Shown piece by piece: positions 1 through 64,000 of a DNA stretch of 64,000 nucleotides (position 1 is the first letter of the stretch; each line of letters starts with the position of its first letter). The stretch lies in contig OZ241993.1 in NCBI GenBank assembly GCA_965204575.1, positions 224,001 through 288,000 of the forward strand, written 5' to 3'. Under the pieces are notes generated by a model. The model was given only the letters and a program-made list of their open reading frames with translations. It was not told the origin of the DNA and did no database searches. The DNA comes from an uncultured candidatus Porisulfidus sp. (GTDB taxonomy: Bacteria; Pseudomonadota; Gammaproteobacteria; Poriferisulfidales; Poriferisulfidaceae). The position numbers were made by a program, and so were the translations under genes.

Positions 1-2
1 CC

Positions 3-890
3 ATCGTCATACTCGACCGCTTCATCGAACAAAATCCGTTACACACGCATGTCGCGTACGCGCATTACATGCATGGCGTCGCCTATCTGGATTACGGTCG
101 GACCCTGTTGCACTATGTTCTTCCCTACATCCGGCATAACAAGGACCCGACTCCATGGCTGCTCGCGTTCAAGAGTTTTTCCCTGATCGTGACGAAATAC
201 CCGGAATCGCGATATGCGACGGATGCTCGCCAGCACACTATCTTCCTGCGCAACCTGCTGGCACGTTATGAACTGCACGTCGCGGATTTCTATCTGCGCC
301 GCAAAGCTTATGTCGCGGTTGTCAACCGATGCAAGCAGGCGCTGGCCCGCTATCACGGTGCGCCAAATATGGATGACATGTTGTGGTACCTGGAACAAGG
401 GTACCGGCATCTGGAGATGCACCAGCTCGCGGATGATACGCGGAGCGTTCGAGATCTCAACTTCCCGGACTACGAAGCCCGCATGGTTGCCGAGGAAGAA
501 GAACCGACTTGGCTATCAAACACGGGTGAATGGATCAGCGATACGGTCGACAGCGCCGCCATCATGGTCGGGTTCGACATCGAGGAATTCCCGCCACCCG
601 ATTTCAGCGGCGAATACCAGAGGGTCGTTCTCAACCTCGGCGAGGCCGAGGAGTTCGTCGCTTCGCATGAACCGGACAAGGTCGTAGTCAGTGAGGTTAC
701 GAGCGGCCACATCCCGGATTCGGATATCGATTCCCAAGGCCTTTGGTACCAGTTACGGCGATTGTTCAGTTCGTCGGACGACGAGGAATTGCCAAGTGCC
801 CCGGGCGACACCCCGGAGCCTGTCGTCAGTTCAGAGGCTCCTGAAACGCCGGCGGAAGAAAGCGCACCGACCCCGGCACCATCGAACTGA
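3..890 (+). CDS. bamD: Outer membrane protein assembly factor BamD (5'-truncated by window), with long acidic C-terminal extension
   Basis: Frame open from base 3: LDRFIEQNPLHTHVAYAHYMHG, then KYPESRYATDA...LARYELHVADFYLRRKAYVAVVNR, typical BamD TPR motifs. Confidence 0.9.
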   Translation: MVILDRFIEQNPLHTHVAYAHYMHGVAYLDYGRTLLHYVLPYIRHNKDPTPWLLAFKSFSLIVTKYPESRYATDARQHTIFLRNLLARYELHVADFYLRRKAYVAVVNRCKQALARYHGAPNMDDMLWYLEQGYRHLEMHQLADDTRSVRDLNFPDYEARMVAEEEEPTWLSNTGEWISDTVDSAAIMVGFDIEEFPPPDFSGEYQRVVLNLGEAEEFVASHEPDKVVVSEVTSGHIPDSDIDSQGLWYQLRRLFSSSDDEELPSAPGDTPEPVVSSEAPETPAEESAPTPAPSN

Positions 891-899
891 TCCAGGCAA

Positions 900-2498
900 T
901 CACGCTTTATATCCGGACGTGATCGGGTAACGCCGGTCCCTTCCAAATGCCCGCTCTGTCGTCTTCACTCCCGGCGGCGCCTGTCGACGTTTGTACTCAC
1001 TCTTGAGCACCTGGGCAACCACGTCGCGAACCAGGTCAGAATCAAACCCCTGCTCGACAATCTCCGAAGGCGAACGATCCTCCTCAATGAACAGGCGCAA
1101 CACGGCGTCCAGCACGGCGTAGTCCGGCAGCGAATCAGAGTCTTTCTGGTCCGGCTTCAGCTCCGCCGACGGGGGGCGGGTCAGGATTCGCTCCGGAATG
1201 ATTTCCCGGTCACGGTTGCAGTGGCGGGCCAACTGGTAGACCCGGGTCTTGAAGATGTCCTTGAGCGGTGCAAATCCCCCCGCCATATCACCGTACAGGG
1301 TCGCATAGCCGACCGCCATCTCGCTTTTGTTTCCAGTCGTCAGCAACAATTTGCCACTGTGATTCGAGCGGGCCATCAGCAGCAAGCCGCGGATACGCGC
1401 CTGCAGGTTCTGGCAAACCAGATCGTCCTGCTCGGCTTCCGGCCCCAAGGTTTCAAGCATGGACTGGAAGGCAGGTTCAATTGACAGATTCAGGAACGAA
1501 ATGCCCAGACGCTCGCACAACAGCATAGCGTCCTCAATGCTGGCCCCCGATGTGTACCGCGAGGGCATCAACACCGCCTCCAGCCGTTCCGCCCCCAAGG
1601 CATCCGCCGCAATGACCAGCGTCAAGGCCGAATCGATTCCGCCAGACAGACCCACCAGCGCGCCAGAGGCACGGTGCTTGTCCACATAGTCGCGCACGCC
1701 CAGTACCAGCGCCTGGTATAGGGTCGCATCCTCATCCAGGTCTTCGACATCCTGCCGGGAACTGATCCAGCCCGAATCTTTGGGCGTCAGTTCCAGTTCA
1801 GCCTCGACGAACGAAGGAAGTTGCGCGATCCGCTGCCCGGAAGCATCCAGGACAAAACTTGCGCCATCGAAAACCAACTCGTCCTGCCCGCCGACCTGGT
1901 TGACGTACCAGACCGGGCAATCGGTTTCCCGCGCACGTGCACGTGCGACTTCCAAGCGCTTGGACGCCTTGCGCAGGTCGAACGGGGAAGCGTTCAGACA
2001 GACCAGAACTTCGGCCCCGGCCGCCGCCAGGTCTGCAGCCGGTTCCGGCTGCCATAAATCCTCGCAGATCAGCAACCCCAACCGCCGCCCGGCCTCGATG
2101 ACGAAAGGCTTCGAACCCGGAACGAAGTAGCGCTGCTCGTCAAAGACATCGTAATGCGGTAGAAGCTTCTTGCACGCGAAACCCGCCTGTCGGCCCTGAT
2201 GCAGGACGCAGGCCGCGTTGTACAAGGCACCGTTTTCGCGTACGGGAGCCCCCACGATCACCCAGTGTTCACCAACTTGATGCGCCAATTCTTCCAGGGC
2301 AGAAGCGATCTGGTCGATGAAATCATCCCGCAGCAGAAGATCTTCCGGGGGATAGCCGCACAACGCAAGTTCCGGAAAAACCCAGATCGAAGGTTCTTCC
2401 CAAGTTTCCAGCCACGCTTGGATGCGGACCCGGTTGCCATCAATGTCGCCGACCAGTGGGTTGAACTGGACAAGTCGAACAGACAGAAGATTAGTCAT
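900..2498 (-). CDS. nadE: Glutamine-dependent NAD+ synthetase
   Basis: Nitrilase domain (FPEL, ICEDLW) plus synthetase motifs GLSGGIDS, NLQARIRG, TGNKSE, PPSAEL. Confidence 0.95.
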   Translation of the reverse strand: MTNLLSVRLVQFNPLVGDIDGNRVRIQAWLETWEEPSIWVFPELALCGYPPEDLLLRDDFIDQIASALEELAHQVGEHWVIVGAPVRENGALYNAACVLHQGRQAGFACKKLLPHYDVFDEQRYFVPGSKPFVIEAGRRLGLLICEDLWQPEPAADLAAAGAEVLVCLNASPFDLRKASKRLEVARARARETDCPVWYVNQVGGQDELVFDGASFVLDASGQRIAQLPSFVEAELELTPKDSGWISSRQDVEDLDEDATLYQALVLGVRDYVDKHRASGALVGLSGGIDSALTLVIAADALGAERLEAVLMPSRYTSGASIEDAMLLCERLGISFLNLSIEPAFQSMLETLGPEAEQDDLVCQNLQARIRGLLLMARSNHSGKLLLTTGNKSEMAVGYATLYGDMAGGFAPLKDIFKTRVYQLARHCNRDREIIPERILTRPPSAELKPDQKDSDSLPDYAVLDAVLRLFIEEDRSPSEIVEQGFDSDLVRDVVAQVLKSEYKRRQAPPGVKTTERAFGRDRRYPITSGYKA

Positions 2499-2530
2499 GA
2501 CGAGAGTGGCAAATATTCATCTATTTATAG

Positions 2531-2672
2531 GGGGCTCATATACAATAATCCGCAAGCAGACCTTGTATATCCATTGACAGATCATCGGGGTCGCTTGACC
2601 GAACCGTGCCCGAAGGCCCGGCCCGGACAGAGGCGAACGCCCCTCCCTGTCCAGCCGCGCCAGTCCCCAACG
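2531..2672 (-). ncRNA. Putative omega-RNA scaffold of E1 (overlaps tnpB 3' end)
   Basis: GGACAG/CTGTC complementarity, GGGGCG..CGC/GCGACCCC stem, C-UUCG-G hairpin, terminal stem pairing into the TIR; nearly identical in E2; boundaries inferred. Confidence 0.65.
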
Positions 2673-3846
2673 CCAATATATTGAACGCGGCATTGATGTC
2701 CGCATTCCCCGCGTATCCGCAGGATACGCATTCGAATCTCTCTCGCCGACGGTTCGCCTCCGCCACATGCCCGCATCGGTGACAACGCTGGCTCGTGTAC
2801 GCCGGGTCGACCGTCTCCACCCGGTGCGCCTTGTACTCCAGCATGAAGCGCAATCGGCCCCAGCCGCTTTCCGCAATGCTCCGGTTCAAGGTGGATTTCG
2901 CCTTGACGTGCTTGCCGGGTTTCTCCACCGTGCCTCTGGCTGACTTCATCATGTTCCTGATCTTCAGACCCTCCACGCAGACCGTCCCGAACCGGTCCGC
3001 CAAGTCATGGCTGACATGGTGCTTCCAGTTGTCCCGGATATAGGCGATCCTCCGGTGCAGTTTCGCCACGATTCTCCGCTCCTTCTCGCGGCGGTGCGAA
3101 TTCACCATGATGGCTTTGCCTTGTCGAGTCACCCTCGGCCCCCCGTCCGCATCCAGCAAAGGCACGCGCTTGCGCCTCTGCATCTTCCGTTGGTGCCGCT
3201 TCAGCCGGGTCTCAAGGCGGGACACGTCCGGCATGAAAATCCGCTCCGGCTCCGTGGTCGCCACGTTCCACTTCCCTAGGTCCAGCCCGACCGCCTCGCC
3301 GTTGTCCGCCAGTTCCGCATCCGGCACTTCCCAGAACACCGACACATACCACTTCCCGTTGGGATGCTTGGCCACCACCGCCTGCTTCGCCTTGCCGTAG
3401 GCCCACGGGTCGCCGCCCTGACGGTGGATCGGCACCCAGCCCACCTTGGTCACGTAGAGTTTGCCGTCCGCAATCCGCACGTTCTGCGGAATCGTGAACG
3501 AATCGCCGGCTTCCTTGTGCTTGAACTTCGGAAAGCCACGTTGGCCCTTCCGGGCCTCTCTCATCGCATCCGCATACCTTTTCAGCGCGTACCGCACTTC
3601 CGTATACGGCAACGCCTTCAGCCATTCGTGGCCTTCGCTGTTGCGCAGCCTCGTGAATGCCAGGCTTAGAGTGAAGAAAGTCGGCGAGGGTTTCTCTCCT
3701 TGCCCTTCTTTATAGGCTTTCATCGCATCCCGGTTCTGTCCGACCGCCCAGTTCCAGACGTAGCGGTTCGCCCCGGCGATGCCGGACAGCAGCTGTCCCC
3801 GGCGCAGGGTGCCGGGATACAGGCGATAGACGGATGAACGGATCAT
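2536..3846 (-). CDS. tnpB: TnpB RNA-guided endonuclease
   Basis: N-terminal YRLYP...ANRYVWNW, RuvC-I GLDLG, RuvC-II VEGL, YTSQ, Zn finger CHRCG/CVSCG, RuvC-III ADINAA; start set at MIRSS by comparison with the second copy. Confidence 0.95.
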   Translation of the reverse strand: MIRSSVYRLYPGTLRRGQLLSGIAGANRYVWNWAVGQNRDAMKAYKEGQGEKPSPTFFTLSLAFTRLRNSEGHEWLKALPYTEVRYALKRYADAMREARKGQRGFPKFKHKEAGDSFTIPQNVRIADGKLYVTKVGWVPIHRQGGDPWAYGKAKQAVVAKHPNGKWYVSVFWEVPDAELADNGEAVGLDLGKWNVATTEPERIFMPDVSRLETRLKRHQRKMQRRKRVPLLDADGGPRVTRQGKAIMVNSHRREKERRIVAKLHRRIAYIRDNWKHHVSHDLADRFGTVCVEGLKIRNMMKSARGTVEKPGKHVKAKSTLNRSIAESGWGRLRFMLEYKAHRVETVDPAYTSQRCHRCGHVAEANRRRERFECVSCGYAGNADINAAFNILALGTGAAGQGGAFASVRAGPSGTVRSSDPDDLSMDIQGLLADYCI

Positions 3847-3852
3847 GAAAGG

Positions 3853-3882
3853 ATTATGCCATGCCGGAAACCGATTCGACAA
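3853..3882 (-). promoter_or_regulatory. Probable sigma70 promoter for leaderless tnpB mRNA
   Basis: TTGTCG-18 bp-CATAAT with extended TGG, 6 nt before ATG; TGGCATAAT and its spacing conserved in E2. Confidence 0.5.
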
Positions 3883-3975
3883 AAACAAGATAAGGTATTG
3901 AATATATACGAATTATCGTGGGTTTTGCGGATTATCGTATACAATTCCCATTTATAGCCTATTGGGTGTTTGAAA

Positions 3976-4302
3976 TTACTTGGGAAATGCGATTCCAAAA
4001 TCCTCTCGAAACCTGTCGATCTGGTGCATGCGCTCATGCAAAATCGTAACAATGCCAATATCTCCATTTCTGAGCTTTTTCCAGTAGACGTAGTGTCTCT
4101 CGTATCGACAAAAATAACCATCCACTCCAAACTCTGCCGGAATCGGGCGGGACAGAATGCAATCCGCCTCAATCGCGGTGAACACCTCAAACAACCCTAT
4201 TATGTAAGCATCAGCCTGATTAATCCCCCACTTGTCGCGAGAGTATTGATAAATCTCATCAATACGGAGAGAAGCCGCTTCCTGAACGCGGACTGATGCC
4301 AT
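3976..4302 (-). CDS. ParE/RelE family toxin
   Basis: EAASLRIDEIYQYSRDKWGINQADAY...RYERHYVYW...IVTILHERM; downstream of an RHH antitoxin. Confidence 0.85.
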   Translation of the reverse strand: MASVRVQEAASLRIDEIYQYSRDKWGINQADAYIIGLFEVFTAIEADCILSRPIPAEFGVDGYFCRYERHYVYWKKLRNGDIGIVTILHERMHQIDRFREDFGIAFPK

Positions 4303-4310
4303 GCACAAGC

Positions 4311-4565
4311 CTACGTCTTGTTCCGTTCAATGACATCCGAAGCCGAAAGAGGATGAAATGAACTGTCTGGTGCGGCAAAAGCATGTTTCAGTTCAGCCTT
4401 AAGGCGTTCAAAAGCCTCCTGCTCCGCCCGTTCTTTATCACGTCGAATCAAGTCGCGAACATACTCGCTGACATTCTCGTACGACCCAGCCTCGCTGACA
4501 TTCGCTGAAACGAAATCACTGAGTGCACCACTGAGGCGAACCGTCATTGTTGTTGTACGTGCCAT
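4311..4565 (-). CDS. ParD-like CopG/RHH antitoxin
   Basis: MTVRLSG...GSYENVSEYVRDLIRRD motif. Confidence 0.85.
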   Translation of the reverse strand: MARTTTMTVRLSGALSDFVSANVSEAGSYENVSEYVRDLIRRDKERAEQEAFERLKAELKHAFAAPDSSFHPLSASDVIERNKT

Positions 4566-4584
4566 AACAATTTAATCACAAAAG

Positions 4585-4615
4585 ATGTAATTAATATACT
4601 TAATATTAATTACAT
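4585..4615. promoter_or_regulatory. Perfect 13-bp inverted repeat, probable TA operator
   Basis: ATGTAATTAATAT-acTta-ATATTAATTACAT about 20 bp upstream of the antitoxin start. Confidence 0.6.
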
Positions 4616-4646
4616 ATGCAACCCTTATCATCGCTCCCTTATCAAC

Positions 4647-5876
4647 TTAGCTTTCGGGAATCAATCGTAGCAGTTGCCCGTCCGCATCGTCCGTCAGCAA
4701 GTAAATCAGGCCATCCTCCAGTACTCGAATGTCACGAATTCGGTGGCCTTGGGGCTCCGGCAGAACCTGCTCGTGCACTCCGCCGTCCTGTCTTAGCTGC
4801 ACTCGGTATACACTGCGGAACTTCAGCGCGCCGACCAACATCTGCCCGCGCCATGCGGCGAAAGGTTTTCCGTCGTAGACCGCGAACCCTGAAGGGGCAA
4901 TTGACGGCGTCCAGTGCCACACAGGCGGCTCGATGCCCGGCGCATGAGTCTGTTCGCTGATGAGTCCACCGGTGTACTCGCGTCCATGCGTCACCCGGGG
5001 CCAGCCGTAGTTGGCCCCCGCCTGAATCCGGTTCAATTCATCCCCGCCCTTGGGCCCATGTTCGTGTAACCAGAGTTTGCCGTCGAAAGGATTCCACGCT
5101 AATCCCTGCGGATTGCGGTGGCCGTAAGAGTACACCTCCGGCAGAACATCGGCGTTCCCGACAAACGGATTGTCCTCTGGAACCCTCCCATCCGCATGTA
5201 AGCGAATCAGTTTGCCCCAATGGCTGTTCAGTTCTTGCGCGTTCTCGCGCTCGCCTCGGTCTCCCACGGCCAGGAACAGGTATCCCTCGGCATCGAATGC
5301 CAACCGGCCTGCAAAATGCCAAGTCAATCCTCCGCATGGATGCGCTTCGAACAGCAACTGGCCGTCCTCAAGGCGATGGTTCTGCAGGCGGTAGCGACTC
5401 AACACCGTGGTGAAGCCCGTCGCACAGACTCTGCTATAGCTGAGATAGATCCAGCGGTTGTCCGCTCGCCCGTATTCCGGGTGCAGAACCACATCCAGAA
5501 GCCCTCCTTGCCCAACCCGGTCCACTTTCGGCACGCCTTCGATGGAGTGGCGGCTTGAAAAGTCAGCGCTCAGGTGCAACAGGCGTCCGGGCTTTTCCGT
5601 AACCAGCAAGGAGCCGTCCGGCAACTGTGCCAAGCTCCAGGGATATTCCAACCCCTCTTGCAGCACCTCTACTCGGTATCCCACCTCGTCCGATTCTGCC
5701 ACCGCGGCCTCCAGCGCAAAAACGCCTCCCGCGAGCGCGGGCATCACAGCAAAAAACAACAGCGGAAATCCTCTTGGAATTGCAGGGCGGAAGAGGTTTC
5801 CCTCTTGGGCACGAGTTCCCAACTTCCGATGACGCGAAACCTTCACTGCCCCACTCCCCTCACGGAGTAATCGCAA
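4647..5876 (-). CDS. PQQ-dependent sugar dehydrogenase (YliI/Asd family); true start probably further downstream
   Basis: GQGGLLDVVLHP, YSYGHRNPQG, EHGPKGGDELN, NYGWP, PSIAPSG, RIRDI. Confidence 0.9.
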   Translation of the reverse strand: MRLLREGSGAVKVSRHRKLGTRAQEGNLFRPAIPRGFPLLFFAVMPALAGGVFALEAAVAESDEVGYRVEVLQEGLEYPWSLAQLPDGSLLVTEKPGRLLHLSADFSSRHSIEGVPKVDRVGQGGLLDVVLHPEYGRADNRWIYLSYSRVCATGFTTVLSRYRLQNHRLEDGQLLFEAHPCGGLTWHFAGRLAFDAEGYLFLAVGDRGERENAQELNSHWGKLIRLHADGRVPEDNPFVGNADVLPEVYSYGHRNPQGLAWNPFDGKLWLHEHGPKGGDELNRIQAGANYGWPRVTHGREYTGGLISEQTHAPGIEPPVWHWTPSIAPSGFAVYDGKPFAAWRGQMLVGALKFRSVYRVQLRQDGGVHEQVLPEPQGHRIRDIRVLEDGLIYLLTDDADGQLLRLIPES

Positions 5877-5919
5877 TTCACTAACCCCTACAATACACTA
5901 GGAGTATCCGGTCGCATCA

Positions 5920-6714
5920 ATGCCGCATTCCGAAGTTTTCTGGCTCTGCGCCGCATTCGTGGCCGGAACTGCCGCAGGCAGTTTTCTGAACGTGCTGGTA
6001 CACCGCCTCCCCGTCATGGCGCGCGGAGAAAACCCCGAATTGACCTTGTGGTCTCCGCGTTCACACTGTCCCCATTGCGGCCAAACGATCCGTTTGCGCC
6101 ATCTGGTCCCGATCCTCGGCTACCTCGCCCTGCGGGGCCGGTGCGCCTTCTGCAGAGCCCCCATCTCCTTGCGCTACCCCGTGCTGGAACTAACGGCGGG
6201 ATTGCTTGCCGTCGGCATAGTCGCGAACGCGGACAGCTTGCTCGAAGCCGGTGCCTACGCCGTGCTGGGCTGGGGACTTCTGGCGCTTGCCCTCATCGAC
6301 TGGCAGGCGCAACTGTTACCGGACTTGCTTGTCTACCCGCTCCTGTGGCTGGGACTGCTGGTGAATACATCCGGGTTGTTCGCGCCGCTGCATGAGGCGG
6401 TCATCGGAGCCGTTACAGGCTACTTGTCGTTGTGGCTTCTGAACCACTTGTTCTACCTCTTGAGGAAAGAACCCGGCATGGGTTATGGTGACTTCAAGAT
6501 GTTTGCCGTATGCGGAGCCTGGCTGGGCTGGATGATGCTGCCCTGGGCCGCTTTTGCCGCTTCGATACTGACGCTCCTGCTGTGGCTTGCCCGGCGCATG
6601 TGGAATCACGCCGAGCGTGCTCTGCCTTTCGGCCCTGCCCTGGCCTTGGCGTTGTTCGGGTTTTTGATCTGGCGGGATTCCGCCCGAGCGCTGATTGGCG
6701 GGTCCGGATTTTGA
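5920..6714 (+). CDS. pilD: Prepilin peptidase / N-methyltransferase
   Basis: GSFLNV, SHCPHC, GRCAFC, LPD, GMGYGDFK, PFGP. Confidence 0.93.
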   Translation: MPHSEVFWLCAAFVAGTAAGSFLNVLVHRLPVMARGENPELTLWSPRSHCPHCGQTIRLRHLVPILGYLALRGRCAFCRAPISLRYPVLELTAGLLAVGIVANADSLLEAGAYAVLGWGLLALALIDWQAQLLPDLLVYPLLWLGLLVNTSGLFAPLHEAVIGAVTGYLSLWLLNHLFYLLRKEPGMGYGDFKMFAVCGAWLGWMMLPWAAFAASILTLLLWLARRMWNHAERALPFGPALALALFGFLIWRDSARALIGGSGF

Positions 6715-6724
6715 GGAGAGGCGC

Positions 6725-7315
6725 GTGATCAAGATCGGCATGACGGGGGGCATCGCCTGCGGCAAATCGCAGGCCGCCCGGTACTTCGAAGAGCGAGGCG
6801 CCCCGGTCATCGATGCCGACGAGGTGGTGCGCGAACTGACGGCCCCGGGTGGCCCGTTCCTCGAAGCCATCGTCGAACGGGCCGGTCCAGACGTGCTGGA
6901 AAGCGATGGCAGCTTGGACCGAACGCTGCTGCGTACGCGTCTTTTCCTCGATTCGGCCCTGCGCCGTGATCTTGAAGCCTTGTTGCATCCCCCGGTGCGG
7001 GCTGCCATCCGCAATTGGTTTACACAGCAGGAAAGGCCCTATGCCATCGCGACAGTTCCCTTGCTGATCGAGGCTGGCTGGCAGGACGACATGGACCGAA
7101 TCCTGGTCGTGAATTGCCCCGAGGACCTGCAGCGCCAGCGACTGCGGGAGCGCTTCCCGAAAATGGATAATAAGCAAGCCGATGCCATCCTGGCAACTCA
7201 ATTGTCGGCGGACGAGCGTCTGCGACACGCCGATGACGTGATCGAGAATGCAGGAAGCATGGACGCCCTGGCCGAGGCCGTGGACGAGCTGCATCAAAAA
7301 TACCTGGCGGCATGA
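6725..7315 (+). CDS. coaE: Dephospho-CoA kinase
   Basis: IGMTGGIACGKS, IDAD, LLHPPV, VPLLIE; pilD-coaE-zapD order. Confidence 0.95.
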   Translation: MIKIGMTGGIACGKSQAARYFEERGAPVIDADEVVRELTAPGGPFLEAIVERAGPDVLESDGSLDRTLLRTRLFLDSALRRDLEALLHPPVRAAIRNWFTQQERPYAIATVPLLIEAGWQDDMDRILVVNCPEDLQRQRLRERFPKMDNKQADAILATQLSADERLRHADDVIENAGSMDALAEAVDELHQKYLAA

Positions 7316-8091
7316 ACGAAGCTCCCCCCACCATAATCTACGAGCAGGCCGTCAACGAACGCATGCGCACGTTCTTGCGGATCGACTTCCTGGCGCGACA
7401 GTTCGAGTATCACTATGCCCAGCCCTCGCTGTGGGAGACCCGGGCCACGGTCGCGACTCTTCTGGAATTCGTCAGCCTGATCAGTCGGCACAACATCAAG
7501 ATCGAACTGATACGGGAGCTGGATCAGCGGCTGGCCTGGCTGGAAATGCTGAGTTCGTCCGACAATGCAGACTTGGACCTCCTGAAAGAAATCGTCGAAC
7601 TGCACCAGAACCTGCGCCATGATGCGCATGACCTTCAGTACCCGGTGCACCAGCATCTGACTCAGCATGACATGCTCAACACGATCAGCCAGCGCATTCG
7701 CATGCCCGGCTGTACCAGCGAGACCGACATTCCGCTGTACCACAACTGGCTGACCAGCCAGCGAGCCGACCATGCCGCCCAGTTGAAGCAATGGTACGAA
7801 CCATTCGCACCGATTATCCAGATCGCGCAAACCGTATTGGAAATGGTTCGAAACAGCGCCACATTCGCCCCCGAAACCGCCAAGGACGGTTGGTTCGAAC
7901 AGGGACTGGATCCCGGCCGGATCCACCAGATGATCCGGATTCGGATGCCTGCGGAGTCAGAGTTCTACCCGGAAATCAGCATCGGAAAACGTTCTTTCAG
8001 CATCGTGTTTCGCGAGGACGGCGATCTGGACCAGCGGCCCGTCCAGACCGACCAGGAAGTCAAGTTCGAGTTGGCCTGCTGCCTGTTCTAG
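7312..8091 (+). CDS. zapD: Cell division protein ZapD
   Basis: IYEQAVNERMRTFLR, YPEIS, FELACC; follows coaE. Confidence 0.9.
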   Translation: MNEAPPTIIYEQAVNERMRTFLRIDFLARQFEYHYAQPSLWETRATVATLLEFVSLISRHNIKIELIRELDQRLAWLEMLSSSDNADLDLLKEIVELHQNLRHDAHDLQYPVHQHLTQHDMLNTISQRIRMPGCTSETDIPLYHNWLTSQRADHAAQLKQWYEPFAPIIQIAQTVLEMVRNSATFAPETAKDGWFEQGLDPGRIHQMIRIRMPAESEFYPEISIGKRSFSIVFREDGDLDQRPVQTDQEVKFELACCLF

Positions 8092-8113
8092 GGCGTCACC
8101 GGGCTCCGGAGTA

Positions 8114-10222
8114 TCAGACCGAACCCAGGCTCCGGGAATCTCCGAGCCAGCGTTCCATGATCGGTTCCACTGCCTCCGGATCTTTCTGGATGAAGTCCTG
8201 GGCGATCCGCTGCACCCGTTTCAATTGCTGTTCATCCCGGGAAAGGTCCGCCACCCGGAACACCATTTCCCCGGCCTGACGGACTCCGAGCAATTGGCCC
8301 GGCCCGCGCAGATGCAGGTCCCGTTGCGCAATTTCAAACCCGTCGGTTGTCTCCCGCATGATCTGGATGCGGGTTCGGGCATTTTCCGATAGCGGCGACT
8401 TGTACAGCAACACGCAACTGCTTTGCTCGGAGCTACGCCCAACCCGACCGCGGAGTTGGTGTAATTGCGCAAGTCCCAGGCGCTCTGCATTCTCGACTAC
8501 CATCAGTGAAGCATTCGGGACATCGACGCCCACCTCGATGACCGTGGTCGCCACCAGAAGCTGAACCTCTCCACTTTTGAAACGCTGCATGACCCGGTCC
8601 TTGTCCGGCGCCTTCATCCGTCCATGCACCAGACCCACCTCAAGCTCAGGCAGCGCCTGGCAGAGCCGCTGCCAAGTACTTTCCGCAGCCTCGCATTGCA
8701 ACGCCTCGGATTCTTCCACCAGCGTACAAACCCAGTATGCCTGCCGCCCTTCCCGGCAAGCCTCCCGAATCCGTTCCATCAGTTCATCCCGCCGGTCTTC
8801 CGCCATAACAGCCGTCTTGACCGGTTTTCGTCCCGGGGGCATTTCATCCAGAATCGAAGCGTCCAGATCGGCATAGAACGTCATGGCCAGGCTGCGCGGA
8901 ATCGGGGTGGCCGTCATGATCAGCTGGTGGGGGTGCGTTTCTTTCCCCTCGCCCTTGCGCCGCAAGGCCAGGCGCTGGTGAACCCCGAACCGGTGTTGTT
9001 CGTCGATGATCAGCAATCCCAGCCGGTCGAAGTTTACGTCTTCCTGGATCAGGGCATGCGTCCCGATCACAATACGGGCCTGATGGCTCCGGATGCGCGC
9101 CTTCTCCTCCGCTCTCTGCTTGCTTGTCTGGCTGCTCGACAGGAATGCCACCGGAATATTCAACGGAAACAGCCACTCCCAAAAACTGCGGTAGTGCTGT
9201 TCCGCCAACAACTCGATCGGAGCCATCACCGCCACTTGCGCATCCGAGGCGGTAACGCACAAGGCGGCAACCAGCGCGACGATGGTCTTGCCGGAGCCCA
9301 CGTCGCCCTGCAGCAAGCGCATCATGGGGTGGTTGCGGGCCAGATCCTGCCGAATCTCCTCGATGACCCGCTCCTGTGCTTGGGTCAGGCGAAAAGGCAG
9401 GCGTTCCAGGAACTGGCTAATTAATTCGTCGCCTTCCGGGAACGAATCCGCCTGCCGCTGCTCGGCCCGATCGCGCAGACGGATGAAACTCAAATGGTAT
9501 GCGGCCAACTCTTCCACGATCAGCCGTTGCCGGGCCGGGTCGGATTCCGAAAGCAGGGTCTCCATATCCAGCCCCACCTCCGGTTCGTGCAGGCGGCGAA
9601 GCGCTTCGGTAAAGCCGGGCAGGCCCTGCTTCCTGAACAGGTCTTCCCAAGCCGGATGCTCAAGTTGTGCCGGATGGGTTTCGGCCCACTCCAGCGCACG
9701 ACGAATCAGCTTGCGCAGGGAAATCTGCGCAAGTCCCTCCGTCGCCGGATATACCGGGGTCAGGCTGGCGGCAGCGTGTTCGGAAGCGCCAGCCGAGACA
9801 GGTTCGTATTCCGGATGAAACATCCGGAACGTCCGACGCCATAGCTTGACTTCCCCGAAGCAACGCACCCGCGTGCCCGGGACCAGTTGTTCCTGCTGAA
9901 ACGGGCTGAAGCGCATAAAGCACAGCTCCAACGTGCCTGGAGAATCATCAGCCAACTTGACCCGTAGCCTGCGCCCCCTGTAGAGCTCGACACGGGCATC
10001 CTGCACGATGCCCTCGACCATGCAGCGAACGTTCGGACGCAACGCGTCCAGGGAAACCACGCGGGTCCGGTCCTCGTAGGCCCGGGGCAGGTGCAGCAAC
10101 AGGTGGTCGATTCGGAAAATGCCCAAACGGGCGAGTTTCTCGCACACCCGGGGGCCAACGCCGGGCAGTGCGCGAAGTGCCGCCTCTGCCGGGTCGGAAG
10201 CGGGTGGGTCAGTCCGGGTCAT
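8114..10222 (-). CDS. recG: ATP-dependent DNA helicase RecG
   Basis: LQGDVGSGKT, IDEQHRFGV, MTATPIPR, QLHQLRGRVGR; start set at MTRTD. Confidence 0.96.
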   Translation of the reverse strand: MTRTDPPASDPAEAALRALPGVGPRVCEKLARLGIFRIDHLLLHLPRAYEDRTRVVSLDALRPNVRCMVEGIVQDARVELYRGRRLRVKLADDSPGTLELCFMRFSPFQQEQLVPGTRVRCFGEVKLWRRTFRMFHPEYEPVSAGASEHAAASLTPVYPATEGLAQISLRKLIRRALEWAETHPAQLEHPAWEDLFRKQGLPGFTEALRRLHEPEVGLDMETLLSESDPARQRLIVEELAAYHLSFIRLRDRAEQRQADSFPEGDELISQFLERLPFRLTQAQERVIEEIRQDLARNHPMMRLLQGDVGSGKTIVALVAALCVTASDAQVAVMAPIELLAEQHYRSFWEWLFPLNIPVAFLSSSQTSKQRAEEKARIRSHQARIVIGTHALIQEDVNFDRLGLLIIDEQHRFGVHQRLALRRKGEGKETHPHQLIMTATPIPRSLAMTFYADLDASILDEMPPGRKPVKTAVMAEDRRDELMERIREACREGRQAYWVCTLVEESEALQCEAAESTWQRLCQALPELEVGLVHGRMKAPDKDRVMQRFKSGEVQLLVATTVIEVGVDVPNASLMVVENAERLGLAQLHQLRGRVGRSSEQSSCVLLYKSPLSENARTRIQIMRETTDGFEIAQRDLHLRGPGQLLGVRQAGEMVFRVADLSRDEQQLKRVQRIAQDFIQKDPEAVEPIMERWLGDSRSLGSV

Positions 10223-10233
10223 CCGGGCCGGTG

Positions 10234-10620
10234 TCAGGCACGTAGATTCAGGATCGCATCCATTTCGACCGCCGCGCCCTTCGGGAGCGCTGCCACGCCC
10301 ACCGCTGCGCGCGCCGGATACGGCTCTGAGAAATACTCGGCCATCACTTCGTTGACCAGAGGGAAATGACTCAGATCGGTCAGGTACACCGTCAGCTTGA
10401 TGCAGTTCGCCAGACTGCCGCCGCTGGCACCGGCGACCGCACTGAGATTGTCGAACACCCTGCGGATTTGCGTCTGCATGTCTCCTTCGACCATTTGCAT
10501 GGTCTGGGGATCCAGGGGAATCTGGCCGGACAGGAACACCCAATCCCCGCTGCGGACCGCCTGGGAATAAGTGCCGATGGCATCGGGCGCGTCGGATGTG
10601 TGGACGGGTTCGAGAGGCAT
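10234..10620 (-). CDS. ridA: RidA/YjgF family enamine deaminase
   Basis: [33 protein letters not shown]. Confidence 0.92.
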
Positions 10621-10687
10621 GTGCGAAGAAAACGGCGGATGCGCCAGAATTATACGCAAGAAACAGTCCGCGATTGTCTTCAGACGC

Positions 10688-10999
10688 TTACAGTTTGACG
10701 ATCAAGGCGACCGCACCCACGATAAGGCCAGACATCATCAACATCCGCACCGTCAGGCGCGTTTCAAGGGCTGCCAGTTCGATTTTAGTTGGGTAGTTTT
10801 CTAACGCGGTCTTCAATTCAGCTTTCAGTTCGGCCTTGGTCGGGTAATTTCCCAGTGCAGCCTTCAGTTCGGCCTTTAGCTCGGCTTTCGTCACCATGTT
10901 CTGGGAGATGGAACTGAACGCGGAGACCACCGCCTCGGCCTGCGGTCCAGAAAATCCGCCTTTCTTCAGGTTGCGGGCCACTTGGAGGGTGTCGAACAT
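10688..10999 (-). CDS. DUF1640/CCDC90-like coiled-coil protein with C-terminal TM anchor
   Basis: [25 protein letters not shown] head, TKAEL repeats, hydrophobic tail. Confidence 0.75.
10778..10893 (-). repeat. About 2.3 copies of a 51-bp coding tandem repeat
   Basis: Encodes [17 protein letters not shown] / [17 protein letters not shown] / TKIEL. Confidence 0.75.
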
Positions 11000-11500
11000 G
11001 GGGCGCTGCCTAGATTCCCGAATGCCCGAGCACTTGGAAGTCTGGGCAGATGCGGTCGGGAGTTCGGATGTGGCTTCCTCCGGGATTCGGTGAGCTTGGG
11101 TCACAATGATAGCACCTCAGAAATGAAATGGAAAAGTGCTGTTGTAACTGAAGCCTATCTTTATTGCAAGGGAAAATGGTCGGTTTTTTCAGACCATTTA
11201 TTCCCTCACACAAATATTTGATAATTATGTAATTTTTTCGTAATGTTCTAGAGAATGTAAAGTTTTGGGTTTATATTGCTAAGTGCCGGTGACATTGGCA
11301 GGCCAGATTCCTCGCCGGCCACAACTGGAAATTGCTAACTTGGAATGTTTTCAGCATTGATCTGGGCCTTCATCGGCACCGCTCCTTGAATTCCTGCACC
11401 ACTCGCCTAGAACTTTATTCATGGGCTGAGTACGAACTCTACAAAAGTTTGGAGAACCCTATCACGATCGGCTAACAACTAGAAGAAGATTTGCTGGCTT

Positions 11501-11923
11501 TCAGAGTGTATTGCGTGAAACAATCCACCTCAATATGAATCTAGCAAATGAAAGTACTGGCGCAATAATTCCAAATACTATTGCGACTCCTGTGTAGCCC
11601 ATATAGACTGCACCACCAGCCACAGTTATCAGCAGCACTCCAAATAAAATAGCCCCAAAGATAATTACGCGCTCGTTTGCCCTGAATGCTCTAGTATCCG
11701 TTGCCCTGATCTCCTGTTCCTTCTCCGCCATTTCCAAGATTCTAAGTGCTGCGCCTGGCACTATCTGGTTGTATTCACGAAAGGCTTCTGTTGTCGGAAG
11801 GGGTCCTTGATGGACGAACAAATATTCAGTTATCTCCTGTTTCTTCTCATCCGGAAGGTCGGCAAGCAGTTGTTCTAATTTGTCCTCCCGCTTCTCTGGG
11901 AGTGGTGTATCTTTTTCACCCAT
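11501..11923 (-). CDS. DUF2335-like membrane protein (low GC)
   Basis: HQGPLP...FREYNQIVPGAALRILEMAEKEQ followed by two TM helices. Confidence 0.8.
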   Translation of the reverse strand: MGEKDTPLPEKREDKLEQLLADLPDEKKQEITEYLFVHQGPLPTTEAFREYNQIVPGAALRILEMAEKEQEIRATDTRAFRANERVIIFGAILFGVLLITVAGGAVYMGYTGVAIVFGIIAPVLSFARFILRWIVSRNTL

Positions 11924-12185
11924 CTGTGTGCCGCGCACCTTCTATCATCACTTTGGATACTGCGGTCTCGAAATACCCGCGAATGGCGAGTGCATCCGCA
12001 TGTAGCCCCTCACCACGTTTCAAGGGAGGGCGGAGAGTCATAACCCCAGGATGCAAGTACACCAAAGAAGCAGAATCAATGAGCTCGTTTTGATGTTTGG
12101 TTATTAGTTTATTTATTGACAAAGTATGCTCCAAATTAAAAGGTTGTCCATATGATAATGATAACAAATCATCCGGTTGAAGCAA
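11916..12185 (-). CDS. Small hypothetical protein overlapping the DUF2335 start; start uncertain
   Basis: C-terminal ADALAIRGYFETAV resembles small ORFs I recall preceding DUF2335 genes; 8-bp overlap. Confidence 0.35.
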   Translation of the reverse strand: MLQPDDLLSLSYGQPFNLEHTLSINKLITKHQNELIDSASLVYLHPGVMTLRPPLKRGEGLHADALAIRGYFETAVSKVMIEGARHTDG

Positions 12186-12195
12186 TCCCTAAAGT

Positions 12196-13543
12196 GGCGC
12201 ATCACGGTTTTGTGTGGAATAGAGGGTCAGGGATAATGCTTCCGCGTTTTAGTCTGGAGTGTGGTCTGATGGAAGCAGTGAACAAGTTTTGCGAGATGCT
12301 GATGTTTCTGCATCCGCCGTGGGAGGTGGTCTCGGTGTCCTGTCGGGAAGGAGGCGAGGATCGCAGCCCGGGGCGCGTCACGATCGAGTTGGCCTATCAG
12401 GCGAAGAGCCTGGTGCCGTGTCCGGAATGCGGGACCTTGTGCAAGCGGCACGACACGAAGGCGCGGGAGTGGCGGGACCTGGATTTGATGGGTTGGCGCA
12501 CGACCTTGCGGGCCGAGGTGCCGCGGGCGAACTGCCCGGAGCACGGGATTCGGCAGATCGCGGTGCCGTGGGCGGAGTCCCACGGTCGTTTCACGATGCG
12601 CTTCGAGACGGAGGTGATCGAGGACCTGCTGGCGATGCCGCTGCGGGCGGTGGCGCAGAAGTGGGGGCTGAGCTGGCATCAGGCGGACGGCATCCGCTCG
12701 CGGGCGGTGCGGCGCGGATTGGCGCGACGCGGGCCGCAGGCACCGAAGCGGATCGGCATCGACGAGACCTCGTTCCAGAAGCGGCATGAATATGTCTCGA
12801 TCGTGGTCGATCAGAAGCCGGCGTCCGGGCGCAAGGGGGTGGTGCTGTATGTGGGAGACCGCAAGGATCAGGCAGCGGTGGAGCCGTTTTTCAGAGAGTT
12901 GGGCGACGCCGCCTGCGCGCAGGTTGAGACGGCCGCGATGGATCTGGCGCCGGCCTACATCGCGGCGACCCTGAAGTACACCCAGGCCGACATCTGCATC
13001 GACCGCTTCCATGTGGTGAGCCTGCTCAACCAGGCGGTGGACCAGGTGCGCCGGGCGGAGCACAAGAGGTTGCTGGCGCAAGGCGATGCCCGCCTGGCGG
13101 GCACCCGTTTCGACTGGCTGATGACCGAGGAGCGGATGGGCCCGGCCCGGCGCCAGCGTCTGGAAGCGTTACGCAAGGAGGACCTGAAGGTGGCCCGGGC
13201 CTGGATCCTGAAGGAACGGGCGGCGGAGATCTGGGCGTTGCGCGACCGGACCCTGGCCTACTACGCCTGGGAAGCCTGGCATCAGGCGGCGAAACGCTCG
13301 CGGCTGGCCCCGGTGATCAAGGCGGCGGAGACGATCTGGAAGCATGTGGAAGAGATCCTGAACGCCGCCGTGCTGGGCATCAGCAATGCCCTGTCGGAAT
13401 CCATCAACGCGAAAGTGCAGTGGATCAAACGCCAAGCCTGCGGCTACCGCAGCCGCGAGCGCTTCCGTGAAGCCATCTACTTTCACTTGGGCGGACTCGA
13501 CCTGTATCCGAGACCTCCGTTCCACACAATTCCGTGAAGACCC
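12196..13543 (+). mobile_element. ISL3 family insertion sequence (1348 bp)
   Basis: Ends read inward GGCGCATCACGGTTTTGTGTGGAA / GGGTCTTCACGGAATTGTGTGGAA; perfect TSD CCTAAAGT at 12188-12195 and 13544-13551. Confidence 0.95.
12269..13537 (+). CDS. ISL3 family DDE transposase
   Basis: CPECG Zn finger, IGIDETS, AMDL, IDRFHVV, SNALSESINAK..KRQACGYR. Confidence 0.95.
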   Translation: MEAVNKFCEMLMFLHPPWEVVSVSCREGGEDRSPGRVTIELAYQAKSLVPCPECGTLCKRHDTKAREWRDLDLMGWRTTLRAEVPRANCPEHGIRQIAVPWAESHGRFTMRFETEVIEDLLAMPLRAVAQKWGLSWHQADGIRSRAVRRGLARRGPQAPKRIGIDETSFQKRHEYVSIVVDQKPASGRKGVVLYVGDRKDQAAVEPFFRELGDAACAQVETAAMDLAPAYIAATLKYTQADICIDRFHVVSLLNQAVDQVRRAEHKRLLAQGDARLAGTRFDWLMTEERMGPARRQRLEALRKEDLKVARAWILKERAAEIWALRDRTLAYYAWEAWHQAAKRSRLAPVIKAAETIWKHVEEILNAAVLGISNALSESINAKVQWIKRQACGYRSRERFREAIYFHLGGLDLYPRPPFHTIP

Positions 13544-13603
13544 CCTAAAGTTTGATGCGGCGAGCCTGCCTGAACTGCTGCTACTAGATTCTCCTACTCA
13601 CCC

Positions 13604-15793
13604 TTAGCCCGACAGGCGAACGACCTTGCGCACATCCGGCAACCGTCGGACCGCCTTGATGATCGCAGCCAGATGAATCCGGTCGCGGACGTTCAGGATG
13701 AATCCCATATTGATATGGGCGGATCCCTTCGCCTCTTCCAGGTTGACTCCCTCGATATTGCAGCCTTCCTCGGCAATGGCGGCGGCAATACGGGCCAAGA
13801 GCCCGCGGCGGTTCTTGGTGGAAACCCGGATCGAGACCGGGTATTCGCCGTCCACCGTTTCCGCCCATTCGCAGGGAATCCACTGCTCCGGAGATTTGCG
13901 GAACCGTTTCAGGTTGGGGCAGTTGCTCCGGTGGATGACCAGCCCGTGTCCAGCCGACGCGATGCCGGTGACCGTGTCGCCCGGAATCGGCCGGCAGCAC
14001 TTGGCGAATGTGACCGCCATGCCTTCCGTGCCCTGCAACGCGACCGGCTGGTCCTGCTTCCGCCTCAACATGCGATCCAGCCAGCTGGCCGAACTGCGAG
14101 GCAACGCCTCTGCCCCCATCAATTGATGTGCCACGATCGGTGCCATCAGGCGGCCTAGCCCGATGTCTCGAAACAACTGCTGTGCATTCTCCACCTTCAT
14201 GGCTTCCAGAGTCTTCGAGACCTGCTCGCCCGGCAGATCCGTAAAAGTCTTCCCGGACCGGGCCAGCGCCTTGTCCAGCAATCGCATGCCCAATTCCTCC
14301 GCCTGTTCCTCTTTCAGACCTTTCAGGTACTGGCGGATGGACGAACGGGCCTTGGCGGTCACCACGAAGTCCAGCCAGGCCGGAGAAGGTTTGCCATGCG
14401 AAGCCGTCAGGATCTCGACCGTCTGGCCGCTACTCAGTTCCGTGCTCAGGGGAGAGGCGATGCGGTCGATTTTGACCCCGACGCAGGCATTGCCGATTCC
14501 GGAGTGAATCGCATACGCGTAATCCAGCGCGGTGGAGCCCTGCGGCAGGCGCAGAATGTCCCCCGCCGGCGTAAACACGTAGACCTCGTGCGGGAAGAGA
14601 TCCACTTTGACGTGCTCCAGAAACTCTACGGAATCCGGAGCAAGACGCCGGATGTCCAGAATGTTCTGCATCCAGGTCTTGGCGTGCGCCGGCAAGTAGA
14701 GGCTCGCGCCGGACTTGTAGTTCCAGTGCGCCGCGACCCCGCCCTCGGCCACCAGTTCCATTTCCTGCGTACGGACCTGGATTTCCAGCGGCACCGCGTC
14801 CGGGCCCTGCAAGGCCGTGTGCAGCGACTGGTAGCCATTGGCCTTCGGGATCGCGATGTAATCCTTGAATTTGCCCGGCAGCGGCTTGTACAGGCTATGG
14901 ACGACTCCCAGCACCCGGTAGCACTGATCCGCCGTGTCCACGATCACCCGGAACCCGTAGACATCGAAGACCTCGTTGAACGACAGGTGCTTGTCCCGCA
15001 TCTTGCAATAAACGCTGTAGACGCTTTTCTCGCGCCCCTCGATCTGCGCCTTGATCCCGCGCTCCTCGATATGCTGAATCAGGTTCTCGCGGACTTTCTC
15101 GACCCGGTCGTGCTGGCGCCCCCGGTGCGCCTGGATGGATTCCTCAAGGACACGGCTGCGCATCGGATAGAGCGTTTTGAAGGCACGTTCCTCCAGTTCC
15201 AGACAAAGTGCATTCATCCCCAGACGGCGCGTGATCGGCACATAGACCTCGAGGGTTTCGCGGGCGATTCGTTGCTGCTTTTCTCTCGGCAATACATCCA
15301 GCGTACGCATGTTGTGCAGGCGATCGGCCAGCTTGACCAGCATCACCCGGATGTCTCGTACCGTCGCCAGCATCATCTTGCTGAAATTGGCCGCCTGTGC
15401 CTCGCTGCGCGAGACCCCGTCCAAATGCGTCAGCTTGCTGACCCCGTCAACCAGGTGGGCCACATCCTCGCCGAATTCTTCCCGGATCTGATCGCGGGCA
15501 GTCGGTGTGTCCTCGATTACATCGTGCAGCAGGGCCGCAACAATCGTGTCCGCGTCCAGATGCAGGCCGGCCAACGTACAGGCAACCGACAGGGGATGAG
15601 TTATGTAGGGCTCACCGGACAACCGGTACTGCTCGGCGTGCCGCTCGGCACTGAATATATACGCCCGGTAGACCCGCCGGACCTGTTCCAGTTCCAGGTA
15701 CTGGTCGAGCTGATCGCAGAGGCTGTGGAAGCGAACCGGGTTCGGCGAGAGGCTGTCAACCGGCGTGGAAACCGATTCTATCGCCGCGGGCAT
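13604..15793 (-). CDS. spoT: Bifunctional (p)ppGpp synthetase/hydrolase SpoT
   Basis: SGEPYITHP, LLHDVIEDT, KLADRLHNMRT, KDYIAIPKANGYQSLHT, TGS and ACT domains; follows rpoZ. Confidence 0.96.
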   Translation of the reverse strand: MPAAIESVSTPVDSLSPNPVRFHSLCDQLDQYLELEQVRRVYRAYIFSAERHAEQYRLSGEPYITHPLSVACTLAGLHLDADTIVAALLHDVIEDTPTARDQIREEFGEDVAHLVDGVSKLTHLDGVSRSEAQAANFSKMMLATVRDIRVMLVKLADRLHNMRTLDVLPREKQQRIARETLEVYVPITRRLGMNALCLELEERAFKTLYPMRSRVLEESIQAHRGRQHDRVEKVRENLIQHIEERGIKAQIEGREKSVYSVYCKMRDKHLSFNEVFDVYGFRVIVDTADQCYRVLGVVHSLYKPLPGKFKDYIAIPKANGYQSLHTALQGPDAVPLEIQVRTQEMELVAEGGVAAHWNYKSGASLYLPAHAKTWMQNILDIRRLAPDSVEFLEHVKVDLFPHEVYVFTPAGDILRLPQGSTALDYAYAIHSGIGNACVGVKIDRIASPLSTELSSGQTVEILTASHGKPSPAWLDFVVTAKARSSIRQYLKGLKEEQAEELGMRLLDKALARSGKTFTDLPGEQVSKTLEAMKVENAQQLFRDIGLGRLMAPIVAHQLMGAEALPRSSASWLDRMLRRKQDQPVALQGTEGMAVTFAKCCRPIPGDTVTGIASAGHGLVIHRSNCPNLKRFRKSPEQWIPCEWAETVDGEYPVSIRVSTKNRRGLLARIAAAIAEEGCNIEGVNLEEAKGSAHINMGFILNVRDRIHLAAIIKAVRRLPDVRKVVRLSG

Positions 15794-15811
15794 GGCTCAG
15801 AAAGACAGGGG

Positions 15812-16261
15812 TCAGGCTCCCTTCGCAGGTTCTTCGCCTGGCTTCGGTTCATCGGAAACCTTCGCATCCTCGGCCCCTTGGTCCTCCGATGATGCCGTGC
15901 TGGCAGAAAGCTCCGTATCTTCATCCTCAGCCACGTCGAACTCGTCGTCGAAGTCCTCATCGTCGTCATGTGCGGCCGAGACATCCTCGACCACCATTTC
16001 CGCCGCCTGTTTGTGGATGGTTTCCAGATCCGAAGGGTCGATCTCGTCGTCCGGCTCCTGCATCGGCTGATCCAGGATGTCGGGCGTCACTTTTCCAGCG
16101 GCGATTTCCCGCAGGGCAAGCACGGCGGGTTTGTCGTTGTCCCAAGGCAGAAATTCGGATGCCCCTTTCTTGAGCATGTGGGCACGGCGGGCCGCCACCA
16201 GCACCAAGTCAAAACGGTTGTCGATCCGCTCCAGACAATCTTCGACAGTAATGCGCGCCAT
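15812..16261 (-). CDS. rpoZ: RNA polymerase omega subunit with acidic C-terminal tail
   Basis: [27 protein letters not shown]...[12 protein letters not shown]. Confidence 0.95.
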
Positions 16262-16460
16262 TCCTGCAAACCTAAAAGAAAAAGGGACGGACAATTATAC
16301 CCGAGATGGAGGTCCGGAAAGTTCGTGCGGCGGTTTCTTTCCGCGAAATACCGTCTTCCGGCAACCCGGCAGAATTCTGCCCAATGATACAATGTGAATC
16401 GGCTGGCACTTGGCCGACTACCTGCTTCTCGGAACAACCCGCCAACATCAGGAGGTTTTT

Positions 16461-16787
16461 TTGAACGCCAATATTATGGCTGTCAGTGATGAGAGTTTCG
16501 GCAGTGAAGTTCTCTCCGGCGATGAACCTGTACTGGTGGATTTCTGGGCTGAATGGTGCGGACCCTGCCGGATGGTCGCCCCGATCCTCGACGAACTCGC
16601 AAAGTTGTACAAGGACCGCCTCAAGGTGGCGAAACTGAACGTGGACGAAAACCCGAAGACCCCGCCGAAGTACGGCATCCGAGGGATTCCGACCCTGATC
16701 CTGTTCAAGAACGGGGAGGTGGCCGGGCAACGCGTCGGCGCGCTGTCCAAATCGCAGTTGACCGCCTTCATCGAAGAGCACCTGTAG
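16461..16787 (+). CDS. trxA: Thioredoxin 1
   Basis: [15 protein letters not shown]; TTG start after GGAGG; precedes rho. Confidence 0.95.
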
Positions 16788-16994
16788 GCCTCTGCCCTCG
16801 CGGGAAGCCGTCCGACACCGCCAACCGGATGTGCTAGACTAGGGCATCTTTCCGGGCAGGGCATTCGCCCTGCGACAACCGACAATTCCAGGGAATCCTG
16901 CCGCATGCGGAGTTTTCCCCCTATCGGTGCAGCAATCTCTGCACCAGTTTCCACAACATCCACATCCACCATTCACCGACCCTTCCACATCAAT

Positions 16995-18251
16995 ATGAAT
17001 CTCACGGAACTCAAACGCACCCCTATCACGAAATTGCTTGAAATGGCCGAACAGGCCGGCCTCGAAAACGCCTCTCGCGCACGCAAGCAAGACCTCATCT
17101 TTCAACTGCTCAAGTCCCATGCCCGAAACGGAGAGGATATCTTCGGCGAAGGCGTGCTGGAGATCCTGCAGGAGGGATTCGGCTTCCTGCGCTCCCCGGA
17201 CGTGTCGTACCAGGCCGGCGTCGACGACATCTACGTCTCCCCCAACCAGATCCGCCGGTTCGGCCTGCGCTCCGGCGACACGGTATCCGGGAAGATCCGC
17301 CCGCCCAAGGAAAGTGAACGCTATTTCGCTCTCCTGAAAGTCTCGGAGATCAACTACGAGGCTCCGGAAAAATCCCGCAACCGGACGCTGTTCGAGAACC
17401 TCACCCCGCTGCACCCGGACCAGTGCCTGAAACTCGAGCGCGGCAACGGCAGCACCGAGGACATCACGGCCCGAATCATCGACTTGACCGCGCCGATCGG
17501 CAGGGGCCAACGCGGCTTGATCGTCTCGCCGCCCAAGGCGGGAAAAACCATCCTGCTGCAGAACATCGCGCAGAGCATTACAGCCAATTCACCGGAGTGC
17601 TACCTGATCGTGCTGCTGATCGACGAGCGCCCGGAGGAAGTCACCGAGATGGAACGGATGGTCCAGGGCGACGTGATCTCGAGCACCTTCGATGAATCCG
17701 CGAGCCGGCACGTCCAAGTGTCCGACATGGCGATCGAGAAGGCGCGCCGCCTGGTGGAGCATCGGCGCGATGTCGTGATCCTGCTGGATTCGATCACGCG
17801 CCTGGCCCGCGCCTACAACACCGTCGCGCCCTCTTCCGGCAAGGTGCTGACCGGAGGCGTGGACGCGAATGCCCTGCAACGGCCGAAGCGCTTCTTCGGC
17901 GCCGCCCGCAATATCGAGGAAGGCGGCAGCCTGACCATCATCGCCACCGCCCTGATCGACACCGGGTCGAAGATGGACGAAGTGATCTACGAGGAATTCA
18001 AGGGAACCGGCAACATGGAAATCCACCTGGACCGGCGAATCGCCGAGAAACGGGTCTATCCGGCCATCAACATCAACCGTTCCGGAACCCGCCGCGAAGA
18101 GTTGCTGATGGACCCGGCCGAATTGCAGAAAATCTGGGTGCTGCGCAAGTTCATCCATTCCATGGACGAGATCGCGGCCATGGAATTCCTGCTCGGCAAG
18201 CTTCAGGCCACCAAGACCAACGACGAATTCTTCGAGGCTATGAAGCGCTGA
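16995..18251 (+). CDS. rho: Transcription termination factor Rho
   Basis: [38 protein letters not shown]. Confidence 0.98.
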
Positions 18252-18260
18252 GGCGAATCG

Positions 18261-19553
18261 TCAATCGCCTTTCCCCGAAGCCAGCACGGCCGCGCCGATG
18301 TCGCGCCGGCAGAATTTGCCCTCGAACCGGATCCTCTCCGCCGCCCGGTAGGCCCGTTCCTTGGCAAGGGCCAGGGTCTCCTCTTTCGCACAAACGCACA
18401 GCACTCTCCCGCCATTCGTCACCACCTGCCCATTGTCTGCCGTCGTCCCGGCGTGGAAGACCTTCACCCCGGCCTCTCCTTCCGCCTCGTCGAGGCCGGT
18501 GATGGGAGCACCTTTCGGATAGCGTCCCGGATAGTCCCGGATTGCCAGTACGACGCCCAGCGTGGGGCGCGGATCCCATTCCGGAACACTTTCGTTCAAG
18601 CGCCCTTCGGTGGCGGCAAGGCAATGGTCCAGCAGGTCCGAATCCAACCGGAACAGGATCGGCTGGGTCTCGGGGTCACCGAACCGGCAGTTGTATTCGA
18701 GCACTTTCGGGTTGCCCCCCGAGTCCAGCATGAGCCCGGCGTATAGAAAGCCCCGGTACCGGGTTCCTTCCGAAGCCAACCCCCGAACCGTGGGGTGGAT
18801 AACCTCCTCAAGGACGCGGCGGTGCAGTTCCGGCGTGATCAGCGGCATCGGCGAGTAAGCGCCCATGCCGCCCGTGTTGGGGCCACGGTTGCCTTCGTCG
18901 CGCGCCTTGTGATCCTGCGACGTGGCCAGTGGAATGACATCCGTCCCGTCCACCAGGCAGATGAAACTGGCTTCCCGTCCTTCCAAGAACTCTTCGATCA
19001 CGATGGCGCGGCCGGCTTCCTGGAACTGTGCTTCCCGCAGCATCGCCGAGGCCGCCTGCTCCGCCTCGGCAATGGAAGTCGCCACAACGACACCCTTGCC
19101 GGCCGCCAGGCCATCGGCCTTGACCACGACCGGGGCCGCCTGCCCGGCCAAGTAACGCCGAGCCTGATCGAAATCGGTGAAGCGTTCGTAGCGTGCCGTG
19201 GGAATCCCGTGGCGCGCCATGAAATCCTTGCTGAAACCCTTGGAACTTTCCAGCCGGGCCGCCTCCTTGCAGGGCCCGAGCACCCGGCAGCCTTCCGCCT
19301 CGAACCGGTCGACCAGGCCGCCCGCCAGCGGATCTTCAGGCCCGACCACGGTCAGGTCGATGCCCTCCGACTTCGCGAAATCCAGCAAGGCGCCGGTATC
19401 CGTGGCGGCAATCGCCACGTTCCGGGTCCCCGGCTCCCGCGCCGTGCCCGCGTTGCCCGGAGCGACGAAAACCTGCTCGGCATCCTTCGACTGCGCGAGC
19501 TTCCAGGCCAGCGCATGCTCCCGGCCCCCTCCCCCGATCACCAGGACCTTCAT
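18261..19553 (-). CDS. purD: Phosphoribosylamine-glycine ligase
   Basis: MKVLVIGGGGREHAL, KADGLAAGKGV, GPNTGGMGAY, RFGDPETQ. Confidence 0.97.
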   Translation of the reverse strand: MKVLVIGGGGREHALAWKLAQSKDAEQVFVAPGNAGTAREPGTRNVAIAATDTGALLDFAKSEGIDLTVVGPEDPLAGGLVDRFEAEGCRVLGPCKEAARLESSKGFSKDFMARHGIPTARYERFTDFDQARRYLAGQAAPVVVKADGLAAGKGVVVATSIAEAEQAASAMLREAQFQEAGRAIVIEEFLEGREASFICLVDGTDVIPLATSQDHKARDEGNRGPNTGGMGAYSPMPLITPELHRRVLEEVIHPTVRGLASEGTRYRGFLYAGLMLDSGGNPKVLEYNCRFGDPETQPILFRLDSDLLDHCLAATEGRLNESVPEWDPRPTLGVVLAIRDYPGRYPKGAPITGLDEAEGEAGVKVFHAGTTADNGQVVTNGGRVLCVCAKEETLALAKERAYRAAERIRFEGKFCRRDIGAAVLASGKGD

Positions 19554-20305
19554 GATTCCGGCCGCTCCCGCGATTGCCGGTCGGCCTCGAACAACAGGAC
19601 GCTGGAGGCGGTGGCCACATTGAGGCTCTCGACTTCGCCCTGCATCGGGATTCCGACGCAAAAATCGCACAGGCCGCGCGTGCGGACGCGGATGCCCCCG
19701 CCCTCGCCGCCCACGACAATCGCCCAAGGCAAGCGGAACGCGGTCTCCCAGAGGTTCGGGCCCGAATCCGCAGCGGCCGCATAGAGCCAGACCCCGGCCT
19801 GTTTGAGTTGCTCCAGGCTGCGCGCCAGGTTGGAAACCCGAACCAGAGGCACCCGCTCGGCTGAGCCCGAAGCCGACTTGAACGCGCTGCCCGTCAGGCG
19901 GGCCTGATGGCGGGCCGGCACGATGACGGCACAAACGCCCGCCGCTTCGGCGACGCGCAGGCAGGCCCCAAGATTGTGCGGATCCGTCACCCCATCCAAT
20001 ACAAGAAAGCGCGCAGAATCAATATCTTTCTTCAGCAACGCGGATAGATCGCTCTCCGACTTGGAAGCCGGGGGACGGATCCGGGCCGCCACACCCTGAT
20101 GCACCGCGTCCCGAGTGTGGCGACGCAGCACGGCGGCATTGACGCGCTGAACCGGGATGCGCAGTTCCTGGGCACGGACTACCAGCGGATCGGTCGGCGA
20201 ATCTTCCTTCCCGTTCTGCAGCCAAAGTTCATGAACGTCCCCGGGGCGGGCCTGCAGGGCCGCCAGCACGGCATGGCGCCCGTAAATCAACTCCGGCGCA
20301 CTCAT
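19550..20305 (-). CDS. rlmB: 23S rRNA Gm2251 methyltransferase
   Basis: HQGV, LDGVTDPHNLGACLR, VESLNVA; follows rnr. Confidence 0.95.
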   Translation of the reverse strand: MSAPELIYGRHAVLAALQARPGDVHELWLQNGKEDSPTDPLVVRAQELRIPVQRVNAAVLRRHTRDAVHQGVAARIRPPASKSESDLSALLKKDIDSARFLVLDGVTDPHNLGACLRVAEAAGVCAVIVPARHQARLTGSAFKSASGSAERVPLVRVSNLARSLEQLKQAGVWLYAAAADSGPNLWETAFRLPWAIVVGGEGGGIRVRTRGLCDFCVGIPMQGEVESLNVATASSVLLFEADRQSRERPES

Positions 20306-22269
20306 TGTCGGCCCCGGCTGCGCCCGTAGTGCCGCGCCAGTGAAATCCTGCGTTCACGGTGGTTGATTTCCCGGATGACCACCTCGATGCGATCCCCCGC
20401 CTGCCAGGCCTCCCCGGTGCGCTTTCCTTGCAGGACCTGAGGGCCCGGTTCGTAGAAATATTCGTCCCCGCCCAGCTTCCGGACATGGAGCAGGCCCTCC
20501 GTATACAGGCCGTCCATTTCCACGAACAGCCCGAACTGCGTGACCGTGCTGACGGTCCCGCCGAAATGTTTCCCCAGGTGCTTCTCCGCAAGGCGGCACT
20601 TGTAGGCCGCCTCGACGTCCCATACGGCCTCGTCGGCCCGCCGCTCCGTCATGGAGCAATGTTCTCCAAGAACCGTGATTTCGGCATGAGAGGGAGACGA
20701 CCCCGATTGCTTCCCTCCCTTCAGCGTCCGGCGGATGGCCCGATGCACGGCCAGGTCCGGGTAGCGCCGGATGGGCGAGGTGAAATGGGCATAGCGTTCC
20801 AATGCCAGGCCGAAGTGGCCGATATTATCGGGCGAATACACGGACAGGCTCTGGCTGCGCAACAGAGCCCGTTCGATCAGCGCTTGATGCTCGGTGCCCC
20901 GGGCCTGCCGAAGCAGGTCGGCGCAATCGCTCGGGGTGACGGGATCACTCGACGGGAATGTCAGGCCGAGGCCTGCGACCAGGGCGCGCAGGGTTTCGAG
21001 TTTTTCCCGCTGGGGCTGATCGTGGATGCGGTAGAGGCTGTGCTGCTTGTGTTGGTGCAACCGTTCGGCCGTGGCCACGTTGGCCAGGATCATGAATTCC
21101 TCGATCAACCGGTGGGACTCGAGCCGGGTGACCGGATGGATGCTCTTGACCTGACCTTGGCCATCGAATTTGAAACGGCACTCGGTACTGCTGAAGTCTA
21201 GGGCTCCGCGACGCTCGCGCCGGGCATGAACCAGCCGGTACAGGGTCGCCAGATTCTCCAGTGCAGGCAAATGGGCGTCGAGACGCTGGCGCGCAGCGGG
21301 CTGGTCCTTGAATACGGCCTGCTCCACGCCCGAATAGGTCAACCGTGCCCGAGAGCGGATCTGTGCCGGGTAAAACCGGGCCGATTGCATCCCTCCGCGG
21401 GGCCCGAGCCGCATTTCGCAGACCAGCGTCTTGCGCTCCACGTCCGGGCGCAGGGAACACAGGTCTTCCGACAGTTCCGGCGGCAGCATCGGGATGACCC
21501 GGTTCGGGAAATAAACCGAAGTTCCCCGCTTGCGTGCCTCGGCATCCAGGGCGCTGCCCGGGCGGACATAGTGCGCGACATCCGCGATCGCCACCCACAG
21601 CGTCCAGCCGGAGCGGGTTTTGCGCGCACAAACGGCGTCGTCGAAATCCTTGGCGTCCGCACCGTCGATGGTCACGAACGGCAGGTCCGTCAAATCCCGC
21701 CGCGGCAACTCGTCCTCAAGCCCGGACAAATCGGCCAATTCCTTGCGGACCCGGCGTGCCCAGGTATACGGCAAACTGTGCGTGGCAATGGCGAGATCGA
21801 CATCCATGTTCTGCTTCGGATCTCCCAGCACGCGGCTGATCTCGGCCTTGCCCGGGTGGCCCTGCTGCGGAAACACCGTGATGTCGGCCACCACCATGTC
21901 CCCGTTCTTCGCATTTGCGTGTTTCGTGGACTCGAAAGCATGCTGGATGCGCGGGTCTTCCGGGACGATGACCGACTTGCGCCGGCCCTCATTCTGGAGC
22001 CGCCCGACCACGGTCTCGTGGCTGCGCTCCAAGACTTCGTGGAACATTCCGCTGGTCTTCCCGCGCCAGCCCGGCTGGCCGGGCCAGACCGAAACGTAGT
22101 CGCCGTGCATCGCGGTGTGCATCTGCGCCTGCGGCAGGAAAATGTCTTCTCCCCCGCTGTCCGGCGTGACGAAGCCGTAGCCGTCACGGTGGGCGGCGAG
22201 GCGCCCGTGGACCGGCTTGGAAGAAGTAGACTGACGAGTGGATCGCCGGGAGGATCTGCGGCGCGGCAT
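20302..22269 (-). CDS. rnr: Ribonuclease R (compact form)
   Basis: HRDGYGF, TIDGADAKDFDDA, HFTSPIRRYPDL, C-terminal S1 domain. Confidence 0.93.
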   Translation of the reverse strand: MPRRRSSRRSTRQSTSSKPVHGRLAAHRDGYGFVTPDSGGEDIFLPQAQMHTAMHGDYVSVWPGQPGWRGKTSGMFHEVLERSHETVVGRLQNEGRRKSVIVPEDPRIQHAFESTKHANAKNGDMVVADITVFPQQGHPGKAEISRVLGDPKQNMDVDLAIATHSLPYTWARRVRKELADLSGLEDELPRRDLTDLPFVTIDGADAKDFDDAVCARKTRSGWTLWVAIADVAHYVRPGSALDAEARKRGTSVYFPNRVIPMLPPELSEDLCSLRPDVERKTLVCEMRLGPRGGMQSARFYPAQIRSRARLTYSGVEQAVFKDQPAARQRLDAHLPALENLATLYRLVHARRERRGALDFSSTECRFKFDGQGQVKSIHPVTRLESHRLIEEFMILANVATAERLHQHKQHSLYRIHDQPQREKLETLRALVAGLGLTFPSSDPVTPSDCADLLRQARGTEHQALIERALLRSQSLSVYSPDNIGHFGLALERYAHFTSPIRRYPDLAVHRAIRRTLKGGKQSGSSPSHAEITVLGEHCSMTERRADEAVWDVEAAYKCRLAEKHLGKHFGGTVSTVTQFGLFVEMDGLYTEGLLHVRKLGGDEYFYEPGPQVLQGKRTGEAWQAGDRIEVVIREINHRERRISLARHYGRSRGRQ

Positions 22270-22392
22270 GGAATAAATTGCGGGGAAGCGAAAAACCTGG
22301 AAGGCACCAATTGTAGGATTTTCATTTTAACCCGGTGCGATAGATGACGCACCCAAGGGTGCTAGGATGGAATAGTATCGCTAGCCGTTCCC

Positions 22393-22725
22393 ATGATCCT
22401 GAACATCACCATCAACGAGCAGTCCTATCCAATCCGGATTCCGGACGGGATGCCCGGGGAAGCCGCCGACATGTTCGCCCGCATGGATGCTGACATGGAC
22501 CGGGGCTGGCAGATGTCCCGGGTCTGGGTCGATCGCCCGGATTCCCATCAGCGCTGCCAGATCGTCGCCGACCGGCTGCTGACGGCGATGGAAAATCAAA
22601 ATCAGGAACTGGCCACGATGATGGCCGCCTACATCGTGGCACGGATGCCGGACGTCCGGGAAGTCGTCATTGACACCAGCGGAGACATGACACAGACCCA
22701 GATTGAGCGCGGAGACCAGCCGTAA
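22393..22725 (+). CDS. Conserved hypothetical protein
   Basis: Clean ORF with core-like codon usage; MDADMDRGWQMSRVWV..RCQIVADRLLTA resembles proteins I recall from sulfur-oxidising proteobacteria. Confidence 0.7.
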   Translation: MILNITINEQSYPIRIPDGMPGEAADMFARMDADMDRGWQMSRVWVDRPDSHQRCQIVADRLLTAMENQNQELATMMAAYIVARMPDVREVVIDTSGDMTQTQIERGDQP

Positions 22726-22742
22726 GGCTGGAAAATCCTACA

Positions 22743-24431
22743 TTACTCGTAAAACGCGGCGATGGTCTCGTCGTATTTCTCATGAAGGGCGCGACGCCGC
22801 AATTTCAGCGTCGCAGTCATCAATCCGTCCCGTTCGCTCCACGGCTCGGTCTCAATGTGCAGGCGTTTGATTCGCGCGTATCCCGGGAAGTTGTGCAACA
22901 AGTCGCCCGTGGCATCCAGTAATCGAGCCTCATCCACCGGTTCATCGACCACCACCACGGCCGACAGGAACGGCCGCCCCTCCCCGGTGACCCAGGCCTG
23001 ACTGATGCGGGGGTCATTGCATAGGGCGCTTTCCAGGTCCTCCGGCGGAACTTTCTCCCCGTTGGACAGCACGATGATTTCCTTTGCCCGCCCGACGATA
23101 TAGATATGGCCATCCTCGATGCGGGCCAAATCGCCCGTATGGAACCATCCCTCGCGGTCAATGGCGGCCTTCGTCGCCTCGGGATTGTCCAGATAGCCCG
23201 GCATGACTCCCTGCCCTTTCACCAGCAATTCCTGGTCATCGGCCAGTTTCACCTCCACGCCCTCGAGCGGCGGACCGACCGAACCGCGCCGGATGTCGCC
23301 GTCCCGATTGACGCTGACCACCGGGGAGGTTTCCGTCAAGCCATAGCCCTGAAGCACCTTCAGGCCAATTCCCGCGAAGAAGTCCGCAACCGAAGAATTC
23401 ATCGCCGCACCGCCGGTGATGGCAAGCCGCAGGTGTCCGCCCAGGCCTTGAAGAACTTTCTTCCCGATCAGACGGCGCGGCAGCAAACCAAGAATCCGCC
23501 ACAAGGACAAAGGACCTGCGCGGCCTGCTCGCCGGCCGAGCGACACTAGGAGCCGTCCGACCGGGCTATTCAGCGGGCGTCTTGAAGTCAGGGCGCGATA
23601 GATCTTTTCGTAGACGCGCGGCACCGATACCATGATGGTGGGCGGCTGCAGGCGAAGATCCTCGCGCAAGGTGGCAACAGAACGGGCAAACGCCACCGTG
23701 GATCCGTGCAACATGGGCGAGTAGTAGCCGACCGTCCGTTCGAACATGTGCGACAGCGGGAGGAAAGACAGCAGCCGGTCTTCCGATCCGATCGGGACTG
23801 CGGCAGTCGCGGCGATGGCGTTGCTCAGGATGTTGGCATGGGTCAGCTGGACGCCCTTGGGCCGGCCGGTGGTCCCCGATGTAAATACGATCGTCGCGAC
23901 GGAGTCGGGATCGTTCTGCGTCACCTGGTACGGTGATGGGGCGATGTCGGAAAGTTCCAAGGGAAATGGCCTGACTTCCGTATCCGGGATCCTGATGGCA
24001 CTGAAGATATGTTCGACACCGGGCATGCGGGCGCATTCGCTTTCGAGTTCCTGCCACTGCGCATGCCCGCCGATGAACAATGCGCGCATGCGGCTGCGTT
24101 CGGCCACGTAAGCGACATTGCCTCCCCGGTCCCGATGGTACAGCGGCACGGTCACAATCCCGAGGCCGGCCGCAGCCAGGTCCAGGGTGACCCAGTAAGT
24201 TCCGCCGTGTGCCATGATGCCGATCCGGTCCCCGGCTTCGAGACCGAGCGCTTTAAGCAGAAACTGGGCCCGGCCGGCCTGTTCGTGCACCGACTCCCAA
24301 CTGTGCCTGAACCATTTGCCCAGCACATGGCTGTACTCGACGTAGGCCACCGCGTCCGGCGTGGCCGCGACTCGCTCTTCGAACAGTTGCCCCAGAGTGC
24401 TTTCGGGTGAAACCTGACCCAATATGCTCAT
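22743..24431 (-). CDS. fadD: Long-chain fatty acid-CoA ligase
   Basis: FTSGTTGRPKG, LPLSHMFER, QGYGLTE, TGD. Confidence 0.85.
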   Translation of the reverse strand: MSILGQVSPESTLGQLFEERVAATPDAVAYVEYSHVLGKWFRHSWESVHEQAGRAQFLLKALGLEAGDRIGIMAHGGTYWVTLDLAAAGLGIVTVPLYHRDRGGNVAYVAERSRMRALFIGGHAQWQELESECARMPGVEHIFSAIRIPDTEVRPFPLELSDIAPSPYQVTQNDPDSVATIVFTSGTTGRPKGVQLTHANILSNAIAATAAVPIGSEDRLLSFLPLSHMFERTVGYYSPMLHGSTVAFARSVATLREDLRLQPPTIMVSVPRVYEKIYRALTSRRPLNSPVGRLLVSLGRRAGRAGPLSLWRILGLLPRRLIGKKVLQGLGGHLRLAITGGAAMNSSVADFFAGIGLKVLQGYGLTETSPVVSVNRDGDIRRGSVGPPLEGVEVKLADDQELLVKGQGVMPGYLDNPEATKAAIDREGWFHTGDLARIEDGHIYIVGRAKEIIVLSNGEKVPPEDLESALCNDPRISQAWVTGEGRPFLSAVVVVDEPVDEARLLDATGDLLHNFPGYARIKRLHIETEPWSERDGLMTATLKLRRRALHEKYDETIAAFYE

Positions 24432-26452
24432 GGAACCGTTTTGCGCAAGTGCTCCGAATCCCAGCCCGGCCCGGGGGCAAATCTCGGCCCGTAACGTTTC
24501 TCAAGCTCCTCCAAGCGCCGGCAGACCGCTTCTGTTCGCCGCCGCCGTACCAGGGCCAGCGGTCCCCCGGTGAAAGGCGCAAAGCCGGTTCCCAGGATCA
24601 ACCCCGCATCGATCCAGTCCGCCCGTTCCACCAAGCCTTCATGCAGGCAATGCACGGCTTCGCGCACCATGCTGAGGGTGAGCCGGTCCTCGCAATCCCG
24701 TGACGGCTTCCCGCCGCGCAGGCGTTTTACTTCCCCGTTCTTCCAACGATAGAAGCCCCGCCCGGTCTTGCGCCCCAGATGACCCGCCTCGACGGTTTCG
24801 GTCAAGGTCTTCGGGATCTCCGCCCCCTGGGCCTCGGCCAGGGTCGAACCGGCTGCAAGACAGATGTCGAGCCCCACCATGTCTGCCAACTTCAACGGAC
24901 CCATCGGCATGCCGAATGCCGTCGCCACATGATCGATGGTGGCCACCGACAGCCCCTCTTCCCGGAGGCGGACTGCCTCCAGAAGGTAAGGCATGAGCAC
25001 ACGGTTGACCAGGAATCCCGGTGAGGACTTCACGATCAGCGGCACCCGCCGGATACGTCGGACAAAGCCCGCGGCCCGACCGACCAGTGGCTGCTGCCCG
25101 GGATCGTGGGAGATGACCTCCACCAGCGGCATTTTGGAGACCGGATTGAAGAAGTGGATGCCGATCAACCGGGAGGGGTCATCCAGGGTCTGCGCAAGCC
25201 TTTCGAGGGGCAGGCTCGATGTGTTGCTCGCGAGCAGGGCGTCCGGGCGCATCCGGGACTGCAACCGGCGGTACAGTTCCTGCTTGGCTCCGAGATTCTC
25301 GAAGATCGCCTCGACCACGAGGTCTGCCGCTTCGACCCCGTACCCTTCCGGATCCGGAATCAGGCGATCCAGCACGGCTCGCGTATCTTCCGGGCGACGA
25401 TCAAGCAGTCGGCGGGCGCGCCGGATGGCCGGGGCGATCTGTTCCGGCCCCATGTCCTGAAGCGTTACCCGCAACCCGTTCAGGGCACACCAGGTGGCAA
25501 TGTCTCCCCCCATCACCCCGGCACCGACGACATGGACATTGGAGACTCCCTCCCTGTCCGAGGCTTGGCTGTTGAGTTCTTGGCGGAGCAGGAATACCCG
25601 TGTCAACTGGCGCGACTGCGGCGTCTCGAACAAATCCGCCACGGACTGCGCTTCGGATTCAAGTGCCGTAGCGGAATCCTCGCCCAAGTCTTGCCAATGC
25701 TTGAGCAACCGGTATGGGGCCGGATAATGTTCCTTGGGGGCAACCGATTTCATGCCACGGGCATAGGCCCATGCGACTGCCTCGCGCAGGACCGGCACAC
25801 GAGGCACCCGATCGCGCCATGACAGGCGGCGCTCGGCGGGACGGCTCCGGAGCATCTCCCGTGCGGCCGGATACAACTGGCGCCGCGGCACCACCGCATC
25901 CACCAATTTCAACTTCAAGGCCTCTGCACCGGACACGGCCTTGCCGGTCACCATCATCCGCAACGCCTTCATGTCGCCGACCAAAGCCGGCAGTCGCACG
26001 GAACCCCCGTATCCCGGATGGATGCCGAGCCGCACTTCGGGCAACCCGATCTGGACCTGAGGCCCACTTTCCGCGATCCGGTAGTCGCAGGCCAGCGCCA
26101 ACTCCAGTCCGCCGCCCAGACAGTGCCCGCGGATCGCGGCGATGGTCGGGCAGTCCAAGTTCGCCCAGTCCTCGAACAGCTTCTGCCCCCGGCGCAGCAT
26201 CGCCAAGGCCTGGTCCCGGTCTTCCAGTTTCGTGAATTCGGTCACATCCGCACCCATCGCAAAAGCGCGCTCAGGGTCCGAGCCGAGAATGACACCCGGA
26301 GGGGATTCGGTATACAGATGCTCCAGCACCTCTTCCAACTCGTCCAGCACTCCACTGTGCAGCACGTTCACCGAGCGGCCGGCCACCTCCAGATACAGCT
26401 CCAGGTTGCCGCCTTCACCCGTCACAAACCGCCAGTGCCGCCAATTGTTCAC
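24428..26452 (-). CDS. fadJ: Enoyl-CoA hydratase / 3-hydroxyacyl-CoA dehydrogenase
   Basis: GGGLELALACD, LPEVRLG, VGAGVMGG, NTSS, HFFNP. Confidence 0.88.
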   Translation of the reverse strand: MNNWRHWRFVTGEGGNLELYLEVAGRSVNVLHSGVLDELEEVLEHLYTESPPGVILGSDPERAFAMGADVTEFTKLEDRDQALAMLRRGQKLFEDWANLDCPTIAAIRGHCLGGGLELALACDYRIAESGPQVQIGLPEVRLGIHPGYGGSVRLPALVGDMKALRMMVTGKAVSGAEALKLKLVDAVVPRRQLYPAAREMLRSRPAERRLSWRDRVPRVPVLREAVAWAYARGMKSVAPKEHYPAPYRLLKHWQDLGEDSATALESEAQSVADLFETPQSRQLTRVFLLRQELNSQASDREGVSNVHVVGAGVMGGDIATWCALNGLRVTLQDMGPEQIAPAIRRARRLLDRRPEDTRAVLDRLIPDPEGYGVEAADLVVEAIFENLGAKQELYRRLQSRMRPDALLASNTSSLPLERLAQTLDDPSRLIGIHFFNPVSKMPLVEVISHDPGQQPLVGRAAGFVRRIRRVPLIVKSSPGFLVNRVLMPYLLEAVRLREEGLSVATIDHVATAFGMPMGPLKLADMVGLDICLAAGSTLAEAQGAEIPKTLTETVEAGHLGRKTGRGFYRWKNGEVKRLRGGKPSRDCEDRLTLSMVREAVHCLHEGLVERADWIDAGLILGTGFAPFTGGPLALVRRRRTEAVCRRLEELEKRYGPRFAPGPGWDSEHLRKTVP

Positions 26453-27750
26453 GACACGTGCTCCAGCAGTGCGGCACCGCCCTGCCCTCCGCCGATGCAT
26501 AAGCTTGCGACGCCGAACCGCCCCTTCATGTGTTGCAGCTGCTTGAGGACATGCAGCACGATCCGTGCGCCCGTCATGCCTACCGGGTGACCAATCGCGA
26601 CCGCCCCGCCATGCGGATTGAGCCGTTCCTTATCGATTGGCGCAAGGCAATCGGTCCGGCCCAGCACTTCGCGCATGTAGGTTTCGTCCTGCCAGGCCGC
26701 CAAGCATGCCAGGACCTGCACCGCAAATGCTTCGTTGATTTCGAAGCAATCGATTTCAGCAACCGTGACCTCGGCCTGGTCGAACAGATTCCGCATCGCA
26801 TGCACCGGTCCAAGCCCCATCACGACCGGATCCAGCGCGGCCCAGTTGATGTGGTGCAAGATGCCGAGGATCGGAAGCCGGTATTTCTCGATCGCCTCTT
26901 CCGAGGCCAACAGCAACGCGGCCGCACCATCGCTGATTTGCGCACTGTTGCCGGCCGTCACGTTGCCGTTCGGAGAATCGAATGCCGGTCGCAGCCGGCC
27001 CAGTTGATCCAGGGAAGAATCGCGTCGCACGCCAGTATCCTGCGCATAGGCTTCACCGGTCAACCCGTCGTACAGAGGGGTGATCTCGTCATCGAAAACC
27101 CCCGCATCCTGTGCCCGTGCAGCGAGCTCGTGGCTTTCCAGCGCAAAGGTATCCATCGCCCGCCGGGAAATCCGGAAACGGTACGCCAGTTCTTCCGCGG
27201 TCTGGCCCATGTTGAGATCAACGACCGGATCGGTCAAACCGCACTTGAGAGCGCTAACTGGGTTCAGCATGCGGGGCCTGAATCCCAGCACCGCGCGTAA
27301 TCGGGCCCAACGCCCTCTCGCCCGGCTGAAACGTCCGAGCCAGGACACGGCTTCCGGCCCGAGCAGCACGGGCGCGCGGCTCATTGCCTCGACTCCTCCG
27401 GCGAGGATCAAGTCCGAAGCGCCCTGCGCGATGCGTTGCGCCGCCGCATCCAGTGCCTGCATCCCGGATGCACAGTTGCGCTGGACGGTATGCGCGGGCA
27501 CACTCAGGTCCAACCCCAGGCGGAGGCCGATTATCCGGGAGATGTTGGCCTCGGACTCGCTGGGCATCACGCAGCCCCAGACCAGTTCCTGTATTCCCTC
27601 TCGAACCTCCGGATGCCGCAGGATAAGGTCCCGGCTGCAGGCCACCGCCAGGTCACTCGCGGAAAACGGCCCCGGGGAGCCGGACGCCTTGAGGATCGGC
27701 GTGCGCCGGCCGTCGACGACGTAGACCGTGCGCCCGTAGTTCAGCGGCAT
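26449..27750 (-). CDS. fadI: Acetyl-CoA C-acyltransferase (thiolase)
   Basis: NCASG, EINEAF, GHPVG, CIGGGQG. Confidence 0.88.
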   Translation of the reverse strand: MPLNYGRTVYVVDGRRTPILKASGSPGPFSASDLAVACSRDLILRHPEVREGIQELVWGCVMPSESEANISRIIGLRLGLDLSVPAHTVQRNCASGMQALDAAAQRIAQGASDLILAGGVEAMSRAPVLLGPEAVSWLGRFSRARGRWARLRAVLGFRPRMLNPVSALKCGLTDPVVDLNMGQTAEELAYRFRISRRAMDTFALESHELAARAQDAGVFDDEITPLYDGLTGEAYAQDTGVRRDSSLDQLGRLRPAFDSPNGNVTAGNSAQISDGAAALLLASEEAIEKYRLPILGILHHINWAALDPVVMGLGPVHAMRNLFDQAEVTVAEIDCFEINEAFAVQVLACLAAWQDETYMREVLGRTDCLAPIDKERLNPHGGAVAIGHPVGMTGARIVLHVLKQLQHMKGRFGVASLCIGGGQGGAALLEHVS

Positions 27751-27796
27751 GACTGGCGCCGGGTTGCGGCGGGTCTCGGCAGATCCTGGAGACTCA

Positions 27797-30283
27797 TTAC
27801 GTTCCGCGATCCTGCGGGCCCTTCGGCAGCACCGGTGCCGCACGCGCCCAATCTTCCGGCGCAAATGCATCCACCGCGATGATTTCGTCCACCCGGCGCT
27901 CAACCTGTCGCAACTGCTCCACCTGCTCGGCGGTTACGATCCCGGCCTCTATTGCCTGATCCAGATCGACACCGCTTTCACCAACCTCGACCTTTCCTTC
28001 CTTCACTGCGCGACGCAGCGCACGCCGGACTGGCTCCAGTTCTTTCGTTTCAATCAAGCCCTGCTCCAGCCGGATGGACGGATCATCCGGCCCCCCGCCC
28101 AGGAAAATCCCCTCGCACAGGCGGTCGCGTTCCGGCTCCGGCGCCGAGATCAGTTGGGCAACCGCGCTGTCTGCCGTGTCGGTTCGGAACTGGCCCATGC
28201 GCCCCAGCGGCAGGGTGGAAGCACGCAGCAGGGCACGCAGCCAGAAGCTATCAAGGTTGCGAATCAATTCATCCAGTGCCGTCAGGAAGTGCTGCCGACA
28301 TTCCATCAGCGCCCAGTCGCGAAGTAAAACCTCTTCCGAGCGACTGCCTCGCCCCCGAAAACGGCGGATCACGCAAACGGCCATGTACTGGGCGGAAAAC
28401 ATGTCCGCCAGACGCGCCGACAGGCGTTCGCGGCGTTTGAGCGTCCCTCCGTAGCGGAGCAGCAGAACATCGACCACCCAGGCAAAACACGCGCTCTGCC
28501 AGACCAGAAATCGGTACGGAGCCAAAGGCGCGTCCGGGAGCGGATAACGCCCGCCGCTGAGCCCCAGCACGAATGCGCGGGCGGCGCTGCGGAAAGTGGT
28601 TTCCACATGCTGGTGCAGGATCTGATCGAACGCTTCCAGCGTCTCGTCTCCTTCTTCCATCTGCAGGCACTCCATTTCCCGCAGCAAATGGGGATGGCAA
28701 CGCACCAGGCCCTGCCCGAAGATGATCATGTTGCGCGTCAGCAGGTTGGCGCCTTCCACCGTGATCGCGATCGGCACCGCCTGGTAGAGGCGGGCCACCT
28801 GGTTGCGTGGGCCTATACAGATGGCCGCACCAGCACTAATGTCCATGGCACCGTTGACGACCTGCCGCATGCGCTCGGTCAGTTGCTGTTTGGCAATCGC
28901 CGAGGCGACCGAGGAACATTCCCCGCGATCTTCCTGGTGCGCGATCTCGGTTCGCACGGCATCCATCAGGTGTGTATTGCCGCCAATTCTCCCGAGCACT
29001 TCCTCGACCCCTTCAAAGCGCGCAATCGGCAGCGAGAACTGGCGCCGCACGGCGGCATAGGCGCCCGTATGGCGAGTCGCGAGCTTGCCGGCCGCCACAG
29101 CCAGGGCGGGAAGCGAAATACCCCGGCCCTCGCCCAGGCATTCCATCAGCATCTGCCAACCGCGTCCGACTCCCTCACGTCCGCCGACGACCTGATCCAT
29201 CGGGATGAGTACGTCGCGCCCGAGAATCGGTCCGTTCATAAACGGAACCTGCAGGGGCATGTGCCGTCGCCCGATCTCGACCCCCGGCGCGTCCGCCGGC
29301 ACCAGTGCCAGCGTGATCCCCCGGTCGGGCGGCCCTCCCAGCAGGCCGTCCGGGTCGTGCAGGCGGAAAGCCAGACCGATCAGCGTCGCGATCGGCGCCA
29401 GGGTGATGTAGCGTTTCTCCCAGTTGAGGCGAATGCCCAGAACGGTGTCTCCATTCTCCTCCCACTGGCAGACCACGCCGGCGTCCTGGAGGGACGCCGC
29501 GTCCGACCCGGCGCGTGGCCCGGTCAGGCCGAAGCAGGGTGTCTCCTCCCCTCGGGCAAGCCGGGGAAGGTAATGATCCTTCTGTTCCTGCGTGCCGTAG
29601 CGCAGCAGGAGTTTGCCCGGGCCGAGCGAGTTGGGAACCATGACCGTGACCGCGGCCGTGACGCTGCGGCTGGCGATCTTCATGACCACTTCGGAGTGGG
29701 CAAGTGCCGAGAAACCCAGGCCACCGTATTGTTCCGGCAGCACCATTCCGAAAAACTTCTCCTCCCGAATCAATTGCCAGGCTTCCGGCGAGAGGTCGTA
29801 GTCGGCTGTCGTGATGCGCCAATCGTCCAGCAGCGCACACAGGCGCTCCACGGGCCCTTCAAGAAACTCCCGTTCCGCCTTGGTGAGCTTCGCAGGCTCG
29901 CCTTGCAGGACCTTCTCCCAGTCGGGGGAACCGGTGAACAGCGCCTCCTCCCAGCCCGCAACGCCCGCCTGCAGGGCTTCGCGCTCGGTGTCGGACAGGG
30001 GCGGCAAGGCCTTTCGCAACCGGTGCCAGGCTGGCTGGACGATGACGGATTGCCGCCAGCCCCGATGGACCCACATCAACACCGGCACCCCCCACGCCGC
30101 CACCACCAGAATCGCCCACCAGAACGGCGGCACGAACGTCAGCATCCACAGCAGCAGCGCCAACCCCGCCGCGGCCAGCCAGACCCAGAAATTCGCGGCA
30201 TGAACCGTAATCAGCGCCCAGCCGACGATCAGCAGGAAGAGCCCGGCCAACTGGCAGAAAACCGCGCCTAGAAACCCACCCAT
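27797..30283 (-). CDS. fadE: Acyl-CoA dehydrogenase FadE
   Basis: N-terminal TM segments, MVPNSLGPG, AGSDA, KRYITLAP, ITVEGANLLTR. Confidence 0.93.
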   Translation of the reverse strand: MGGFLGAVFCQLAGLFLLIVGWALITVHAANFWVWLAAAGLALLLWMLTFVPPFWWAILVVAAWGVPVLMWVHRGWRQSVIVQPAWHRLRKALPPLSDTEREALQAGVAGWEEALFTGSPDWEKVLQGEPAKLTKAEREFLEGPVERLCALLDDWRITTADYDLSPEAWQLIREEKFFGMVLPEQYGGLGFSALAHSEVVMKIASRSVTAAVTVMVPNSLGPGKLLLRYGTQEQKDHYLPRLARGEETPCFGLTGPRAGSDAASLQDAGVVCQWEENGDTVLGIRLNWEKRYITLAPIATLIGLAFRLHDPDGLLGGPPDRGITLALVPADAPGVEIGRRHMPLQVPFMNGPILGRDVLIPMDQVVGGREGVGRGWQMLMECLGEGRGISLPALAVAAGKLATRHTGAYAAVRRQFSLPIARFEGVEEVLGRIGGNTHLMDAVRTEIAHQEDRGECSSVASAIAKQQLTERMRQVVNGAMDISAGAAICIGPRNQVARLYQAVPIAITVEGANLLTRNMIIFGQGLVRCHPHLLREMECLQMEEGDETLEAFDQILHQHVETTFRSAARAFVLGLSGGRYPLPDAPLAPYRFLVWQSACFAWVVDVLLLRYGGTLKRRERLSARLADMFSAQYMAVCVIRRFRGRGSRSEEVLLRDWALMECRQHFLTALDELIRNLDSFWLRALLRASTLPLGRMGQFRTDTADSAVAQLISAPEPERDRLCEGIFLGGGPDDPSIRLEQGLIETKELEPVRRALRRAVKEGKVEVGESGVDLDQAIEAGIVTAEQVEQLRQVERRVDEIIAVDAFAPEDWARAAPVLPKGPQDRGT

Positions 30284-31303
30284 CTAGGCCCTCCTCCCGT
30301 CATCATCAGGTTGGTCTTGCACATCCTCAAATTCTTCGGATTCCGGATGATCCAGTTTGACATGCATGATATTGCAATCTTCGAGACTCTCCTGGGCCTC
30401 TTCGGCCAGACCTTCCTCCGACCACGGCAGTTTCCGGTAGAACCCGATGTCGTCCCGGCCGAGCAGCGGGTACTTGATAACCGAGAAATACGGGGAATGA
30501 TCGAAGTCGCGCGGCGTAATCAGGCGCGGGTTGCGCTGCACCATGCGGAACTGCCCCTCGCTCTCGACGACCAGCGGGACGACCGGGAAGCGGACCCGGC
30601 TGAACGCCCGGGCGATCATGGTCGAGCAGATCAGCCGGGTCGGATCCTGATAGTTGTGTTCGAACAGGGACGAGTGCCAGCGGCGCGGGACCACCGCCCA
30701 CCACGGCACCAGGAAGCGCGCAAGGTCCAGGATCTGCCGGACGTTGTAGCCCGCCCCCAGATGCAGCAGCGCATAGGTCGTGACGCGCCGGGCATCGGTA
30801 TGGCTCAGTCCTTGCGGCCGGCATAAGCGAAGATGGTGGTCGCGGTAGCGCAGGATCGAAGAAACGGTGGTACCGCAACCCAGCTCCGACTCGACAATCA
30901 GCGGCGCATCCAACTCGTCGTCCCGGAGGTAACCGCGTGCAACCGCCCGCAGGGCCGGGTCCCGGATCATGTCCAGGGTGCCGATGACCAATGCCGAATG
31001 CGTCCAGATACTCTGCGTGATGGCCCGCACCGCATGCGCCACCCGGGTGCGCCCTTCGACCAACAGCACATCGCCCATGCGCACTTCGGCCAACAGATGC
31101 TCGAAGTTGATCGGCGAGAGGACGGCTATTTTCTTCTTCTCGACCAGCAACCACGCGGTGGCCCGTTGTTCCAGCCATTCCACCATTCGCCGCCAGAGCA
31201 CCAGCACCCGGCAGGCATAGACCCGGCCCCGATCTGTCCAACGCCCCGCAGCCCGCCGCCAAACCGCCGGGTCCGAAAGACGCAGAGAAGAAATCAAGCG
31301 CAT
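30284..31303 (-). CDS. Permuted papain-like NlpC/P60 (YiiX/YebB-like) protein; start probably internal
   Basis: GDVLLVEG, WTHSAL, LICST, ITPRDF. Confidence 0.75.
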   Translation of the reverse strand: MRLISSLRLSDPAVWRRAAGRWTDRGRVYACRVLVLWRRMVEWLEQRATAWLLVEKKKIAVLSPINFEHLLAEVRMGDVLLVEGRTRVAHAVRAITQSIWTHSALVIGTLDMIRDPALRAVARGYLRDDELDAPLIVESELGCGTTVSSILRYRDHHLRLCRPQGLSHTDARRVTTYALLHLGAGYNVRQILDLARFLVPWWAVVPRRWHSSLFEHNYQDPTRLICSTMIARAFSRVRFPVVPLVVESEGQFRMVQRNPRLITPRDFDHSPYFSVIKYPLLGRDDIGFYRKLPWSEEGLAEEAQESLEDCNIMHVKLDHPESEEFEDVQDQPDDDGRRA

Positions 31304-31333
31304 CCGACTATTCTAGTCGGCGCACCCATTCCA

Positions 31334-31918
31334 CTAGGCGAAAACGATCCAAGTGGTCGCCAAGTATTTGACGCCCTGCTCCAGGGTGACGCCCCGGTGC
31401 TGGTGGGTCCAGAACGGCGGGAACAGAACCAGCCGCCCGGCCGCCGGCTGGATCTTCACGCCCTGGTGCAGGAACTCGGTCTCGCCGCCCGGTCCCGCCA
31501 CGTCGTTGAGATACCAGATCGCGACCAGTTGCCGATCCGCCAAGGCCGGGCTGTCCGCGTCCACGTGCCAGTGGTAGTACTCGCCCTCGTCGGTACGCTG
31601 CACGGCATAGCCTTGGTCCTTGAACCGTCCGCGAAAATACGGGTAGTGTCGCTGCAGCTCCCGCAGCGCGGCCGACAAGGACGTGAACAGCCAGCGGTCG
31701 ACATCTTGCCACTCCGGCCCGGCCAGAGTCAGGTCGGTCGAGCGCTTGAGCTCAAGCCGCTCGCCCACATCCGCGCCGGTGCGCCCGGGCCTCTTGCCCG
31801 GATGCGCCTCGAATTGCTCGATAATGGCCTGACACTGCGCCTGCGTCAGGACGCCGTCCTGCTGCCAGATGAAACTGCCGGGGAGAACCTCGTGCAGCTC
31901 AGACAGGGATGTGCTCAC
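31334..31918 (-). CDS. 2OG-Fe(II) oxygenase
   Basis: YHWHVD, WYLNDV, GGETEF, FPPFWTHQHRG, KY. Confidence 0.88.
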   Translation of the reverse strand: MSTSLSELHEVLPGSFIWQQDGVLTQAQCQAIIEQFEAHPGKRPGRTGADVGERLELKRSTDLTLAGPEWQDVDRWLFTSLSAALRELQRHYPYFRGRFKDQGYAVQRTDEGEYYHWHVDADSPALADRQLVAIWYLNDVAGPGGETEFLHQGVKIQPAAGRLVLFPPFWTHQHRGVTLEQGVKYLATTWIVFA

Positions 31919-32952
31919 AACGTCGACGCTTCAAGTACGCTTGTTATTTTTTGTGCAGGATCTTCGGTTCGGTTGCCGACACGCAGCAATCGCTTGGCAG
32001 TTTTCTCCCAATGCTCGCGGCCCCGGTCGACCGTCTTGAGCAAAACGCGTTCATCGCGCCCCTCCCGCCAGCGATCCAGGGCCTCCACCAGATCCGGGAA
32101 CAACTGCCGGCGCATGGCCGTCAGGCTGGCCCGGTAGAACAGCAACGCGGCCCGGTTGCCCTCCTCCAGCAGAGCCGGCAGCGTCACCTGGCAGTCGGCC
32201 CAGTGGTCGCGCACTGCGCGCAGGCCGAGTTCCGCCGCCCCGCGGGGCAAGGCGTGCAGCAAGTCGTGCCAACCCTCACCCAACTCCCGGCCCACCTCGA
32301 TTTCGCCGATTTCATGCAGGATCACGGTCTTCGCCTCGCATTCCGTCATCGCATCCAGTGCCGATTCCAGGTCCTCATCGAAGGGGTAGCAGCGCAGGGC
32401 CTCGCCCAGCACATTGTCCCGCCGGTTCCAGCGCCACTCCTGCAGGCGCTCCCACAGCATGCGGCGCAAGGACTCCCGGCGCACGAAAATAGTCTGGCCC
32501 AAGGCCATCGCCGGCGGCGCGGTCAAGTCTCGCGCGCACTCTTCCCGGGCTTCATAGATCCGATAATCCCCCCGACCCTGCTCGCCCAGCAACCGGCCCA
32601 GGAAAAAGTGCGGCACCTTGTGCAGCCCCAGGCCTGCGCTGTACACGTAACCTTCCGGCAACAGCGCCCGGTTGATGCCTTCGGTGTCGAACGGGTCGTA
32701 GGTCCGCCCCTGGATCGACACGGGTCGATACGATTCTTCTCCCAGTTCTTCCCAGCGCTCCTCCCGCTCCTGGATCCAGCGGCCCACCGCTTCGTTCGGC
32801 AGGGTCGCCGTGAAATCCAGGCCCATCTCCCAGCGAAAGTATTCGCGCATCTTGAGCAGGTACACGCACATGGTCAGGGCTCCCGCATGGCGGGCATCGG
32901 CAATGTCGCAGTTGGCCTGGACGCGCTCGCACAAGGGTTCGATCGGCGGCAT
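31915..32952 (-). CDS. Sfum_1244-like conserved protein
   Basis: VQANCDIADARHAG...YLLKMREYFRWE, ILHEIGE (HExxE). Confidence 0.75.
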   Translation of the reverse strand: MPPIEPLCERVQANCDIADARHAGALTMCVYLLKMREYFRWEMGLDFTATLPNEAVGRWIQEREERWEELGEESYRPVSIQGRTYDPFDTEGINRALLPEGYVYSAGLGLHKVPHFFLGRLLGEQGRGDYRIYEAREECARDLTAPPAMALGQTIFVRRESLRRMLWERLQEWRWNRRDNVLGEALRCYPFDEDLESALDAMTECEAKTVILHEIGEIEVGRELGEGWHDLLHALPRGAAELGLRAVRDHWADCQVTLPALLEEGNRAALLFYRASLTAMRRQLFPDLVEALDRWREGRDERVLLKTVDRGREHWEKTAKRLLRVGNRTEDPAQKITSVLEASTL

Positions 32953-32975
32953 GGTGTTGTCCTTCCTACCGTCGT

Positions 32976-33233
32976 CTAAAAATGTCGTGTTGCCAGTTTG
33001 GCTGCCATTTCCTGCTCGAACCGACGACTGTCGAACGGCTGCGGGTCGCCGCTTTCCTCGCCTTCGATCAATGCGGCACGGATCGCCTCAATGTCAGTCT
33101 GGCTTGCCTGATCGTGGCGGATCGGATCGCGGACATATTCGCTGTCATTGGCAGATTGTCCAGCTGTGACTTTCGCCTTGATCCGATTGTCTCGCTGTTC
33201 GGTAACGGTGATGGTTTTACGGGTTGTGCCCAT
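32976..33233 (-). CDS. Orphan ParD-like antitoxin, possibly decaying
   Basis: RKTITVT...NDSEYVRDPIR...IRAALIEGEESG; no toxin downstream. Confidence 0.7.
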   Translation of the reverse strand: MGTTRKTITVTEQRDNRIKAKVTAGQSANDSEYVRDPIRHDQASQTDIEAIRAALIEGEESGDPQPFDSRRFEQEMAAKLATRHF

Positions 33234-33308
33234 GAGAACAGCCTCCAAGGAGTTACAAAAATACCATACTATCTGCAATTCCCTTAGAATTTCTGCCAGA
33301 GTCCCGCC

Positions 33309-33869
33309 ATGCCCCGCCTTTCCCGACACTGGAACCAGCGCGAAACGCCGCGAAGCGCAGACCAGACGGCCAGCGCCCTGTCGGTCAATATCTGGCGGCT
33401 TGCCAGCGATGCTCTGCTGGCGCTTGAGAACGAGGGATTCGAAACCGCCGACTGGTCGCAGCGATTGGACGTCATTGCGCAGTTTGCGATTTTCGGCGTG
33501 CACTTGGTCGACCGCGAAACCCAGTCACGATTGCCCGACGAAGAGCGCGCCCGGCTGATTTCCTCGCTGGCCCGGCACTTGGCCGCGCTGATGCAGGACA
33601 ACCGGTTGGAATGCGACGGCCCGGGAGAGCATGCGACCCGCTTCATCGAACAACTCGATGCGCAAGCCGAAACCTACGCCGGCTGTCAGTGGTCCGAAGA
33701 AGAGGGCCCTGGATTCGCGCTATGCCGGGAACTCGGCAATGCGGTGGCCAGCAGCATGGGAGAAAAGGACCAGGAATGGATCGCCACTTACGTCATCGAC
33801 CGCGAGGCGCCGAAGTTCGCGACTGCGCTGCGGCGGACTCTCCGAGGCTTGGTCGCGGGGAAACCATGA
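33309..33869 (+). CDS. Conserved hypothetical protein
   Basis: 186-aa ORF with core-like codon usage (NIWRLA...LENEGF...HLVDR...EGPGF). Confidence 0.7.
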   Translation: MPRLSRHWNQRETPRSADQTASALSVNIWRLASDALLALENEGFETADWSQRLDVIAQFAIFGVHLVDRETQSRLPDEERARLISSLARHLAALMQDNRLECDGPGEHATRFIEQLDAQAETYAGCQWSEEEGPGFALCRELGNAVASSMGEKDQEWIATYVIDREAPKFATALRRTLRGLVAGKP

Positions 33870-33914
33870 CCGCGGCGGCGAGGGCGGCGTGCGCCCCGTG
33901 GGATTCAGGATGCC

Positions 33915-34226
33915 TTACAGAAGCCTGCGGTAGTCGCAGTCCAGGATCTCCGCCAGTTTCCTGGCGTTCGATTTTCCCAATGCCCGCTTGTTGTTTTCGA
34001 TTTCGGACAGATGGTGCTGGAGAATGTCGGTCCGACTGCCCAATTCTTCCTGCGTCAAATCCGCCCGCTGGCGGAACAGGCGCAAATAGTATCCGGAGGT
34101 CTGATAGTAATCGCCATGCCTCTGCTTGGCTTCGTCATGGACAACTTTCGCCGGAACCCGGTTTTCCACAGGCATCCGGTTTTCTGCCCGATACAAGCCC
34201 AAGGTTGAACGAATCATTTTTCCCAT
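33915..34226 (-). CDS. XRE-family HTH protein (HigA-like)
   Basis: LRLFRQRADLTQEELG...HLSEIENNKR...ARKLAEIL. Confidence 0.75.
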   Translation of the reverse strand: MGKMIRSTLGLYRAENRMPVENRVPAKVVHDEAKQRHGDYYQTSGYYLRLFRQRADLTQEELGSRTDILQHHLSEIENNKRALGKSNARKLAEILDCDYRRLL

Positions 34227-34353
34227 GGAAGTCGTTGTCTTTCACTAAGCTTTACCAGCATTAGCAAGGAGCGAGATTATACTCATGTCTAACCTTGATT
34301 TACGTCCCCCATTATATTACATACCTTACATATTTTACATGTTGGGAGGTTTC

Positions 34354-34956
34354 ATGTATGCTCTACATCCCAACAAGACAAAGGGCAGAAAAATGGGCAA
34401 GTCCATCCTATCGACGGAGCCGATGACGGATCTCCTTTCAGAGCAGTTTCCGCCCTTGTCAAGCAGTGCGGAGAACTTTCTCCGCCAGCGCCCCCGGGAT
34501 GCGCGCATGGCAGTGGCCGTGGCTCTAGAGGCCGCCGCTCTTCAATGTGAAGCACGCGCCAATGAAGCTCTTGAAAAAATGGTCGAAGGGCTTAGGCCGC
34601 TCATCGTTCACCGACCAGAGAACCAAGAAATGCTCGGCGTTTCGGCAGCAGCAGCCCGACTGAAGGTGTCGCGCCCGACAATCTATGACTGGGTGGCGAA
34701 GAAAATATTGCTTGCATGGAAATCGACCAAACGCGGATTGACGATTCCTGCCGCACAGATCCTTGCTCCCGGCAAAGTCGTCCCGGGAATCGACAAGGTC
34801 CTAGGAATCATCGAAGACCCCGAACTTGCCTGGGCGTTCCTTTCCCGGGAATGGCCGTTTGCTGGAGAGCCCAAAACACCTCTGGAAAAACTAGCGGCTG
34901 ACCAAGTTGAGGAGGTTTTGGCTGCGGCACCCAGCTTCGGCACGACTTATACGTGA
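34354..34956 (+). CDS. Excisionase-type HTH plus Xre/MbcA-like antitoxin domain protein
   Basis: MLGVSAAAARLKVSRPTIYDWV; C-terminal AWAFLS...TPLEKL; start uncertain. Confidence 0.65.
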   Translation: MYALHPNKTKGRKMGKSILSTEPMTDLLSEQFPPLSSSAENFLRQRPRDARMAVAVALEAAALQCEARANEALEKMVEGLRPLIVHRPENQEMLGVSAAAARLKVSRPTIYDWVAKKILLAWKSTKRGLTIPAAQILAPGKVVPGIDKVLGIIEDPELAWAFLSREWPFAGEPKTPLEKLAADQVEEVLAAAPSFGTTYT

Positions 34957-35255
34957 GCCGACTCTTGATGAACCGACCGGTCACCAAAATACGCAAAGAC
35001 CCGGAGCCCACAACTCCCCGTTCTTCCAATGGCGGCAGCGAGGATGGTAAACTCGAAAGTAGAGTTACGGCCTTGGAGATCCAAATGCGATACCTTGCAA
35101 CAAGAGAGGAAGTCAGGGAAATCGTGAATGAGTGTCTGGCTCCCATCAAGGAGCACTATGCCACCAAGACCTGGATTCTGGTCGGCTTCGTTCTGACCAT
35201 TGCATTTGTGATCGGGACAGGAGTCACCGTCGCGAGCATGCTGACGAACCAATAG
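34953..35255 (+). CDS. Small coiled-coil protein with C-terminal TM helix
   Basis: LESRVTALE...YLATREEV...YATKTWILVGFV; 4-bp overlap with previous gene. Confidence 0.55.
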   Translation: MSRLLMNRPVTKIRKDPEPTTPRSSNGGSEDGKLESRVTALEIQMRYLATREEVREIVNECLAPIKEHYATKTWILVGFVLTIAFVIGTGVTVASMLTNQ

Positions 35256-35367
35256 CGCCTGCCTCAATTACCGTCAAGGACCAAGTACTCCTTTTCTAGG
35301 GTGCAAGCGGGAAACTCCTAGATCCAAAGCGCGAGCGACTGCACACGGGGCCGAGACCCTAACAGAA

Positions 35368-35559
35368 CTACGTCCAGTTCTCGAAATTACCGGTTTCCTT
35401 TTCCTGACCGTCCTCAAACCCGGCCTGGTAGGCATCAGTAATTCGCTGCTCTTCCCGCGTCGGGTGGCCCAGGTAGCCGCCTTGCCAGCCAAGAACATAC
35501 TCGGGGTCGACCCCCAGTTCCTCCATGCGGGTGACCGCGTCTCGATAGGTTTGATCCAT
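35368..35559 (-). CDS. Alvin_2107-like sulfur-globule oxidation associated protein
   Basis: YRDAVTRMEELGVDPEYVLGWQGGYLGHPTREEQRITDAYQAGFEDG matches the family pattern as I recall it. Confidence 0.75.
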   Translation of the reverse strand: MDQTYRDAVTRMEELGVDPEYVLGWQGGYLGHPTREEQRITDAYQAGFEDGQEKETGNFENWT

Positions 35560-35780
35560 TGTTAGATGTCGTCGGTTCCTTCGCGGGGCGCCATTTTAAC
35601 ATCATGCGCCCCCGGCTGATCCAGTGTTTGGGGGCCGGTCTGGAAATCAACCGCAATCGCGAAACAGGGTCCCGCAGGCCGAAACCTTCTCCGTATGGCC
35701 TGCATCGAATCTGCGCACAGGCTCGTTTGGGGCGCCTGTTCTAAAATTAACCGTTTGACGCCAGCAAACCTTGCGATCCG

Positions 35781-36104
35781 ATGTCCCGCTTCCGCTCCCT
35801 CATTTCGAATTACCTGTCCCAGGTCGTCCTGCTGACCGTGGGAGTGATGCTGGCGGCCCTGTACCTGATCCAGTTCAGCGATCCGCCCTATCCCGCACTG
35901 GTGCCGGTTGCGTTCTGGTTTTTCTACTTGGCCTACCTGAGCCTGTTCTGGCTCTTGCGGCTTCTCAGCGGCGGGGCCTCGGTCTGGCAGCAGTCCATGG
36001 CGATCGGCACCGCCGCCGCGCTCACCATTGCCCTCTACCTGGCCGGACACGTCGGCGAACAGCAGCGTGAGATCGACCTGCAGGAACGCAGCCTGAGCGA
36101 CTGA
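35781..36104 (+). CDS. Small three-TM membrane protein
   Basis: Three hydrophobic stretches; ends 2 bp before cysS. Confidence 0.6.
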   Translation: MSRFRSLISNYLSQVVLLTVGVMLAALYLIQFSDPPYPALVPVAFWFFYLAYLSLFWLLRLLSGGASVWQQSMAIGTAAALTIALYLAGHVGEQQREIDLQERSLSD

Positions 36105-36106
36105 CC

Positions 36107-37480
36107 ATGCTCCACCTGCACGACACCGCAACCCGCAGGAAGGTTGCCTTCGCCCCGCTCGACCCGGAGCGCGTCACCTTGTACGTCTGCGGCCCCACCG
36201 TCTACGACCACATCCATATCGGCAACGCCCGCCCGCTGGTCGTGTTCGACGTGCTGGTCCGCGTGTTGCGATCCCTCTATCCCCAGGTCATCTATGCCCG
36301 CAACCTGACCGACATCGACGACAAGATCCTGGATCGGGCCGAACAGGAGAATTGCCCGTACGACGAACTGACCGCCCGCTACATCGAGGCATTCCACGAG
36401 GTGTGCGCCGCTCTCGGAGGCCTAGAGATCGACCTGGAGCCGCGTGCAACCGAAACCATCCCGGCCATGCTGGAGATGATCCAGACCCTGTTGGATTCGG
36501 ATCACGCCTATGAAGCGGACGGACACATCCTGTTCGCGGTGGACAGTTTCGACGGGTACGGCGAACTGTCCGGGCGGCGGGTGGAGGAAATGCACCCCGG
36601 GGCCCGGGTAGAAGTAGCCGAATACAAGCGCAATCCGGCGGATTTCGTGCTGTGGAAGCCTTCAACGCCGAAACAACCGGGCTGGGACAGCCCGTTCGGG
36701 CGGGGCCGGCCAGGCTGGCACCTGGAGTGCTCGTGCATGATCGCGCATCATCTCGGCCCGACCATCGACATCCACGGCGGCGGTCAGGACCTGGTGTTCC
36801 CGCACCACGAGAACGAGCGCGCGCAGAGTTGTTGCGCTCATCCCGGCGAGTCGTTCGTCCGGCTGTGGATGCATAACGGCTATGTCACGGTCGACGGCGA
36901 AAAAATGTCCAAGTCCATCGGCAATGTGCGCCAAGTCCGGGAGCTTCTCGATCACCATCCGGGCGAACTGCTGCGCCTCGCCCTGCTGCACGCGCATTAC
37001 CGCAAGCCGCTGGACTGGACGGATGACCTGCTCCTTCAGGCGCGTCAGATCCTGGACCGGCTGTACCGGGCCTGGCAGGATGCGGGAAGCCCGGAACCCG
37101 ACGAAACCGAGCCGGATGCGGAATTCCTGCAGGCCCTGCTTGACGACCTCAATACCCCGCTGGCCCTGCAGCACCTGCGGCACGAGGCGGCGGCCCTGGC
37201 CCATCTGCAGGGAACGCAGCGCACGGAGGCCGCCCGGCGGCTGTGCGCCGGCGCCCGGATGCTCGGCCTGTTCGGATCCGCGGCCGAAGACTGGTTCCAT
37301 GCCGGCGCGACGGCCGAGAGCCTGGACGATGCCGAGATCGAAGCCCTACTGGCCGAGCGGCAAGCCGCACGGGAAAACGGGGATTACGCGGCGGCCGACC
37401 GCATCCGCGATCAGCTGTTGGAGGCTGGAATCGCGGTGGAGGACCTAGCGGACGGCAGCCACTGGCGGCGGGTACGGTAG
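36107..37480 (+). CDS. cysS: Cysteine-tRNA ligase
   Basis: CGPTVY, HIGN, GRPGWHLEC, FPHHENE, KMSKS. Confidence 0.98.
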   Translation: MLHLHDTATRRKVAFAPLDPERVTLYVCGPTVYDHIHIGNARPLVVFDVLVRVLRSLYPQVIYARNLTDIDDKILDRAEQENCPYDELTARYIEAFHEVCAALGGLEIDLEPRATETIPAMLEMIQTLLDSDHAYEADGHILFAVDSFDGYGELSGRRVEEMHPGARVEVAEYKRNPADFVLWKPSTPKQPGWDSPFGRGRPGWHLECSCMIAHHLGPTIDIHGGGQDLVFPHHENERAQSCCAHPGESFVRLWMHNGYVTVDGEKMSKSIGNVRQVRELLDHHPGELLRLALLHAHYRKPLDWTDDLLLQARQILDRLYRAWQDAGSPEPDETEPDAEFLQALLDDLNTPLALQHLRHEAAALAHLQGTQRTEAARRLCAGARMLGLFGSAAEDWFHAGATAESLDDAEIEALLAERQAARENGDYAAADRIRDQLLEAGIAVEDLADGSHWRRVR

Positions 37481-37545
37481 ACTGTGCGAATCAAACACTT
37501 CTCTTTGCAAAATGTCTTCGGGAGTTATGCAGACTTGATACAGCC

Positions 37546-38781
37546 ATGAAAGTCCATCGCACCGTCCGCTACCGCCTGCATCCCGGCTCACGCCGGAAAA
37601 ACCAGCAACTGCACGGCACCGCCGAAGCTTGTCGTTTCGTGTGGAACCACATGGTCGGCAAACTCAGGGACGAGTACGAGTTCGGAATCAAGCCGGATTT
37701 CCACTATTACTCGATGGGCAAGGTCTTCACCGTTCTGCGCCGTCACAGCTACAAGTGGTTGCAGGATTATTCGGCATATGTCGTCAAGAGTTCATTGCAA
37801 CCCATCGAGACGGCTTACAAGGAATTCTTCAAGGACGTGAAGACGGGTGGGAAACTCAACCGGAACCCCCCGCAATTCCACGGCAAGTGGACAACCAAGC
37901 CGAGTTTTCCAATCAACTATGTGTCGGCGAAGGTGACGGGAGAGAGCCTGTACGTGCAGAGAATCGGCTGGATGAAGCTGGTCGGCAACAACCCGGACCC
38001 GGACGGCGAATTCAAGTCCGGTCGCGTCTTGCAGGAATGCGGAAACTGGTACGCCTATCTCACTTACGAAGTGCAAGCCGAAGCCAGTCTCCCTCACGCC
38101 ATCAAGGAAGTGGGCATCGACCGCAATGTGAATGAAGACGGGTGGGCGGTATTATCGGACGGCACGAAGCATCCGGGGCCGGATTTGGAGAAGAAAACGG
38201 CACGGCGAAAACGCTACCAGCGCAAGATGGCGCGACAGGTGAAAGGGAGCAACCGCAGAAAGGTCACCAAGGTGAAGTTGCAGAAAGCATTCCGTGCGGA
38301 ATGCTTCGCCCGGTTGAACTGGGCGCACCACGTCAGCAAGAGCATTGCGTCAGAATACGATGTGGCATACATGGAGAAACTGAACATCGGGGACATGACG
38401 AAATCCGCCAAGGGAACGGTGGAGGAACCGGGTACGAACGTAAAAGCGAAGTCCGGGCTGAACCGGAAGATCCTGGCCAGCGCATGGGGCACGCTGGAGT
38501 TGTGCCTGGACTACAAGATGGAAGTGCGCCCTGTACCTCCGGCGTATACCAGCCAGACGTGCCATTCATGCGGGCACGTCGATGAGAAAAACAGAAATGG
38601 AACAGATTTCAAGTGCACCGCTTGCGGGCACGCGGACGATGCGGACGTGAACGCCGCATTGAACATTTTGGCCTTCGGGAATGGGGCGACTGGACGTGGA
38701 GACGGCGGGGTTGCCCGGTCTGAGAAGCGTCAAGAAATGGGACAATCTGGCAGGCGAGAGTCTGCCAAGTTATCTACATAA
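37546..38781 (+). CDS. tnpB: TnpB RNA-guided endonuclease, second lineage
   Basis: YRLHP...CRFVWN, RuvC-I GIDRN, RuvC-II MEKL, YTSQ, CHSCG/CTACG, RuvC-III ADVNAA. Confidence 0.95.
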
Positions 38782-38786
38782 ATCCC
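38683..38786 (+). ncRNA. Putative omega-RNA scaffold of E3
   Basis: GACGT(38693)/GCGTC(38727) pairing, AGAC..GTCT stem, TGGCAGGC-GAGA-GTCTGCCA hairpin extending into the TIR; boundaries inferred. Confidence 0.6.
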
Positions 38787-39257
38787 ATGTCTTCTTTATT
38801 TTCTCCTCGGGAGAGTATCAAGCAAGTCGAAGAAGGGGATCAATTGGCCCCGAAATTCGATGAAAACGGGCTGATCCCCGTGGTGACCACCGACTACGAA
38901 TCCGGCGAAGTGCTGATGGTCGCGTACCAGAACGCCGAGGCGCTGGAGCGGACCATCCGGAGCGGCGAAGCCTGGTACTACAGCCGCAGCCGCCAATGCC
39001 TGTGGCACAAGGGCGCCACCAGCGGACTGGTGCAGAAAGTGCGCGAACTGCGCATCGACGACGACCAGGACACGGTCTGGATGCGCGTGACGGTCGCAGG
39101 CTCCGGCGCCAGTTGCCACGTCGGCTACCGCTCCTGCTTCTACCGCAAGGTGCCGACCGGGGATTCGGCCGGCCAAGCGCTGGAACACCTGGAACGCGAC
39201 AAAACCTTCGACCCCGATGAGGTCTACGGCGACGCTGAAAATCCGACCCGCCTGTAA
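38787..39257 (+). CDS. hisI: Phosphoribosyl-AMP cyclohydrolase
   Basis: [38 protein letters not shown]. Confidence 0.95.
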
Positions 39258-39271
39258 CCCCCGCACTGCCG

Positions 39272-42200
39272 ATGCCTTCGACCTTCCGTTTGCTGCTGAC
39301 ACGGCGGCTCGGCCCTTTCTTCTTCACCCAGCTGACCGGGGCCTACAACGACAACGTCTTCCGTAACGCGCTGGTCGTCCTGATCACCTACCGCATTACC
39401 GAACTGGCCGGATTCGGAAGCGAAGAACTGGTTGCCGCCTCCGCCGGGATCTTCCTGCTCCCTTTCCTGCTGTTCTCCGCCCTGGGCGGAAAACTGGCCG
39501 ATCACTTTCCGCGGCACCGGCTGATCCAGCACATCAAGCTCGCGGAATGCGCCCTGATGGCACTGACCTGGATCGGTTTTGCCACCGGGTCAGTCACCTT
39601 TCTGTTCGTCATCCTGTTCTTGACCGGACTGCAGTCCGCCCTGTTCGGTCCGGTGAAGTACGCCATCCTGCCGAACCTGCTGTCCCGGGCCGAACTGCTG
39701 GCCGGCAACGCCTGGATCGCGGTCGGCACGTTCATCTCCATCCTCGCCGGAAGCCTGACCGGAACTCTCGTAATGGGTGTTCCCGACGCCGCCCTGTGGG
39801 TGCCCGGCATCCTGGTGATCAGCGCCGGGGCCGGTTACCTGGCAAGCCACCGGATTCCGGCGCAGGTTCCCGCCGGCGCCGGTCTGCGGCTCTCGTTCGA
39901 GCCGTTCAGCGAAACCGCGCGGATCGTGCGAGAAGGCCTGAGCCAGCCTCGCCTGGCCTGGCTGATGCTCGCCATCAGCTGGTTCTGGATGATCGGGGTT
40001 GGCATGCTCGTTCAGTTGCCGCTGTTCGTCCGGGACGTGCTGGCCGGCAACGAGCAGGCATTGGCGGGCGCGCTTGCGATCTTCACCGTCGGCGTCGGGC
40101 TCGGTGCCCTGTTGTGCAACCGCTGGCTCGGCGGCACGGCGCGGGCGACCCTGGCACCCATATCCGCAGCGGCCTTGGGCGCCGGCTTCGTGTTGCTCAG
40201 CCTCGTTCCCCCGGCCGATGTTCCGCTTCGCGGATTCGCCGACCTGCTGGAGGACCCGCAGGCCGTAACCGCCCTCGGCATCCTGCTGGCGCTTGCCGTG
40301 GCGGGCGGTTTCTATGTTACGCCCCTGTACACCCTGGTGCAGCAGCGGGCGCCGGAGGACCGGCGCGCGCGGGTCATCGCCTGCAACAACATCCTCAATT
40401 CCATCTTCATGGCGCTGGCCTCGGCGACGTCCATCGTCATTTTCCAGTCCGGCGGCACGATCGTCACCGTGTGGCTGGCCATGGCCGCCACCGCTCTCCT
40501 GGCCGCACTGCTGTTGCTGCATTTCACGCAGGGCAGTTTCCGCCATGTCCTTTTGTGGCCGGTCGCGTCAGTCGTACTGATCACGGAAACGCCCCCGCCC
40601 GGTTCGCTGGTATTCGCCCGGCGTGGAAGCGCCTGGGTCGCCTGGGCGCTGGCTGCCACCATCCCCGGCAAACTTGAAATCCATGTTGCTCCCGCGCTGT
40701 TGCGCCGCGCGAGCCTGCGACTGCTCGCCTGCTGGGTCCGCCTGAAACCGCTGGACCCCGCGGCCCTGGACGACCAGTGGCCAGGCAATCAGGATGAACC
40801 CGCCCGCACCGTGCTGATCCTGCCGCCTTCCGGCCCCGAGGGCGAAGCTTCGCTGCTGGAATTGATGCAGACCGCCCGGGAGCGGTCCGGCCGCCCCGTC
40901 GAAGTCGCGTCCGTCAGTGACCCGGAACTCTACATGCCCCGCTTCTACCCGCGCATCCGGGTCGGGTTCGAAAACTGTCCGCTGCCGCCCCGCGCGGCCG
41001 ACGAGCCGGAAGCGCTCCGGCGCGATGCCCTCAAGATCTACGACCTGCTGTGTGAACTGGAATACCGGATGCACTGCCAGGAATGCACGGCATTGCAGTC
41101 CTTGTACGGTGCAGCCCGAAGGTTCGGGGCTGGCTATCCGATCCTGGCCGATCTGGAGCGGACCCTGACGTACCGGCAACTGCTCCAGGCGACCCACGCC
41201 GTCGCCCAGCTGCTTGAGCGGGCCCTGCCGAAGGCACAGGATACGGTCGGCATCCTGCTGCCGAACGCGACCGCCACGCCGATCACTTTTTTCGCCATGC
41301 ACGCGCTTCACCGCATCCCGGTCATGCTCAACTACACCGCCGGGCCAGCCAATGTCGCCAGTGCCTGCCGCACGGCCGGACTGACCCACGTCGTGACTTC
41401 CCGCCGGTTCGTCGAGAAGGCCGACCTTGGAGGCTTGACCGACGCCCTGGCCGGAGACTACGCCCTGCTGTGGCTGGAGGATCTGAGGCCGCAACTGAGC
41501 CTCGGCATGAAACTCAAGGCCGCCTGGCGCGCCATGCGGCCGCCCCCGAAAGGTGATCCCTCGGACCCCGCCGTAGTGCTGTTCACCTCCGGGTCGGAAG
41601 GCGAACCCAAAGGCGTCGTGCTGAGCCACCGAAACCTGCAGCGCAACCGTTGCCAGGTCCGCGCGGTGCTGAACCTGACTCCCCAGGACCACCTGCTGCT
41701 GTGCCTCCCCACCTTTCACTCGTTCGCCTTGGGCGTTGGCCTGCTGCTGCCGTTGATGGCCGGGCTGCGCTGCACCCTGTACCCCAGCCCCCTCCACTAC
41801 AAGCAGATCCCCGAACTGATCCGAAAGCACGATATCACCGTGTTCTTCTCCACCGACACGTTCCTGAACGGCTACGGGCAGGCGGCAAGCCCGGAAGACC
41901 TGCAAAGCCTGCGCTTGATCGTGGCCGGCGCCGAACCGCTCAAGCCGGGCACCCGGAAATTCTGGCAGGACCGTTTCGGTCTGACCGTCCACGAGGGCTA
42001 CGGCGTGACCGAAACCTCACCCGCGGTCAGTGCCAACACGTTTGCGTGCAACCGACCGGGCTCGGTCGGCCGCCTGATGCCGGATATCGAAGCGCGCCTG
42101 GAACCGCTGGACGACTCCCAGGACACCATCGACACCACCCGCGGGCGATTGTTTCTGCGCGGCCCGAACGTGATGTCCGGCTACTGGATGCCGGGGGAAA

Positions 42201-42607
42201 GCCGGCTATTGACCCCTCCGGAGGACGGCTGGCACGATACCGGCGACGTTGCCGAATTCGACGATGACGGATTCCTGAGCCTGCATGGCCGAGCCAAGCG
42301 GTTCGCCAAGATCGGAGGCGAGATGGTGTCGCTCGCCTACGTAGAGCAGCAGGTCAGCGAAGTCTGGCCGGAATACCGTCACATCGTCTGCGCCGTCAAC
42401 CACCCCACCCGAGGAGAGCAATTGGTCCTCATTACTGAGCATCCCGAGCCGGACCGGGGTCGGTTGAGACAGGCCCTGGGGGAACGGGGAGTGGGAGAGC
42501 TGGCGCGGCCCCGGCTGGTTTTGCCGGTCGAGGTTCTGCCGCTGCTTGGCAGCGGCAAACCGGACTTGCGGAAAGCACAGGAACTGGCGCTCTCGGTGCT
42601 ACACTAG
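39272..42607 (+). CDS. aas: MFS (LplT-like) + degenerate acyltransferase + acyl-ACP synthetase fusion
   Basis: GAYNDNVFRNA, LFGPVKY, FTSGSEGEPKG, EGYGVTE, KRFAKIGGEMVSL. Confidence 0.88.
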   Translation: MPSTFRLLLTRRLGPFFFTQLTGAYNDNVFRNALVVLITYRITELAGFGSEELVAASAGIFLLPFLLFSALGGKLADHFPRHRLIQHIKLAECALMALTWIGFATGSVTFLFVILFLTGLQSALFGPVKYAILPNLLSRAELLAGNAWIAVGTFISILAGSLTGTLVMGVPDAALWVPGILVISAGAGYLASHRIPAQVPAGAGLRLSFEPFSETARIVREGLSQPRLAWLMLAISWFWMIGVGMLVQLPLFVRDVLAGNEQALAGALAIFTVGVGLGALLCNRWLGGTARATLAPISAAALGAGFVLLSLVPPADVPLRGFADLLEDPQAVTALGILLALAVAGGFYVTPLYTLVQQRAPEDRRARVIACNNILNSIFMALASATSIVIFQSGGTIVTVWLAMAATALLAALLLLHFTQGSFRHVLLWPVASVVLITETPPPGSLVFARRGSAWVAWALAATIPGKLEIHVAPALLRRASLRLLACWVRLKPLDPAALDDQWPGNQDEPARTVLILPPSGPEGEASLLELMQTARERSGRPVEVASVSDPELYMPRFYPRIRVGFENCPLPPRAADEPEALRRDALKIYDLLCELEYRMHCQECTALQSLYGAARRFGAGYPILADLERTLTYRQLLQATHAVAQLLERALPKAQDTVGILLPNATATPITFFAMHALHRIPVMLNYTAGPANVASACRTAGLTHVVTSRRFVEKADLGGLTDALAGDYALLWLEDLRPQLSLGMKLKAAWRAMRPPPKGDPSDPAVVLFTSGSEGEPKGVVLSHRNLQRNRCQVRAVLNLTPQDHLLLCLPTFHSFALGVGLLLPLMAGLRCTLYPSPLHYKQIPELIRKHDITVFFSTDTFLNGYGQAASPEDLQSLRLIVAGAEPLKPGTRKFWQDRFGLTVHEGYGVTETSPAVSANTFACNRPGSVGRLMPDIEARLEPLDDSQDTIDTTRGRLFLRGPNVMSGYWMPGESRLLTPPEDGWHDTGDVAEFDDDGFLSLHGRAKRFAKIGGEMVSLAYVEQQVSEVWPEYRHIVCAVNHPTRGEQLVLITEHPEPDRGRLRQALGERGVGELARPRLVLPVEVLPLLGSGKPDLRKAQELALSVLH

Positions 42608-42611
42608 CTTT

Positions 42612-44030
42612 GGGGCTCATATACAATAATCCGCAAGCAGACCTTGTATATCCATTGACAGATCATCGGGGTCGCTTGACCGAACCGCGCCCGAAGGCCC
42701 GGCTCGGACAGCGGCGAACGCCCCTCCCTGTCCAGCCGCGCCAGTCCCCAACGCCAGTATGTTGAACGCGGCATTGATGTCCGCGTTCCCCGCGTATCCG
42801 CAGGATACGCATTCGAATCTCTCTCGCCGACGGTTCGCCTCCGCTACATGCCCGCATCGGTGGCAACGCTGGCTCGTGTACGCCGGGTCGACCGTCTCCA
42901 TCCGGTACGCCTTGTAGCCTAGCATGAAGCGCAACCGGCCCCAGCCGCTTTCCGCAATGCCTCGGTTCAGGGCGGATTTCGCGTTGATATGCTTGCCCGG
43001 CTTCTCCACCGTGCCCTTGGCCGACTTCATCATGTTCCTGATCTTCAGACCCTCCACGCAGACCGTCCCGAACCGGTTCGCCAAGTCGTGGCTGACATGG
43101 TGCCGCCAGTTGTCCCGGATGTAGGCGATCCTCCGGTACAGTTTCGCCACGATCTTTCGTTCCTTCTCGCGACGGTGCGAATTCACCTGGATGGTTTTAC
43201 CTTGTCTGGTTAGCCTAGGCTCTCCATCCGCGTCCAAAAGGGGCACCCGTTGGCGGCGGTCCATCTTTCGCTTATGCCGTTTCAGTTTTGTTTCAAGATC
43301 GGAGACGTCCGGCATGAAAATTCGGTCGGGCTCCGTGGTGGCCACGTTCCACTTCCCCATGTCCAGCCCGACCGCCTCGCCGTTGTCCTCCGGTTTCGTA
43401 TCCGGTACTTCCCAGAACACCGACACATACCACTTCCCGTTCGGAGGCTTGACCACCACGGCCTGTTTTGCCTCGCCGTAAGCCCATGGATCACCACCCT
43501 GACGGTGGATCGGCACCCAACCCACCTTGGTCACGTAGAGTTTGCCGTCCGCGATCCGCACGTTCTGCGGAATCGTGAACGAGTCGCCGTCTTCCTTGTG
43601 CTTGAACCTCGGAAAGCTACACTTGCCCTTCCTGGCTTCCTTCATGGCATCCGCATACCGTTTCAGCACATACCGCACTTCCGCATACGGCAACTCCCTC
43701 AGCCATTCGTGGCCTTCGCCGTTGCGCAGCCTCGTGAATGCCAGGCCCAGGGTGAAGAAAGTCGGCGAAGGCTTTTCGCCTTTCCCTTCTTTATAGGCTT
43801 TCATCGCATCCCGGTTCCGTCCAATGGCCCAGTTCCAGACGTAGCGGTTCGCCCCGGCGATGCCGGACAATAACTGAGCCCGGCGCAAGGTGCCGGGATA
43901 CAGGCGATAGACGGACGAACGGATCATGCAGGGATTATGCCATGCCGGAAACCGACCTGCTAAAGATGGGATAAGATATTGAATATATACGGATTATCAT
44001 GAGTCTTTCGGATTATCGTATACAATTCCA
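42612..44030 (-). mobile_element. Non-autonomous TIR element carrying only tnpB (element E2, 1419 bp, diverged copy of E1)
   Basis: Same ends and length as E1; flanks CTAGCTTT (42604-42611) and CTAGTTTT (44031-44038), 7/8 identical. Confidence 0.88.
42617..43927 (-). CDS. tnpB: TnpB RNA-guided endonuclease (paralog of 2536-3846)
   Basis: GLDMG, VEGL, CHRCG/CVSCG, ADINAA; colinear with the E1 protein. Confidence 0.95.
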   Translation of the reverse strand: MIRSSVYRLYPGTLRRAQLLSGIAGANRYVWNWAIGRNRDAMKAYKEGKGEKPSPTFFTLGLAFTRLRNGEGHEWLRELPYAEVRYVLKRYADAMKEARKGKCSFPRFKHKEDGDSFTIPQNVRIADGKLYVTKVGWVPIHRQGGDPWAYGEAKQAVVVKPPNGKWYVSVFWEVPDTKPEDNGEAVGLDMGKWNVATTEPDRIFMPDVSDLETKLKRHKRKMDRRQRVPLLDADGEPRLTRQGKTIQVNSHRREKERKIVAKLYRRIAYIRDNWRHHVSHDLANRFGTVCVEGLKIRNMMKSAKGTVEKPGKHINAKSALNRGIAESGWGRLRFMLGYKAYRMETVDPAYTSQRCHRCGHVAEANRRRERFECVSCGYAGNADINAAFNILALGTGAAGQGGAFAAVRAGPSGAVRSSDPDDLSMDIQGLLADYCI

Positions 44031-44091
44031 CTAGTTTTCGAGATATAACGGTGAATACCCGCTCCTTTGGAACACCAATTGGGAGGTGCGG

Positions 44092-45603
44092 ATGCGAGAC
44101 ATAACACCAGTTCCCATGGATCTACTGCTGACCGCAGTGGACGTGCTGGCTTCGCTCTTGCTGTTCGGCATCGGGATCCTGATCCTGTTCGCGATGGTGC
44201 TCTACATCGTCGACGTCACGCAAACCCGCCACGCGGTGCGCCGCAACTATCCCGTCATCGGCCGCTTCCGGTACTGGTTCGAGCATCTGGGCGAATTCTT
44301 CCGCCAGTACTTCTTCGCCATGGACCGCGAGGAGATGCCGTTCAACCGGGCGCAGCGCTCCTGGATCTACCGCGCCAGCAAGAACCTCAGCAACACCCTG
44401 CCCTTCGGCTCCACCCGCGACCTGACGCGCCCCGGCACCGTTCTGTTCGTCAATGACCCTTACCCTGACCTCGACCAGAAGGACGTTGATCCTCCATTGC
44501 TGACCATCGGCCCGGGAACCCTGGAGCCTTACGCCACGGAACATTTCTTCCACATCTCGGCCATGAGCTACGGCGCCATCTCGAACGTCGCCGTTCAAGC
44601 GCTGTCGCACGGTGCGGCCAAGGCGGGATGCTGGCTCAATACCGGCGAGGGCGGGCTGTCGCCCTACCACCTGGAGGGAGACTGCGACCTGGTGTTCCAG
44701 ATCGGCACCGCCAACTACGGCGTGCGCGACGAGCACGGCAACTTCTCGGAGACACGTCTGCAGGAATTGGCCGAAATCCCGCAAATACGCATGTTCGAGA
44801 TCAAACTCTCGCAGGGTGCCAAGCCTGGCATGGGCGGGATCCTGCCGGGTGTCAAGGTGACCGAGGAAATCGCCCGCATCCGCGGCATTCCGGCCGGAAA
44901 GGCATCACTCAGCCCGCGGCGGCATCCCGGCATCGGCAACACTTCCGATTTGCTGGACAGGATTGCCCGGACCCGCGACCTGACCGGTAAGCCGGTCGGC
45001 TTCAAGACCGTGATCGGCTCCGAACAGATGCTGGATGACTGGCTGGATGAAATCCTGCGCCGCGGTCCCGAGTTCGCCCCGGACTTCATCACCGTCGATG
45101 GCTGCGATGGCGGCAGCGGTGCCGCCCCCATGCCGTTGCTCGACGCCGTCGGGCTGCCGCTGCGCGAAAGCCTGCCGATGGTGGTCGACCGCCTGGAGCA
45201 GGGGGGCCTTCGCGACCGCGTCCGCGTGATCGCGTCCGGCAAGCAGGTCAATCCGTCCGATGTGGCCTGGGCGCTGTGTCTGGGAGCGGATTTCGTCTGC
45301 TCGGCACGTGCGTTCATGTTCGCGCTCGGCTGCATCCAGGCCATGCAGTGCAACCGCAATACCTGCCCGACCGGCGTCACCACGCACAATCCCCGCCTGC
45401 AGCAGGGGTTGAATCCGAAGAACAAGGCCGTCCGGGTCGCGCACCTGGCCCGCAACATGGAGACGGAAGTCGCCATGATCGCGCACTCCTGCGGCGTGGC
45501 TCACCCGCGTGCGCTGAACCGCACCCACGCGCGCATCGTGCAACCCAACGGCCTGAGCATCTCGCTGCACAAGCTTTACCCGATGCCCGTCCGAACCGCC
45601 TGA
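44092..45603 (+). CDS. FMN-binding glutamate synthase family protein
   Basis: SAMSYG, NTGEGG, EIKLSQGAKPG, GCIQAMQCNRNTCPTG. Confidence 0.9.
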   Translation: MRDITPVPMDLLLTAVDVLASLLLFGIGILILFAMVLYIVDVTQTRHAVRRNYPVIGRFRYWFEHLGEFFRQYFFAMDREEMPFNRAQRSWIYRASKNLSNTLPFGSTRDLTRPGTVLFVNDPYPDLDQKDVDPPLLTIGPGTLEPYATEHFFHISAMSYGAISNVAVQALSHGAAKAGCWLNTGEGGLSPYHLEGDCDLVFQIGTANYGVRDEHGNFSETRLQELAEIPQIRMFEIKLSQGAKPGMGGILPGVKVTEEIARIRGIPAGKASLSPRRHPGIGNTSDLLDRIARTRDLTGKPVGFKTVIGSEQMLDDWLDEILRRGPEFAPDFITVDGCDGGSGAAPMPLLDAVGLPLRESLPMVVDRLEQGGLRDRVRVIASGKQVNPSDVAWALCLGADFVCSARAFMFALGCIQAMQCNRNTCPTGVTTHNPRLQQGLNPKNKAVRVAHLARNMETEVAMIAHSCGVAHPRALNRTHARIVQPNGLSISLHKLYPMPVRTA

Positions 45604-45610
45604 GCCTGCC

Positions 45611-46855
45611 ATGGACCTAGTGATTTCGATTTCGAGCCTCGCGGGCCTGCTGCTTCTGGGCCTGGTGCTGAAGCCTCTCTTCAGCCACCTGAGGTTCCCG
45701 TTCGAGGCACTGCTGCTGCTTCTGGGCTTCGCCTTCAGCAGCCTGATTATCGATGCCGACGAACTGGGCCTGCACGGCGGGATCTTGCGCGATCTGGTCT
45801 TCTACGTATTCCTCCCGGTCCTGATTTTTTCCGCCGCCTACAGCATGGACGTGCCGAGATTCGGGCGGAACCTGTTCGGCATCATCCTGCTAGCGTTGCC
45901 GCTGGCGCTCATCTCCCTGGCGTTCAGCACCGTACTGATTTACTACGGCATGGGCCATCCGGCCGGGTTCCCGTGGATCGCCGCTCTCCTGACCGGCACC
46001 ATGCTGATTGCCACCCAGAGCCAAACGCTCCACCAGGTATTCACGCATCTGAACCTTCCTCCGGACCTGCGTACGCTGATCCGGGGCGAGGGCCTGCTGA
46101 ACAACGCATTCGCCATCGTGCTGTTCACCCTCCTGCTGGCTTTCGCGCTGGAACCCGACCTGACTCTCGGACCCAGAGAGATCGCGCTGTACATCGTCTG
46201 GGAAGTGGTCGGCGGCGCCATCATCGGGGTGACGATCGGTTTTTTCTCCCTGATCTTCCTGCGGGTGCGCCAGCCTTCCCCGCACGAGGTGGCCCTGTTC
46301 ACCTTGGTGACCGCCTATATGGCCTACCTGGTCGCGGACTACGTGCTCAATGTGTCCGGAGTCCTGTCCGTGCTGGCGGCGGCGCTGATCATGGGCCGCA
46401 CCATGCACCAGGACCTGGACGCCCCCCAGGATCACTTCGTGGACGAGTTCTGGCGCCTCATGGCCACCTTGGCCGAATCCATGCTGTTCCTGATGCTCGG
46501 GCTGAGCATCTCGGTCGACATGTTCTCCGACCGCTACCTGGCCATCCTGATCGGCATCGGCGCGGTCATCCTGGCCCGCATTGCCGGGTTAACCCTTGTC
46601 ATGCCGTTGCTGACCCGGACCAACAAGGCGCTGAAGAAACTGCCGGATCACAACATCCTGTATTTCAGCAGTACCCGTGGTGCCGTCACCGTGGGGCTGG
46701 CGCTGAGCGTTCCGATCGCGCTCGACTACTGGTGGACGATTGAATCCATCGGCTTCGGGGTGGTGCTGTTCTCAGTATTAGTCCAAGTGCCCCTTCTGGA
46801 ACTCTGGAGGCAGAAAAAACTGAAGAGAAAGGAAGAGATTACAGAGCCTGATTGA
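45611..46855 (+). CDS. CPA1 (NhaP-like) cation:proton antiporter
   Basis: Multi-TM; FLPVLIF, GEGLLNN, VSGVL, RGAV. Confidence 0.85.
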   Translation: MDLVISISSLAGLLLLGLVLKPLFSHLRFPFEALLLLLGFAFSSLIIDADELGLHGGILRDLVFYVFLPVLIFSAAYSMDVPRFGRNLFGIILLALPLALISLAFSTVLIYYGMGHPAGFPWIAALLTGTMLIATQSQTLHQVFTHLNLPPDLRTLIRGEGLLNNAFAIVLFTLLLAFALEPDLTLGPREIALYIVWEVVGGAIIGVTIGFFSLIFLRVRQPSPHEVALFTLVTAYMAYLVADYVLNVSGVLSVLAAALIMGRTMHQDLDAPQDHFVDEFWRLMATLAESMLFLMLGLSISVDMFSDRYLAILIGIGAVILARIAGLTLVMPLLTRTNKALKKLPDHNILYFSSTRGAVTVGLALSVPIALDYWWTIESIGFGVVLFSVLVQVPLLELWRQKKLKRKEEITEPD

Positions 46856-46912
46856 ACCTCGGGTGAAGTTATAACTCTCCGCGTGAACTGGGGTTTCTTC
46901 GAATGGATTCCC

Positions 46913-47614
46913 TCATGATAGAGGCCGCCAATCTTCCTCGCCATATACCAACCAGGAATCGACCCGACTTCCATCCCACCGATAACACACGTGTCGCCCC
47001 TGGACGGGAATACCGACTACATCGGGCCAGAATGCGGCAACCGCTTCGCCAGCAGGATAACGCACGCTTGGATAGACAATGCCATCGCTGGCGTGGCCGT
47101 GCCGCAATTCACGGGCCAGCGATTGCGCAGCAGTGCAATCATCTGCGTCCAAAGCAGATTTGAAAGCTTCCGCGCCACGCAAATCGTGTAGTTCCGCATC
47201 CACACTCCCGACCAACTCTCGGTAGTCCGCCGTGGACGGACCTTCGTCTGTTGACAACATGAAACGTTCGAAATGAAACACCGACTCTGCCAACGCCACC
47301 TCGAAACAATCGCCCACGTAACATACGCCATAACGTCCATCGCTGAACCGGCTTGGCCGGTCACTTGAGACGTGGCAGAACGGAGCCATCGCCCAACTCG
47401 CACCGGGTCCCGAAACGCGCCGTTCCGGAGGAATCAAGAGAATCGCGCCAACCTTCTCACGTACCCGTGGGTTGGTCTTGGATTCCGCATTGGCGATCAA
47501 CTCCCAATCGGCAGGGTCAGCAATGTCCTCGAACAAATCAATCGGCGGGTAGATTGATCGAATGAGGCGGTATGTCCGCGGCCAAGCAACCCGACTGACA
47601 GGCGGAATCATCAT
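46913..47614 (-). CDS. RES-domain toxin (NAD+ phosphorylase family)
   Basis: YRLI, SRFSDG, ALAES, GIVYPSVR. Confidence 0.88.
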   Translation of the reverse strand: MMIPPVSRVAWPRTYRLIRSIYPPIDLFEDIADPADWELIANAESKTNPRVREKVGAILLIPPERRVSGPGASWAMAPFCHVSSDRPSRFSDGRYGVCYVGDCFEVALAESVFHFERFMLSTDEGPSTADYRELVGSVDAELHDLRGAEAFKSALDADDCTAAQSLARELRHGHASDGIVYPSVRYPAGEAVAAFWPDVVGIPVQGRHVCYRWDGSRVDSWLVYGEEDWRPLS

Positions 47615-48027
47615 CCCCCACGCTCAGCATCAAGATAAGTACGAACTGCCTCTAAATCAGAAATGGACCCAGCCAGCAAGCGGCTTAGTGCAGGTTGGCC
47701 CGCAAACACCCGGTTCGGCTTGCGCAGCCAATCGTAGGCACGCGCCGGCTCGGAAAACATGTAGCGCAGGCTCTTGTGGATGCCCATCAGCATGGACAGG
47801 CGATCGCGAACGTCTCGTGATATACGCGACAGGTCAACCTGCCCGGCTTTCCAACGGGCATAGGTTCGTGCCGCCGGGTCACCCAGCAGAATGCGTCCTT
47901 CCCGGTCATTCAACTTCCAGGATTTCATCAGATTGAAAAAAGCGCGCAGCATGGCGCCCGTTTCCGCGTCGCTAATGCTGGCAGACACGGGATGCGTGTC
48001 ATGCAGGGCACGAGAATATTTTGCCAT
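47611..48027 (-). CDS. Xre/MbcA/ParS antitoxin
   Basis: ARTYARWK...RLSMLMGIHKSL...WLRKPN...YLDAERGG; overlaps the RES gene. Confidence 0.88.
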   Translation of the reverse strand: MAKYSRALHDTHPVSASISDAETGAMLRAFFNLMKSWKLNDREGRILLGDPAARTYARWKAGQVDLSRISRDVRDRLSMLMGIHKSLRYMFSEPARAYDWLRKPNRVFAGQPALSRLLAGSISDLEAVRTYLDAERGG

Positions 48028-48114
48028 GCAGCATATTATAAACTATTTTTTGCCATATGGAGAATTTGCGGGGCGCCATTATTTCGTATTTCGATATGCG
48101 ATATAATGCGCAGA

Positions 48115-48393
48115 GTGATTCGGAGTTTCCGCTGCAAAGACACGGAGCAACTTGCCAACGGCTATCAGGTACGGCGTTTCGCCGACTTTGAGCAAATTGC
48201 CCGACGTAAGCTTGCTCAACTGGATGCGGCCGCAACACTGGACTTCCTGCGGGCACCGCCTGGCAACCGTCTTGAGGTGTTGCGGGGCGGCCGCAAGGGC
48301 TTTTACAGCATCCGAATCAACAACCGGTGGCGGCTTTGTTTCCGCTTCGTCGACGGAGACGCTTACGACGTTGAGATCATCGACTACCACTGA
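48115..48393 (+). CDS. higB: HigB toxin
   Basis: IRSFRCK, PPGNRLE, YSIRIN, WRLCF, VEIIDYH. Confidence 0.92.
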   Translation: MIRSFRCKDTEQLANGYQVRRFADFEQIARRKLAQLDAAATLDFLRAPPGNRLEVLRGGRKGFYSIRINNRWRLCFRFVDGDAYDVEIIDYH

Positions 48394-48415
48394 TGCCATT
48401 TGGAGAGACATTGAC

Positions 48416-48709
48416 ATGACCAGACTGAAACCGATTCACCCAGGCGAAATCCTGAAGTGCGACTTCATGAAGCCTCTCGATTTATCCGCCACGGCACTCG
48501 CGAAAGCGGTCGGCGTGACACCGGCACGAATCAGCGAGATTGTCCGCGGCCGTCGCGGTATCACCGCCGAGACCGCGTTACGCCTAGCAAAGTACTTCAA
48601 CACCGACGCCCGGAGTTGGATGAACCTTCAGAATCTCTACGAACTCGAGTGTGCGGCGCGGGACAAGGCCGAAGCCCTGCGTGCCATCCGTACTCGAAAA
48701 GTGGCATAA
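48416..48709 (+). CDS. higA: HigA antitoxin
   Basis: PIHPGEIL, ITAETALRLAKYF, WMNLQ. Confidence 0.92.
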   Translation: MTRLKPIHPGEILKCDFMKPLDLSATALAKAVGVTPARISEIVRGRRGITAETALRLAKYFNTDARSWMNLQNLYELECAARDKAEALRAIRTRKVA

Positions 48710-48755
48710 CCTGAATGTCTGGTCTGCTTCCTACGGTCCAGTGACGGAATGGACT

Positions 48756-49046
48756 TTACGATCTGCGGCCGGTCAAGATAGTGAGAGTTCCCAGATGTTT
48801 TGGGCCTGTGCAATTCTGCCGTGTCGGCAAGCTTCTGAGCAGATTCGGGAGACAAATCCTTATCCGCTCCCACAGGGCCTCGACAGAACTGATTAGCATG
48901 GCCTGATTGACGGCTTGATCGACAAATCGAGACAAGTCGTTCTCCCCACCCTGCATCTGGTCAAGATATTTTCGGACGTTCTGGTCGGTCTCTTCCGGGA
49001 TATCAAGAGTCCAACGAATCACGGCGAGCCTCCTAGAGTTCTGCAC
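48756..49046 (-). pseudogene. Ribbon-helix-helix protein, probably frameshifted or remnant
   Basis: RWTLDIPEETDQNVRKYL...DLSRFVDQAV followed by a non-family-like tail. Confidence 0.4.
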
Positions 49047-49117
49047 CTAGATTGACTGCCGTAATTTTATCGTGCCGCCGCCAGGCGCTTCATGTCACAC
49101 ACTTTTCCGGGAACGCC

Positions 49118-50125
49118 TCAGCCCTGGTCTGCGGGCGCAAGACAACTTTTGAACGATGCCGCCATGTTGCGGATCAAGTCGAAATACGCCTCGGGTCCGG
49201 CTTCGTCCGCAGCACCGAGAGGGTCGAGAAGACCCGTTCGTGCCGATGTCCCTGCAATGATCGTGTCGACGAGGCGCGATTCGAACTGGACTTCCGCGAA
49301 CACGCAGACCGCACCGAGTCCATGGACCTTGTCGCGGAGTTCCATGATGCGTCGGACGCCCGGTGACTGGTCCACACTGATGACGACCGAGCCGACCGCC
49401 CTCAGGCCAAAGCGCTCTTCGAAATGCCGGTAGGCATCGTGGAATACGACAAAGGGCCTGTCGCGGACCGATTCCATCTCTGCCGAAATTTCCGCGGTCA
49501 AGTCTTCCAGGCGCTGCGAGAGCGCTTCGGCATTGGCCGCGTAAGTCTCGGCACTGGCAGGGTCCGCCTCGGACAAGGTGCTGGCGATCATGCTCGCCAT
49601 TGCCTTGGCATTGACCGGGTCGAGCCATATATGCGGGTCGAAAGCACCATGCTCCTCATGGCCATGGGTTTCTTCCTCATCGGAGTGTTCCTCTCCCTCG
49701 TGATGTCCATGGTGTTCGTCGGCTCCGTGATCGTGGGCTTCAAAGGCCCCTCCTTCGCGGAGTGGCCGGTGAACGAGGCCCTTCGCTTCGGACAACATGA
49801 CGACGCGGGCATCGTGTGCAAGCGTGTCGACCGGACCGACCAGAGGACTCTCTATCAATTCGTCGACAAGGAAGACGACCCGGGCATTCTCGAGAACCAC
49901 TGAATCGGAAGGACGCAGGCTGAAGGTATGTGGCGAAACGGCACCCCGAATGATCAGGTGAGGCTCGCCCACGCCCGCCATTACACCGCTCACCAGCGAA
50001 TGCACCGGCTTGATCGAAGCGACGACTCGGTCCGCAACCCCGGTCATCGCCGTCCCAGGAAAGGCACAGACGAACAACACTGCCGCGGCAGAGATTTTCG
50101 AGCGGAAACTACTCCTCAGATCCAT
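49118..50125 (-). CDS. znuA: Zinc ABC transporter substrate-binding protein
   Basis: VASIKPVHSLV, SPH, His-rich loop, DPHIWL, FHDAY, LDPLG. Confidence 0.92.
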   Translation of the reverse strand: MDLRSSFRSKISAAAVLFVCAFPGTAMTGVADRVVASIKPVHSLVSGVMAGVGEPHLIIRGAVSPHTFSLRPSDSVVLENARVVFLVDELIESPLVGPVDTLAHDARVVMLSEAKGLVHRPLREGGAFEAHDHGADEHHGHHEGEEHSDEEETHGHEEHGAFDPHIWLDPVNAKAMASMIASTLSEADPASAETYAANAEALSQRLEDLTAEISAEMESVRDRPFVVFHDAYRHFEERFGLRAVGSVVISVDQSPGVRRIMELRDKVHGLGAVCVFAEVQFESRLVDTIIAGTSARTGLLDPLGAADEAGPEAYFDLIRNMAASFKSCLAPADQG

Positions 50126-50197
50126 TCTTTTCTCCTTATCGAAAGCCTGATTTGGCCAAGCGGCAGACCGGATTCCGCCAAGATCGCCAGCAATATT

Positions 50198-50220
50198 AGA
50201 TTGTTATAATGTAACATATT
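50198..50220. promoter_or_regulatory. Zur box
   Basis: TGTTATAATGTAACA (50202-50216), one mismatch to the proteobacterial core TGTTATAnTATAACA, upstream of znuA. Confidence 0.8.
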
Positions 50221-50289
50221 GGTCGAAGAACATACCGGCCTCAGGCGGCACAACGCCTCGCTAAATCCACGCGTGGACGGGGTCGACTG

Positions 50290-51213
50290 CTAGCCGGAAA
50301 CCGCGGCAGGATTGTCGGTGCAATCCTCCAGTTCGATCTGCACGGTGACGTGACCGATGTTGAAACGTTCTTCCAGGCGGGCCCGAATGGCGACGATGGC
50401 CGAATCCGGGTTGGCGCCTCCGGCAATGCGCGCGTGCAGGGTCAGCAGCGAGTACTCCTGCGACAAGGACCAGGCGTGCACGTGATGAACATCCTCGACA
50501 GCCGGGATATGCGCAATCAGGTCCGGACCAATCTCTTGCACGTTCAACTGCTTGGGAACGCCCTCAAGTAGCACGTGTGCCGATTCCTTCAGCAGGAACC
50601 AGGCGCTGCGCAACACCAGCAGGCAGACCAGGATGGAAAGGATCGGATCGATCAGCATCCAGCCAGTCGTCATGATAACCAGTGCCGCACCGACCGCCGC
50701 AACCGAGCCGAGCATGTCGCTGACCACATGGAGCAGGGCGCCGCGGACATTCAGGTTGTCGCGGTTCGCTCCGCGAAACAGTGCAAACGCACCGACATTG
50801 ACGATCAGGCCGAGCCCCGCCACCGCGAGCATGGGGACGGCGAGCACTTCGGTTGGATTGATGAACCGGCCAACCGCCTCGGCAAAGATCCAGCCGACGA
50901 TGAACACCAGGCTGACGCCGTTGGCGAAGGCGGCGAGAACCGGAAAACGATGGTAGCCATAAGTCCGCATCCGATCCTCCGGGCGACGGCTCAGCCTGAA
51001 GGCGATCCAGGCAAACAGCAAAGACACCGTGTCGACCAGCATGTGGGCGGCATCGGCGAGCAACGCCAGAGAGCCTGAGATCACGCCGCCGGCGACCTCG
51101 GCGAACATGAAGCCCCCGATCAGCAAAAAAGCCCAAAAGACGCGGCGGGCATCATTGTCATGACTACTGTGGGCCTGCCTGTGCCCGCGTGCGTCATGAT
51201 TGCCAGACATCAT
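50290..51213 (-). CDS. Cation diffusion facilitator (ZitB/CzcD-like)
   Basis: SLALLADAAHM, TYGYHR, NLNVRGALLHV..D, HVHAW, HVTVQIE. Confidence 0.92.
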   Translation of the reverse strand: MMSGNHDARGHRQAHSSHDNDARRVFWAFLLIGGFMFAEVAGGVISGSLALLADAAHMLVDTVSLLFAWIAFRLSRRPEDRMRTYGYHRFPVLAAFANGVSLVFIVGWIFAEAVGRFINPTEVLAVPMLAVAGLGLIVNVGAFALFRGANRDNLNVRGALLHVVSDMLGSVAAVGAALVIMTTGWMLIDPILSILVCLLVLRSAWFLLKESAHVLLEGVPKQLNVQEIGPDLIAHIPAVEDVHHVHAWSLSQEYSLLTLHARIAGGANPDSAIVAIRARLEERFNIGHVTVQIELEDCTDNPAAVSG

Positions 51214-51455
51214 TGCTCCTCTTGAAACCCCCGCCAGGTAACTTAACAGACAAGCCGCCACCCCCCACCGCAGGCATGCCGAGGCGCTCCCCTATTCTTC
51301 GGGTGCCGGACATCGAATCGCGTGTCCGGGAAGACCGTATTTCACAAAAAATCCCGTAGCGGCAGTTCCCGAACGAGGACAGGACATCCTATGGGCGATA
51401 TATAATACGGGTCTGATTTTCGCCCATTGACCGAAACGCCCTCGAATCCAGACAC

Positions 51456-52283
51456 ATGTCGGAAGAAATCCGTCGGATGTTACCGAATTTAAAAGCCCTG
51501 CTGAATCCCCAGCGCCTCGTCGCAGTCGCGTTCCTGTTGCCTTTCGCGGGCGCCGCGCAGGCCGGCTGGGACACCCTCAACATGCCGGTCGGCGTCACCG
51601 AGGTCAGCCGAATCGTCTACGACCTGCACATGCTGATCTTCTGGATCTGCGTGGTCATCGGTATCATCGTGTTCGGCGCCATGTTCTATTCCATCCTGGT
51701 GCACCGGAAGTCCCGCGGATACACGGCCTCGACTTTCCACGAGAGCACGACCGTGGAAGTGATCTGGACGGTCATCCCCTTCATCATCCTGGTCGCCATG
51801 GCGGTCCCCGCCACGGCCACCCTGATCAAGATGGAAGACTCCGGCGAATCCGAGATGACGATCAAGATCACCGGCTACCAGTGGCTGTGGCGTTACGACT
51901 ACCTGGACCACGATTTCGGCTTCTACTCGTTCCTTTCGACTTCGCGCGACGCGATCCGCGACCGGGCGGAAAAGGGCGAACACTACCTGCTGGAAGTCGA
52001 CCGACCCCTGGTCATCCCGACCAACACGAAAATCCGTTTGCTGATTACCGCCAACGACGTGATCCATGCCTGGTGGGTGCCGGATCTCGCCCTCAAGCGG
52101 GACGCCATACCGGGCTTCATCAACGAACTGTGGACCCAGATCGATGATCCCGGCGTCTACCGGGGCCAATGCGCCGAACTATGCGGCCGCGACCACGGCT
52201 TTATGCCGATAGAGGTCCATGCCGTGCCGCCTGACGAATACCGCGCCTGGGTCGAGAAGCAGACCGCCGGCGCCGCCGAATAA
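51456..52283 (+). CDS. coxB: Cytochrome c oxidase subunit II
   Basis: GYQWLW, DVIHAWW, CuA motif CAELCGRDHGFM. Confidence 0.96.
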   Translation: MSEEIRRMLPNLKALLNPQRLVAVAFLLPFAGAAQAGWDTLNMPVGVTEVSRIVYDLHMLIFWICVVIGIIVFGAMFYSILVHRKSRGYTASTFHESTTVEVIWTVIPFIILVAMAVPATATLIKMEDSGESEMTIKITGYQWLWRYDYLDHDFGFYSFLSTSRDAIRDRAEKGEHYLLEVDRPLVIPTNTKIRLLITANDVIHAWWVPDLALKRDAIPGFINELWTQIDDPGVYRGQCAELCGRDHGFMPIEVHAVPPDEYRAWVEKQTAGAAE

Positions 52284-52297
52284 CCTATGGAGCCGAC

Positions 52298-53875
52298 ATG
52301 AGCGAAACCGCCGCCGCGCACGACGACCATCACGATCATCACCCCAGCGGCCTGTGGCGCTGGGTCACCACGACCAATCACAAGGACATCGGCACGCTGT
52401 ACCTGTGGCTGGCCATGATCATGTTCTTCATCGGCGGCGCGATGGCGCTGGTGATCCGCACCGAACTGTTCTCGCCGGGCCTGCAGTTCGTCGATCCCCA
52501 GTTCTTCAACTCGATGACCACGCTGCACGCGCTGGTCATGATCTTCGGCGTGGTGATGCCCGCCTTCACGGGACTGGCCAACTGGCAGATCCCCCTGATG
52601 GTCGGTGCCACCGACATGGCCCTGCCGCGCCTCAACAACTGGAGCTTCTGGATCCTGCCGTTCGCATTCGCCATGCTGCTGTCGACCATGTTCATGGACG
52701 GCGGCGGCCCGGCCGGAGGCTGGACCCTGTATCCCCCGCTCACCCTGCAGACCGGCAATGCCCTGCCGTTCGTCATCTTCTCGATCCACTTCATGGGCAT
52801 GTCCTCCATCATGGGTGCGATCAACGTCATCGCCACCATCATCAACATGCGCGCGCCGGGCATGCACATGATGAAGATGCCCTTGTTCGTCTGGACCTGG
52901 TTGATCACCGCCTTCCTGCTGATCGCCGTGATGCCGGTGCTGGCGGGCGGCGTCACCATGCTGCTGACCGACAAGTTCTTCGGCACCAGTTTCTTCAACG
53001 CGGCCGGCGGCGGCGACCCGGTCATGTTCCAGCATATCTTCTGGTTCTTCGGCCATCCGGAGGTCTACATCCTGATCCTGCCTTCGTTCGGGGTGGTGTC
53101 CAGCATCCTGCCGACTTTCTCCCGCAAGCCGCTGTTCGGTTACAGCTCGATGGTCTACGCGACCGCTTCGATCGCCTTCCTGTCGTTCGTCGTATGGGCG
53201 CACCACATGTTCACGGTCGGCATGCCGCTGGCTGGCGAACTGTTCTTTATGTTCGCCACCATGCTGATCGCCGTGCCGACCGGCGTCAAGGTCTTCAACT
53301 GGGTCGCCACCATGTGGCGAGGTTCGATGACGTTCGAGACCCCGATGCTGTTCGCCATCGGCTTCATCATCATGTTCACCATCGGCGGGTTGTCCGGGTT
53401 GATGCTGGCGATCGTGCCGGCGGACTTCCAGTACCACGATTCCTATTTCGTGGTTGCACACTTCCACTACGTCCTGGTCCCCGGATCGATTTTCGCGATC
53501 ATGGCGGCGGTCTACTACTGGCTGCCCAAATGGACCGGAAACCACTACCCGGAACGCCTGGGCAAATGGCACTTCTGGCTGTCCACCATCTTCGTCAACC
53601 TGACTTTCTTCCCGATGCATTTCGTCGGCCTCGCCGGCATGCCGCGACGGATCCCCGACTATGCGCTTCAGTTCGCCGACTACAACATGCTGGCCTCGAT
53701 CGGCGCATTCGGCTTCGGCTTCGCGCAGTTGCTGTTCCTGTACATCGTGGTGGTGACGATCCGGGGAGGAGAGAAAGCCACGGACCAGGTCTGGGAAGGT
53801 GCGGAAGGGCTGGAGTGGACCCTGCCGTCCCCGCCCCCCTACCATAGCTTCACCACCCCGCCGGCGATTCGATGA
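52298..53875 (+). CDS. coxA: Cytochrome c oxidase subunit I (type A1)
   Basis: TNHKDIG, GHPEVY, WAHH, HFH, PRR. Confidence 0.98.
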   Translation: MSETAAAHDDHHDHHPSGLWRWVTTTNHKDIGTLYLWLAMIMFFIGGAMALVIRTELFSPGLQFVDPQFFNSMTTLHALVMIFGVVMPAFTGLANWQIPLMVGATDMALPRLNNWSFWILPFAFAMLLSTMFMDGGGPAGGWTLYPPLTLQTGNALPFVIFSIHFMGMSSIMGAINVIATIINMRAPGMHMMKMPLFVWTWLITAFLLIAVMPVLAGGVTMLLTDKFFGTSFFNAAGGGDPVMFQHIFWFFGHPEVYILILPSFGVVSSILPTFSRKPLFGYSSMVYATASIAFLSFVVWAHHMFTVGMPLAGELFFMFATMLIAVPTGVKVFNWVATMWRGSMTFETPMLFAIGFIIMFTIGGLSGLMLAIVPADFQYHDSYFVVAHFHYVLVPGSIFAIMAAVYYWLPKWTGNHYPERLGKWHFWLSTIFVNLTFFPMHFVGLAGMPRRIPDYALQFADYNMLASIGAFGFGFAQLLFLYIVVVTIRGGEKATDQVWEGAEGLEWTLPSPPPYHSFTTPPAIR

Positions 53876-53988
53876 CCCAGCCCCGGACGCCCGAGCGCCG
53901 AGCCGCGATACGGACCGCCTGGATCGTAGCAATTGTCGCCATGACGATCTATGTCGGCTTCTACTTCCTGGTGGGAACCGCAGGATGA
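53872..53988 (+). CDS. 38-aa single-TM protein between coxA and ctaG (not in ORF track)
   Basis: MTQPRTPERRAAIRTAWIVAIVAMTIYVGFYFLVGTAG; ATGA overlaps at both ends. Confidence 0.7.
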   Translation: MTQPRTPERRAAIRTAWIVAIVAMTIYVGFYFLVGTAG

Positions 53989-54533
53989 AACGTCCGCCCC
54001 GTCGAACGGCGGTCCGGCTGGCAGCAGTCTGCGTGCTGATGCTGGGCTTCTCTTATGCACTGGTTCCGCTTTACGATGCCCTGTGCGACCTCACCGGACT
54101 GTCCGGGTCGACCAGCAACCTGACCCAGGCGACGCCCGCCACGCCTGAAGCCGAAACCGCTGCCGAACGCCAAGTCACCCTGCAGTTCGTTGCGAACGTC
54201 GATCACGCCATGCCTTGGGACATCCGCCCCGACCAGTTCGAGATGAAGGTTCGTCCCGGCCAGACCTACCAGACCGTATTCCATGCGTACAACCGCACCG
54301 CACAGCCCATGACCGGCCAGGCCGTCCCCAGCGTCGCCCCGCAAATGGCTGCCCCGCACCTGATCAAGCAGGAATGCTTCTGCTTCACCAGCCAGCCGCT
54401 CGATGCCGGAGAAAGCGTTGAAATGCCTTTGATTTTCAAGGTCAGCGAACGCCTGCCCGAAACTATCGGGACCCTGACCCTGTCGTACACCTTCTTTGAC
54501 GTCTCCCAAACTTCCGGGACCCAATCAGGCTGA
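53985..54533 (+). CDS. ctaG: Cytochrome c oxidase assembly protein CtaG/Cox11
   Basis: YALVPLYDALC, GQAVPSVAP, ECFCF, TLSYTFF. Confidence 0.93.
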   Translation: MKRPPRRTAVRLAAVCVLMLGFSYALVPLYDALCDLTGLSGSTSNLTQATPATPEAETAAERQVTLQFVANVDHAMPWDIRPDQFEMKVRPGQTYQTVFHAYNRTAQPMTGQAVPSVAPQMAAPHLIKQECFCFTSQPLDAGESVEMPLIFKVSERLPETIGTLTLSYTFFDVSQTSGTQSG

Positions 54534-54538
54534 TCCTC

Positions 54539-55408
54539 ATGTCGGACTCCACGCTCTACTACATTCCCGAACCCAGCCACTGGCCGATCGTCGGCTCCGT
54601 CGGCCTGTTCACCACCCTGGTCGGCGCCGCGCTGATGATGCTGGACTCGGCCATCGGCTCCTGGCTCCTGGCAGCCGGCCTCCTGGTCGTGGTGCTCATG
54701 ATGTTCGGCTGGTTCGGCACCGTGATCGGCGAGAGCGAGAGCGAAACCTACAACGCACAGGTCGACCTGTCGTTCCGCTGGGGAATGTTCTGGTTCATCT
54801 TCTCGGAGGTGATGTTTTTCGCCGCCTTCTTCGGCGCCCTCTACTACGCCCGCCAGTATTCGCTGCCGTGGCTCGGGGGCGAAGGTCCCGGCATCCTGAC
54901 CAACACCTACTTGTGGGAAGGCTACGAGGCGCTGTGGCCCTATACCGCGGACGGGCCGGGCAAGATCGGCGGCGGCTTCACCCATATGGCCGCCTGGGGC
55001 CTGCCTGCAATCAACACGCTGATTTTGCTGACCAGCGGCGGCACCGTCACCTGGGCGCACCACGCGCTGAAGGCCGGGCACCGGGGGCAGTTGATCGCCG
55101 GACTGTTCCTGACCGTGGCGCTGGGCTTCCTCTTCATCGCACTGCAGGCGATCGAGTATGCGCATGCCTTCACGGAACTCAACCTGACCCTGGGGTCGGG
55201 CATCTACGGCTCGACCTTCTTCATGCTGACCGGCTTCCACGGCCTGCATGTCACGATTGGAGCCATCATTCTGACCGTCGTGCTGTTCCGCTGCATTTCC
55301 GGGCACTTCACCCCGAACCGGCACTTCGCGTTCGAGGCGGCCGCCTGGTACTGGCACTTCGTTGACGTCGTCTGGCTCGGTCTGTTCGTCTTCGTCTACT
55401 GGCTGTAA
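54539..55408 (+). CDS. coxC: Cytochrome c oxidase subunit III
   Basis: FIFSEVMFF, TGFHGLHV, WYWHFVDVVW. Confidence 0.97.
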   Translation: MSDSTLYYIPEPSHWPIVGSVGLFTTLVGAALMMLDSAIGSWLLAAGLLVVVLMMFGWFGTVIGESESETYNAQVDLSFRWGMFWFIFSEVMFFAAFFGALYYARQYSLPWLGGEGPGILTNTYLWEGYEALWPYTADGPGKIGGGFTHMAAWGLPAINTLILLTSGGTVTWAHHALKAGHRGQLIAGLFLTVALGFLFIALQAIEYAHAFTELNLTLGSGIYGSTFFMLTGFHGLHVTIGAIILTVVLFRCISGHFTPNRHFAFEAAAWYWHFVDVVWLGLFVFVYWL

Positions 55409-55417
55409 CGGAACGCA

Positions 55418-55627
55418 TCAAGGCCGGGGATGCAGTCCATGCGGCTCGATCCAACCCATCCAGCCTGCCAATAGCAACAGCAGAAACAGGCCAATCGACA
55501 GGCCGACCCGCCAGGTCAGCGCCCGCACGGTGCGGTGAGTCGTACCTCGGTCCCGTACCAGGAACACCAAGGCCGAGAACAGGCTTGCCAGGATCACCAG
55601 CAATAGAATGACCACCAGAAGCTTCAT
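55418..55627 (-). CDS. DUF2909 twin-TM small protein
   Basis: SLFSALVFL...RALTWRVGLS...IEPH; antisense position within cox cluster. Confidence 0.85.
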   Translation of the reverse strand: MKLLVVILLLVILASLFSALVFLVRDRGTTHRTVRALTWRVGLSIGLFLLLLLAGWMGWIEPHGLHPRP

Positions 55628-55648
55628 CGTGGGCTCAACCTGATCCTC

Positions 55649-56371
55649 ATGCGTCGATTCCGTCCTTCACTCCTGCTCAGCTTCGCGACCGTCGCGCTGA
55701 CCGCCATTCTCCTCTCGCTGGGATTCTGGCAGCTCGAACGGGCCGAATCCCGTCGCACGCAGGACGAACTGAAGCAGGAGCGGGGACAATTGTCCCCCGT
55801 TTATATCACATCATTTCCCGGGGAATCCCTTGAGGAACTGGCCGACCGCCGGGTCCGTCTTCGCGGACAGTACCTGCCCTGGCAGTTCCTGCTCGACAAC
55901 CAGATCCACGACAAGCGGCCCGGCTATCACGTGCTCAGCCCCTTCGAACTGTCGACCTACGAGCAGGTCGTCCTGATCAACCGGGGCTGGGTTCCGGGAG
56001 AGGCGGACCGCTCCCGGCTGCCTTCCGTTCCAGTTCCCACCGAATCCGAAGTCCAGCTCGAGGGGGTCGTCTACCTCCCCCAACCCAATCCGTTCACCGA
56101 CTCGGACCACCTGCTGGAAGGCCACGGCTGGCCACAAGTGATTCAGGGCATTGATTACCCCCGCCTCGCCGGGCGCCTGTCCGAGCTTTCGCTCGTCCCC
56201 GCCACGGTCCGGCTTGCCGAGGACCAGCCGCACGGCTATACGCGAGCCTGGCCGAGCCCCCCGATGAGCGCGGAGAAACATACCGCGTATGCGGTCCAAT
56301 GGTTCGCCATGGCTGCAGCGGTGGTAATTTTGTTCCTTCTGTATTCCGTGCGACCGATTTTCCGAGACTGA
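55649..56371 (+). CDS. SURF1 family protein
   Basis: LGFWQLERA, LLDN, INRGWV, HTAYAVQWF. Confidence 0.92.
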   Translation: MRRFRPSLLLSFATVALTAILLSLGFWQLERAESRRTQDELKQERGQLSPVYITSFPGESLEELADRRVRLRGQYLPWQFLLDNQIHDKRPGYHVLSPFELSTYEQVVLINRGWVPGEADRSRLPSVPVPTESEVQLEGVVYLPQPNPFTDSDHLLEGHGWPQVIQGIDYPRLAGRLSELSLVPATVRLAEDQPHGYTRAWPSPPMSAEKHTAYAVQWFAMAAAVVILFLLYSVRPIFRD

Positions 56372-56958
56372 TGTTTCATCTTGGTTCGCACCCGGAAGCC
56401 AGGCGCCTGCTGCGCTCGCGCCTTTATCTGCTTGGGCTGGTGCTGGCGTTCGCCGGGCCGCTGCTCGCCTCGGTCATGCTGTACTACAACCCGCAATTGC
56501 GCGGGGATGTCGGTGGCGTCAGCCACGGCTCCCTGATCCTGCCCCCCCAACCGCTCGGGCGCGACTTGTTCCGGCGCCCCGACCAGCCTCCGCGCTGGAC
56601 CCTGCTCTACCATGCCCGCGCCGCGACCTGCAACCTCGACTGCGAAGCGACCTTGTTCATGATGCGGCAGGTCCATCAGTCCCTGGGCTCCAAACGCAAC
56701 CGGGCACAAATCCTGATTCTGCTCGAGCATGCGGAACTGCAGGCACCCTACGCTGAAGTATTGGAGCGCTTCAGGCCGGATCAGGTTCGGATCTCTCCAA
56801 AAAGCCCCGATATCGACGCACTGGACGACCAGCCCGGCGATGCCCTCTTTATCGTCGATCCCCTGGGGAACCTGCTGATGCATTACGACGGTCGGTCCAC
56901 CTCCCGGGGAATCCTGCGCGACTTGAAACGTCTCCTGACCGCCTCCCGGATCGGCTGA
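56371..56958 (+). CDS. SCO/thioredoxin-like cox cluster membrane protein
   Basis: N-terminal TM, CNLDC, IVDPLGNLLMHY, DLKRLL. Confidence 0.75.
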   Translation: MFHLGSHPEARRLLRSRLYLLGLVLAFAGPLLASVMLYYNPQLRGDVGGVSHGSLILPPQPLGRDLFRRPDQPPRWTLLYHARAATCNLDCEATLFMMRQVHQSLGSKRNRAQILILLEHAELQAPYAEVLERFRPDQVRISPKSPDIDALDDQPGDALFIVDPLGNLLMHYDGRSTSRGILRDLKRLLTASRIG

Positions 56959-56963
56959 CTCCC

Positions 56964-57965
56964 ATGTTGTTCCGTCGCCTTCTGTCATTGACCGTGGCAC
57001 TGACATTCCTGGTGGTGGTGATCGGCGCTTTCGTGAGACTGACCGACGCCGGGCTCGGCTGCCCGGACTGGCCGGGATGCTACGGGCACCTGACTTCCCT
57101 GCCGGAAACCGAACAGGAAATCGCGGCCGCACAAGCACAGGACCCACGCGGGACCTACGACGCCGGAAAGGCTTTCCGTGAAATGCTGCACCGATACCTG
57201 GCCGGCGCGCTCGGCCTGCTGATCCTGGTTCTGGCCGCACTGTGCCGAACCCGGCTGGGCAGCGCACGCCTTGCACGCGGCACGATGGCGCTGCTCGCGT
57301 TGGTGGTGCTGCAGGCCCTGCTCGGCATGTGGACCGTCACCCTGCAGTTGAAACCCCTGATCGTCACCCTGCACCTGCTGGGCGGTTTCGCCACCCTGGG
57401 CCTGATCTGGTGGCTGCTGCTGCGCTGCCACGACTGGCCCCGTCCGACGGCTTCGGATCCGCCACGTTCTCTACGCTGCCTGCATGTTGCCGCCTTGGTG
57501 GGACTCATCGTGCAGATCACCCTGGGCGGGTGGACCAGCGCCAACTACGCCGCCCTGGCCTGCCCCGACTTCCCCACCTGCCGGGAACAGTGGTGGCCTT
57601 CCGGCATGGATTTCTCCGAGGCTTTCGTGCTGTGGCGGGGGCTCGGCATCGACTATGAATACGGGGTCCTGGACAGCCCGGCGCGCACCGCCATCCATGT
57701 CGCCCATCGAATCGGCGCCGTCGTGGCCGCCGCCCTGATCCTGGCTTTAGCGGCCGCATCCATCCGAAGCGGGCTCGGTGCATGGCGCACAAGCGGCTGG
57801 GTGCTGATCGCGCTGCTGACCATCCAGGTCTCCCTCGGCATCGGCAACGTCGTCCTGCAGCTTCCCCTGGCCGTCGCCGTCGCGCACAATGCTTTCGCGG
57901 CCATCCTGCTGCTGGCGATTCTCACCCAGGGGCGACTTCTGCTCGATCGCGGAGCCAGCCCGTGA
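56964..57965 (+). CDS. ctaA: Heme A synthase
   Basis: GLGCPDWPGCYG, EMLHR, HLLGG, HR, AHN. Confidence 0.92.
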   Translation: MLFRRLLSLTVALTFLVVVIGAFVRLTDAGLGCPDWPGCYGHLTSLPETEQEIAAAQAQDPRGTYDAGKAFREMLHRYLAGALGLLILVLAALCRTRLGSARLARGTMALLALVVLQALLGMWTVTLQLKPLIVTLHLLGGFATLGLIWWLLLRCHDWPRPTASDPPRSLRCLHVAALVGLIVQITLGGWTSANYAALACPDFPTCREQWWPSGMDFSEAFVLWRGLGIDYEYGVLDSPARTAIHVAHRIGAVVAAALILALAAASIRSGLGAWRTSGWVLIALLTIQVSLGIGNVVLQLPLAVAVAHNAFAAILLLAILTQGRLLLDRGASP

Positions 57966-58846
57966 ACCGGACTTCCTCCTGGCGCGATTACTGGGAGGTC
58001 ACCAAGCCGCGCGTGGTCGCGTTGATGACGTTCACCGCACTGATCGGCATGGTCCTGGCCGATCCCCTGATGCAAGTGCCCATGAAAATGCTGTACGGCG
58101 CGGTCGGCATCACCCTCATGGCGGCCGCGGCCGCGGCCATCAACCAGATCGCCGACCAGCACGTGGATGCCCAGATGGACCGTACGCAGGCCCGGCCCCT
58201 GCCTCGCGGTTCGCTGCGCACGCCTCAAGTACTCGGATTTGCATTCCTGCTCGGCGTGGGCGGGTTCCTGCTGCTGTACTTGCGGGTCAACGGGCTGACG
58301 GCCTGGCTGACGCTCGGCTCCCTGATCGGTTACGCGCTGATCTATACCCTCTACCTCAAGCGCGCGACGCCCCAGAACATCGTCATCGGCGGGGCTGCCG
58401 GCGCCACGCCTCCCCTGCTCGGCTGGGCCGCGGTCACCGGCCATATCGAAGCAGGGGCTCTGGCCCTGTTCCTGATCATCTTCGTGTGGACGCCACCCCA
58501 TTTCTGGGCGCTGGCCCTGCACCGCAAGGAAGACTACGCGAAAGCCGACATCCCGATGCTCCCGGTGACGCACGGCGACCGCTACACCCGGCTGCAGATC
58601 ACGCTGTATACCGTGCTGCTGACCGCAACGAGCATGTTGCCGTTCGTCATCCAGTTGTCCGGCCAGGTGTACCTGGCTGGCGCACTGATCCTGAACGGGG
58701 TTTTCCTGGCCTACGCGATCCGGATGCAGAAAGAGGCCAGCAACCGTCTCGCCATGCCGACCTTCACCTATTCGATTATCTACCTGATGGGACTGTTCAC
58801 ATTGCTGCTCGTGGACCGGTACCTGGGATTGTTCCAAACCACCTGA
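57962..58846 (+). CDS. cyoE: Protoheme IX farnesyltransferase
   Basis: TKPRV, DAQMDRTQARPL, NIVIGG, WTPPHFW. Confidence 0.95.
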   Translation: MNRTSSWRDYWEVTKPRVVALMTFTALIGMVLADPLMQVPMKMLYGAVGITLMAAAAAAINQIADQHVDAQMDRTQARPLPRGSLRTPQVLGFAFLLGVGGFLLLYLRVNGLTAWLTLGSLIGYALIYTLYLKRATPQNIVIGGAAGATPPLLGWAAVTGHIEAGALALFLIIFVWTPPHFWALALHRKEDYAKADIPMLPVTHGDRYTRLQITLYTVLLTATSMLPFVIQLSGQVYLAGALILNGVFLAYAIRMQKEASNRLAMPTFTYSIIYLMGLFTLLLVDRYLGLFQTT

Positions 58847-59151
58847 TGACTGCTTGAAGCGAAGTTTTATTAGTTCCATAATCACTCCTCCGGTCTTGCC
58901 AAATCTCCCGCGGTGCGAGGCCCGGAAATCCGGAGCGGGTTGATCGCCCGAACCTCTCTACAAGCGTGATCACGCTGTAAATCTTCAGTGAGCAGCGTGC
59001 CGCACTCGCAAGTCCGTGCAGCGACAAACACTGCGTGTGTGTTGCATTGCATAGGTTCTGCACAGGTTTGCGTGCGTAAGTTCATAAACATTACTGTGCT
59101 AGAATTTTCGGCACCCAGTTTCTTGCCGAAATCATTCGGAGGAATTCGATA

Positions 59152-62100
59152 GTGTCATGGACGAGCGTGCCTGCCTTTCTAGGCTCACCCCCCCCCCCCC
59201 CTTGTAACCCTTTTATAGCCAGCAGCCATTGGCGCGATGGAAAACTTCCCCCATCCGGTTTTCGGGGAGGAAGTCTCACGCTTTTGCGGCCCGGGGGCGG
59301 GAATGTTGTTGCCGCTTTCGCGCTGGCGGTCGTGGCGCTCGGATTCGGCGGCGAGGTGTGGGCAGATGATGAATGCGGCACTACCGCTACAGTGACCTGC
59401 AGTGGAGACTTTGCAAGCGGCATCAGATACAGAAATCAGAACGAGCTGACTTTAACGGTCGGTGCTACTAGCGGGTCAGACACGATCACGGCGCCATCAA
59501 ATGGCGCTGGCATCCGGGTGGAGTCGGGCAACAGCCACAGCGGGGACCTTTCCGTCACGGTGCGCCCTCAGGCCACGATCGTTCAAAACTCCGCGGGGAA
59601 TGGCAGGGACGGCATTACTGTCTTTCAGCGCGGCACGGGCGGCGCCCGCGTCGAGGTCCACGAAGGCGTGCAGCTGGGCACTGCCGGGACGCGCCTGACG
59701 GACCATGGCATCCTTGTCGGGGGAATGGGCAGCAGCAACGATGCGCAACTGACCATCATCAGCAACGGCAGCATCTTTGTCGATGGAAGGACCGACTCCA
59801 GCCGCCTCGACAGCCGGAACAGGCCCACCCCCCGGTTTGGGGCGGGCATCAATGCGGACCGAAATGGTGCGGGCGGCATTGAAATTATCCACGGAGGAGC
59901 GATCGATTCGCAATGGTACGGGATCCGCAACTGGCACAACGGCGCGGGCGGCACCGTGATTACGAACAGCGGCAGCATCGTGTCCGGGTTCCGGGGGATT
60001 GAAGCCCGCAACGCCGGCACGGGCGATATCAAGATCACCAACACCGGCAGCATCGAGTCCGGGAACTGGGCCATTTTCGCCCGGAAGGACGGCACGGGCG
60101 GCGGCATCGACATCGAGTCGAGCGGGAACATCACGACCACGGAAGCGGGCATTCACGGCATCTATGCGGAGGTGCGCGCGGCGACGGCCGACCCGGTCAC
60201 GGTCACGGTGCAGGACGGCACGATCCAGTCGACGGGATCCGGCGTGGCCGTCAACAGCATCACCGGCCTGGGGGCGGTGACCGTCAGCCTGACCGGGGGG
60301 GCCATCGGCACCAGCAGCAGCCGGGTTGGAGGAAACGGCATCTTCGCCCGGATCGGAAGCGCAGACAACGAGGAGTTGCTGAAGGTCAGCAGCCAGGGAA
60401 CGATCTTTTCCACCGGCACCGGCATCAATGTCTCCCGAAACGGCGCGGGCAATGCCGAGATCGTCCACGAGGGCCAAGTCGATTCGCTGGGCCGGGGCAT
60501 TGAGAACCATCACGGGGGAACCGGCGCGTTGTCCGTCGAGACCCGCCGCGACAGCACGATCTCTTCCTCTCTCGAGGGCATTTACGCCCAGCACACCGGC
60601 ACGGGCGACATCCGGGTGACCCACGCAGGCGAAATCAATTCGAAGGACGGCGGAATCCGCAATGGGATCCACGTCCGGCAGTTCGGCACGGGCGCGGTCG
60701 AGATCACGCACGAAGGCCGCATCAATTCGACGGGCCAGGGCATTTTCGCCCGCCGCGACGGCTCCGCCGCGCAAGGCGGAATCACGATCAACTCGCGGGG
60801 AGACATCACGGCCAGAGGCTGGCGCCGGGCGGGCATCCAGGCGCAGAACTGGGGCCCGAAAGCGAACGGGGACATTACCATCAATCACGAGGGGGGCACC
60901 ATCGAGAGCCATAACGGCATCGTCATCAGCTACTCGCGGTCCGGCAGCTCCACCTCGGCCGTCGAGCCGGCGGCGGACTACGCGCCCGAGGGCACGACCC
61001 CCGACAGGCTGGTCGTCAACCTGACCGGCGGCCAGATCATCGCCCGAAGCGCGGAATACGACCCCAGCATCGACCGGGCCAGCAGTGAGCATCAGGTTGG
61101 CTGGAAGACCAACGCCCTGGTTTCCAGCGGATTCGAAGGCCCGAAAGGCGTCACGGTCGGCACCTTCGACGCCCAGCGGGTCGGCGAGTACATCGCGGCG
61201 GGCGACAGGGACTCGACGGACATCACGGACGAAGTCCGGACGCAGTTCCGGGCGGTGCTGGAAGCGGCGAGACTCTTCGAGGGCAGTCCGGGCAGCGAAC
61301 TTGCATTTGGCAACCTGCTCGACCCCCGCAACCTGGTGAGGTCATCCTTTTCCGACGACCTCCCCGAGGATTTCGCGACCGATGCCGCCCTGGACGCCTA
61401 CCTGGAGGCCAACGACAGGGAACTGCTGTCGCGGTTCCTGGAATACACGCTGTCGTCGAAGGAGGCGGCGGTGATCGAGGCACTGTTCACGGGAGGGGAC
61501 GTGGACGTCGCCCTCGCCGCGCTGCCGGCCAGCTACACGGAGGCGTACAAGAACCGGGTGCGGTGGTTTGCGGAAAGCCACAACGAGGCGGACATCGAGA
61601 TCAATGTGGGAGAGGGCTACCGCATCGTCTCCGGGGGGGACGGAATCCGGGCAGGCCACCGGGCGGTGCATGACAACTCCGGCGCGATCGCCGTGACGGT
61701 GCGCAAAGGCGCCTCCGTGACCGCCGAGCGTTACGGCATCCGGGTCGCGAACGCCGGCCTCGCCGGTCGCGACACGCCGGACCAGGCCGACGACATCCTG
61801 GATCAGACGGTTACGGTGGAGGGCGAGGTGCGAAGCACGGGCGCCGACGGCGTGGGCGTTTACATGGAGGGCGGTGGACGGCTGGTGGTCGGCCCGGCCG
61901 GGCGGATCGTCGCCGCTTCCGGAGTCGCGGTGCAGGCGGTCAAGGATCCGATGCATGAAGACGCCGCCGAGCCCCGGCTGACCGTATCCCTGAATCTCAA
62001 CGGGCGGCAGCTGTCGAACGTCCTGGGGGGCAAGGTCGAGAATCCCGAGGGTACGACCAAGTTCATGATCGATGGAGAGCTGTTGTACGACAGCAGGACC

Positions 62101-63039
62101 GGACAGACCGGACGGGCCGGCGTGGGCGGGGCGTGGGACATAACGGCACGGGGGTTGGATCTCATCGAGATGCCGGCGCCGCGCGGGATGCTGTACGAGA
62201 CGTTGCCGGGGCTGCTGCTGCGCATCGACGGCGGCGCGCCGGCGCCCCGCCCGGACGACCCGGCCTGGGCGCAGGTGGAGGTCGGCACGGGGAAGGGCGA
62301 ACCGAAACGCTCCCGCCTGGGCACGGACTACGATTACGAGCGCATCGAGGCGACGGCGGGCATCAGCCGCGAACTGGGCGAGGACATGGACGGCTCGCTG
62401 TGGCTGCGCCGGGTGCAGGCCGAGGCCGAGGTGGACGCGCAGGCGGGCTCGGGCGAGCTGGACTTGCGCGGCGTGGGCGCCGGGGCGGCGCTGCGCTGGC
62501 GCGGCGCGGACGGCTGGGAGGTGTCCGGGCGGGTGTCCTACACGGACTACGACGTGGACGCCTCGTCGTGGCGCGGGCGCTTGGTGCGGGACGTCGGCGC
62601 GGAGGCGCTGTCGATGGAGCTGGAGGCGGGCTGGCGCGAGGAGCGGGACGGCGGCGTGGTGCTGCGGCCGCGGGCATGGGTGCGGCACTCGCGCGCGGAG
62701 ATGGACGGCTTCACGGACGCGCTGGGAGTGCGGGCGTCGTTTCCGGACGAGTCGCGCACGAGCGGCGGGCTGGGGCTGCGGGTCGAGCGGGCGGAGCCGG
62801 AATTGCTGCTGTACGGCACGGTGGATGTGGAACAGATCATCGGCGGCGACGAGACGGTGGCGGAGGTGTCGGGGGACCGCCTGGAGGCGGAGGCGGAGCG
62901 CACGCAGGTGTGGGCGGGCTTCGGCGGGGAGCGCCGCGGGGGACGGCTGACGCGGCGCGGCGGGCTGCGCCTGGGGGGAGACCTGGACGGACACAACTGG
63001 GAGCTGGCGGCCTCGCTGTCGCTAAGCGGACAGTTCTAG
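59152..63039 (+). CDS. Autotransporter (beta-helix passenger + C-terminal beta-barrel)
   Basis: Extended signal region ending VWA-DD, Gly/Thr-rich repeats (GTGDIKITNTGSI, GTGDIRVTHAGEI, GTGAVEITHEGRI), barrel with LRPRAW and terminal SLSGQF; GGAGGA 8 nt before GTG. Confidence 0.88.
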   Translation: MSWTSVPAFLGSPPPPPCNPFIASSHWRDGKLPPSGFRGGSLTLLRPGGGNVVAAFALAVVALGFGGEVWADDECGTTATVTCSGDFASGIRYRNQNELTLTVGATSGSDTITAPSNGAGIRVESGNSHSGDLSVTVRPQATIVQNSAGNGRDGITVFQRGTGGARVEVHEGVQLGTAGTRLTDHGILVGGMGSSNDAQLTIISNGSIFVDGRTDSSRLDSRNRPTPRFGAGINADRNGAGGIEIIHGGAIDSQWYGIRNWHNGAGGTVITNSGSIVSGFRGIEARNAGTGDIKITNTGSIESGNWAIFARKDGTGGGIDIESSGNITTTEAGIHGIYAEVRAATADPVTVTVQDGTIQSTGSGVAVNSITGLGAVTVSLTGGAIGTSSSRVGGNGIFARIGSADNEELLKVSSQGTIFSTGTGINVSRNGAGNAEIVHEGQVDSLGRGIENHHGGTGALSVETRRDSTISSSLEGIYAQHTGTGDIRVTHAGEINSKDGGIRNGIHVRQFGTGAVEITHEGRINSTGQGIFARRDGSAAQGGITINSRGDITARGWRRAGIQAQNWGPKANGDITINHEGGTIESHNGIVISYSRSGSSTSAVEPAADYAPEGTTPDRLVVNLTGGQIIARSAEYDPSIDRASSEHQVGWKTNALVSSGFEGPKGVTVGTFDAQRVGEYIAAGDRDSTDITDEVRTQFRAVLEAARLFEGSPGSELAFGNLLDPRNLVRSSFSDDLPEDFATDAALDAYLEANDRELLSRFLEYTLSSKEAAVIEALFTGGDVDVALAALPASYTEAYKNRVRWFAESHNEADIEINVGEGYRIVSGGDGIRAGHRAVHDNSGAIAVTVRKGASVTAERYGIRVANAGLAGRDTPDQADDILDQTVTVEGEVRSTGADGVGVYMEGGGRLVVGPAGRIVAASGVAVQAVKDPMHEDAAEPRLTVSLNLNGRQLSNVLGGKVENPEGTTKFMIDGELLYDSRTGQTGRAGVGGAWDITARGLDLIEMPAPRGMLYETLPGLLLRIDGGAPAPRPDDPAWAQVEVGTGKGEPKRSRLGTDYDYERIEATAGISRELGEDMDGSLWLRRVQAEAEVDAQAGSGELDLRGVGAGAALRWRGADGWEVSGRVSYTDYDVDASSWRGRLVRDVGAEALSMELEAGWREERDGGVVLRPRAWVRHSRAEMDGFTDALGVRASFPDESRTSGGLGLRVERAEPELLLYGTVDVEQIIGGDETVAEVSGDRLEAEAERTQVWAGFGGERRGGRLTRRGGLRLGGDLDGHNWELAASLSLSGQF
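59188..59201 (+). repeat. C14 homopolymer in 5' coding region of the autotransporter
   Basis: 14 consecutive C about 36 nt after the start codon. Confidence 0.9.
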
Positions 63040-63073
63040 GCGCAGGGGCGAAATCGCTTCCGGAACCGCCTAG

Positions 63074-63300
63074 GTCACGCTACATACGCTTCTACTGACC
63101 GCGGCGAATATGTCGCCGTTGATCGTCCAGTTGGACATACCTGACAGCCGGGAGGTTGGCTAGGGATTACTGCTCTCTCAAGACGAGGACGGAAAGAGGC
63201 CAGCAACCGACTTGCCATGCCGGCCTTCACCGATTCGATCATCCGCCTGATGGGACTGTTCACGCTGCTGCTTCTGGATCGGTACCTGGGATTGTTCCAA
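63074..63300 (+). pseudogene. Duplicated 3' fragment of cyoE
   Basis: 63192-63300 matches 58729-58837 (about 97/109 by hand count); 63074-63133 encodes VTLHTLLLTAANMSPLIVQL vs cyoE ITLYTVLLTATSMLPFVIQL. Confidence 0.85.
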
Positions 63301-63405
63301 GTGCCCGAAAGACTGGAGTTTTTCGCTCCGGTACAGCTTCTGAATCGACTTGCACGCATTGAGGGAAAAACCCTTCTTGCCTTCCTTTAGACGAGGATAT
63401 TCGCA

Positions 63406-63648
63406 TCAACGAAAGCTGGTACGGTCATGCAGTTCTTCCCGTGTCGGTTTTCGCCCATCCACCCATTTAAATTTTCGCGGTTTCCTTGTTAGTAAATCTC
63501 TCATGGCTATGTCGCATTCATCTTCCTGACGCCTGATTCCCTCCAGCAAGTCTACGAGCCATTTTGAGACGCTGCGACCGTCCTCGGCGGCTCGAATCTT
63601 CAACCATCGGGCGACATCTTCCGGCAGTGTCACGGTGATCTTCTCCAC
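63406..63648 (-). CDS. CopG/RHH antitoxin (VapB-like), toxin missing
   Basis: ITVTLPEDVARWLKIRAAEDGRSVS...TREELHDR. Confidence 0.75.
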   Translation of the reverse strand: MEKITVTLPEDVARWLKIRAAEDGRSVSKWLVDLLEGIRRQEDECDIAMRDLLTRKPRKFKWVDGRKPTREELHDRTSFR

Positions 63649-63755
63649 AATGCTTCTATTATGTGAAGGTGGGAATTTTACGCAAATACGCGCCTCGCCA
63701 GGGTCGAGGCTTTTGAGGGGATGAGTCCCCCTGAATCCCTGAAAACTAAACAGGA

Positions 63756-63784
63756 TTGACGAATCGTAAAAGTGATATTATGAT
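63756..63784 (+). promoter_or_regulatory. sigma70 promoter
   Basis: TTGACG-17 bp-TATGAT, 9 nt before ATG at 63794. Confidence 0.65.
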
Positions 63785-63793
63785 GGCGGCATC

Positions 63794-64000
63794 ATGATGT
63801 TGCGCACACAAATATCACTTGACTCGGAAATGCATGCTCAAGTGCGCAGGCGCGCAGCAGCGCTCGGGGTTTCGTTTGCCGCGTACATGCGCCAACTGGT
63901 AGAGCAGGACCTGGCCGAGACGCCCCGAAATATTGACCGCTCTATCATCTTCGACCTCGGCACGTCGGAAACATCAGATATCGCGGCCCATAAGGATGAA
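63794..64000 (+). CDS. CopG/RHH antitoxin-like protein (runs off window)
   Basis: MMLRTQISLDSEMHAQVRRRAAALGVSFAAYMRQLVEQDL. Confidence 0.7.
   Translation, partial: MMLRTQISLDSEMHAQVRRRAAALGVSFAAYMRQLVEQDLAETPRNIDRSIIFDLGTSETSDIAAHKDE

Follow-up and report, generated by a model that had tools for sequence, protein, structure and literature searches.

Elements E1 and E2, two of the tnpB loci in the window (the whole stretch of 64,000 nt that was analysed, from an uncultured candidatus Porisulfidus sp.), are bounded by terminal inverted repeats (TIRs) and flanked by 8-bp target site duplications (TSDs). Since these ends are of the kind used by a DDE transposase of the IS1595 family, tnpB appears here as the passenger of a type of transposon that is not the textbook one. 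In the usual account, a Y1 or serine recombinase excises the transposon without leaving a scar, and TnpB then restores it. The explanation that we consider probable as a whole is that E1 and E2 are IS1595-derived and mobilised in trans by a DDE enzyme, that their TnpB cuts empty alleles, and that a sister clade of tnpB genes resides in ISL3-type ends.

Ends, flanking repeats and empty alleles

The initial annotation had described two diverged copies with common boundaries, imperfect TIRs and different 8-bp direct repeats, and all of this was recovered. E1 (2531-3949) and E2 are both 1419 bp long and align with 89% identity across 1418 of 1419 bases, the similarity ending at the boundaries of the elements (Table 1). 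Contigs of other copies part from the window exactly at 2531 and 3949/3950. A third copy, E3 (genome positions 362141-363565), has 77% identity, TIRs and flanks that match at 6 of 8 positions; the divergence among E1, E2 and E3 is 11-23%. In a repeat search, the longest inverted repeat of the E1 and E2 regions was in each case the terminal one. The arms found for E1 (2526-2555 and 3925-3954) are 30 nt long, 77% complementary and overlap by 5 nt with the partly palindromic TSD, with 18 of 23 matches when the TIR is read by eye, and those of E2 (42620-42637 and 44005-44022) are 18 nt long and 89% complementary, the outermost base of the 5' TIR of E2 being altered. The flanking repeats are exact for E1 and match at 7 of 8 positions for E2. 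One hit for the TIR core, at genome position 293464, was put down to chance, as it sits inside a histidine-kinase-like coding region.

Table 1 Features of the tnpB elements and of the ISL3-family insertion sequence in the window
Feature	Position	Strand	Remarks
E1 TSD, left	2523..2530	.	ATTTATAG; single copy kept in empty allele, run X4
E1 TIR, tnpB 3' side	2531..2556	-	contains 8-bp hairpin stem, 2538-2545 with 2563-2570
Candidate omega RNA scaffold	2531..2760	-	tnpB 3' end and TIR; extent inferred
E1 tnpB	2536..3846	-	436 codons and stop; Pfam HTH_OrfB_IS605, OrfB_IS605, Cas12f1-like_TNB
E1 TIR, tnpB 5' side	3924..3949	-	20 of 26 positions equal to TIR of IS1595-transposase elements (counted by hand)
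E1 TSD, right	3950..3957	.	ATTTATAG, same 8-mer as left copy
GG 5' of upstream E1 TSD, tnpB orientation	3958..3959	-	candidate TAM position
ISL3-family insertion sequence, intact	12196..13543	+	TSDs 12188-12195 and 13544-13551; one of three identical copies
Family-C tnpB element	37544..38787 (approximate)	+	IS1595-type TIR at 3' end, 5' end degenerate
E2 TSD, left	42604..42611	.	CTAGCTTT
E2 element	42612..44030	-	tnpB 42617-43927, minus strand
E2 TSD, right	44031..44038	.	CTAGTTTT

Empty alleles carrying a single 8-mer, which the annotation had proposed to look for, are present for both elements and are free of TIRs. For E1, a 4831-bp contig of run X4 joins position 2522 to 3950 and so leaves out 1427 nt, the exact joint being ambiguous by 8 letters, and for E2, genomes G003 and G008 have one 8-mer and no TIR, reading ...CTACA CTAGTTTT C... 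The E1 site is also without an element in genomes G002 and G007, where the intergenic DNA is too diverged to reveal the 8-mer. Further copies with 8-bp TSDs, likewise anticipated, were found in the same genus: among 10 full-length copies of the family to which E1-E3 belong (family A), these three included, the flanks match at 8 of 8 positions in three, at 7 in two, at 6 in two and at 5 in one, and two copies have no TSD match.

Transposases that fit the ends

The guess that the ends are of the IS1595 type is borne out by homologous TIRs around an IS1595 transposase in three genomes of the same genus. At these loci (L078-L080), TIR pairs lying 2.5-3.1 kb apart and flanked by a perfect 8-bp TSD enclose a transposase with Zn_ribbon_IS1595 and DDE_Tnp_IS1595 domains (Pfam E 8e-44), together with an N6/N4 DNA methylase gene as passenger; the transposase of L080 has 307 aa. 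Of 16 genomes of the genus, 11 contain the TIR pattern and none a reversed control pattern, and there are other autonomous copies whose TIR begins in the same way. Between family-C tnpB elements and L078-L080, 25 of 26 TIR positions agree. For the TIR of E1 this is 19-20 of 26, and the true partner of its ends may be another IS1595 variant. No element with a transposase and tnpB together in cis was seen. We infer that E1 and E2 are mobilised in trans. In the host genome itself, the search for an intact IS1595 transposase gave none, the one copy detected being frameshifted and internally deleted, so that E1 and E2 may have lost their mobility at present.

All 16 tnpB loci of the host genome belong to three families with TIRs, and most have recognisable 8-bp TSDs. 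The TIRs of family B, all members of which lie outside the window, match those of an ISL3-family insertion sequence. The window copy of this sequence encodes a transposase (12236-13534) with ISL3 zinc ribbon, HTH and DDE domains (Pfam E 8e-64), and all three copies have perfect 8-bp TSDs; as they are identical, recent activity is suggested. The ISL3 transposase plausibly mobilises the family-B tnpB elements. The initial annotation had placed the DDE transposase responsible for E1 and E2 outside the window. This holds in so far as an IS1595 enzyme is encoded in sister genomes and a broken copy remains in the host, but the window does contain an intact DDE transposase, that of the ISL3 type. The tnpB tree that was used came from a quick search with SH-aLRT support and midpoint rooting, had no IS605 outgroup, and gave a long-branch warning at the point where families A and B meet.

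Could this ISL3 transposase also move E1 and E2? It is the sole intact DDE transposase making 8-bp TSDs in the genome, it has probably been active recently and it has a plausible tnpB clientele in family B. However, the ISL3-type TIR is absent from E1 and E2, whose TIRs have little in common with it past the leading G run, ISL3 elements in six other genomes all have the ISL3-type TIR, and the divergence of E1, E2 and E3 stands against the identity of the ISL3 copies, so that we regard this possibility as very unlikely. Even less probable is that only the inner tnpB unit is mobile and landed in an older short element to which the TIRs and TSDs belong. Short elements or elements with other cargo and the same TIR type do exist, such as one of 567 bp with an 8-bp TSD (genome positions 16577-17143), but this has only its TIR in common with the tnpB elements, and it is not an omega-RNA-only derivative. 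Moreover, the similarity between copies and the points of contig divergence extend to the outer TIR bases, the tnpB reading frame and a conserved 3' fold stop no more than 5 nt short of the terminus, and the TIRs are missing from the empty alleles.

The least probable reading, to which we assign a practically negligible chance, is that E1 and E2 are tnpB-only elements of the IS200/IS605 or IS607 type (IS1341-like), moved by a Y1 or serine transposase, with a repeated target motif as flanks. Membership of their TnpB in the same Pfam families as IS605 OrfB and the hairpins close to both ends would fit such an origin, but the flanking 8-mers vary between copies, empty sites hold exactly one of them, and the two ends are inverted copies of each other with the non-palindromic loop sequence included. 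In the host genome (G000; one contig, 98.75% complete), no gene was found for a Y1 TnpA (PF01797) or a serine recombinase (PF00239), whereas 6 and 12 of 14 control genomes, respectively, gave hits. At the level of sequence, the IS605/IS607 type is thus already contradicted.

The tnpB gene, a candidate omega RNA and a candidate TAM

The description of an intact tnpB as the only cargo agrees with the results of ORF and family searches and of an alignment. The gene, located on the minus strand with its stop 5 nt from the element terminus, is the sole long ORF with a family match and encodes 436 aa with the OrfB_IS605 and TNB domains, the RuvC D-E-D triad (D189, E292, D383) and a C4 zinc finger, the catalytic residues and the four cysteines being unchanged in 13 of 13 aligned relatives. 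Structures of ISDra2 TnpB match the E1 protein with E ~1e-21. Purifying selection on tnpB is evident from dN/dS values of 0.11-0.20 in all 36 pairs compared. With about 400-440 aa the proteins are compact, and the candidate target-adjacent motif (TAM) discussed below may be short.

For the 3' part of the element a role as omega RNA scaffold is suggested by a conserved multi-stem consensus fold in 13 family-A copies, which reaches the element end, with no conservation in the flank past it. E1 and E2 do not differ in their first 77 nt, as against an overall divergence of 11%. In RNA library X20, of which contigs covering related copies only were available, eight pieces that are 85-99% alike span 2531-3847 and none spans 3856-4150; being contigs, they do not bear on transcription or RNA ends. 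Rfam gave no match in the whole window at the gathering threshold, and the candidate RNA could not be assigned to a known omega RNA family.

The base directly 5' of the upstream TSD in tnpB orientation (position -1) is G at 24 and A at 5 of 29 sites, and in a second set, which has four insertions in common with the first, G at 10 and A at 5 of 15 sites. Pooling gives 31 G and 9 A at 40 distinct automatically scored sites, and neither C nor T. At the mirrored position, C occurs in just 6 of 29. This purine is a candidate TAM, since the rule holds for every automatically scored tnpB-element site but breaks down for transposase-bearing copies. It is conceivable, though we judge it unlikely, that the one-sided G reflects an asymmetric target choice by the transposase or a compositional accident. 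The control is small, consisting of nine autonomous IS1595 insertions, two with boundaries set by eye, and three ISL3 copies; the IS1595 controls, if read in transposase orientation, have a purine in 7 of 9 cases, and the TSDs are A/T-rich, so the local composition is unusual. Against this, only 1 of the 9 autonomous IS1595 insertions has G at -1, and the 18 ends of these insertions show G 2, A 9, C 5 and T 2 (Fisher p = 5e-6, computed with 30 G at 39 tnpB-element sites, where the correct pooled count is 31 of 40). Furthermore, the same G is found at tnpB elements with ISL3-type TIRs (5 of 5 scored automatically, and a G and an A in two more read by eye), whereas the three autonomous ISL3 copies have C, C and T at this position, again by eye. 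An explanation by target choice would therefore need two transposase families that share an asymmetry only when tnpB is the cargo.

The explanation that we consider probable can be set out as follows. E1 and E2 would be non-autonomous derivatives of an IS1595-family insertion sequence in which the transposase gene between the TIRs was swapped for tnpB and the 3' omega RNA region. They would have been inserted by a transposase supplied in trans, with the 8-bp TSDs as a result, and this enzyme would be the one whose gene is preserved intact by sister genomes but is broken in the host. The omega RNA is predicted to pass through the 3' TIR and to take its guide from the flank, so that TnpB could cut unoccupied alleles with a purine, mostly G, directly 5' of the 8-mer; the occupied allele would be shielded by the terminal C run of the TIR. 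Cutting would favour either the conversion of empty alleles, by copying in the element, or their disappearance. The sister tnpB clade in the same genome would have moved into ISL3-type TIRs.

Relatives in other phyla and comparison with known systems

At least 510 relatives were found, of which 80 were scored. All 80 named relatives are from bacterial MAG records, and in several phyla such TIRs and TSDs were called, at 29 of the 80 loci by a crude automated test; in a second set, which includes E1, the finder gave 15 of 38. Both counts are lower bounds, as the finder misses elements with differing outermost TIR bases, E1 included; many of the 51 uncalled loci have visible TIRs of the E1/E2 type, and some have none. 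We tentatively propose, while rating the chance at somewhat below even, that a large tnpB clade free of Y1 and serine TnpA crosses phyla by using the ends of any DDE insertion sequence that happens to be active in the host, its nuclease cutting the empty allele. If true, DDE ends (IS1595, then ISL3, perhaps others) would be exchangeable wheels and tnpB the selected part; the nuclease would keep its IS605 job and recognise the empty allele by a purine (G or A) adjoining the 8-bp target, so that insertions beside such a base would persist and spread.

Within the IS1595 family, passenger genes are known from the groups that ISfinder marks with '+'. The resemblance with the present elements includes the 8-bp TSD, the G-run ends and a transposase with N-terminal zinc ribbon, but E1 and E2 lack the transposase gene and have tnpB as their only gene. 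IS1341-type elements of the IS200/IS605 group are alike in protein family, the lone tnpB, a size of about 1.3-1.5 kb and many copies per genome; these are described as being without TIRs and TSDs (PMC3627910, PMC13565253), in contrast to the TIRs and variable 8-bp TSDs of E1 and E2, in a genome where no Y1 TnpA was found.

The architecture is not unprecedented in bacteria, since six DDE-associated TnpB branches (DDE-1 to DDE-6) with inverted terminal repeats were described in 2023 (Altae-Tran et al. 2023, PNAS, PMC10691335). These also have tnpB between the repeats, with its 3' end near the transposon end, and solo TnpBs with the same ends as transposase-bearing elements were taken by these authors, on the basis of the ends, to be mobilised in trans. 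As far as the main text of that paper goes, however, only IS630 is named, and neither ISL3 nor IS1595, which are the vehicles of family B and of E1/E2, respectively; no element with both genes in cis was seen here, and the present families may nevertheless overlap with some of these branches. A 2026 review lists ISL2, IS630 and IS1031 as DDE vehicles and contends that TnpB should be of little benefit to DDE transposons (PMC13565253). The lineage described here runs against that expectation, with tnpB as sole gene, purifying selection, at least one change of DDE vehicle and, at the insertion sites, a one-sided base signature that is missing from transposase-bearing relatives. Among the open-access papers that contain TnpB together with ISL3 or IS1595, none deals with elements of this kind to judge from title or abstract, and among those listed for TnpB and transposases in sponge symbionts none is relevant.

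A further parallel is offered by Fanzor1 and Fanzor2*, which published descriptions place in TIR/TSD transposons of eukaryotes (Bao and Jurka 2013, PMC3627910; Yoon et al. 2023, PMC10711439). As in E1 and E2, a TnpB-type nuclease stands alone in a non-autonomous element. In the Fanzor elements the region for the guide RNA extends across the TIR, as is predicted for the candidate omega RNA of E1 and E2, and the TAM lies at the junction of flank and TSD, as the candidate TAM does here. Different are the bacterial host with a genome in one contig, the variable TSD of 8 bp, and the protein, which is of the usual length for a TnpB and retains the canonical D-E-D, without the derived active site or N-terminal extensions. 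E1 and E2 may thus be regarded as a prokaryotic counterpart to the Fanzor arrangement, and as their ends are defined and there are candidates for both the transposase and the TAM, they could provide a bacterial system in which to study how an RNA-guided nuclease serves a DDE transposon of the cut-or-copy type.

Boundaries, target duplications and cargo of the elements

The tnpB elements E1 and E2 are 89% identical, and their alignment starts and stops at the element coordinates. Their termini are imperfect inverted repeats, the longest of each region, and the flanks carry ATTTATAG on either side of E1 and CTAGCTTT and CTAGTTTT, one per side, at E2. Terminal inverted repeats (TIRs) as well as differing 8-bp flanking repeats, noted for both elements in the initial annotation, were found again when the flanks were read. 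In each element tnpB is the sole long open reading frame (ORF) with a family match (436 codons), and its stop codon lies 5 nt from the element end. The protein matches the Pfam domains HTH_OrfB_IS605, OrfB_IS605 and Cas12f1-like_TNB, and ISDra2 TnpB is its closest natural solved relative (E about 1e-21, residues 4-400 aligned). D189, E292 and D383 as well as four Cys residues are unchanged in 13/13 aligned relatives. A third, 77% identical copy of this family (family A), called E3, has TIRs and flanks that match at 6/8 positions.

Coordinates of the elements (genome positions refer to the single contig of 1,816,663 bases, of which bases 224001-288000 are the window)
Feature	Position	Description	Basis
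E1	window 2531-3949	tnpB on minus strand	alignment with E2
E2	window 42612-44030	tnpB on minus strand	alignment with E1
E3	genome 362141-363565	third family-A copy	
Family-C tnpB element	window 37544-38787	IS1595-type TIR at 3' end only; 5' end unrecognisable	
Intact ISL3-family IS	window 12196-13543; genome 36846-38195; genome 396973-398323	100% identical, perfect 8-bp TSD each	genome self-comparison

The 8-mers flanking E1 and E2 are true target-site duplications (TSDs). Empty alleles with a single 8-mer, suggested earlier as a check, exist for both elements. The E2 flanks are uninterrupted in other genomes of the genus, two of which (G003 and G008) have the left flank, a single CTAGTTTT and the right flank, without a TIR. 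At the E1 site, a 4831-bp contig from X4, a DNA sequencing run labelled sponge metagenome, links position 2522 directly to 3950, omitting 1427 nt, which is E1 plus one 8-mer; the 8 letters at the joint can be assigned to either side, and the flanks differ from the window at 7/192 and 1/201 positions. Contigs of other copies from the same runs part from the window precisely at 2531 and 3950. E2 is inserted at the stop codon of the gene upstream (window 42596-42611); because the TAG falls within the duplicated 8-mer, this stop is retained.

The proposed search for further copies with 8-bp TSDs yielded ten full-length family-A copies in the genus (E1-E3 included), eight of which have a match of at least 5/8: 8/8 in three, 7/8 in two, 6/8 in two and 5/8 in one, with none in the other two. 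Three more copies, being fragments or having an unrecognisable 5' end, are outside this count. An open frame of 436-437 codons is kept in all ten, and dN/dS is 0.11-0.20 in 36/36 pairs from nine of them. Across 13 copies, the last 250 nt share a conserved multi-stem consensus fold, of which the terminal hairpin lies within the TIR, and conservation ends at the element boundary; E1 and E2 show no difference over their first 77 nt. One family-A match (G012:C26:100888-102063, in another genome of the genus) lies within an 886-aa open frame, which may be a fusion or read-through.

ISL3-type and IS1595-type ends

The genome contains 16 tnpB loci detectable by tblastn, three of family A, six of family B and seven of family C. 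Families B and C have TIRs of about 25 bp, with recognisable 8-bp duplications around most copies: three perfect, two at 7/8 and one absent in family B (partly confirmed by a second, automatic scoring). In family C the duplication is perfect in one copy, 7/8 in three and weaker in two, and the seventh copy, the one in the window, has a degenerate 5' end. Neither a Y1 transposase nor a serine recombinase was found in the genome by searches that gave matches in control genomes.

The TIRs of the six family-B elements are those of the 1348-bp ISL3 element, whose protein carries Zn_ribbon_ISL3, HTH_Tnp_ISL3 and DDE_Tnp_ISL3 (E 8e-64). The same TIR type occurs on ISL3 elements of six other genomes. 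Since its three copies are identical and have perfect TSDs, this IS was probably active recently. The third copy adjoins or sits inside a TIR element at genome 395874-396600, in which an IS1595-type TIR is followed by two small ORFs resembling, by eye, a HicA/HicB pair.

Families A and C have a second TIR type, which begins with GGGAATTAT or GGGGCT and, written as a degenerate pattern, has matches in 11/16 genomes of the genus (reversed control pattern, 0/16). The matches include three TIR pairs spaced 2.5-3.1 kb (in G002, G005 and G012). In all three the TIRs are perfect over 26 bp or more, the 8-bp TSD is perfect too, and the enclosed protein, 307-319 aa long, carries Zn_ribbon_IS1595 and DDE_Tnp_IS1595 (E 8e-44); an N6/N4 DNA methylase is additionally present in two of them. 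By manual count, these elements have 25/26 TIR positions in common with family C, and 19 and 20/26 with E1. The initial annotation had proposed mobilisation in trans by a DDE transposase of IS1595 type, and the homologous TIRs around IS1595 transposases support such a partner. The observation of tnpB within a TIR/TSD element is confirmed and its interpretation supported; E1 and E2 are probably IS1595-type non-autonomous elements carrying tnpB.

The IS1595 domain occurs in 22/41 related genomes and was not found in this genome at E 1e-15. Here, tblastn detects a frameshifted, internally deleted IS1595 transposase at 1081612-1082530, adjoining a methylase gene, plus one short remnant. Judged from sequence, the partner transposase of E1 and E2 is not functional in this genome, and the 11-23% divergence among the three family-A copies fits with that. 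Remnants of an ISL3 and an IS1595 transposase occur at one spot (genome 1097994-1098631). At genome 16577-17143, a 567-bp element that lacks tnpB is bounded by IS1595-type TIRs and flanked by an 8-bp TSD; a lone TIR lies 1.6 kb away (18745-18770). Further repeats are located at genome 24145-25603, 713401-714859, 1241919-1243333, 1813850-1815264, 1066530-1068414 and 1674005-1675889; two pairs have IS110-like ORFs (by eye), and a pair of 1885 bp carries an ORF of 550 aa between inverted ends of CCCCGAT type.

Relatives in other phyla and a proposed change of vehicle

Scanning a single genome for each species gave at least 510 confirmed relatives. The best 80 of these have 35-45% identity to E1 TnpB, except for one 83%-identical fragment, and by record title are metagenome-assembled genomes (MAGs) of Gamma- and Alphaproteobacteria, Rhodothermales, Bacteroidota, Thermodesulfobacteriota, Candidatus Dadabacteria, Caldilineaceae and others. 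By a crude automatic test, 29/80 loci have a TIR pair together with a TSD that matches at 7/8 or better (24 perfect, five at 7/8), with a GGG start in 26 and a CCC end in 25; many of the remaining 51 have visible TIRs whose boundaries escaped the script, and some have none. ISL3-type TIRs occur on 2/29 loci. The TIR of another of the 29, a Caldilineaceae element (L158) with a perfect 8-bp TSD, is of neither type, and may represent a third vehicle. Of the best 80 loci, just one lies within 2.5 kb of an IS1595 transposase gene, which the tnpB element interrupts; this element, with its 8-bp TSD, is in a Rhodothermales MAG record (L178:1492-3591).

In a quick tree (midpoint-rooted, without outgroup, unfinished), the tnpB genes that have ISL3-type TIRs group together in a single clade (support 100). 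It neighbours family A (support 85; long-branch warning) amid clades with IS1595-type TIRs. This placement suggests that tnpB changed vehicle between the two types.

A one-sided base signature and comparison with known systems

In tnpB orientation, 24 of 29 sites have G and five have A immediately 5' of the upstream TSD, and none has C or T there (binomial p = 3e-9 for G, background 0.29); the mirrored position past the downstream TSD is C in just 6/29. A second set of 15 sites gave G 10 and A 5; it overlaps the first by four insertions, and the 40 pooled distinct sites have G at 31 and A at nine. By eye, E1 (GG), E2 (CG), E3 and seven more sites are in line with this pattern. Nine distinct autonomous IS1595 insertions, of which two had boundaries moved one base by eye, gave G2 A9 C5 T2 over 18 ends (Fisher p = 5e-6, computed with 30/39 tnpB sites as G). 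The same G occurs at tnpB elements with ISL3-type TIRs, versus C, C and T at three autonomous ISL3 copies (by eye). These 40 sites and the small control point to a candidate motif next to the TnpB target (TAM) that would span the flank/TSD junction, and the terminal C run of the TIR would shield the occupied allele. It is possible, if somewhat doubtful, that TAM and homing are part of the explanation.

According to Bao and Jurka (2013; PMC3627910), tnpB-only elements lack TIRs and TSDs. Altae-Tran et al. (2023; PMC10691335) describe six branches of DDE-associated TnpBs that have inverted terminal repeats, along with solo TnpBs sharing those ends and presumably trans-mobilised; they name IS630, and their main text does not mention ISL3 or IS1595. 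A 2026 review (PMC13565253) lists ISL2, IS630 and IS1031 as DDE vehicles and expects little gain from TnpB for DDE transposons. The general architecture is therefore already published. IS1595-type or ISL3-type tnpB vehicles, a tnpB-only expansion across phyla, a change of vehicle and a one-sided base signature were not found in the open-access text searched; the 2023 paper's supplements could be relevant to the vehicles. The arrangement described for Fanzors in PMC10711439 and PMC13565253 is near to the combination of junction TAM and TIR protection proposed here.

Follow-up and report, generated by a model that had tools for sequence, protein, structure and literature searches.

Cas12 descends from TnpB, which is itself a compact nuclease for genome editing. 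The biology of TnpB was worked out on IS605 and IS607 elements, which are excised without a scar beside a fixed motif; the characterized TnpBs require a motif of 4-5 nt next to the target, and the cutting of element-free alleles is known to favor retention or spread for the TnpBs of IS605/IS607. Members of the IS1595 family typically make 8-bp target-site duplications (TSDs) and may carry passenger genes. Previous studies have also described TnpBs associated with DDE transposases, namely the branches DDE-1 to DDE-6 and solo TnpBs mobilized in trans (Altae-Tran et al. 2023, PNAS, PMC10691335). According to the available portion of that paper, TnpB lies inside an inverted-repeat transposon with the 3' end of tnpB near the transposon end, and the solo tnpB copies bear the ends of transposase-bearing elements, which implies mobilization in trans. 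The same portion, compared by its text, names IS630 as the only DDE family and leaves IS1595 unnamed; in the available part of a 2026 review (PMC13565253), ISL2, IS630, and IS1031 are listed as DDE partners, and IS1595 is unnamed there as well. No report of a TnpB with a partner from IS1595 or an IS1595 subgroup, or of a TnpB with ISL3 and inverted repeats, was found in the literature searched. Fanzor1 and Fanzor2*, as the accessible sections of their source describe them, are lone TnpB-type nucleases in non-autonomous elements of the cut-and-paste type, with the terminal inverted repeat (TIR) predicted to belong to the scaffold of the guide RNA (PMC10711439, NAR 2023).

In the present study, we analyzed a 64,000-nt stretch of DNA (the window) from an uncultured candidatus Porisulfidus sp. 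and focused on one tnpB-bearing element, E3. Read from the letters of the window, E3 occupied positions 37520-38786 (1267 bp), and the following features were assigned to it and its flanks:

36107-37480, plus strand: upstream flank gene, a 457-aa ORF, read as cysteinyl-tRNA synthetase (cysS) from sequence motifs
37512-37519, no strand: left copy of the TSD, ATGTCTTC, found as a single copy in the empty site of congeners
37520-37545, plus strand: left TIR, which is the entire 26-bp 5' leader of tnpB
37546-38781, plus strand: intact tnpB ORF, 411 aa plus stop codon, from translation, Pfam, structure alignment, and omega
38609-38786, plus strand: putative scaffold of the guide RNA (omega RNA), which overlaps tnpB at its 3' end, from conservation, RNAalifold, and dS
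38737-38779, plus strand: terminal hairpin, with the inner right TIR as its 3' arm and the adjoining upstream sequence as its 5' arm
38760-38786, plus strand: right TIR, 27 nt, within the end of the tnpB ORF and slightly beyond
38787-38794, no strand: right copy of the TSD, ATGTCTTC, spanning the start codon of hisI and five bases after it
38787-39257, plus strand: downstream flank gene, a 156-aa ORF, read by eye as hisI (phosphoribosyl-AMP cyclohydrolase)

The left end of E3 started with GGGAGTTATGCAGA at 37520, and the right end closed with TCTACATAAATCCC at 38786 (reverse complement, GGGATTTATGTAGA). The two ends matched at 12 of the 14 outer bases, and the inverted repeat reached about 26-27 nt when a 2-nt indel was allowed. 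The ATG of tnpB was located at 37546 after a leader of 26 bp, compared with 37-53 bp in sister copies, and the stop codon at 38779-38781 left 5 bp to the element end. A sequence-only reading of this DNA had claimed TIRs, a ATGTCTTC duplication, and 26 bp before the ATG; all of these were present, and the TIR was longer than claimed. The tnpB gene was the sole gene-sized reading frame filling E3, and a DDE transposase of its own with an N-terminal zinc ribbon was absent, indicating that E3 is a non-autonomous derivative and not an insertion sequence in the strict sense. In having tnpB as the only gene, a guide-RNA region at the 3' end, a length within 1.2-1.4 kb, and a transposase encoded elsewhere, E3 resembled the IS1341 group. 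It shared its position inside inverted repeats with the published DDE-associated TnpBs but differed from those branches, as far as the available text of PMC10691335 describes them, in that no copy of its lineage had a transposase in cis; it also differed in an 8-bp TSD shown by an empty site and in a TIR folded into the putative scaffold. Fanzors differ in their eukaryotic or viral hosts and their other transposon superfamilies, and, in the sections available, their scaffold also includes the TSD, beyond which the guide begins (PMC10711439).

One alternative is that E3 is an ordinary solo tnpB of the IS200/IS605 type (IS1341 group), with inverted ends and a repeated 8-mer that arose by chance. 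Loci with tnpB only are the commonest TnpB context in the available portion of Altae-Tran 2023 (PMC10691335), and homologues of about 30% identity in other Gammaproteobacteria had no TIRs; their 3' tails were long, as is usual. According to the part of the review at hand (PMC13565253), IS200/IS605 elements of the IS1341 group have no TIRs and no TSDs and insert beside a fixed 4-5-nt motif, whereas E3 lacked such a motif and had both TIRs (about 27 nt) and a TSD (8 bp). The cysS-hisI site was empty in 8 of the 15 congeners searched, with the flanks abutting and one shared copy of the 8-mer. The flanks overlapped by 8 nt in five of these genomes (G011, G002, G003, G012, and G005) and by 9 nt in three (G009, G001, and G007); the empty site in G011 was gcaaaATGTCTTCtttatt. 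The 3' part of cysS was 73-96% identical in the congeners and adjoined hisI there, and no element was found at this site in any of the 15. Because the empty sites held the 8-mer once, E3 is a genuine insertion that produced a TSD of 8 bp. These results demonstrated that E3 inserted between cysS and hisI, duplicating an 8-bp target; the hisI ORF remained intact, and all sequence 5' of its ATG was replaced. The comparison of empty sites thus refuted a chance duplication and, with it, the solo-tnpB explanation. The same explanation is contradicted by TSDs far above the control rate in the family, by TIRs up to 25/26 identical to those of IS1595 elements, by the lack of a Y1 transposase in the genome, and by the 26 bp before the ATG and 5 bp past the stop codon, which leave no room for IS605-type ends. 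We consider that it has virtually no chance of being correct.

The design of E3 was then compared across relatives, most of which were metagenome-assembled genomes. The 1.82-Mb genome contained 16 tnpB loci (18 matches, with two frameshifted loci each counted twice), in agreement with the prediction of many copies genome-wide. E3 belonged to a diverged TnpB lineage with 7 copies in this genome and more in relatives, and the copies of this lineage had TIRs of about 27 bp and 8-bp TSDs. The ends of 27 E3-lineage loci were examined with a motif-anchored caller, which called 26; L082 failed at a contig end. Both ends matched at 8 or more of 12 positions in 22 of the 26 called loci. The TSD in these 22 matched at 8/8 in 7 loci, at 7/8 in 5, at 6/8 in 2, and at 5/8 or fewer in the remaining 8, while 7 of the 462 mismatched left/right pairs that served as the control reached 6/8 or better. 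One locus (c444k) scored 0/8 with the automatic caller, yet a perfect TGGATATA was seen by eye. A two-peptide-pattern search returned the genus and a few matches of about 30%, and the order-level relatives came from a genome search. Five genomes of other families in the order contributed 20 loci, of which 13 had a TSD match of 7/8 or better, including 9 perfect ones. A genome of another family outside the order, taken from the class sample (G408, 50% amino acid identity), had the same TIR as the E3 lineage and a perfect AAAATAAA TSD at one of its two copies. The combination of TIR and 8-bp TSD was therefore not a one-off, as had been argued from E3 itself, but common to the genome, the genus, other families, and one genome outside the order; homologues of 50-83% identity had TIRs and TSDs, and not the IS605/IS607 ends without a TSD that had been named as contrary evidence, and TIRs were lacking only in the homologues of about 30% identity. 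The TIR subtypes were scattered over the TnpB tree, with 10 changes against a minimum of 4, so the ends have been exchanged repeatedly. An old diversified family and a repeated capture had been offered as alternatives; both applied, since the lineage is old and diversified and its ends were swapped repeatedly.

Ends that matched these were found on autonomous elements within the genus. A 2680-bp element in G005 (L031) encoded a transposase with DDE_Tnp_IS1595 and Zn_ribbon_IS1595 domains and a methylase-HNH passenger, and it was bounded by perfect TIRs of 40 bp, with GGCCATTT as the TSD. Over its initial 26 bases, the L031 TIR matched the TnpB elements c436k (G000) and L078 (in G005 itself) at 25 of 26 positions. 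Two autonomous IS1595 elements of 1246 bp with perfect TSDs (L161 and L162, G013) corresponded to the subtype of E3, matching E3 (right TIR) at 21/24 and its sister L074 at 23/24, and the elements L041 and L039 matched two more TIR subtypes of the TnpB elements. All of the autonomous elements L031, L041, L161, L162, L163, and L168 had perfect 8-bp TSDs. These results indicated that the ends of E3 are homologous, by sequence comparison, to those of autonomous IS1595 elements in the same genus. The earlier guess of IS1595 was thus right for E3, and the suggested pairing of TIRs with distinct IS1595 subfamilies held in that each TIR subtype of the TnpB elements paired with a different autonomous variant in the genus. 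E3 and the IS1595 insertion sequences had the same TIR sequence and 8-bp TSD, and the genus also had IS1595 elements with a methylase passenger; in E3 the transposase was lost and tnpB was carried instead. We also considered a mover from another DDE family that makes 8-bp TSDs, for which ISL3 was the candidate. Three intact ISL3 elements of 1348 bp each, with perfect 8-bp TSDs, were present in this genome, and the third TnpB family of the genome had ISL3-type ends, not IS1595 ends. The ends of E3 started with GGGAGTTATG, whereas the ISL3 ends here started with GGCGCATCACGG and GGGTCTTCACGG, and the E3 subtype matched IS1595 elements at 21-23 of 24 positions. A mover of this kind is extremely unlikely for E3.

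Overall, E3 is probably a non-autonomous DDE transposon of the IS1595 family whose only cargo is tnpB and its guide-RNA scaffold. Because tnpB stands alone within IS1595-type ends and an 8-bp TSD, the nuclease appears to have moved from its usual IS605 carriers to a DDE-type transposon.

The TnpB protein of E3 matched PF12323 (HTH_OrfB_IS605, 27.2 bits), PF01385 (OrfB_IS605, 43.5 bits), and PF07282 (Cas12f1-like_TNB, 65.7 bits), all above the cut-offs, and it aligned over its full length with the solved TnpB chains 8bf8/8exa (E 7e-28). GIDRN, YMEKLN, and a third 10-residue stretch matched the corresponding motifs of solved TnpB-type chains, and CHSCGH and CTACGH formed a CxxC...CxxC zinc finger aligned to those chains. 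The acidic catalytic residues of RuvC were in place in this alignment. The divergence of E3 from the TnpBs E1 and E2 that had been asserted was borne out: E3 was 36% identical to E1 over 403 aa, and E1 had GLDLG and an insertion of about 21 aa, whereas E3 had GIDRN and lacked the insertion. A single uninterrupted match was obtained for 24 of the 27 tnpB copies of the E3 lineage, and the median omega was about 0.15 over residues 1-330 of the diverged copies. These results demonstrated that the TnpB of the E3 lineage is under purifying selection, and we infer from its sequence that it is presumably an active RNA-guided nuclease.

At the 3' end of tnpB, the nucleotides of the putative scaffold region were near-invariant among 25 copies, and dS was 0.35 in the last ~80 codons compared with 0.85 in the tnpB core. 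The conservation and the suppressed dS reached about 180 nt, compared with 27 nt for the TIR. In the RNAalifold consensus, GGGAAT paired with the terminal ATTCCC as the closing helix. For most of the 25 copies, the fold of minimum energy contained a hairpin of this type at the 3' end, its arm sequences varied with the TIR subtype, and both-side changes at columns 234/255 and 237/252 numbered 4 to 8. The 3' end of tnpB therefore fits, at the level of sequence, a putative guide-RNA scaffold that absorbed the TIR. E3 itself had a 24-nt deletion in the scaffold relative to most copies and an A-A mismatch in the closing helix; together with the 2 mismatches among the 14 outer TIR bases, these changes suggested that the E3 copy may be decaying. 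Two sponge metatranscriptome contig sets covered only small parts of the locus: contigs began at 38793/38794 and ran into hisI with 7 differences each, and short tnpB pieces were found at 90-95% likeness.

Two further explanations were weighed against these results. In one, a canonical TnpB element landed inside a miniature shell derived from IS1595, and the two parts are not functionally integrated. This genome contained a 565-bp TIR-bounded element without tnpB and with a perfect TSD, AAAATCGC, so such shells were available as landing sites, and a nested insertion could be how the E3 lineage began. However, the right TIR is embedded in the tnpB ORF, where it supplies one side of a hairpin covarying with the TIR subtype, the left TIR adjoins the start codon, and this tight layout of ends and ORF was kept in more than 40 copies from several bacterial families, which is not expected of repeated accidents; a nested insertion is thus very unlikely as an account of E3. 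In the other, TnpB has ceased to serve the transposon as a nuclease and is a decaying or domesticated passenger, and the 3' conservation results from transposase binding alone. The scaffold deletion and the shortened leader of E3 agree with this, as do the lack of an available transposase in this genome and the putative status of the scaffold RNA, for which an Rfam scan of 37400-38900 with E up to 1 gave no match. Against it stand the omega of ~0.15 across diverged copies, the intact catalytic and zinc-finger motifs, and the extension of conservation and low dS far past the TIR; moreover, the E3-type deletion variant has itself transposed. The closest congener carried an E3-type copy at another locus, 98% identical over the last 284 nt and present as two contig-end halves, each flanked by CCTTGGAT. 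We regard the passenger explanation as unlikely. Mobility was also evident in G009, in which six copies were 95.7-99.0% identical, with TSDs that were perfect in three, 7/8 in one, and lacking in two; this is the most recent burst of copies in the comparison.

The transposase that moved E3 was sought in the same genomes. In this single-contig genome of 98.75% completeness, no match to Y1_Tnp (PF01797) was found, and none to the resolvase/serine transposase family (PF00239); E3 thus differed from IS607 both in having a TIR and a TSD and in lacking a serine-recombinase transposase in the genome. The genome had one IS1595 DDE transposase, which was frameshifted and split into pieces of 203 and 103 aa, and no convincing inverted repeat was found at the right end of this broken copy. 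Since the sole IS1595 transposase here is frameshifted, E3 is probably stranded in this genome now. G009 carried an intact IS1595 ORF, around which no TIRs were found with up to 3 mismatches allowed. When the coordinates of 65 IS1595-DDE matches and of the TnpB matches in 31 genomes were compared by eye, no pair lay within 3 kb, and the nearest DDE/TnpB pairs were about 3.5 and 7.6 kb apart. With no transposase found in cis with any TnpB of the E3 lineage, we infer mobilization in trans from the identity of the ends alone.

With E3 read as a non-autonomous IS1595-family transposon, the following mechanism may be proposed. An IS1595 transposase supplied in trans would bind the inverted repeats of about 27 bp and move the element. 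The final ~180 nt of the element would be the template of the scaffold RNA, which would have absorbed the transposase-binding site; the inner TIR would serve as the 3' arm of the terminal hairpin, and the six closing bases of the element would pair with the upstream GGGAAT. The guide would begin where the element ends and continue through the TSD into the right flank, which here is the start of hisI. TnpB carrying such a guide could cut alleles without the element, which would favor retention or spread.

A broader and more tentative proposal, which we hold to be possible but doubtful, is that a clade of TnpBs has adapted to DDE transposons with 8-bp TSDs, with a scaffold rebuilt around the TIR through a covarying hairpin and a closing helix, a guide starting in the TSD, and a purine rule at the target. 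The clade would comprise three families sharing an insertion after RuvC-II, with IS1595 carriers for two and ISL3 for the third; the three TnpB families of this genome were 31-36% identical to one another. The closing helix in the clade would end exactly at the element boundary, and a swap of the TIR "chassis" would have the RNA arm swapped or re-evolved along with it. Inspection of 13 sites revealed no fixed motif of 4-5 nt preceding the TSD. Immediately before the left TSD, read along the sense strand of tnpB, a purine was present in all 25 independent TSD-confirmed insertions, compared with 10 of 25 at the mirror position (Fisher p = 3e-6), and seven further sites agreed by eye. Among seven autonomous IS1595 elements, the two positions held a purine in 3/7 and 4/7. 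A minimal purine rule would thus replace the usual 4-5-nt target-adjacent motif. At the occupied locus, the corresponding position is a C of the terminal CCC of the TIR, by which the site of the element itself would be spared. If this holds, TnpB would serve DDE insertion sequences as a module for homing or retention that is sensitive to orientation.

Taken together, the E3 lineage points to a TnpB long resident on IS1595-type DDE transposons, with variable targets and an 8-bp duplication, and it may be regarded as the equivalent in bacteria of what Fanzors represent in eukaryotes. The lineage offers a system in which one can test how a single DNA end is shared by a guide RNA and a DDE transposase, and how the demand for a target motif changes once the transposase stops supplying it. 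A relaxed motif would have practical interest for editing.

The features of E3, a 1267-bp element at 37520..38786 carrying tnpB, were read in 37300-39000 and are given below with those of E1 and E2.

37512-37519, left copy of the target-site duplication (TSD), ATGTCTTC
From 37520, left end of E3, GGGAGTTATGCAGA
37546, ATG of tnpB, with 26 bp of element 5' of it
38779-38781, stop of the uninterrupted 411-codon tnpB frame
38786, last base of the right end of E3, TCTACATAAATCCC
38787-38794, right copy of the TSD, ATGTCTTC
2536..3949 (E1) and 42617..~44000 (E2), both on the minus strand, the remaining tnpB copies of the window, of a family 36% identical to E3

The perfect 8-bp flank repeat and the 26 bp before the ATG, both reported in the sequence-only reading, were seen at 37512-38794. 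The ends of E3 were identical at 12 of the 14 outer nt, and the terminal inverted repeat (TIR) reached ~26-27 nt when a 2-nt indel was allowed. All three Pfam domains of TnpB were found in the E3 protein, which aligned end to end with solved TnpB chains and retains the RuvC and zinc-finger motifs. The described divergence from E1 was also confirmed (36% protein identity); E1 has GLDLG plus a ~21-aa insertion, which is absent from E3. A longer 512-aa ORF at 37243..38781 was set aside, because it arises only where the upstream gene's end runs in frame into tnpB. Separately, a ~15-aa insertion after RuvC-II (residues ~285-305 of the E3 protein, P0001) was common to the three TnpB families of this genome and absent from the solved TnpB-type chain aligned with E3. 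This insertion may mark a TnpB clade living on DDE transposons.

The genome, one 1.82-Mb contig (98.75% complete), contained 16 tnpB loci, as expected from the earlier guess of many copies genome-wide. They formed family A (E1, E2 and one more), family B, the E3 lineage (E3 and six others, two frameshifted), and family C (six copies). DNA identity to E3 was 73-82% for the remaining members of family B. The ends of 27 family-B loci (own genome and 20 copies from congeners, the genomes of the same genus) were called with a motif-anchored caller. The calling succeeded for 26, with one failure at a contig end, and both ends matched at 8/12 or better in 22. The TSD scores of these 22 loci, most relatives being metagenome-assembled genomes and related copies not being independent observations, were 8/8 in seven, 7/8 in five, 6/8 in two, 5/8 in two, 3/8 in three, 1/8 in two and 0/8 in one. 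Just 7 of 462 mismatched left/right control pairs reached at least 6/8, and the control's single 8/8 and single 7/8 stemmed from one orthologous pair. The automatic 0/8 at c444k, a further tnpB copy of the genome, was a mis-call; by eye, its TSD was perfect (TGGATATA). Collecting, clustering and end-calling the loci, as the sequence-only reading had proposed, thus indicated that family B shares the E3 design, with TSDs well above the control. The TIRs of E1/E2 begin GGGAATTGTATACGATAATCCGCAA, near one E3-family TIR subtype (a variant end sequence), and the TSD of E1 was perfect (CTATAAAT). Six copies in the congener G009 were 95.7-99.0% identical, with a perfect TSD in three, 7/8 in one and none in two. 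The nearest congener carried an E3-type copy with 98% identity over the last 284 nt and a scaffold deletion as in E3. This copy was at a different locus, split across two contig ends, each flanked by CCTTGGAT; its location indicates that the E3 subtype has moved since these two genomes separated. A 115-nt fragment at genome 1696..1809, outside the window, showed 86% identity to the E3 5' end and seems to be what is left of a further copy.

The insertion site was searched with 36700-39300 as the query against 30 related genomes, including 15 congeners. Eight of the 15 congeners had the two flanks, left (query 1-820/821) and right (query 2087/2088-2601), adjacent and overlapping, by 8 nt in G011, G002, G003, G012 and G005 and by 9 nt in G009, G001 and G007. 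The empty site of G011, whose flanks were 96% identical to those of E3, was gcaaaATGTCTTCtttattttctcc. No element was found at the E3 site in any of the 15 congeners searched. Since the flanks overlap in the congeners, the 8-mer is present there once, and the 8-mer repeat of E3 is a true target-site duplication. With its 8 bases, including the start codon, the right TSD copy (38787..38794) opens the downstream ORF, which was read by eye as hisI. This ORF remained whole after the insertion, and everything 5' of its ATG was replaced. The duplication restored the start codon of the putative hisI, the native upstream region of which is now 1.27 kb off, and the tnpB stop lies, on the same strand, 5 nt 5' of its ATG. 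The putative hisI probably relies on read-through from E3 for its expression.

Neither a Y1 transposase nor a serine recombinase was found in this genome (98.75% complete), and its sole IS1595-type DDE was split into 203- and 103-aa pieces adjoining a methylase gene. IS1595-type DDE matches were present in 13 of 15 congeners and 7 of 7 genomes of a sister family, and several elements were complete. The 2680-bp locus L031 (G005) encodes a 307-aa DDE_Tnp_IS1595/Zn_ribbon_IS1595 transposase and a methylase-HNH passenger between perfect 40-bp TIRs, with the TSD GGCCATTT. Perfect 8-bp TSDs were also observed at L041, L161, L162, L163 and L168. The first 26 bases of the L031 TIR matched both c436k, a tnpB copy of our genome, and L078, from L031's own genome, at 25/26. 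The TIR of L161/L162 matched the E3 subtype at 23/24 (L074) and 21/24 (E3), and two further subtypes were resembled by L041 and L039. A match to distinct IS1595 variants, which the sequence-only reading had proposed to test, was recovered, and on sequence similarity, the TIRs of the TnpB elements are those of autonomous IS1595-type elements in the genus. In 31 genomes (coordinates compared by eye), every TnpB was more than 3 kb from the nearest IS1595 DDE. The TnpB elements are thus non-autonomous and would be mobilised in trans. Outside the window, a 565-bp element (genome 16578..17142) carries E3-family-type TIRs and lacks tnpB; its 8-bp TSD is perfect (AAAATCGC), and it resembles a miniature form derived from this IS1595 group.

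Other DDE elements were also noticed. In four genomes of the genus (L019, at genome 1080522-1083716, L031, L039 and L062), an IS1595-type transposase gene was followed by a DNA methylase gene, with an HNH or T5orf172 domain in two of the loci. Both genes of L031 lie inside one TIR pair, and this arrangement is an IS1595 form with a methylase passenger. L151, L152 and L157 of G030 belong to a different, very short IS1595 subgroup. They are 753 bp long, their TIRs start with GGTACTTGACTAG, their 8-bp TSDs are A/T-rich, and each has an IS1595-type DDE match of 226 aa; G030 has eight such DDE matches. The window also contains an intact ISL3-family element.

12196..13543, ISL3-family IS with DDE_Tnp_ISL3, Zn_ribbon_ISL3 and HTH_Tnp_ISL3 (Pfam); perfect 8-bp TSD CCTAAAGT at 12188..12195 and 13544..13551

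Two further ISL3 copies with perfect TSDs were at genome ~36848-38195 and 396974-398321. The TIRs of the window ISL3 resemble the ends of family-C TnpB (six copies, outside the window); within this single genome, TnpB thus rides on two separate DDE families.

Five genomes of other families in the order carried TnpBs starting MK(T/V)HRTIRYRLHP, with TIRs beginning GGGAATTATATA and 8-bp TSDs; the TSD score was at least 7/8 in 13 of 20 order-level loci and perfect in 9. In a class-wide search of an even sample of 400 genomes plus our own (E 1e-40 or better), TnpB matches were found in 8/401 genomes, our own counted. The sequence-only reading had allowed for close E3 homologues without a TSD; two copies of ~50% identity in G408, from another family, kept the same TIRs, one with a perfect TSD (AAAATAAA). 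Four matches of 30-33% identity had no TIRs (best 11-13/16) and long 3' tails of the usual type. The four TIR subtypes were scattered on a tree of 24 family-B proteins built without the C-terminal tail (10 changes needed vs a minimum of 4); for subtype i, at least 4 changes were forced by well-supported branches. This scatter indicates that ends and nuclease genes were re-paired repeatedly; the tree may be blurred by recombination between copies.

No fixed 4-5-nt motif was seen 5' of the TSD in the genus sites. The base directly 5' of the left TSD (tnpB sense strand) was a purine in 13/13 genus sites and 12/12 independent order-level sites (one duplicate row dropped), compared with 10/25 at the mirror position (Fisher p = 3e-6), in a small sample of sites sharing ancestry of habitat and lineage. 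Seven more sites read by eye (four in G009, E1, G408 and the G011 copy) all had a purine. Seven autonomous IS1595 elements had purines in 3/7 and 4/7 at the two positions, and the single tnpB-less miniature element had T. In the occupied site, the corresponding position is the C of the TIR. DDE integration should be orientation-blind; thus the bias hints at selection through TnpB, hypothetically as a minimal target-adjacent rule.

A single uninterrupted match was obtained for 24 of 27 family-B copies. Pairwise Nei-Gojobori estimates for 11 copies gave a median dN/dS of 0.15 and dS of 0.85 over residues 1-330; in the last ~80 codons, dS fell to 0.35 with the same dN, the pattern expected where a structured RNA overlaps a reading frame. 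The last ~180 nt were almost invariant among 25 copies. RNAalifold paired an invariant GGGAAT (within the FGNG codons) with the right TIR's terminal ATTCCC, so the consensus structure ends precisely where the element does. When the last 62 nt of the copies were folded one by one, most gave a long hairpin, with the inner TIR as the 3' arm and the sequence directly upstream as the 5' arm. The arms vary by TIR subtype yet remain complementary, with both-side changes at two pairs in 4 and 8 sequences (joint alignment). We read the 3' region as a putative guide-RNA scaffold that has incorporated the transposase-binding site into its fold; RNA production, TnpB nuclease activity and the start of the guide are all predictions. 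In E3 itself, a 24-nt deletion affects the scaffold region, the closing helix contains an A-A mismatch and the leader is shortened. PMC10711439 likewise proposes a transposase-binding site within the scaffold structure for Fanzor elements.

Altae-Tran et al. 2023 (PMC10691335) describe six TnpB branches linked to DDE transposases, each having inverted terminal repeats, and solo TnpBs that share ends with transposase-bearing elements and are mobilised in trans; IS630 is the sole DDE family named in that text. A 2026 review (PMC13565253) lists ISL2, IS630 and IS1031. Our literature search found no paper linking TnpB with IS1595 or ISL3, and the figure or SI of PMC10691335 may cover this lineage. 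TnpB on a DDE transposon moved in trans is therefore already known, and E3 is alike, its own movement in trans being likely. Apparently new are the partner family and its proof from the empty site, a TIR structurally merged with the putative scaffold, the end swapping and the flank asymmetry.

Follow-up and report, generated by a model that had tools for sequence, protein, structure and literature searches.

Three elements in the window, which is the whole 64,000-nt stretch analysed here, raise the question of where the guide of a TnpB nuclease begins, and which TAM precedes its target, when tnpB is carried by a transposon that duplicates its insertion site. TnpB is understood through IS605 and IS607, in which the target motif of the transposase also serves as the TAM and excision leaves no scar. 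Specifically, the target motif of the IS605 transposase TnpA equals the TAM of its TnpB, so empty sites can be cut. The elements E1, E2, and E3 instead carry tnpB as their sole gene between terminal inverted repeats (TIRs) and are flanked by 8-bp target-site duplications (TSDs), which would form the first bases of a guide taken from the 3' flank.

Anatomy and transposon family of E1-E3

The elements and their flanking features are as follows.

42612..44030, minus strand: E2, a non-autonomous IS1595-type element of 1419 bp with TIRs TGGAATTGTATACGATAATCCG... and ...CGGATTATTGTATATGAGCCCC
42617..43927, minus strand: E2 tnpB open frame, 436 aa
44031..44038, minus strand: upstream TSD copy of E2, AAAACTAG on that strand
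42604..42611, minus strand: downstream TSD copy of E2, AAAGCTAG on that strand, which makes up nt 1-8 of the predicted guide
42592..42611, minus strand: predicted E2 guide, consisting of the TSD and the next 12 nt, which are unique flank; its length is an assumption and its position comes from covariation
44039..44041, minus strand: candidate TAM position of E2, TCG on that strand, with G at 44039 as the constrained base
2531..3949, minus strand: E1, 1419 bp, paralogous to E2
2523-2530 and 3950-3957, minus strand: TSD copies of E1, CTATAAAT
3958, minus strand: candidate TAM base of E1, G
2511-2530, minus strand: predicted E1 guide
37520..38786, plus strand: E3, an IS1595-type element of 1267 bp whose tnpB belongs to another family (group C)
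37512-37519 and 38787-38794, plus strand: TSD copies of E3, ATGTCTTC
37509-37511, plus strand: candidate TAM position of E3, AAA
38787-38806, plus strand: predicted E3 guide

Read on its minus strand, E2 ends in ...TTGTATATGAGCCCC at 42612 and is followed by AAAGCTAGTGTAGCACCGAG (42611-42592), while E1 ends at 2531 before CTATAAATAGATGAATATTT and E3 ends at 38786 before ATGTCTTCTTTATTTTCTCC. All sequences quoted in the original prediction lie where it had placed them, including the bases 5' of the upstream TSD, ..CAATAGG in E1 and ..TATCTCG in E2. The boundary and TSD of E3 are independently confirmed, because a 26-kb contig of a related organism (run X4) holds an exact empty site. This contig jumps from 37511 to 38787 and lacks 1275 bp, the sum of 1267 and 8, with the 8 letters fitting on either side. 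E2 is absent from the same contig, and its left edge falls exactly at 42611|42612. E1 has no counterpart in the orthologous intergenic regions of genomes G002 and G007, which are too diverged for a base-level empty site.

E1-E3 are DDE-type transposons of the IS1595 family kind, with TIRs that begin GGGAATT and an 8-bp TSD. The IS1595 family makes an 8-bp target duplication (ISfinder), and the TSD copies here agree at 8/8 positions in E1, 7/8 in E2 (AAAACTAG/AAAGCTAG), and 8/8 in E3. The group-C TIR of E3, GGGAATTATGTAGCAAAATCTGCAAG, also occurs on transposase-carrying elements of the genus (L196, L201, and L204), and elements with the same TIRs encode DDE_Tnp_IS1595 and Zn_ribbon_IS1595. The group-A TIR of E1 and E2 matches the group-C/IS1595 TIR at 19/26 positions by eye, so its IS1595 assignment is by likeness; no transposase-carrying element with the exact group-A TIR was found. 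The genome itself lacks an intact IS1595 transposase and contains just two broken PF12762 fragments, and because tnpB is also their sole gene, E1-E3 are classified as non-autonomous. The genome also contains a 565-bp MITE whose TIRs are the same and whose TSD is perfect.

IS605, which the original prediction took as its frame of reference, does not fit these elements. An IS200/IS605 transposon has neither TIR nor TSD, carries subterminal hairpins, and is moved by a Y1 TnpA (PF01797) supplied in cis or in trans. No Y1 TnpA was found in the genome at 98.75% completeness; with TIRs and 8-bp TSDs present, this identity is rejected. ISL3 was also considered as the mobiliser of E1-E3 and dropped, as the GGGAATTAT TIR belongs to IS1595 elements. 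The resident ISL3 copy (window 12196-13543) has TIRs GGCGCATCACGGTTTTGTGTGGAA, which match those of the fourth TnpB family of the genome (group B, with ISL3-type TIRs), for which ISL3 still fits, and do not match those of E1-E3. Weak PF01610 matches in most genomes come from a 400-440-aa membrane-like protein with histidine-rich motifs, which by eye and from its translation is not a transposase.

The E2 protein has the domain set of a TnpB: HTH_OrfB_IS605, OrfB_IS605 (RuvC), and the zinc-ribbon TNB domain (Cas12f1-like_TNB) all score above the curated Pfam cut-offs. Alignment to an ISDra2-type TnpB chain shows that the RuvC residues D/E/D are kept (GlDmG, vEgl, and naDinAAfNI), and the zinc finger CxxC...CxxC is intact, with its cysteines visible in the translation. 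The closest solved structures are those of ISDra2 TnpB (8bf8/8exa/8h1j, E = 1e-19). E1 and E2 proteins are identical at 388/436 residues. In tblastn, likeness of the E2 protein to other families ends at residue 391, and the rest overlaps the omegaRNA region. The TnpBs of E1-E3 are apparently active.

The predicted omegaRNA scaffold and the start of the guide

Comparison covers 110 TnpB loci from this genome and its relatives, of which 73 have TIRs and 8-bp TSDs, giving 71 unique curated insertion sites. The remaining 37 were left out for lack of callable ends: the gene was truncated, the locus lay at a contig end, TSD agreement was below 6/8, or inspection showed the call to be false. The TnpBs fall into six families, among them group A (the E1/E2 family), group B (ISL3-type TIRs), and group C (the E3 family); in a quick tree, groups A, B, and the remainder form a trichotomy. 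A class-wide search finds close relatives in 6/400 genomes, and outside the order a TIR/TSD element occurs only in genome G418. A metagenome scan returned only 5 distant relatives, and a scan of genome contigs returned the same genus as the numbered genomes plus one distant match.

The following elements of the predicted RNA are used below.

42743..42748, minus strand: E2 hexamer GGGACT, the predicted partner of the element's terminal 6 nt (42612-42617, AGCCCC)
2662-2667, minus strand: E1 hexamer
38677-38682, plus strand: E3 hexamer GGGAAT
42654..42667, minus strand: E2 GATGATCTGTCAAT, in which CTGTC forms a helix with GACAG of the anchor (42724-42733); this helix covaries between families
42619..42651, minus strand: predicted E2 terminal hairpin; its 5' arm lies in the internal sequence once proposed as a guide, and its 3' arm is the inner TIR

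The omegaRNA is predicted to come from the 3' end of tnpB. Because the last 6 nt of the elements pair with an upstream hexamer at a fixed position, with compensatory changes between TIR types, its scaffold is predicted to extend to the final TIR base. Located 15-10 nt upstream of a GGAC..GAG anchor, the hexamer forms 6/6 pairs with the terminus in 59/71 elements and at least 5/6 in all 71. The paired sequences vary between families: GGGACU/AGUCCC, GGCGCU/AGCGCC, GGGAAU/AUUCCC, and GGGAAC/GUUCCC. As controls, slid hexamers form 2.1-3.2 pairs, and hexamers set against termini of another TIR type form 4.1. Pairing reaches only 5/6 in E1 and E2, compared with 6/6 in most relatives.

A second helix, GAC.. 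with ..GUC, is 99.3% paired in alignment A1 and shows double changes in 3/5 pairs, with a covariation score of 0.278 versus 0.158 in shuffles, 0/500 of which reached 0.278. In the same alignment the terminal 9 nt of group B occupy separate columns, so that its figure of 85.4% for pseudoknot pairing is an underestimate and the position-defined count is preferred. When 26 representatives were folded, most of them, from all six families, formed a hairpin that uses the inner TIR, and in 6/6 groups the 3' end of the element shows more structure than its mirrored 5' counterpart. Rfam has no meaningful match at 42500-43100, where the best hit (E = 0.32) lies far under the gathering score.

Structurally, the outermost 6 nt of the TIR would pair with a hexamer roughly 100-160 nt upstream, in the manner of the guide-adjacent pseudoknot of known omegaRNAs, and the inner part of the 3' TIR would serve as the 3' arm of a terminal hairpin. 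Because the scaffold appears to end at the last base of the element, the guide would be the flank itself, made of the 8-nt TSD and the unique bases that follow. The guide thus most likely starts with the duplicated bases, as originally predicted, since covariation allows the scaffold to be followed as far as the last TIR base.

Bases 5' of the TSD and the alternative readings

The base directly 5' of the upstream TSD (position -1) is G at 49, A at 19, T at 2, and C at 1 of the 71 sites. The mirrored position lacks such a bias (T 26, A 18, C 15, G 12). The signal differs by family. Group A has G at -1 in 8/9 sites (P = 1e-4), the exception being a C at locus L003, and in 3/4 further sites with only the 5' end defined (by eye). 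Group B has CTG, with G at -1 in 18/19, T at -2 in 12/19, and C at -3 in 12/19 sites; group F has TA in 6/6; and group C has a purine, mostly A, in 15/15. We infer a very short TAM of 1-3 constrained positions: G in group A, a purine in group C, CTG in group B, and TA in group F. The flanks had been described as sharing no TAM. None is indeed visible from the window copies alone, but across 71 sites the final G that E1 and E2 share proves to be the signal. The minimal TAM suggested at the same time agrees with this comparison, in which only 1-3 positions are constrained and no 4-5 nt TAM emerges.

An alternative placement treats the TSD as part of the scaffold or as a linker, with the guide starting behind it, as proposed for Fanzor1 and Fanzor2*. 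Passages of Yoon et al. 2023 (PMC10711439) predict TIR and TSD within the reRNA scaffold and describe reRNAs that extend about 15 nt past the TSD, and in elements of the E1-E3 type the TIR likewise falls within the predicted scaffold. A guide that starts after the TSD would, however, make the last TSD bases the TAM, and those columns are A/T-rich only, with no family-specific base, whereas the constrained positions lie directly 5' of the TSD. The TSD also has no conserved sequence able to pair in the scaffold. This placement is considered unlikely.

It could also be argued that the elements are decaying relics with inactive TnpBs and that the patterns are inherited leftovers. The broken transposase fragments fit such decay, copies are only 78-89% alike, and two group-C copies contain frameshifts or a stop. 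Most copies nonetheless have intact open frames with their catalytic residues kept, and the RNA helices are maintained across families by compensatory changes. As the sites arose by separate insertions, simple inheritance cannot account for the TAM signal, and decay is quite improbable as the source of the patterns.

The one-sided purine or G beside the TSD might instead reflect the target preference of the mobilising transposase and have nothing to do with TnpB. The TSDs are 72% A+T, which shows some target preference, and for group A, whose cognate transposase was not found, a target bias of its own is possible. The signal is one-sided relative to tnpB orientation, though, and 23 transposase-carrying IS1595/ISL3 copies used as a control show no such bias. 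In the nine ISL3 copies, whose TIRs are group-B-like, G occupies -1 in 1/9 (Fisher 2.5e-5 versus group B), and 14 IS1595 copies with group-C/E-like TIRs have a purine at 14/28 flanking positions, compared with 50/52 in the TnpB elements (Fisher 2e-6). The motif follows the TnpB clade (G, CTG, TA, or R), while the TIR tip stays constant across groups C, E, and F. These comparisons make a transposase preference a decidedly improbable explanation.

Finally, a fixed internal guide after GTCAA (TGGATATACAAGGTCTGC), which would aim TnpB at element ends or another replicon, is highly implausible. Canonical relatives without TIRs do end in ...GGAGGATGTCAAC directly before their flank, and the internal 18-mer is, as had been pointed out, identical in E1 and E2 and TIR-like; a 23-nt string containing it has two occurrences in the window, where chance would give 0. 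The 18-mer resembles the TIR because it is the 5' arm of the hairpin with the inner TIR, and the corresponding hairpin of every family differs in sequence. Comparison with the canonical relatives places the conserved GAAGCG...UCAA in mid-scaffold, and covariation runs on past the internal candidate to the last 6 nt of the element. In the genome, with up to 2 mismatches allowed, the 18-mer matches the three group-A copies and nothing else; in 6 viral contigs it occurs in two unrelated A/T-rich contexts without TnpB, at about the frequency expected by chance on a rough estimate.

Proposed mechanism and relation to known systems

With a guide that starts with the TSD, the target of TnpB would be the unoccupied site, which has one copy of the 8-mer followed by the right flank. 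Such a site would be recognised only behind a fitting short TAM, which is G in the E1/E2 family and, in the E3 family, a purine that is mostly A. An occupied site would be spared for two reasons: the downstream TSD copy is preceded by the element's own ...CCC, and the upstream copy matches the guide over 8 nt only. All 71 elements end in a pyrimidine (CCC in 50, GCC in 18, and others in 3), and therefore the self site lacks a TAM.

It is proposed that the transposase does not choose the TAM, and that today's asymmetric purine enrichment exists because only insertions that happened to land behind a TAM gain homing or retention driven by TnpB. This selective explanation rests on empty alleles in related populations, such as the run X4 contig without E2 and E3. 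Anatomy, covariation, and enrichment are computed from the sequences; from them we infer RNA ends, cleavage, and a homing advantage. Taken as a whole, the account of IS1595-type DDE elements with an omegaRNA that ends in the TIR, a guide that starts with the TSD, a short TAM, and homing or retention is probable.

E1-E3 share with IS200/IS605 TnpBs such as ISDra2 the protein family, the domain set, an omegaRNA at the 3' end of tnpB, and a flank-derived guide, the last two as predicted here; as in ISDra2-type omegaRNA, a predicted helix joins the last bases of the scaffold to an upstream segment. Unlike IS200/IS605, they have TIRs and 8-bp TSDs without a Y1 TnpA, their guide would start with the duplicated target, and their TAM would be only 1-3 nt long and not set by the transposase. 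They resemble IS1595-family insertion sequences in the TIR tip GGGAATTAT.TA and the 8-bp TSD. Elements with IS1595 ends in relatives carry DDE_Tnp_IS1595 and sometimes restriction-modification or ThsB-like genes, whereas the cargo of E1-E3 is TnpB only, whose predicted RNA overlaps and would depend on the TIR.

IS607-family TnpB (ISXfa1) offers a further parallel, as passages of PMC10711439 describe a scaffold boundary shifted to suit the end requirements of the transposase and guide-adjacent bases in a pseudoknot. IS607 differs from E1-E3 in its serine recombinase, the lack of TIR and TSD, and the absorption of one flanking nucleotide. Fanzor1 and Fanzor2*, found in eukaryotic TIR/TSD DNA transposons, are TnpB-type nucleases carried by cut-and-paste-type transposons with the TIR in the guide-RNA scaffold, according to passages of the same paper. 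E1-E3 differ from them in being bacterial and in their IS1595-/ISL3-type hosts, and the position of their TAM signal would place the TSD in the guide and not in the scaffold.

The nearest prokaryotic likeness is to the DDE-associated TnpB branches described in main-text passages of Altae-Tran et al. 2023 (PMC10691335), where TnpBs lie between inverted terminal repeats and the ends of some solo TnpBs resemble those of elements with a transposase. That main text names IS630 only and contains 0 occurrences of 'ISL3', although its supplements may list these families, and its passages on DDE-associated TnpB elements hold no TAM or scaffold analysis. Passages of a 2026 review (PMC13565253) give ISL2, IS630, and IS1031 as TnpB-associated families and treat the role of TnpB in the persistence of DDE transposons as unresolved.

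In contrast to IS605 and IS607, TnpB occurs here in TIR/TSD transposons whose transposase fixes no TAM. The results suggest that the 3' end of the omegaRNA doubles as a transposase binding site and has adapted by compensatory substitutions from one TIR type to another. They also suggest that the duplicated target now forms the first 8 nt of the guide, and that the TAM has been reduced to 1-3 nt, a point of relevance to small nucleases with few targeting restrictions. More broadly, and tentatively, this bacterial TnpB clade may have become the cargo of DDE transposons (IS1595-type, once ISL3-type), with an omegaRNA rebuilt so that the TIR supplies the guide-adjacent pseudoknot and hairpin, and with a TAM that, no longer supplied by the transposase, evolved to one purine. 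The one-sided purine enrichment at old sites would in that case be a natural trace left by RNA-guided homing or retention. If this broader account is true, these enzymes of about 400 aa would come near to compact editors free of a TAM. The asymmetry at insertion sites would also amount to evidence from nature that TnpB aids the persistence of DDE transposons.

Anatomy and boundaries of the TnpB elements

The source genome (G000) is one contig (C1) of 1.82 Mb and 60% G+C, and the window spans G000:C1:224001-288000. It contains 16 tnpB genes in three families (three in A, six in B, and seven in C), and 16 of 16 sit in elements with terminal inverted repeats (TIRs) as well as target-site duplications (TSDs). 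The site under study is the 3′ end of E2 on the minus strand, which reads ...GATGATCTGTCAAT, a hairpin, GAGCCCC, and then flank AAAGCTAGTGTAGCACCGAG. The strings and flanks in the original prediction all agree with the sequence.

TnpB elements named in the text (window positions unless stated)
42612-44030, minus strand: E2, family A tnpB element
2531-3949: E1, paralogue of E2
Genome 362141-363555, outside the window: third, older family A copy
37520-38786, plus strand: E3, with a TnpB of a family other than that of E1 and E2

E1 and E2 are 89% identical in DNA, and their proteins agree at 388 of 436 residues. Both elements and the third family A copy carry imperfect TIRs of the GGGAATTGTATACGATAATCCGCAA type, with 8-bp TSDs that match at 8/8 (E1), 7/8 (E2), and 6/8 (third copy) positions. 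E3 is bounded by GGGAGTTATG.../...CATAAATCCC and has a perfect TSD, ATGTCTTC. This TSD (38787-38794) takes in the ATG of the open frame that follows (38787-39257); through the duplication, the start codon remains immediately behind E3.

Boundaries were checked against contigs from four public sequencing runs over 36900-44500. A 26-kb contig of a related organism (run X4) contains the exact empty site of E3: it jumps from 37511 to 38787, a difference of 1275 bp (1267 + 8), and eight letters at the joint fit on either side. The same contig also lacks E2: its left edge is at 42611|42612, and the element and the diverged spacer are replaced by 42 other letters. E1 is absent from the orthologous intergenic regions of two compared genomes (G002 and G007), where divergence is too high for a base-level joint.

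The E2 open frame encodes 436 aa with HTH_OrfB_IS605, OrfB_IS605, and Cas12f1-like TNB domains, and its hits include ISDra2 TnpB structures (E = 1e-19). Its top match of all is a nuclease designed by AI; aligned to that chain, E2 has the three RuvC residues at their places. Likeness to the genome's other TnpB families ends at residue 391, just past RuvC-III, and the last 45 codons are read as overlapping the predicted omegaRNA.

Transposon type and probable mobilisers

The original prediction viewed these elements through IS605. That frame does not hold: their TIRs and 8-bp TSDs are of IS1595 type, and Y1 TnpA (PF01797) has 0 matches in the source genome, which is 98.75% complete. Relatives carry the GGGAATTAT.TA tip of the family A and C TIRs very often: genomes G020 and G418 have 14-18 matches per strand, and a control pattern has 0. 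Elements of non-TnpB size with these ends encode DDE_Tnp_IS1595 and Zn_ribbon_IS1595, and some carry restriction-modification or ThsB-like cargo. Four such IS1595-family loci of G418 and G020 (L187, L188, L191, and L194) have defence-type cargo.

Cargo of IS1595-family loci with the same TIR tip (G418/G020 set)
L187: D12 methyltransferase and HaeIII-like endonuclease
L191: ThsB/TIR-domain protein
L194: methylase-HNH fusion

The group C TIR, GGGAATTATGTAGCAAAATCTGCAAG, also occurs in transposase-carrying IS1595 elements of the same genus (L196, L201, and L204). A 565-bp MITE outside the window (G000:C1:16578-17142) has group C/IS1595-type TIRs and a perfect TSD, AAAATCGC, around an interior unrelated to the TnpB elements. 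Judged by the TIRs shared with these transposase-carrying elements and the MITE, E1-E3 are IS1595-type elements that are non-autonomous and carry tnpB as cargo. The source genome retains IS1595 transposase only as two broken fragments, so E1-E3 are probably now stranded there. Among 41 relatives, which are not independent of one another, IS1595 domains occur in 24 and this TnpB clade in 18.

Family B shares its TIRs with a resident ISL3 element, which encodes a 441-aa transposase (DDE_Tnp_ISL3, E = 9e-64). Because the TIRs match, this element is the likely mobiliser of the genome's six group B TnpB elements. Its three copies are 100% identical, each 1348 bp, with perfect 8-bp TSDs (CCTAAAGT, AAATGTTC, AATCTATT).

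Resident ISL3 copies
Window 12196-13543, plus strand
G000:C1:36846-38195
G000:C1:396974-398323

Several other repeats were observed. Near G000:C1 625020, outside the window, about 40 bp comprise two ISL3/group B-type TIRs back to back (GGCGCTTCGAGGTTTTGTG / CACACAAATTCGTGAAGCGCC), which looks like an element wholly deleted. A 124-nt direct repeat, 85% identical, lies at window 58729-58852 and 63192-63315, 4.4 kb apart. Further multi-copy elements, whose open frames are 342, 378, and 539 aa long, lie at G000:C1:24145-25603, 713401-714859, 1241919-1243330, 1813850-1815261, 1066530-1068414, and 1674005-1675889. A 1217-bp repeat (1378265/1646909) opens with the EF-Tu-like reading MAKEKFER.. and is therefore probably a duplicated gene rather than an IS. 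PF01610 (ISL3 DDE) gives weak partial matches (30-53 bits) in almost all genomes of two families. They fall in a single-copy, membrane-like protein of 400-440 aa with histidine-rich motifs, which is probably not a transposase; it lies at G000:C1:793189-793509 and at one locus in most of the relatives.

TnpB is known from DDE-associated elements with inverted terminal repeats. Altae-Tran et al. 2023 (PMC10691335) describe six such branches, along with solo TnpBs whose ends match; IS630 is named in the main text, which does not contain 'ISL3', and the supplementary tables may add families. A 2026 review (PMC13565253) names ISL2, IS630, and IS1031 and considers why TnpB might benefit DDE transposons little. 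Yoon et al. 2023 (PMC10711439) place TIR and TSD within Fanzor reRNA scaffolds. Full-text literature searches, judged from titles and abstracts, returned no bacterial TnpB elements with the IS1595- or ISL3-type ends seen here.

The predicted omegaRNA scaffold and start of the guide

For comparison, 110 TnpB loci were examined (16 own copies plus 68 and 26 further loci), of which 73 were curated, representing 71 unique sites. The ends of the other 37 were not callable owing to truncated genes, contig ends, TSD matches below 6/8, or end calls found false on inspection. An anchor, GG[AG][CT]..GAG, is conserved 3′ of the RuvC-III codons in all families and is missing from 2 of the 73. The element's final six bases can pair with the hexamer that lies 15-10 nt upstream of this anchor: complementarity is 6/6 in 59 of 71 elements and at least 5/6 in all 71. 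Controls slid by 1-3 nt give 2.1-3.2 pairs, and pairing hexamers with termini from a different TIR type yields 4.1.

Hexamer/terminus pairs
GGGACU/AGUCCC: groups A and D
GGCGCU/AGCGCC: ISL3-type group B
GGGAAU/AUUCCC: groups C, E, and F
GGGAAC/GUUCCC: one element

A second helix joins GAC[AG]G to C[UC]GUC, which belongs to the 'GUCAA' motif. In 56 distinct alignment rows this helix reaches 99.3% pairing, and three of its five pairs show double changes. The joint covariation score of both helices is 0.278 versus 0.158 in shuffles, was attained in 0 of 500, and falls to 0.012-0.155 for slid versions. Most of 26 folded representatives from all six families form a hairpin between GUCAA and the tail; its 3′ arm is the inner TIR, and its sequence differs family by family. 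In six of six groups, predicted folding is more stable at the element 3′ end than at the mirrored 5′ end. Canonical non-TIR relatives (L180, L181, and L084) share a mid-scaffold GAAGCG motif and terminate ...GGAGGATGTCAAC at the flank.

From the covarying helices, the inner-TIR hairpin, and the ends of the canonical relatives, it is concluded that the predicted scaffold takes in the TIR down to its final base and that the guide would start with the flank and hence with the TSD. The original prediction had proposed such TSD-initial guides, and the terminal pairing supports them. Its alternative, a fixed internal guide after GTCAA identical in E1 and E2, is rejected: that stretch is the 5′ arm of the terminal hairpin, which is why it resembles the TIR read inward, and the predicted scaffold continues beyond it.

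In a quick maximum-likelihood tree of 70 TIR-borne TnpBs and three canonical outgroups, all 70 form one clade (SH-aLRT 100) separate from the outgroups. Every group is monophyletic, and A, B, and (D+(E,F,C,G418)) form a trichotomy. This topology implies a single switch between ends of IS1595 type and of ISL3 type, in either direction, which by the paired sequences was accompanied by a compensatory hexamer change.

A one-sided signal beside the TSD

When all sites are oriented by tnpB, the position immediately 5′ of the upstream TSD (-1) holds G at 49 of the 71 sites, A at 19, T at 2, and C at 1. On the opposite strand, the counts at the mirrored position past the downstream TSD are T 26, A 18, C 15, and G 12; flank background frequencies are 0.25 for G and 0.22 for A.

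Bases 5′ of the upstream TSD by group
Group A (E1/E2), 9 sites: G at -1 in 8 (P = 1e-4)
Group B, 19 sites: G at -1 in 18, T at -2 in 12, C at -3 in 12 (CTG)
Group C (E3), 15 sites: A at -1 in 10, G in 5
Group D, 5 sites: G at -1 in 5
Group E, 17 sites: G at -1 in 13
Group F, 6 sites: TA in 6

Four extra group A copies with a clear 5′ end and no matching TSD, read by eye, have G at -1 in three. The sole group B element without this G is L037 (G005:C16); its 3′ flank starts directly with another group B-type TIR, and the insertions are therefore adjacent or nested.

The one-sided bias is absent from transposase-carrying copies of ISL3 (n = 9) and IS1595 (n = 14). The ISL3 controls read c,t,c,c,t,t,t,g,t at -1 (Fisher 2.5e-5 versus group B). 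A purine occupies 14/28 flanking positions of the IS1595 controls versus 50/52 for TnpB elements of the same TIR type (Fisher 2e-6). The columns of the TSD are rich in A/T, and none has a family-specific base. The suggestion of a minimal TAM, first made from two flanks, agrees with the 71 sites, which show one to three constrained bases by group (G, CTG, TA, or purine). E1 (AGG), E2 (TCG), and E3 (AAA) are each consistent with their own family. The last base is a pyrimidine in each of the 71 elements, whose ends mostly read CCC, and the occupied site therefore lacks the motif.

The computed results comprise the anatomy, the two covarying helices, and an enrichment that is one-sided and clade-specific. 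In the proposed mechanism, RNA processing would resemble that of other TnpBs, and the guide would consist of the TSD plus about 8-12 nt. TnpB may then cleave unoccupied alleles bearing the short TAM, after which recombination with an occupied copy would restore or spread the element. Empty alleles are present in a related population (the X4 contig). The elements are old, with within-family identity of 78-92%, and this age fits survivorship. Through cleavage of TAM-bearing empty alleles and recombination, insertions behind a TAM would thus persist longer than others.
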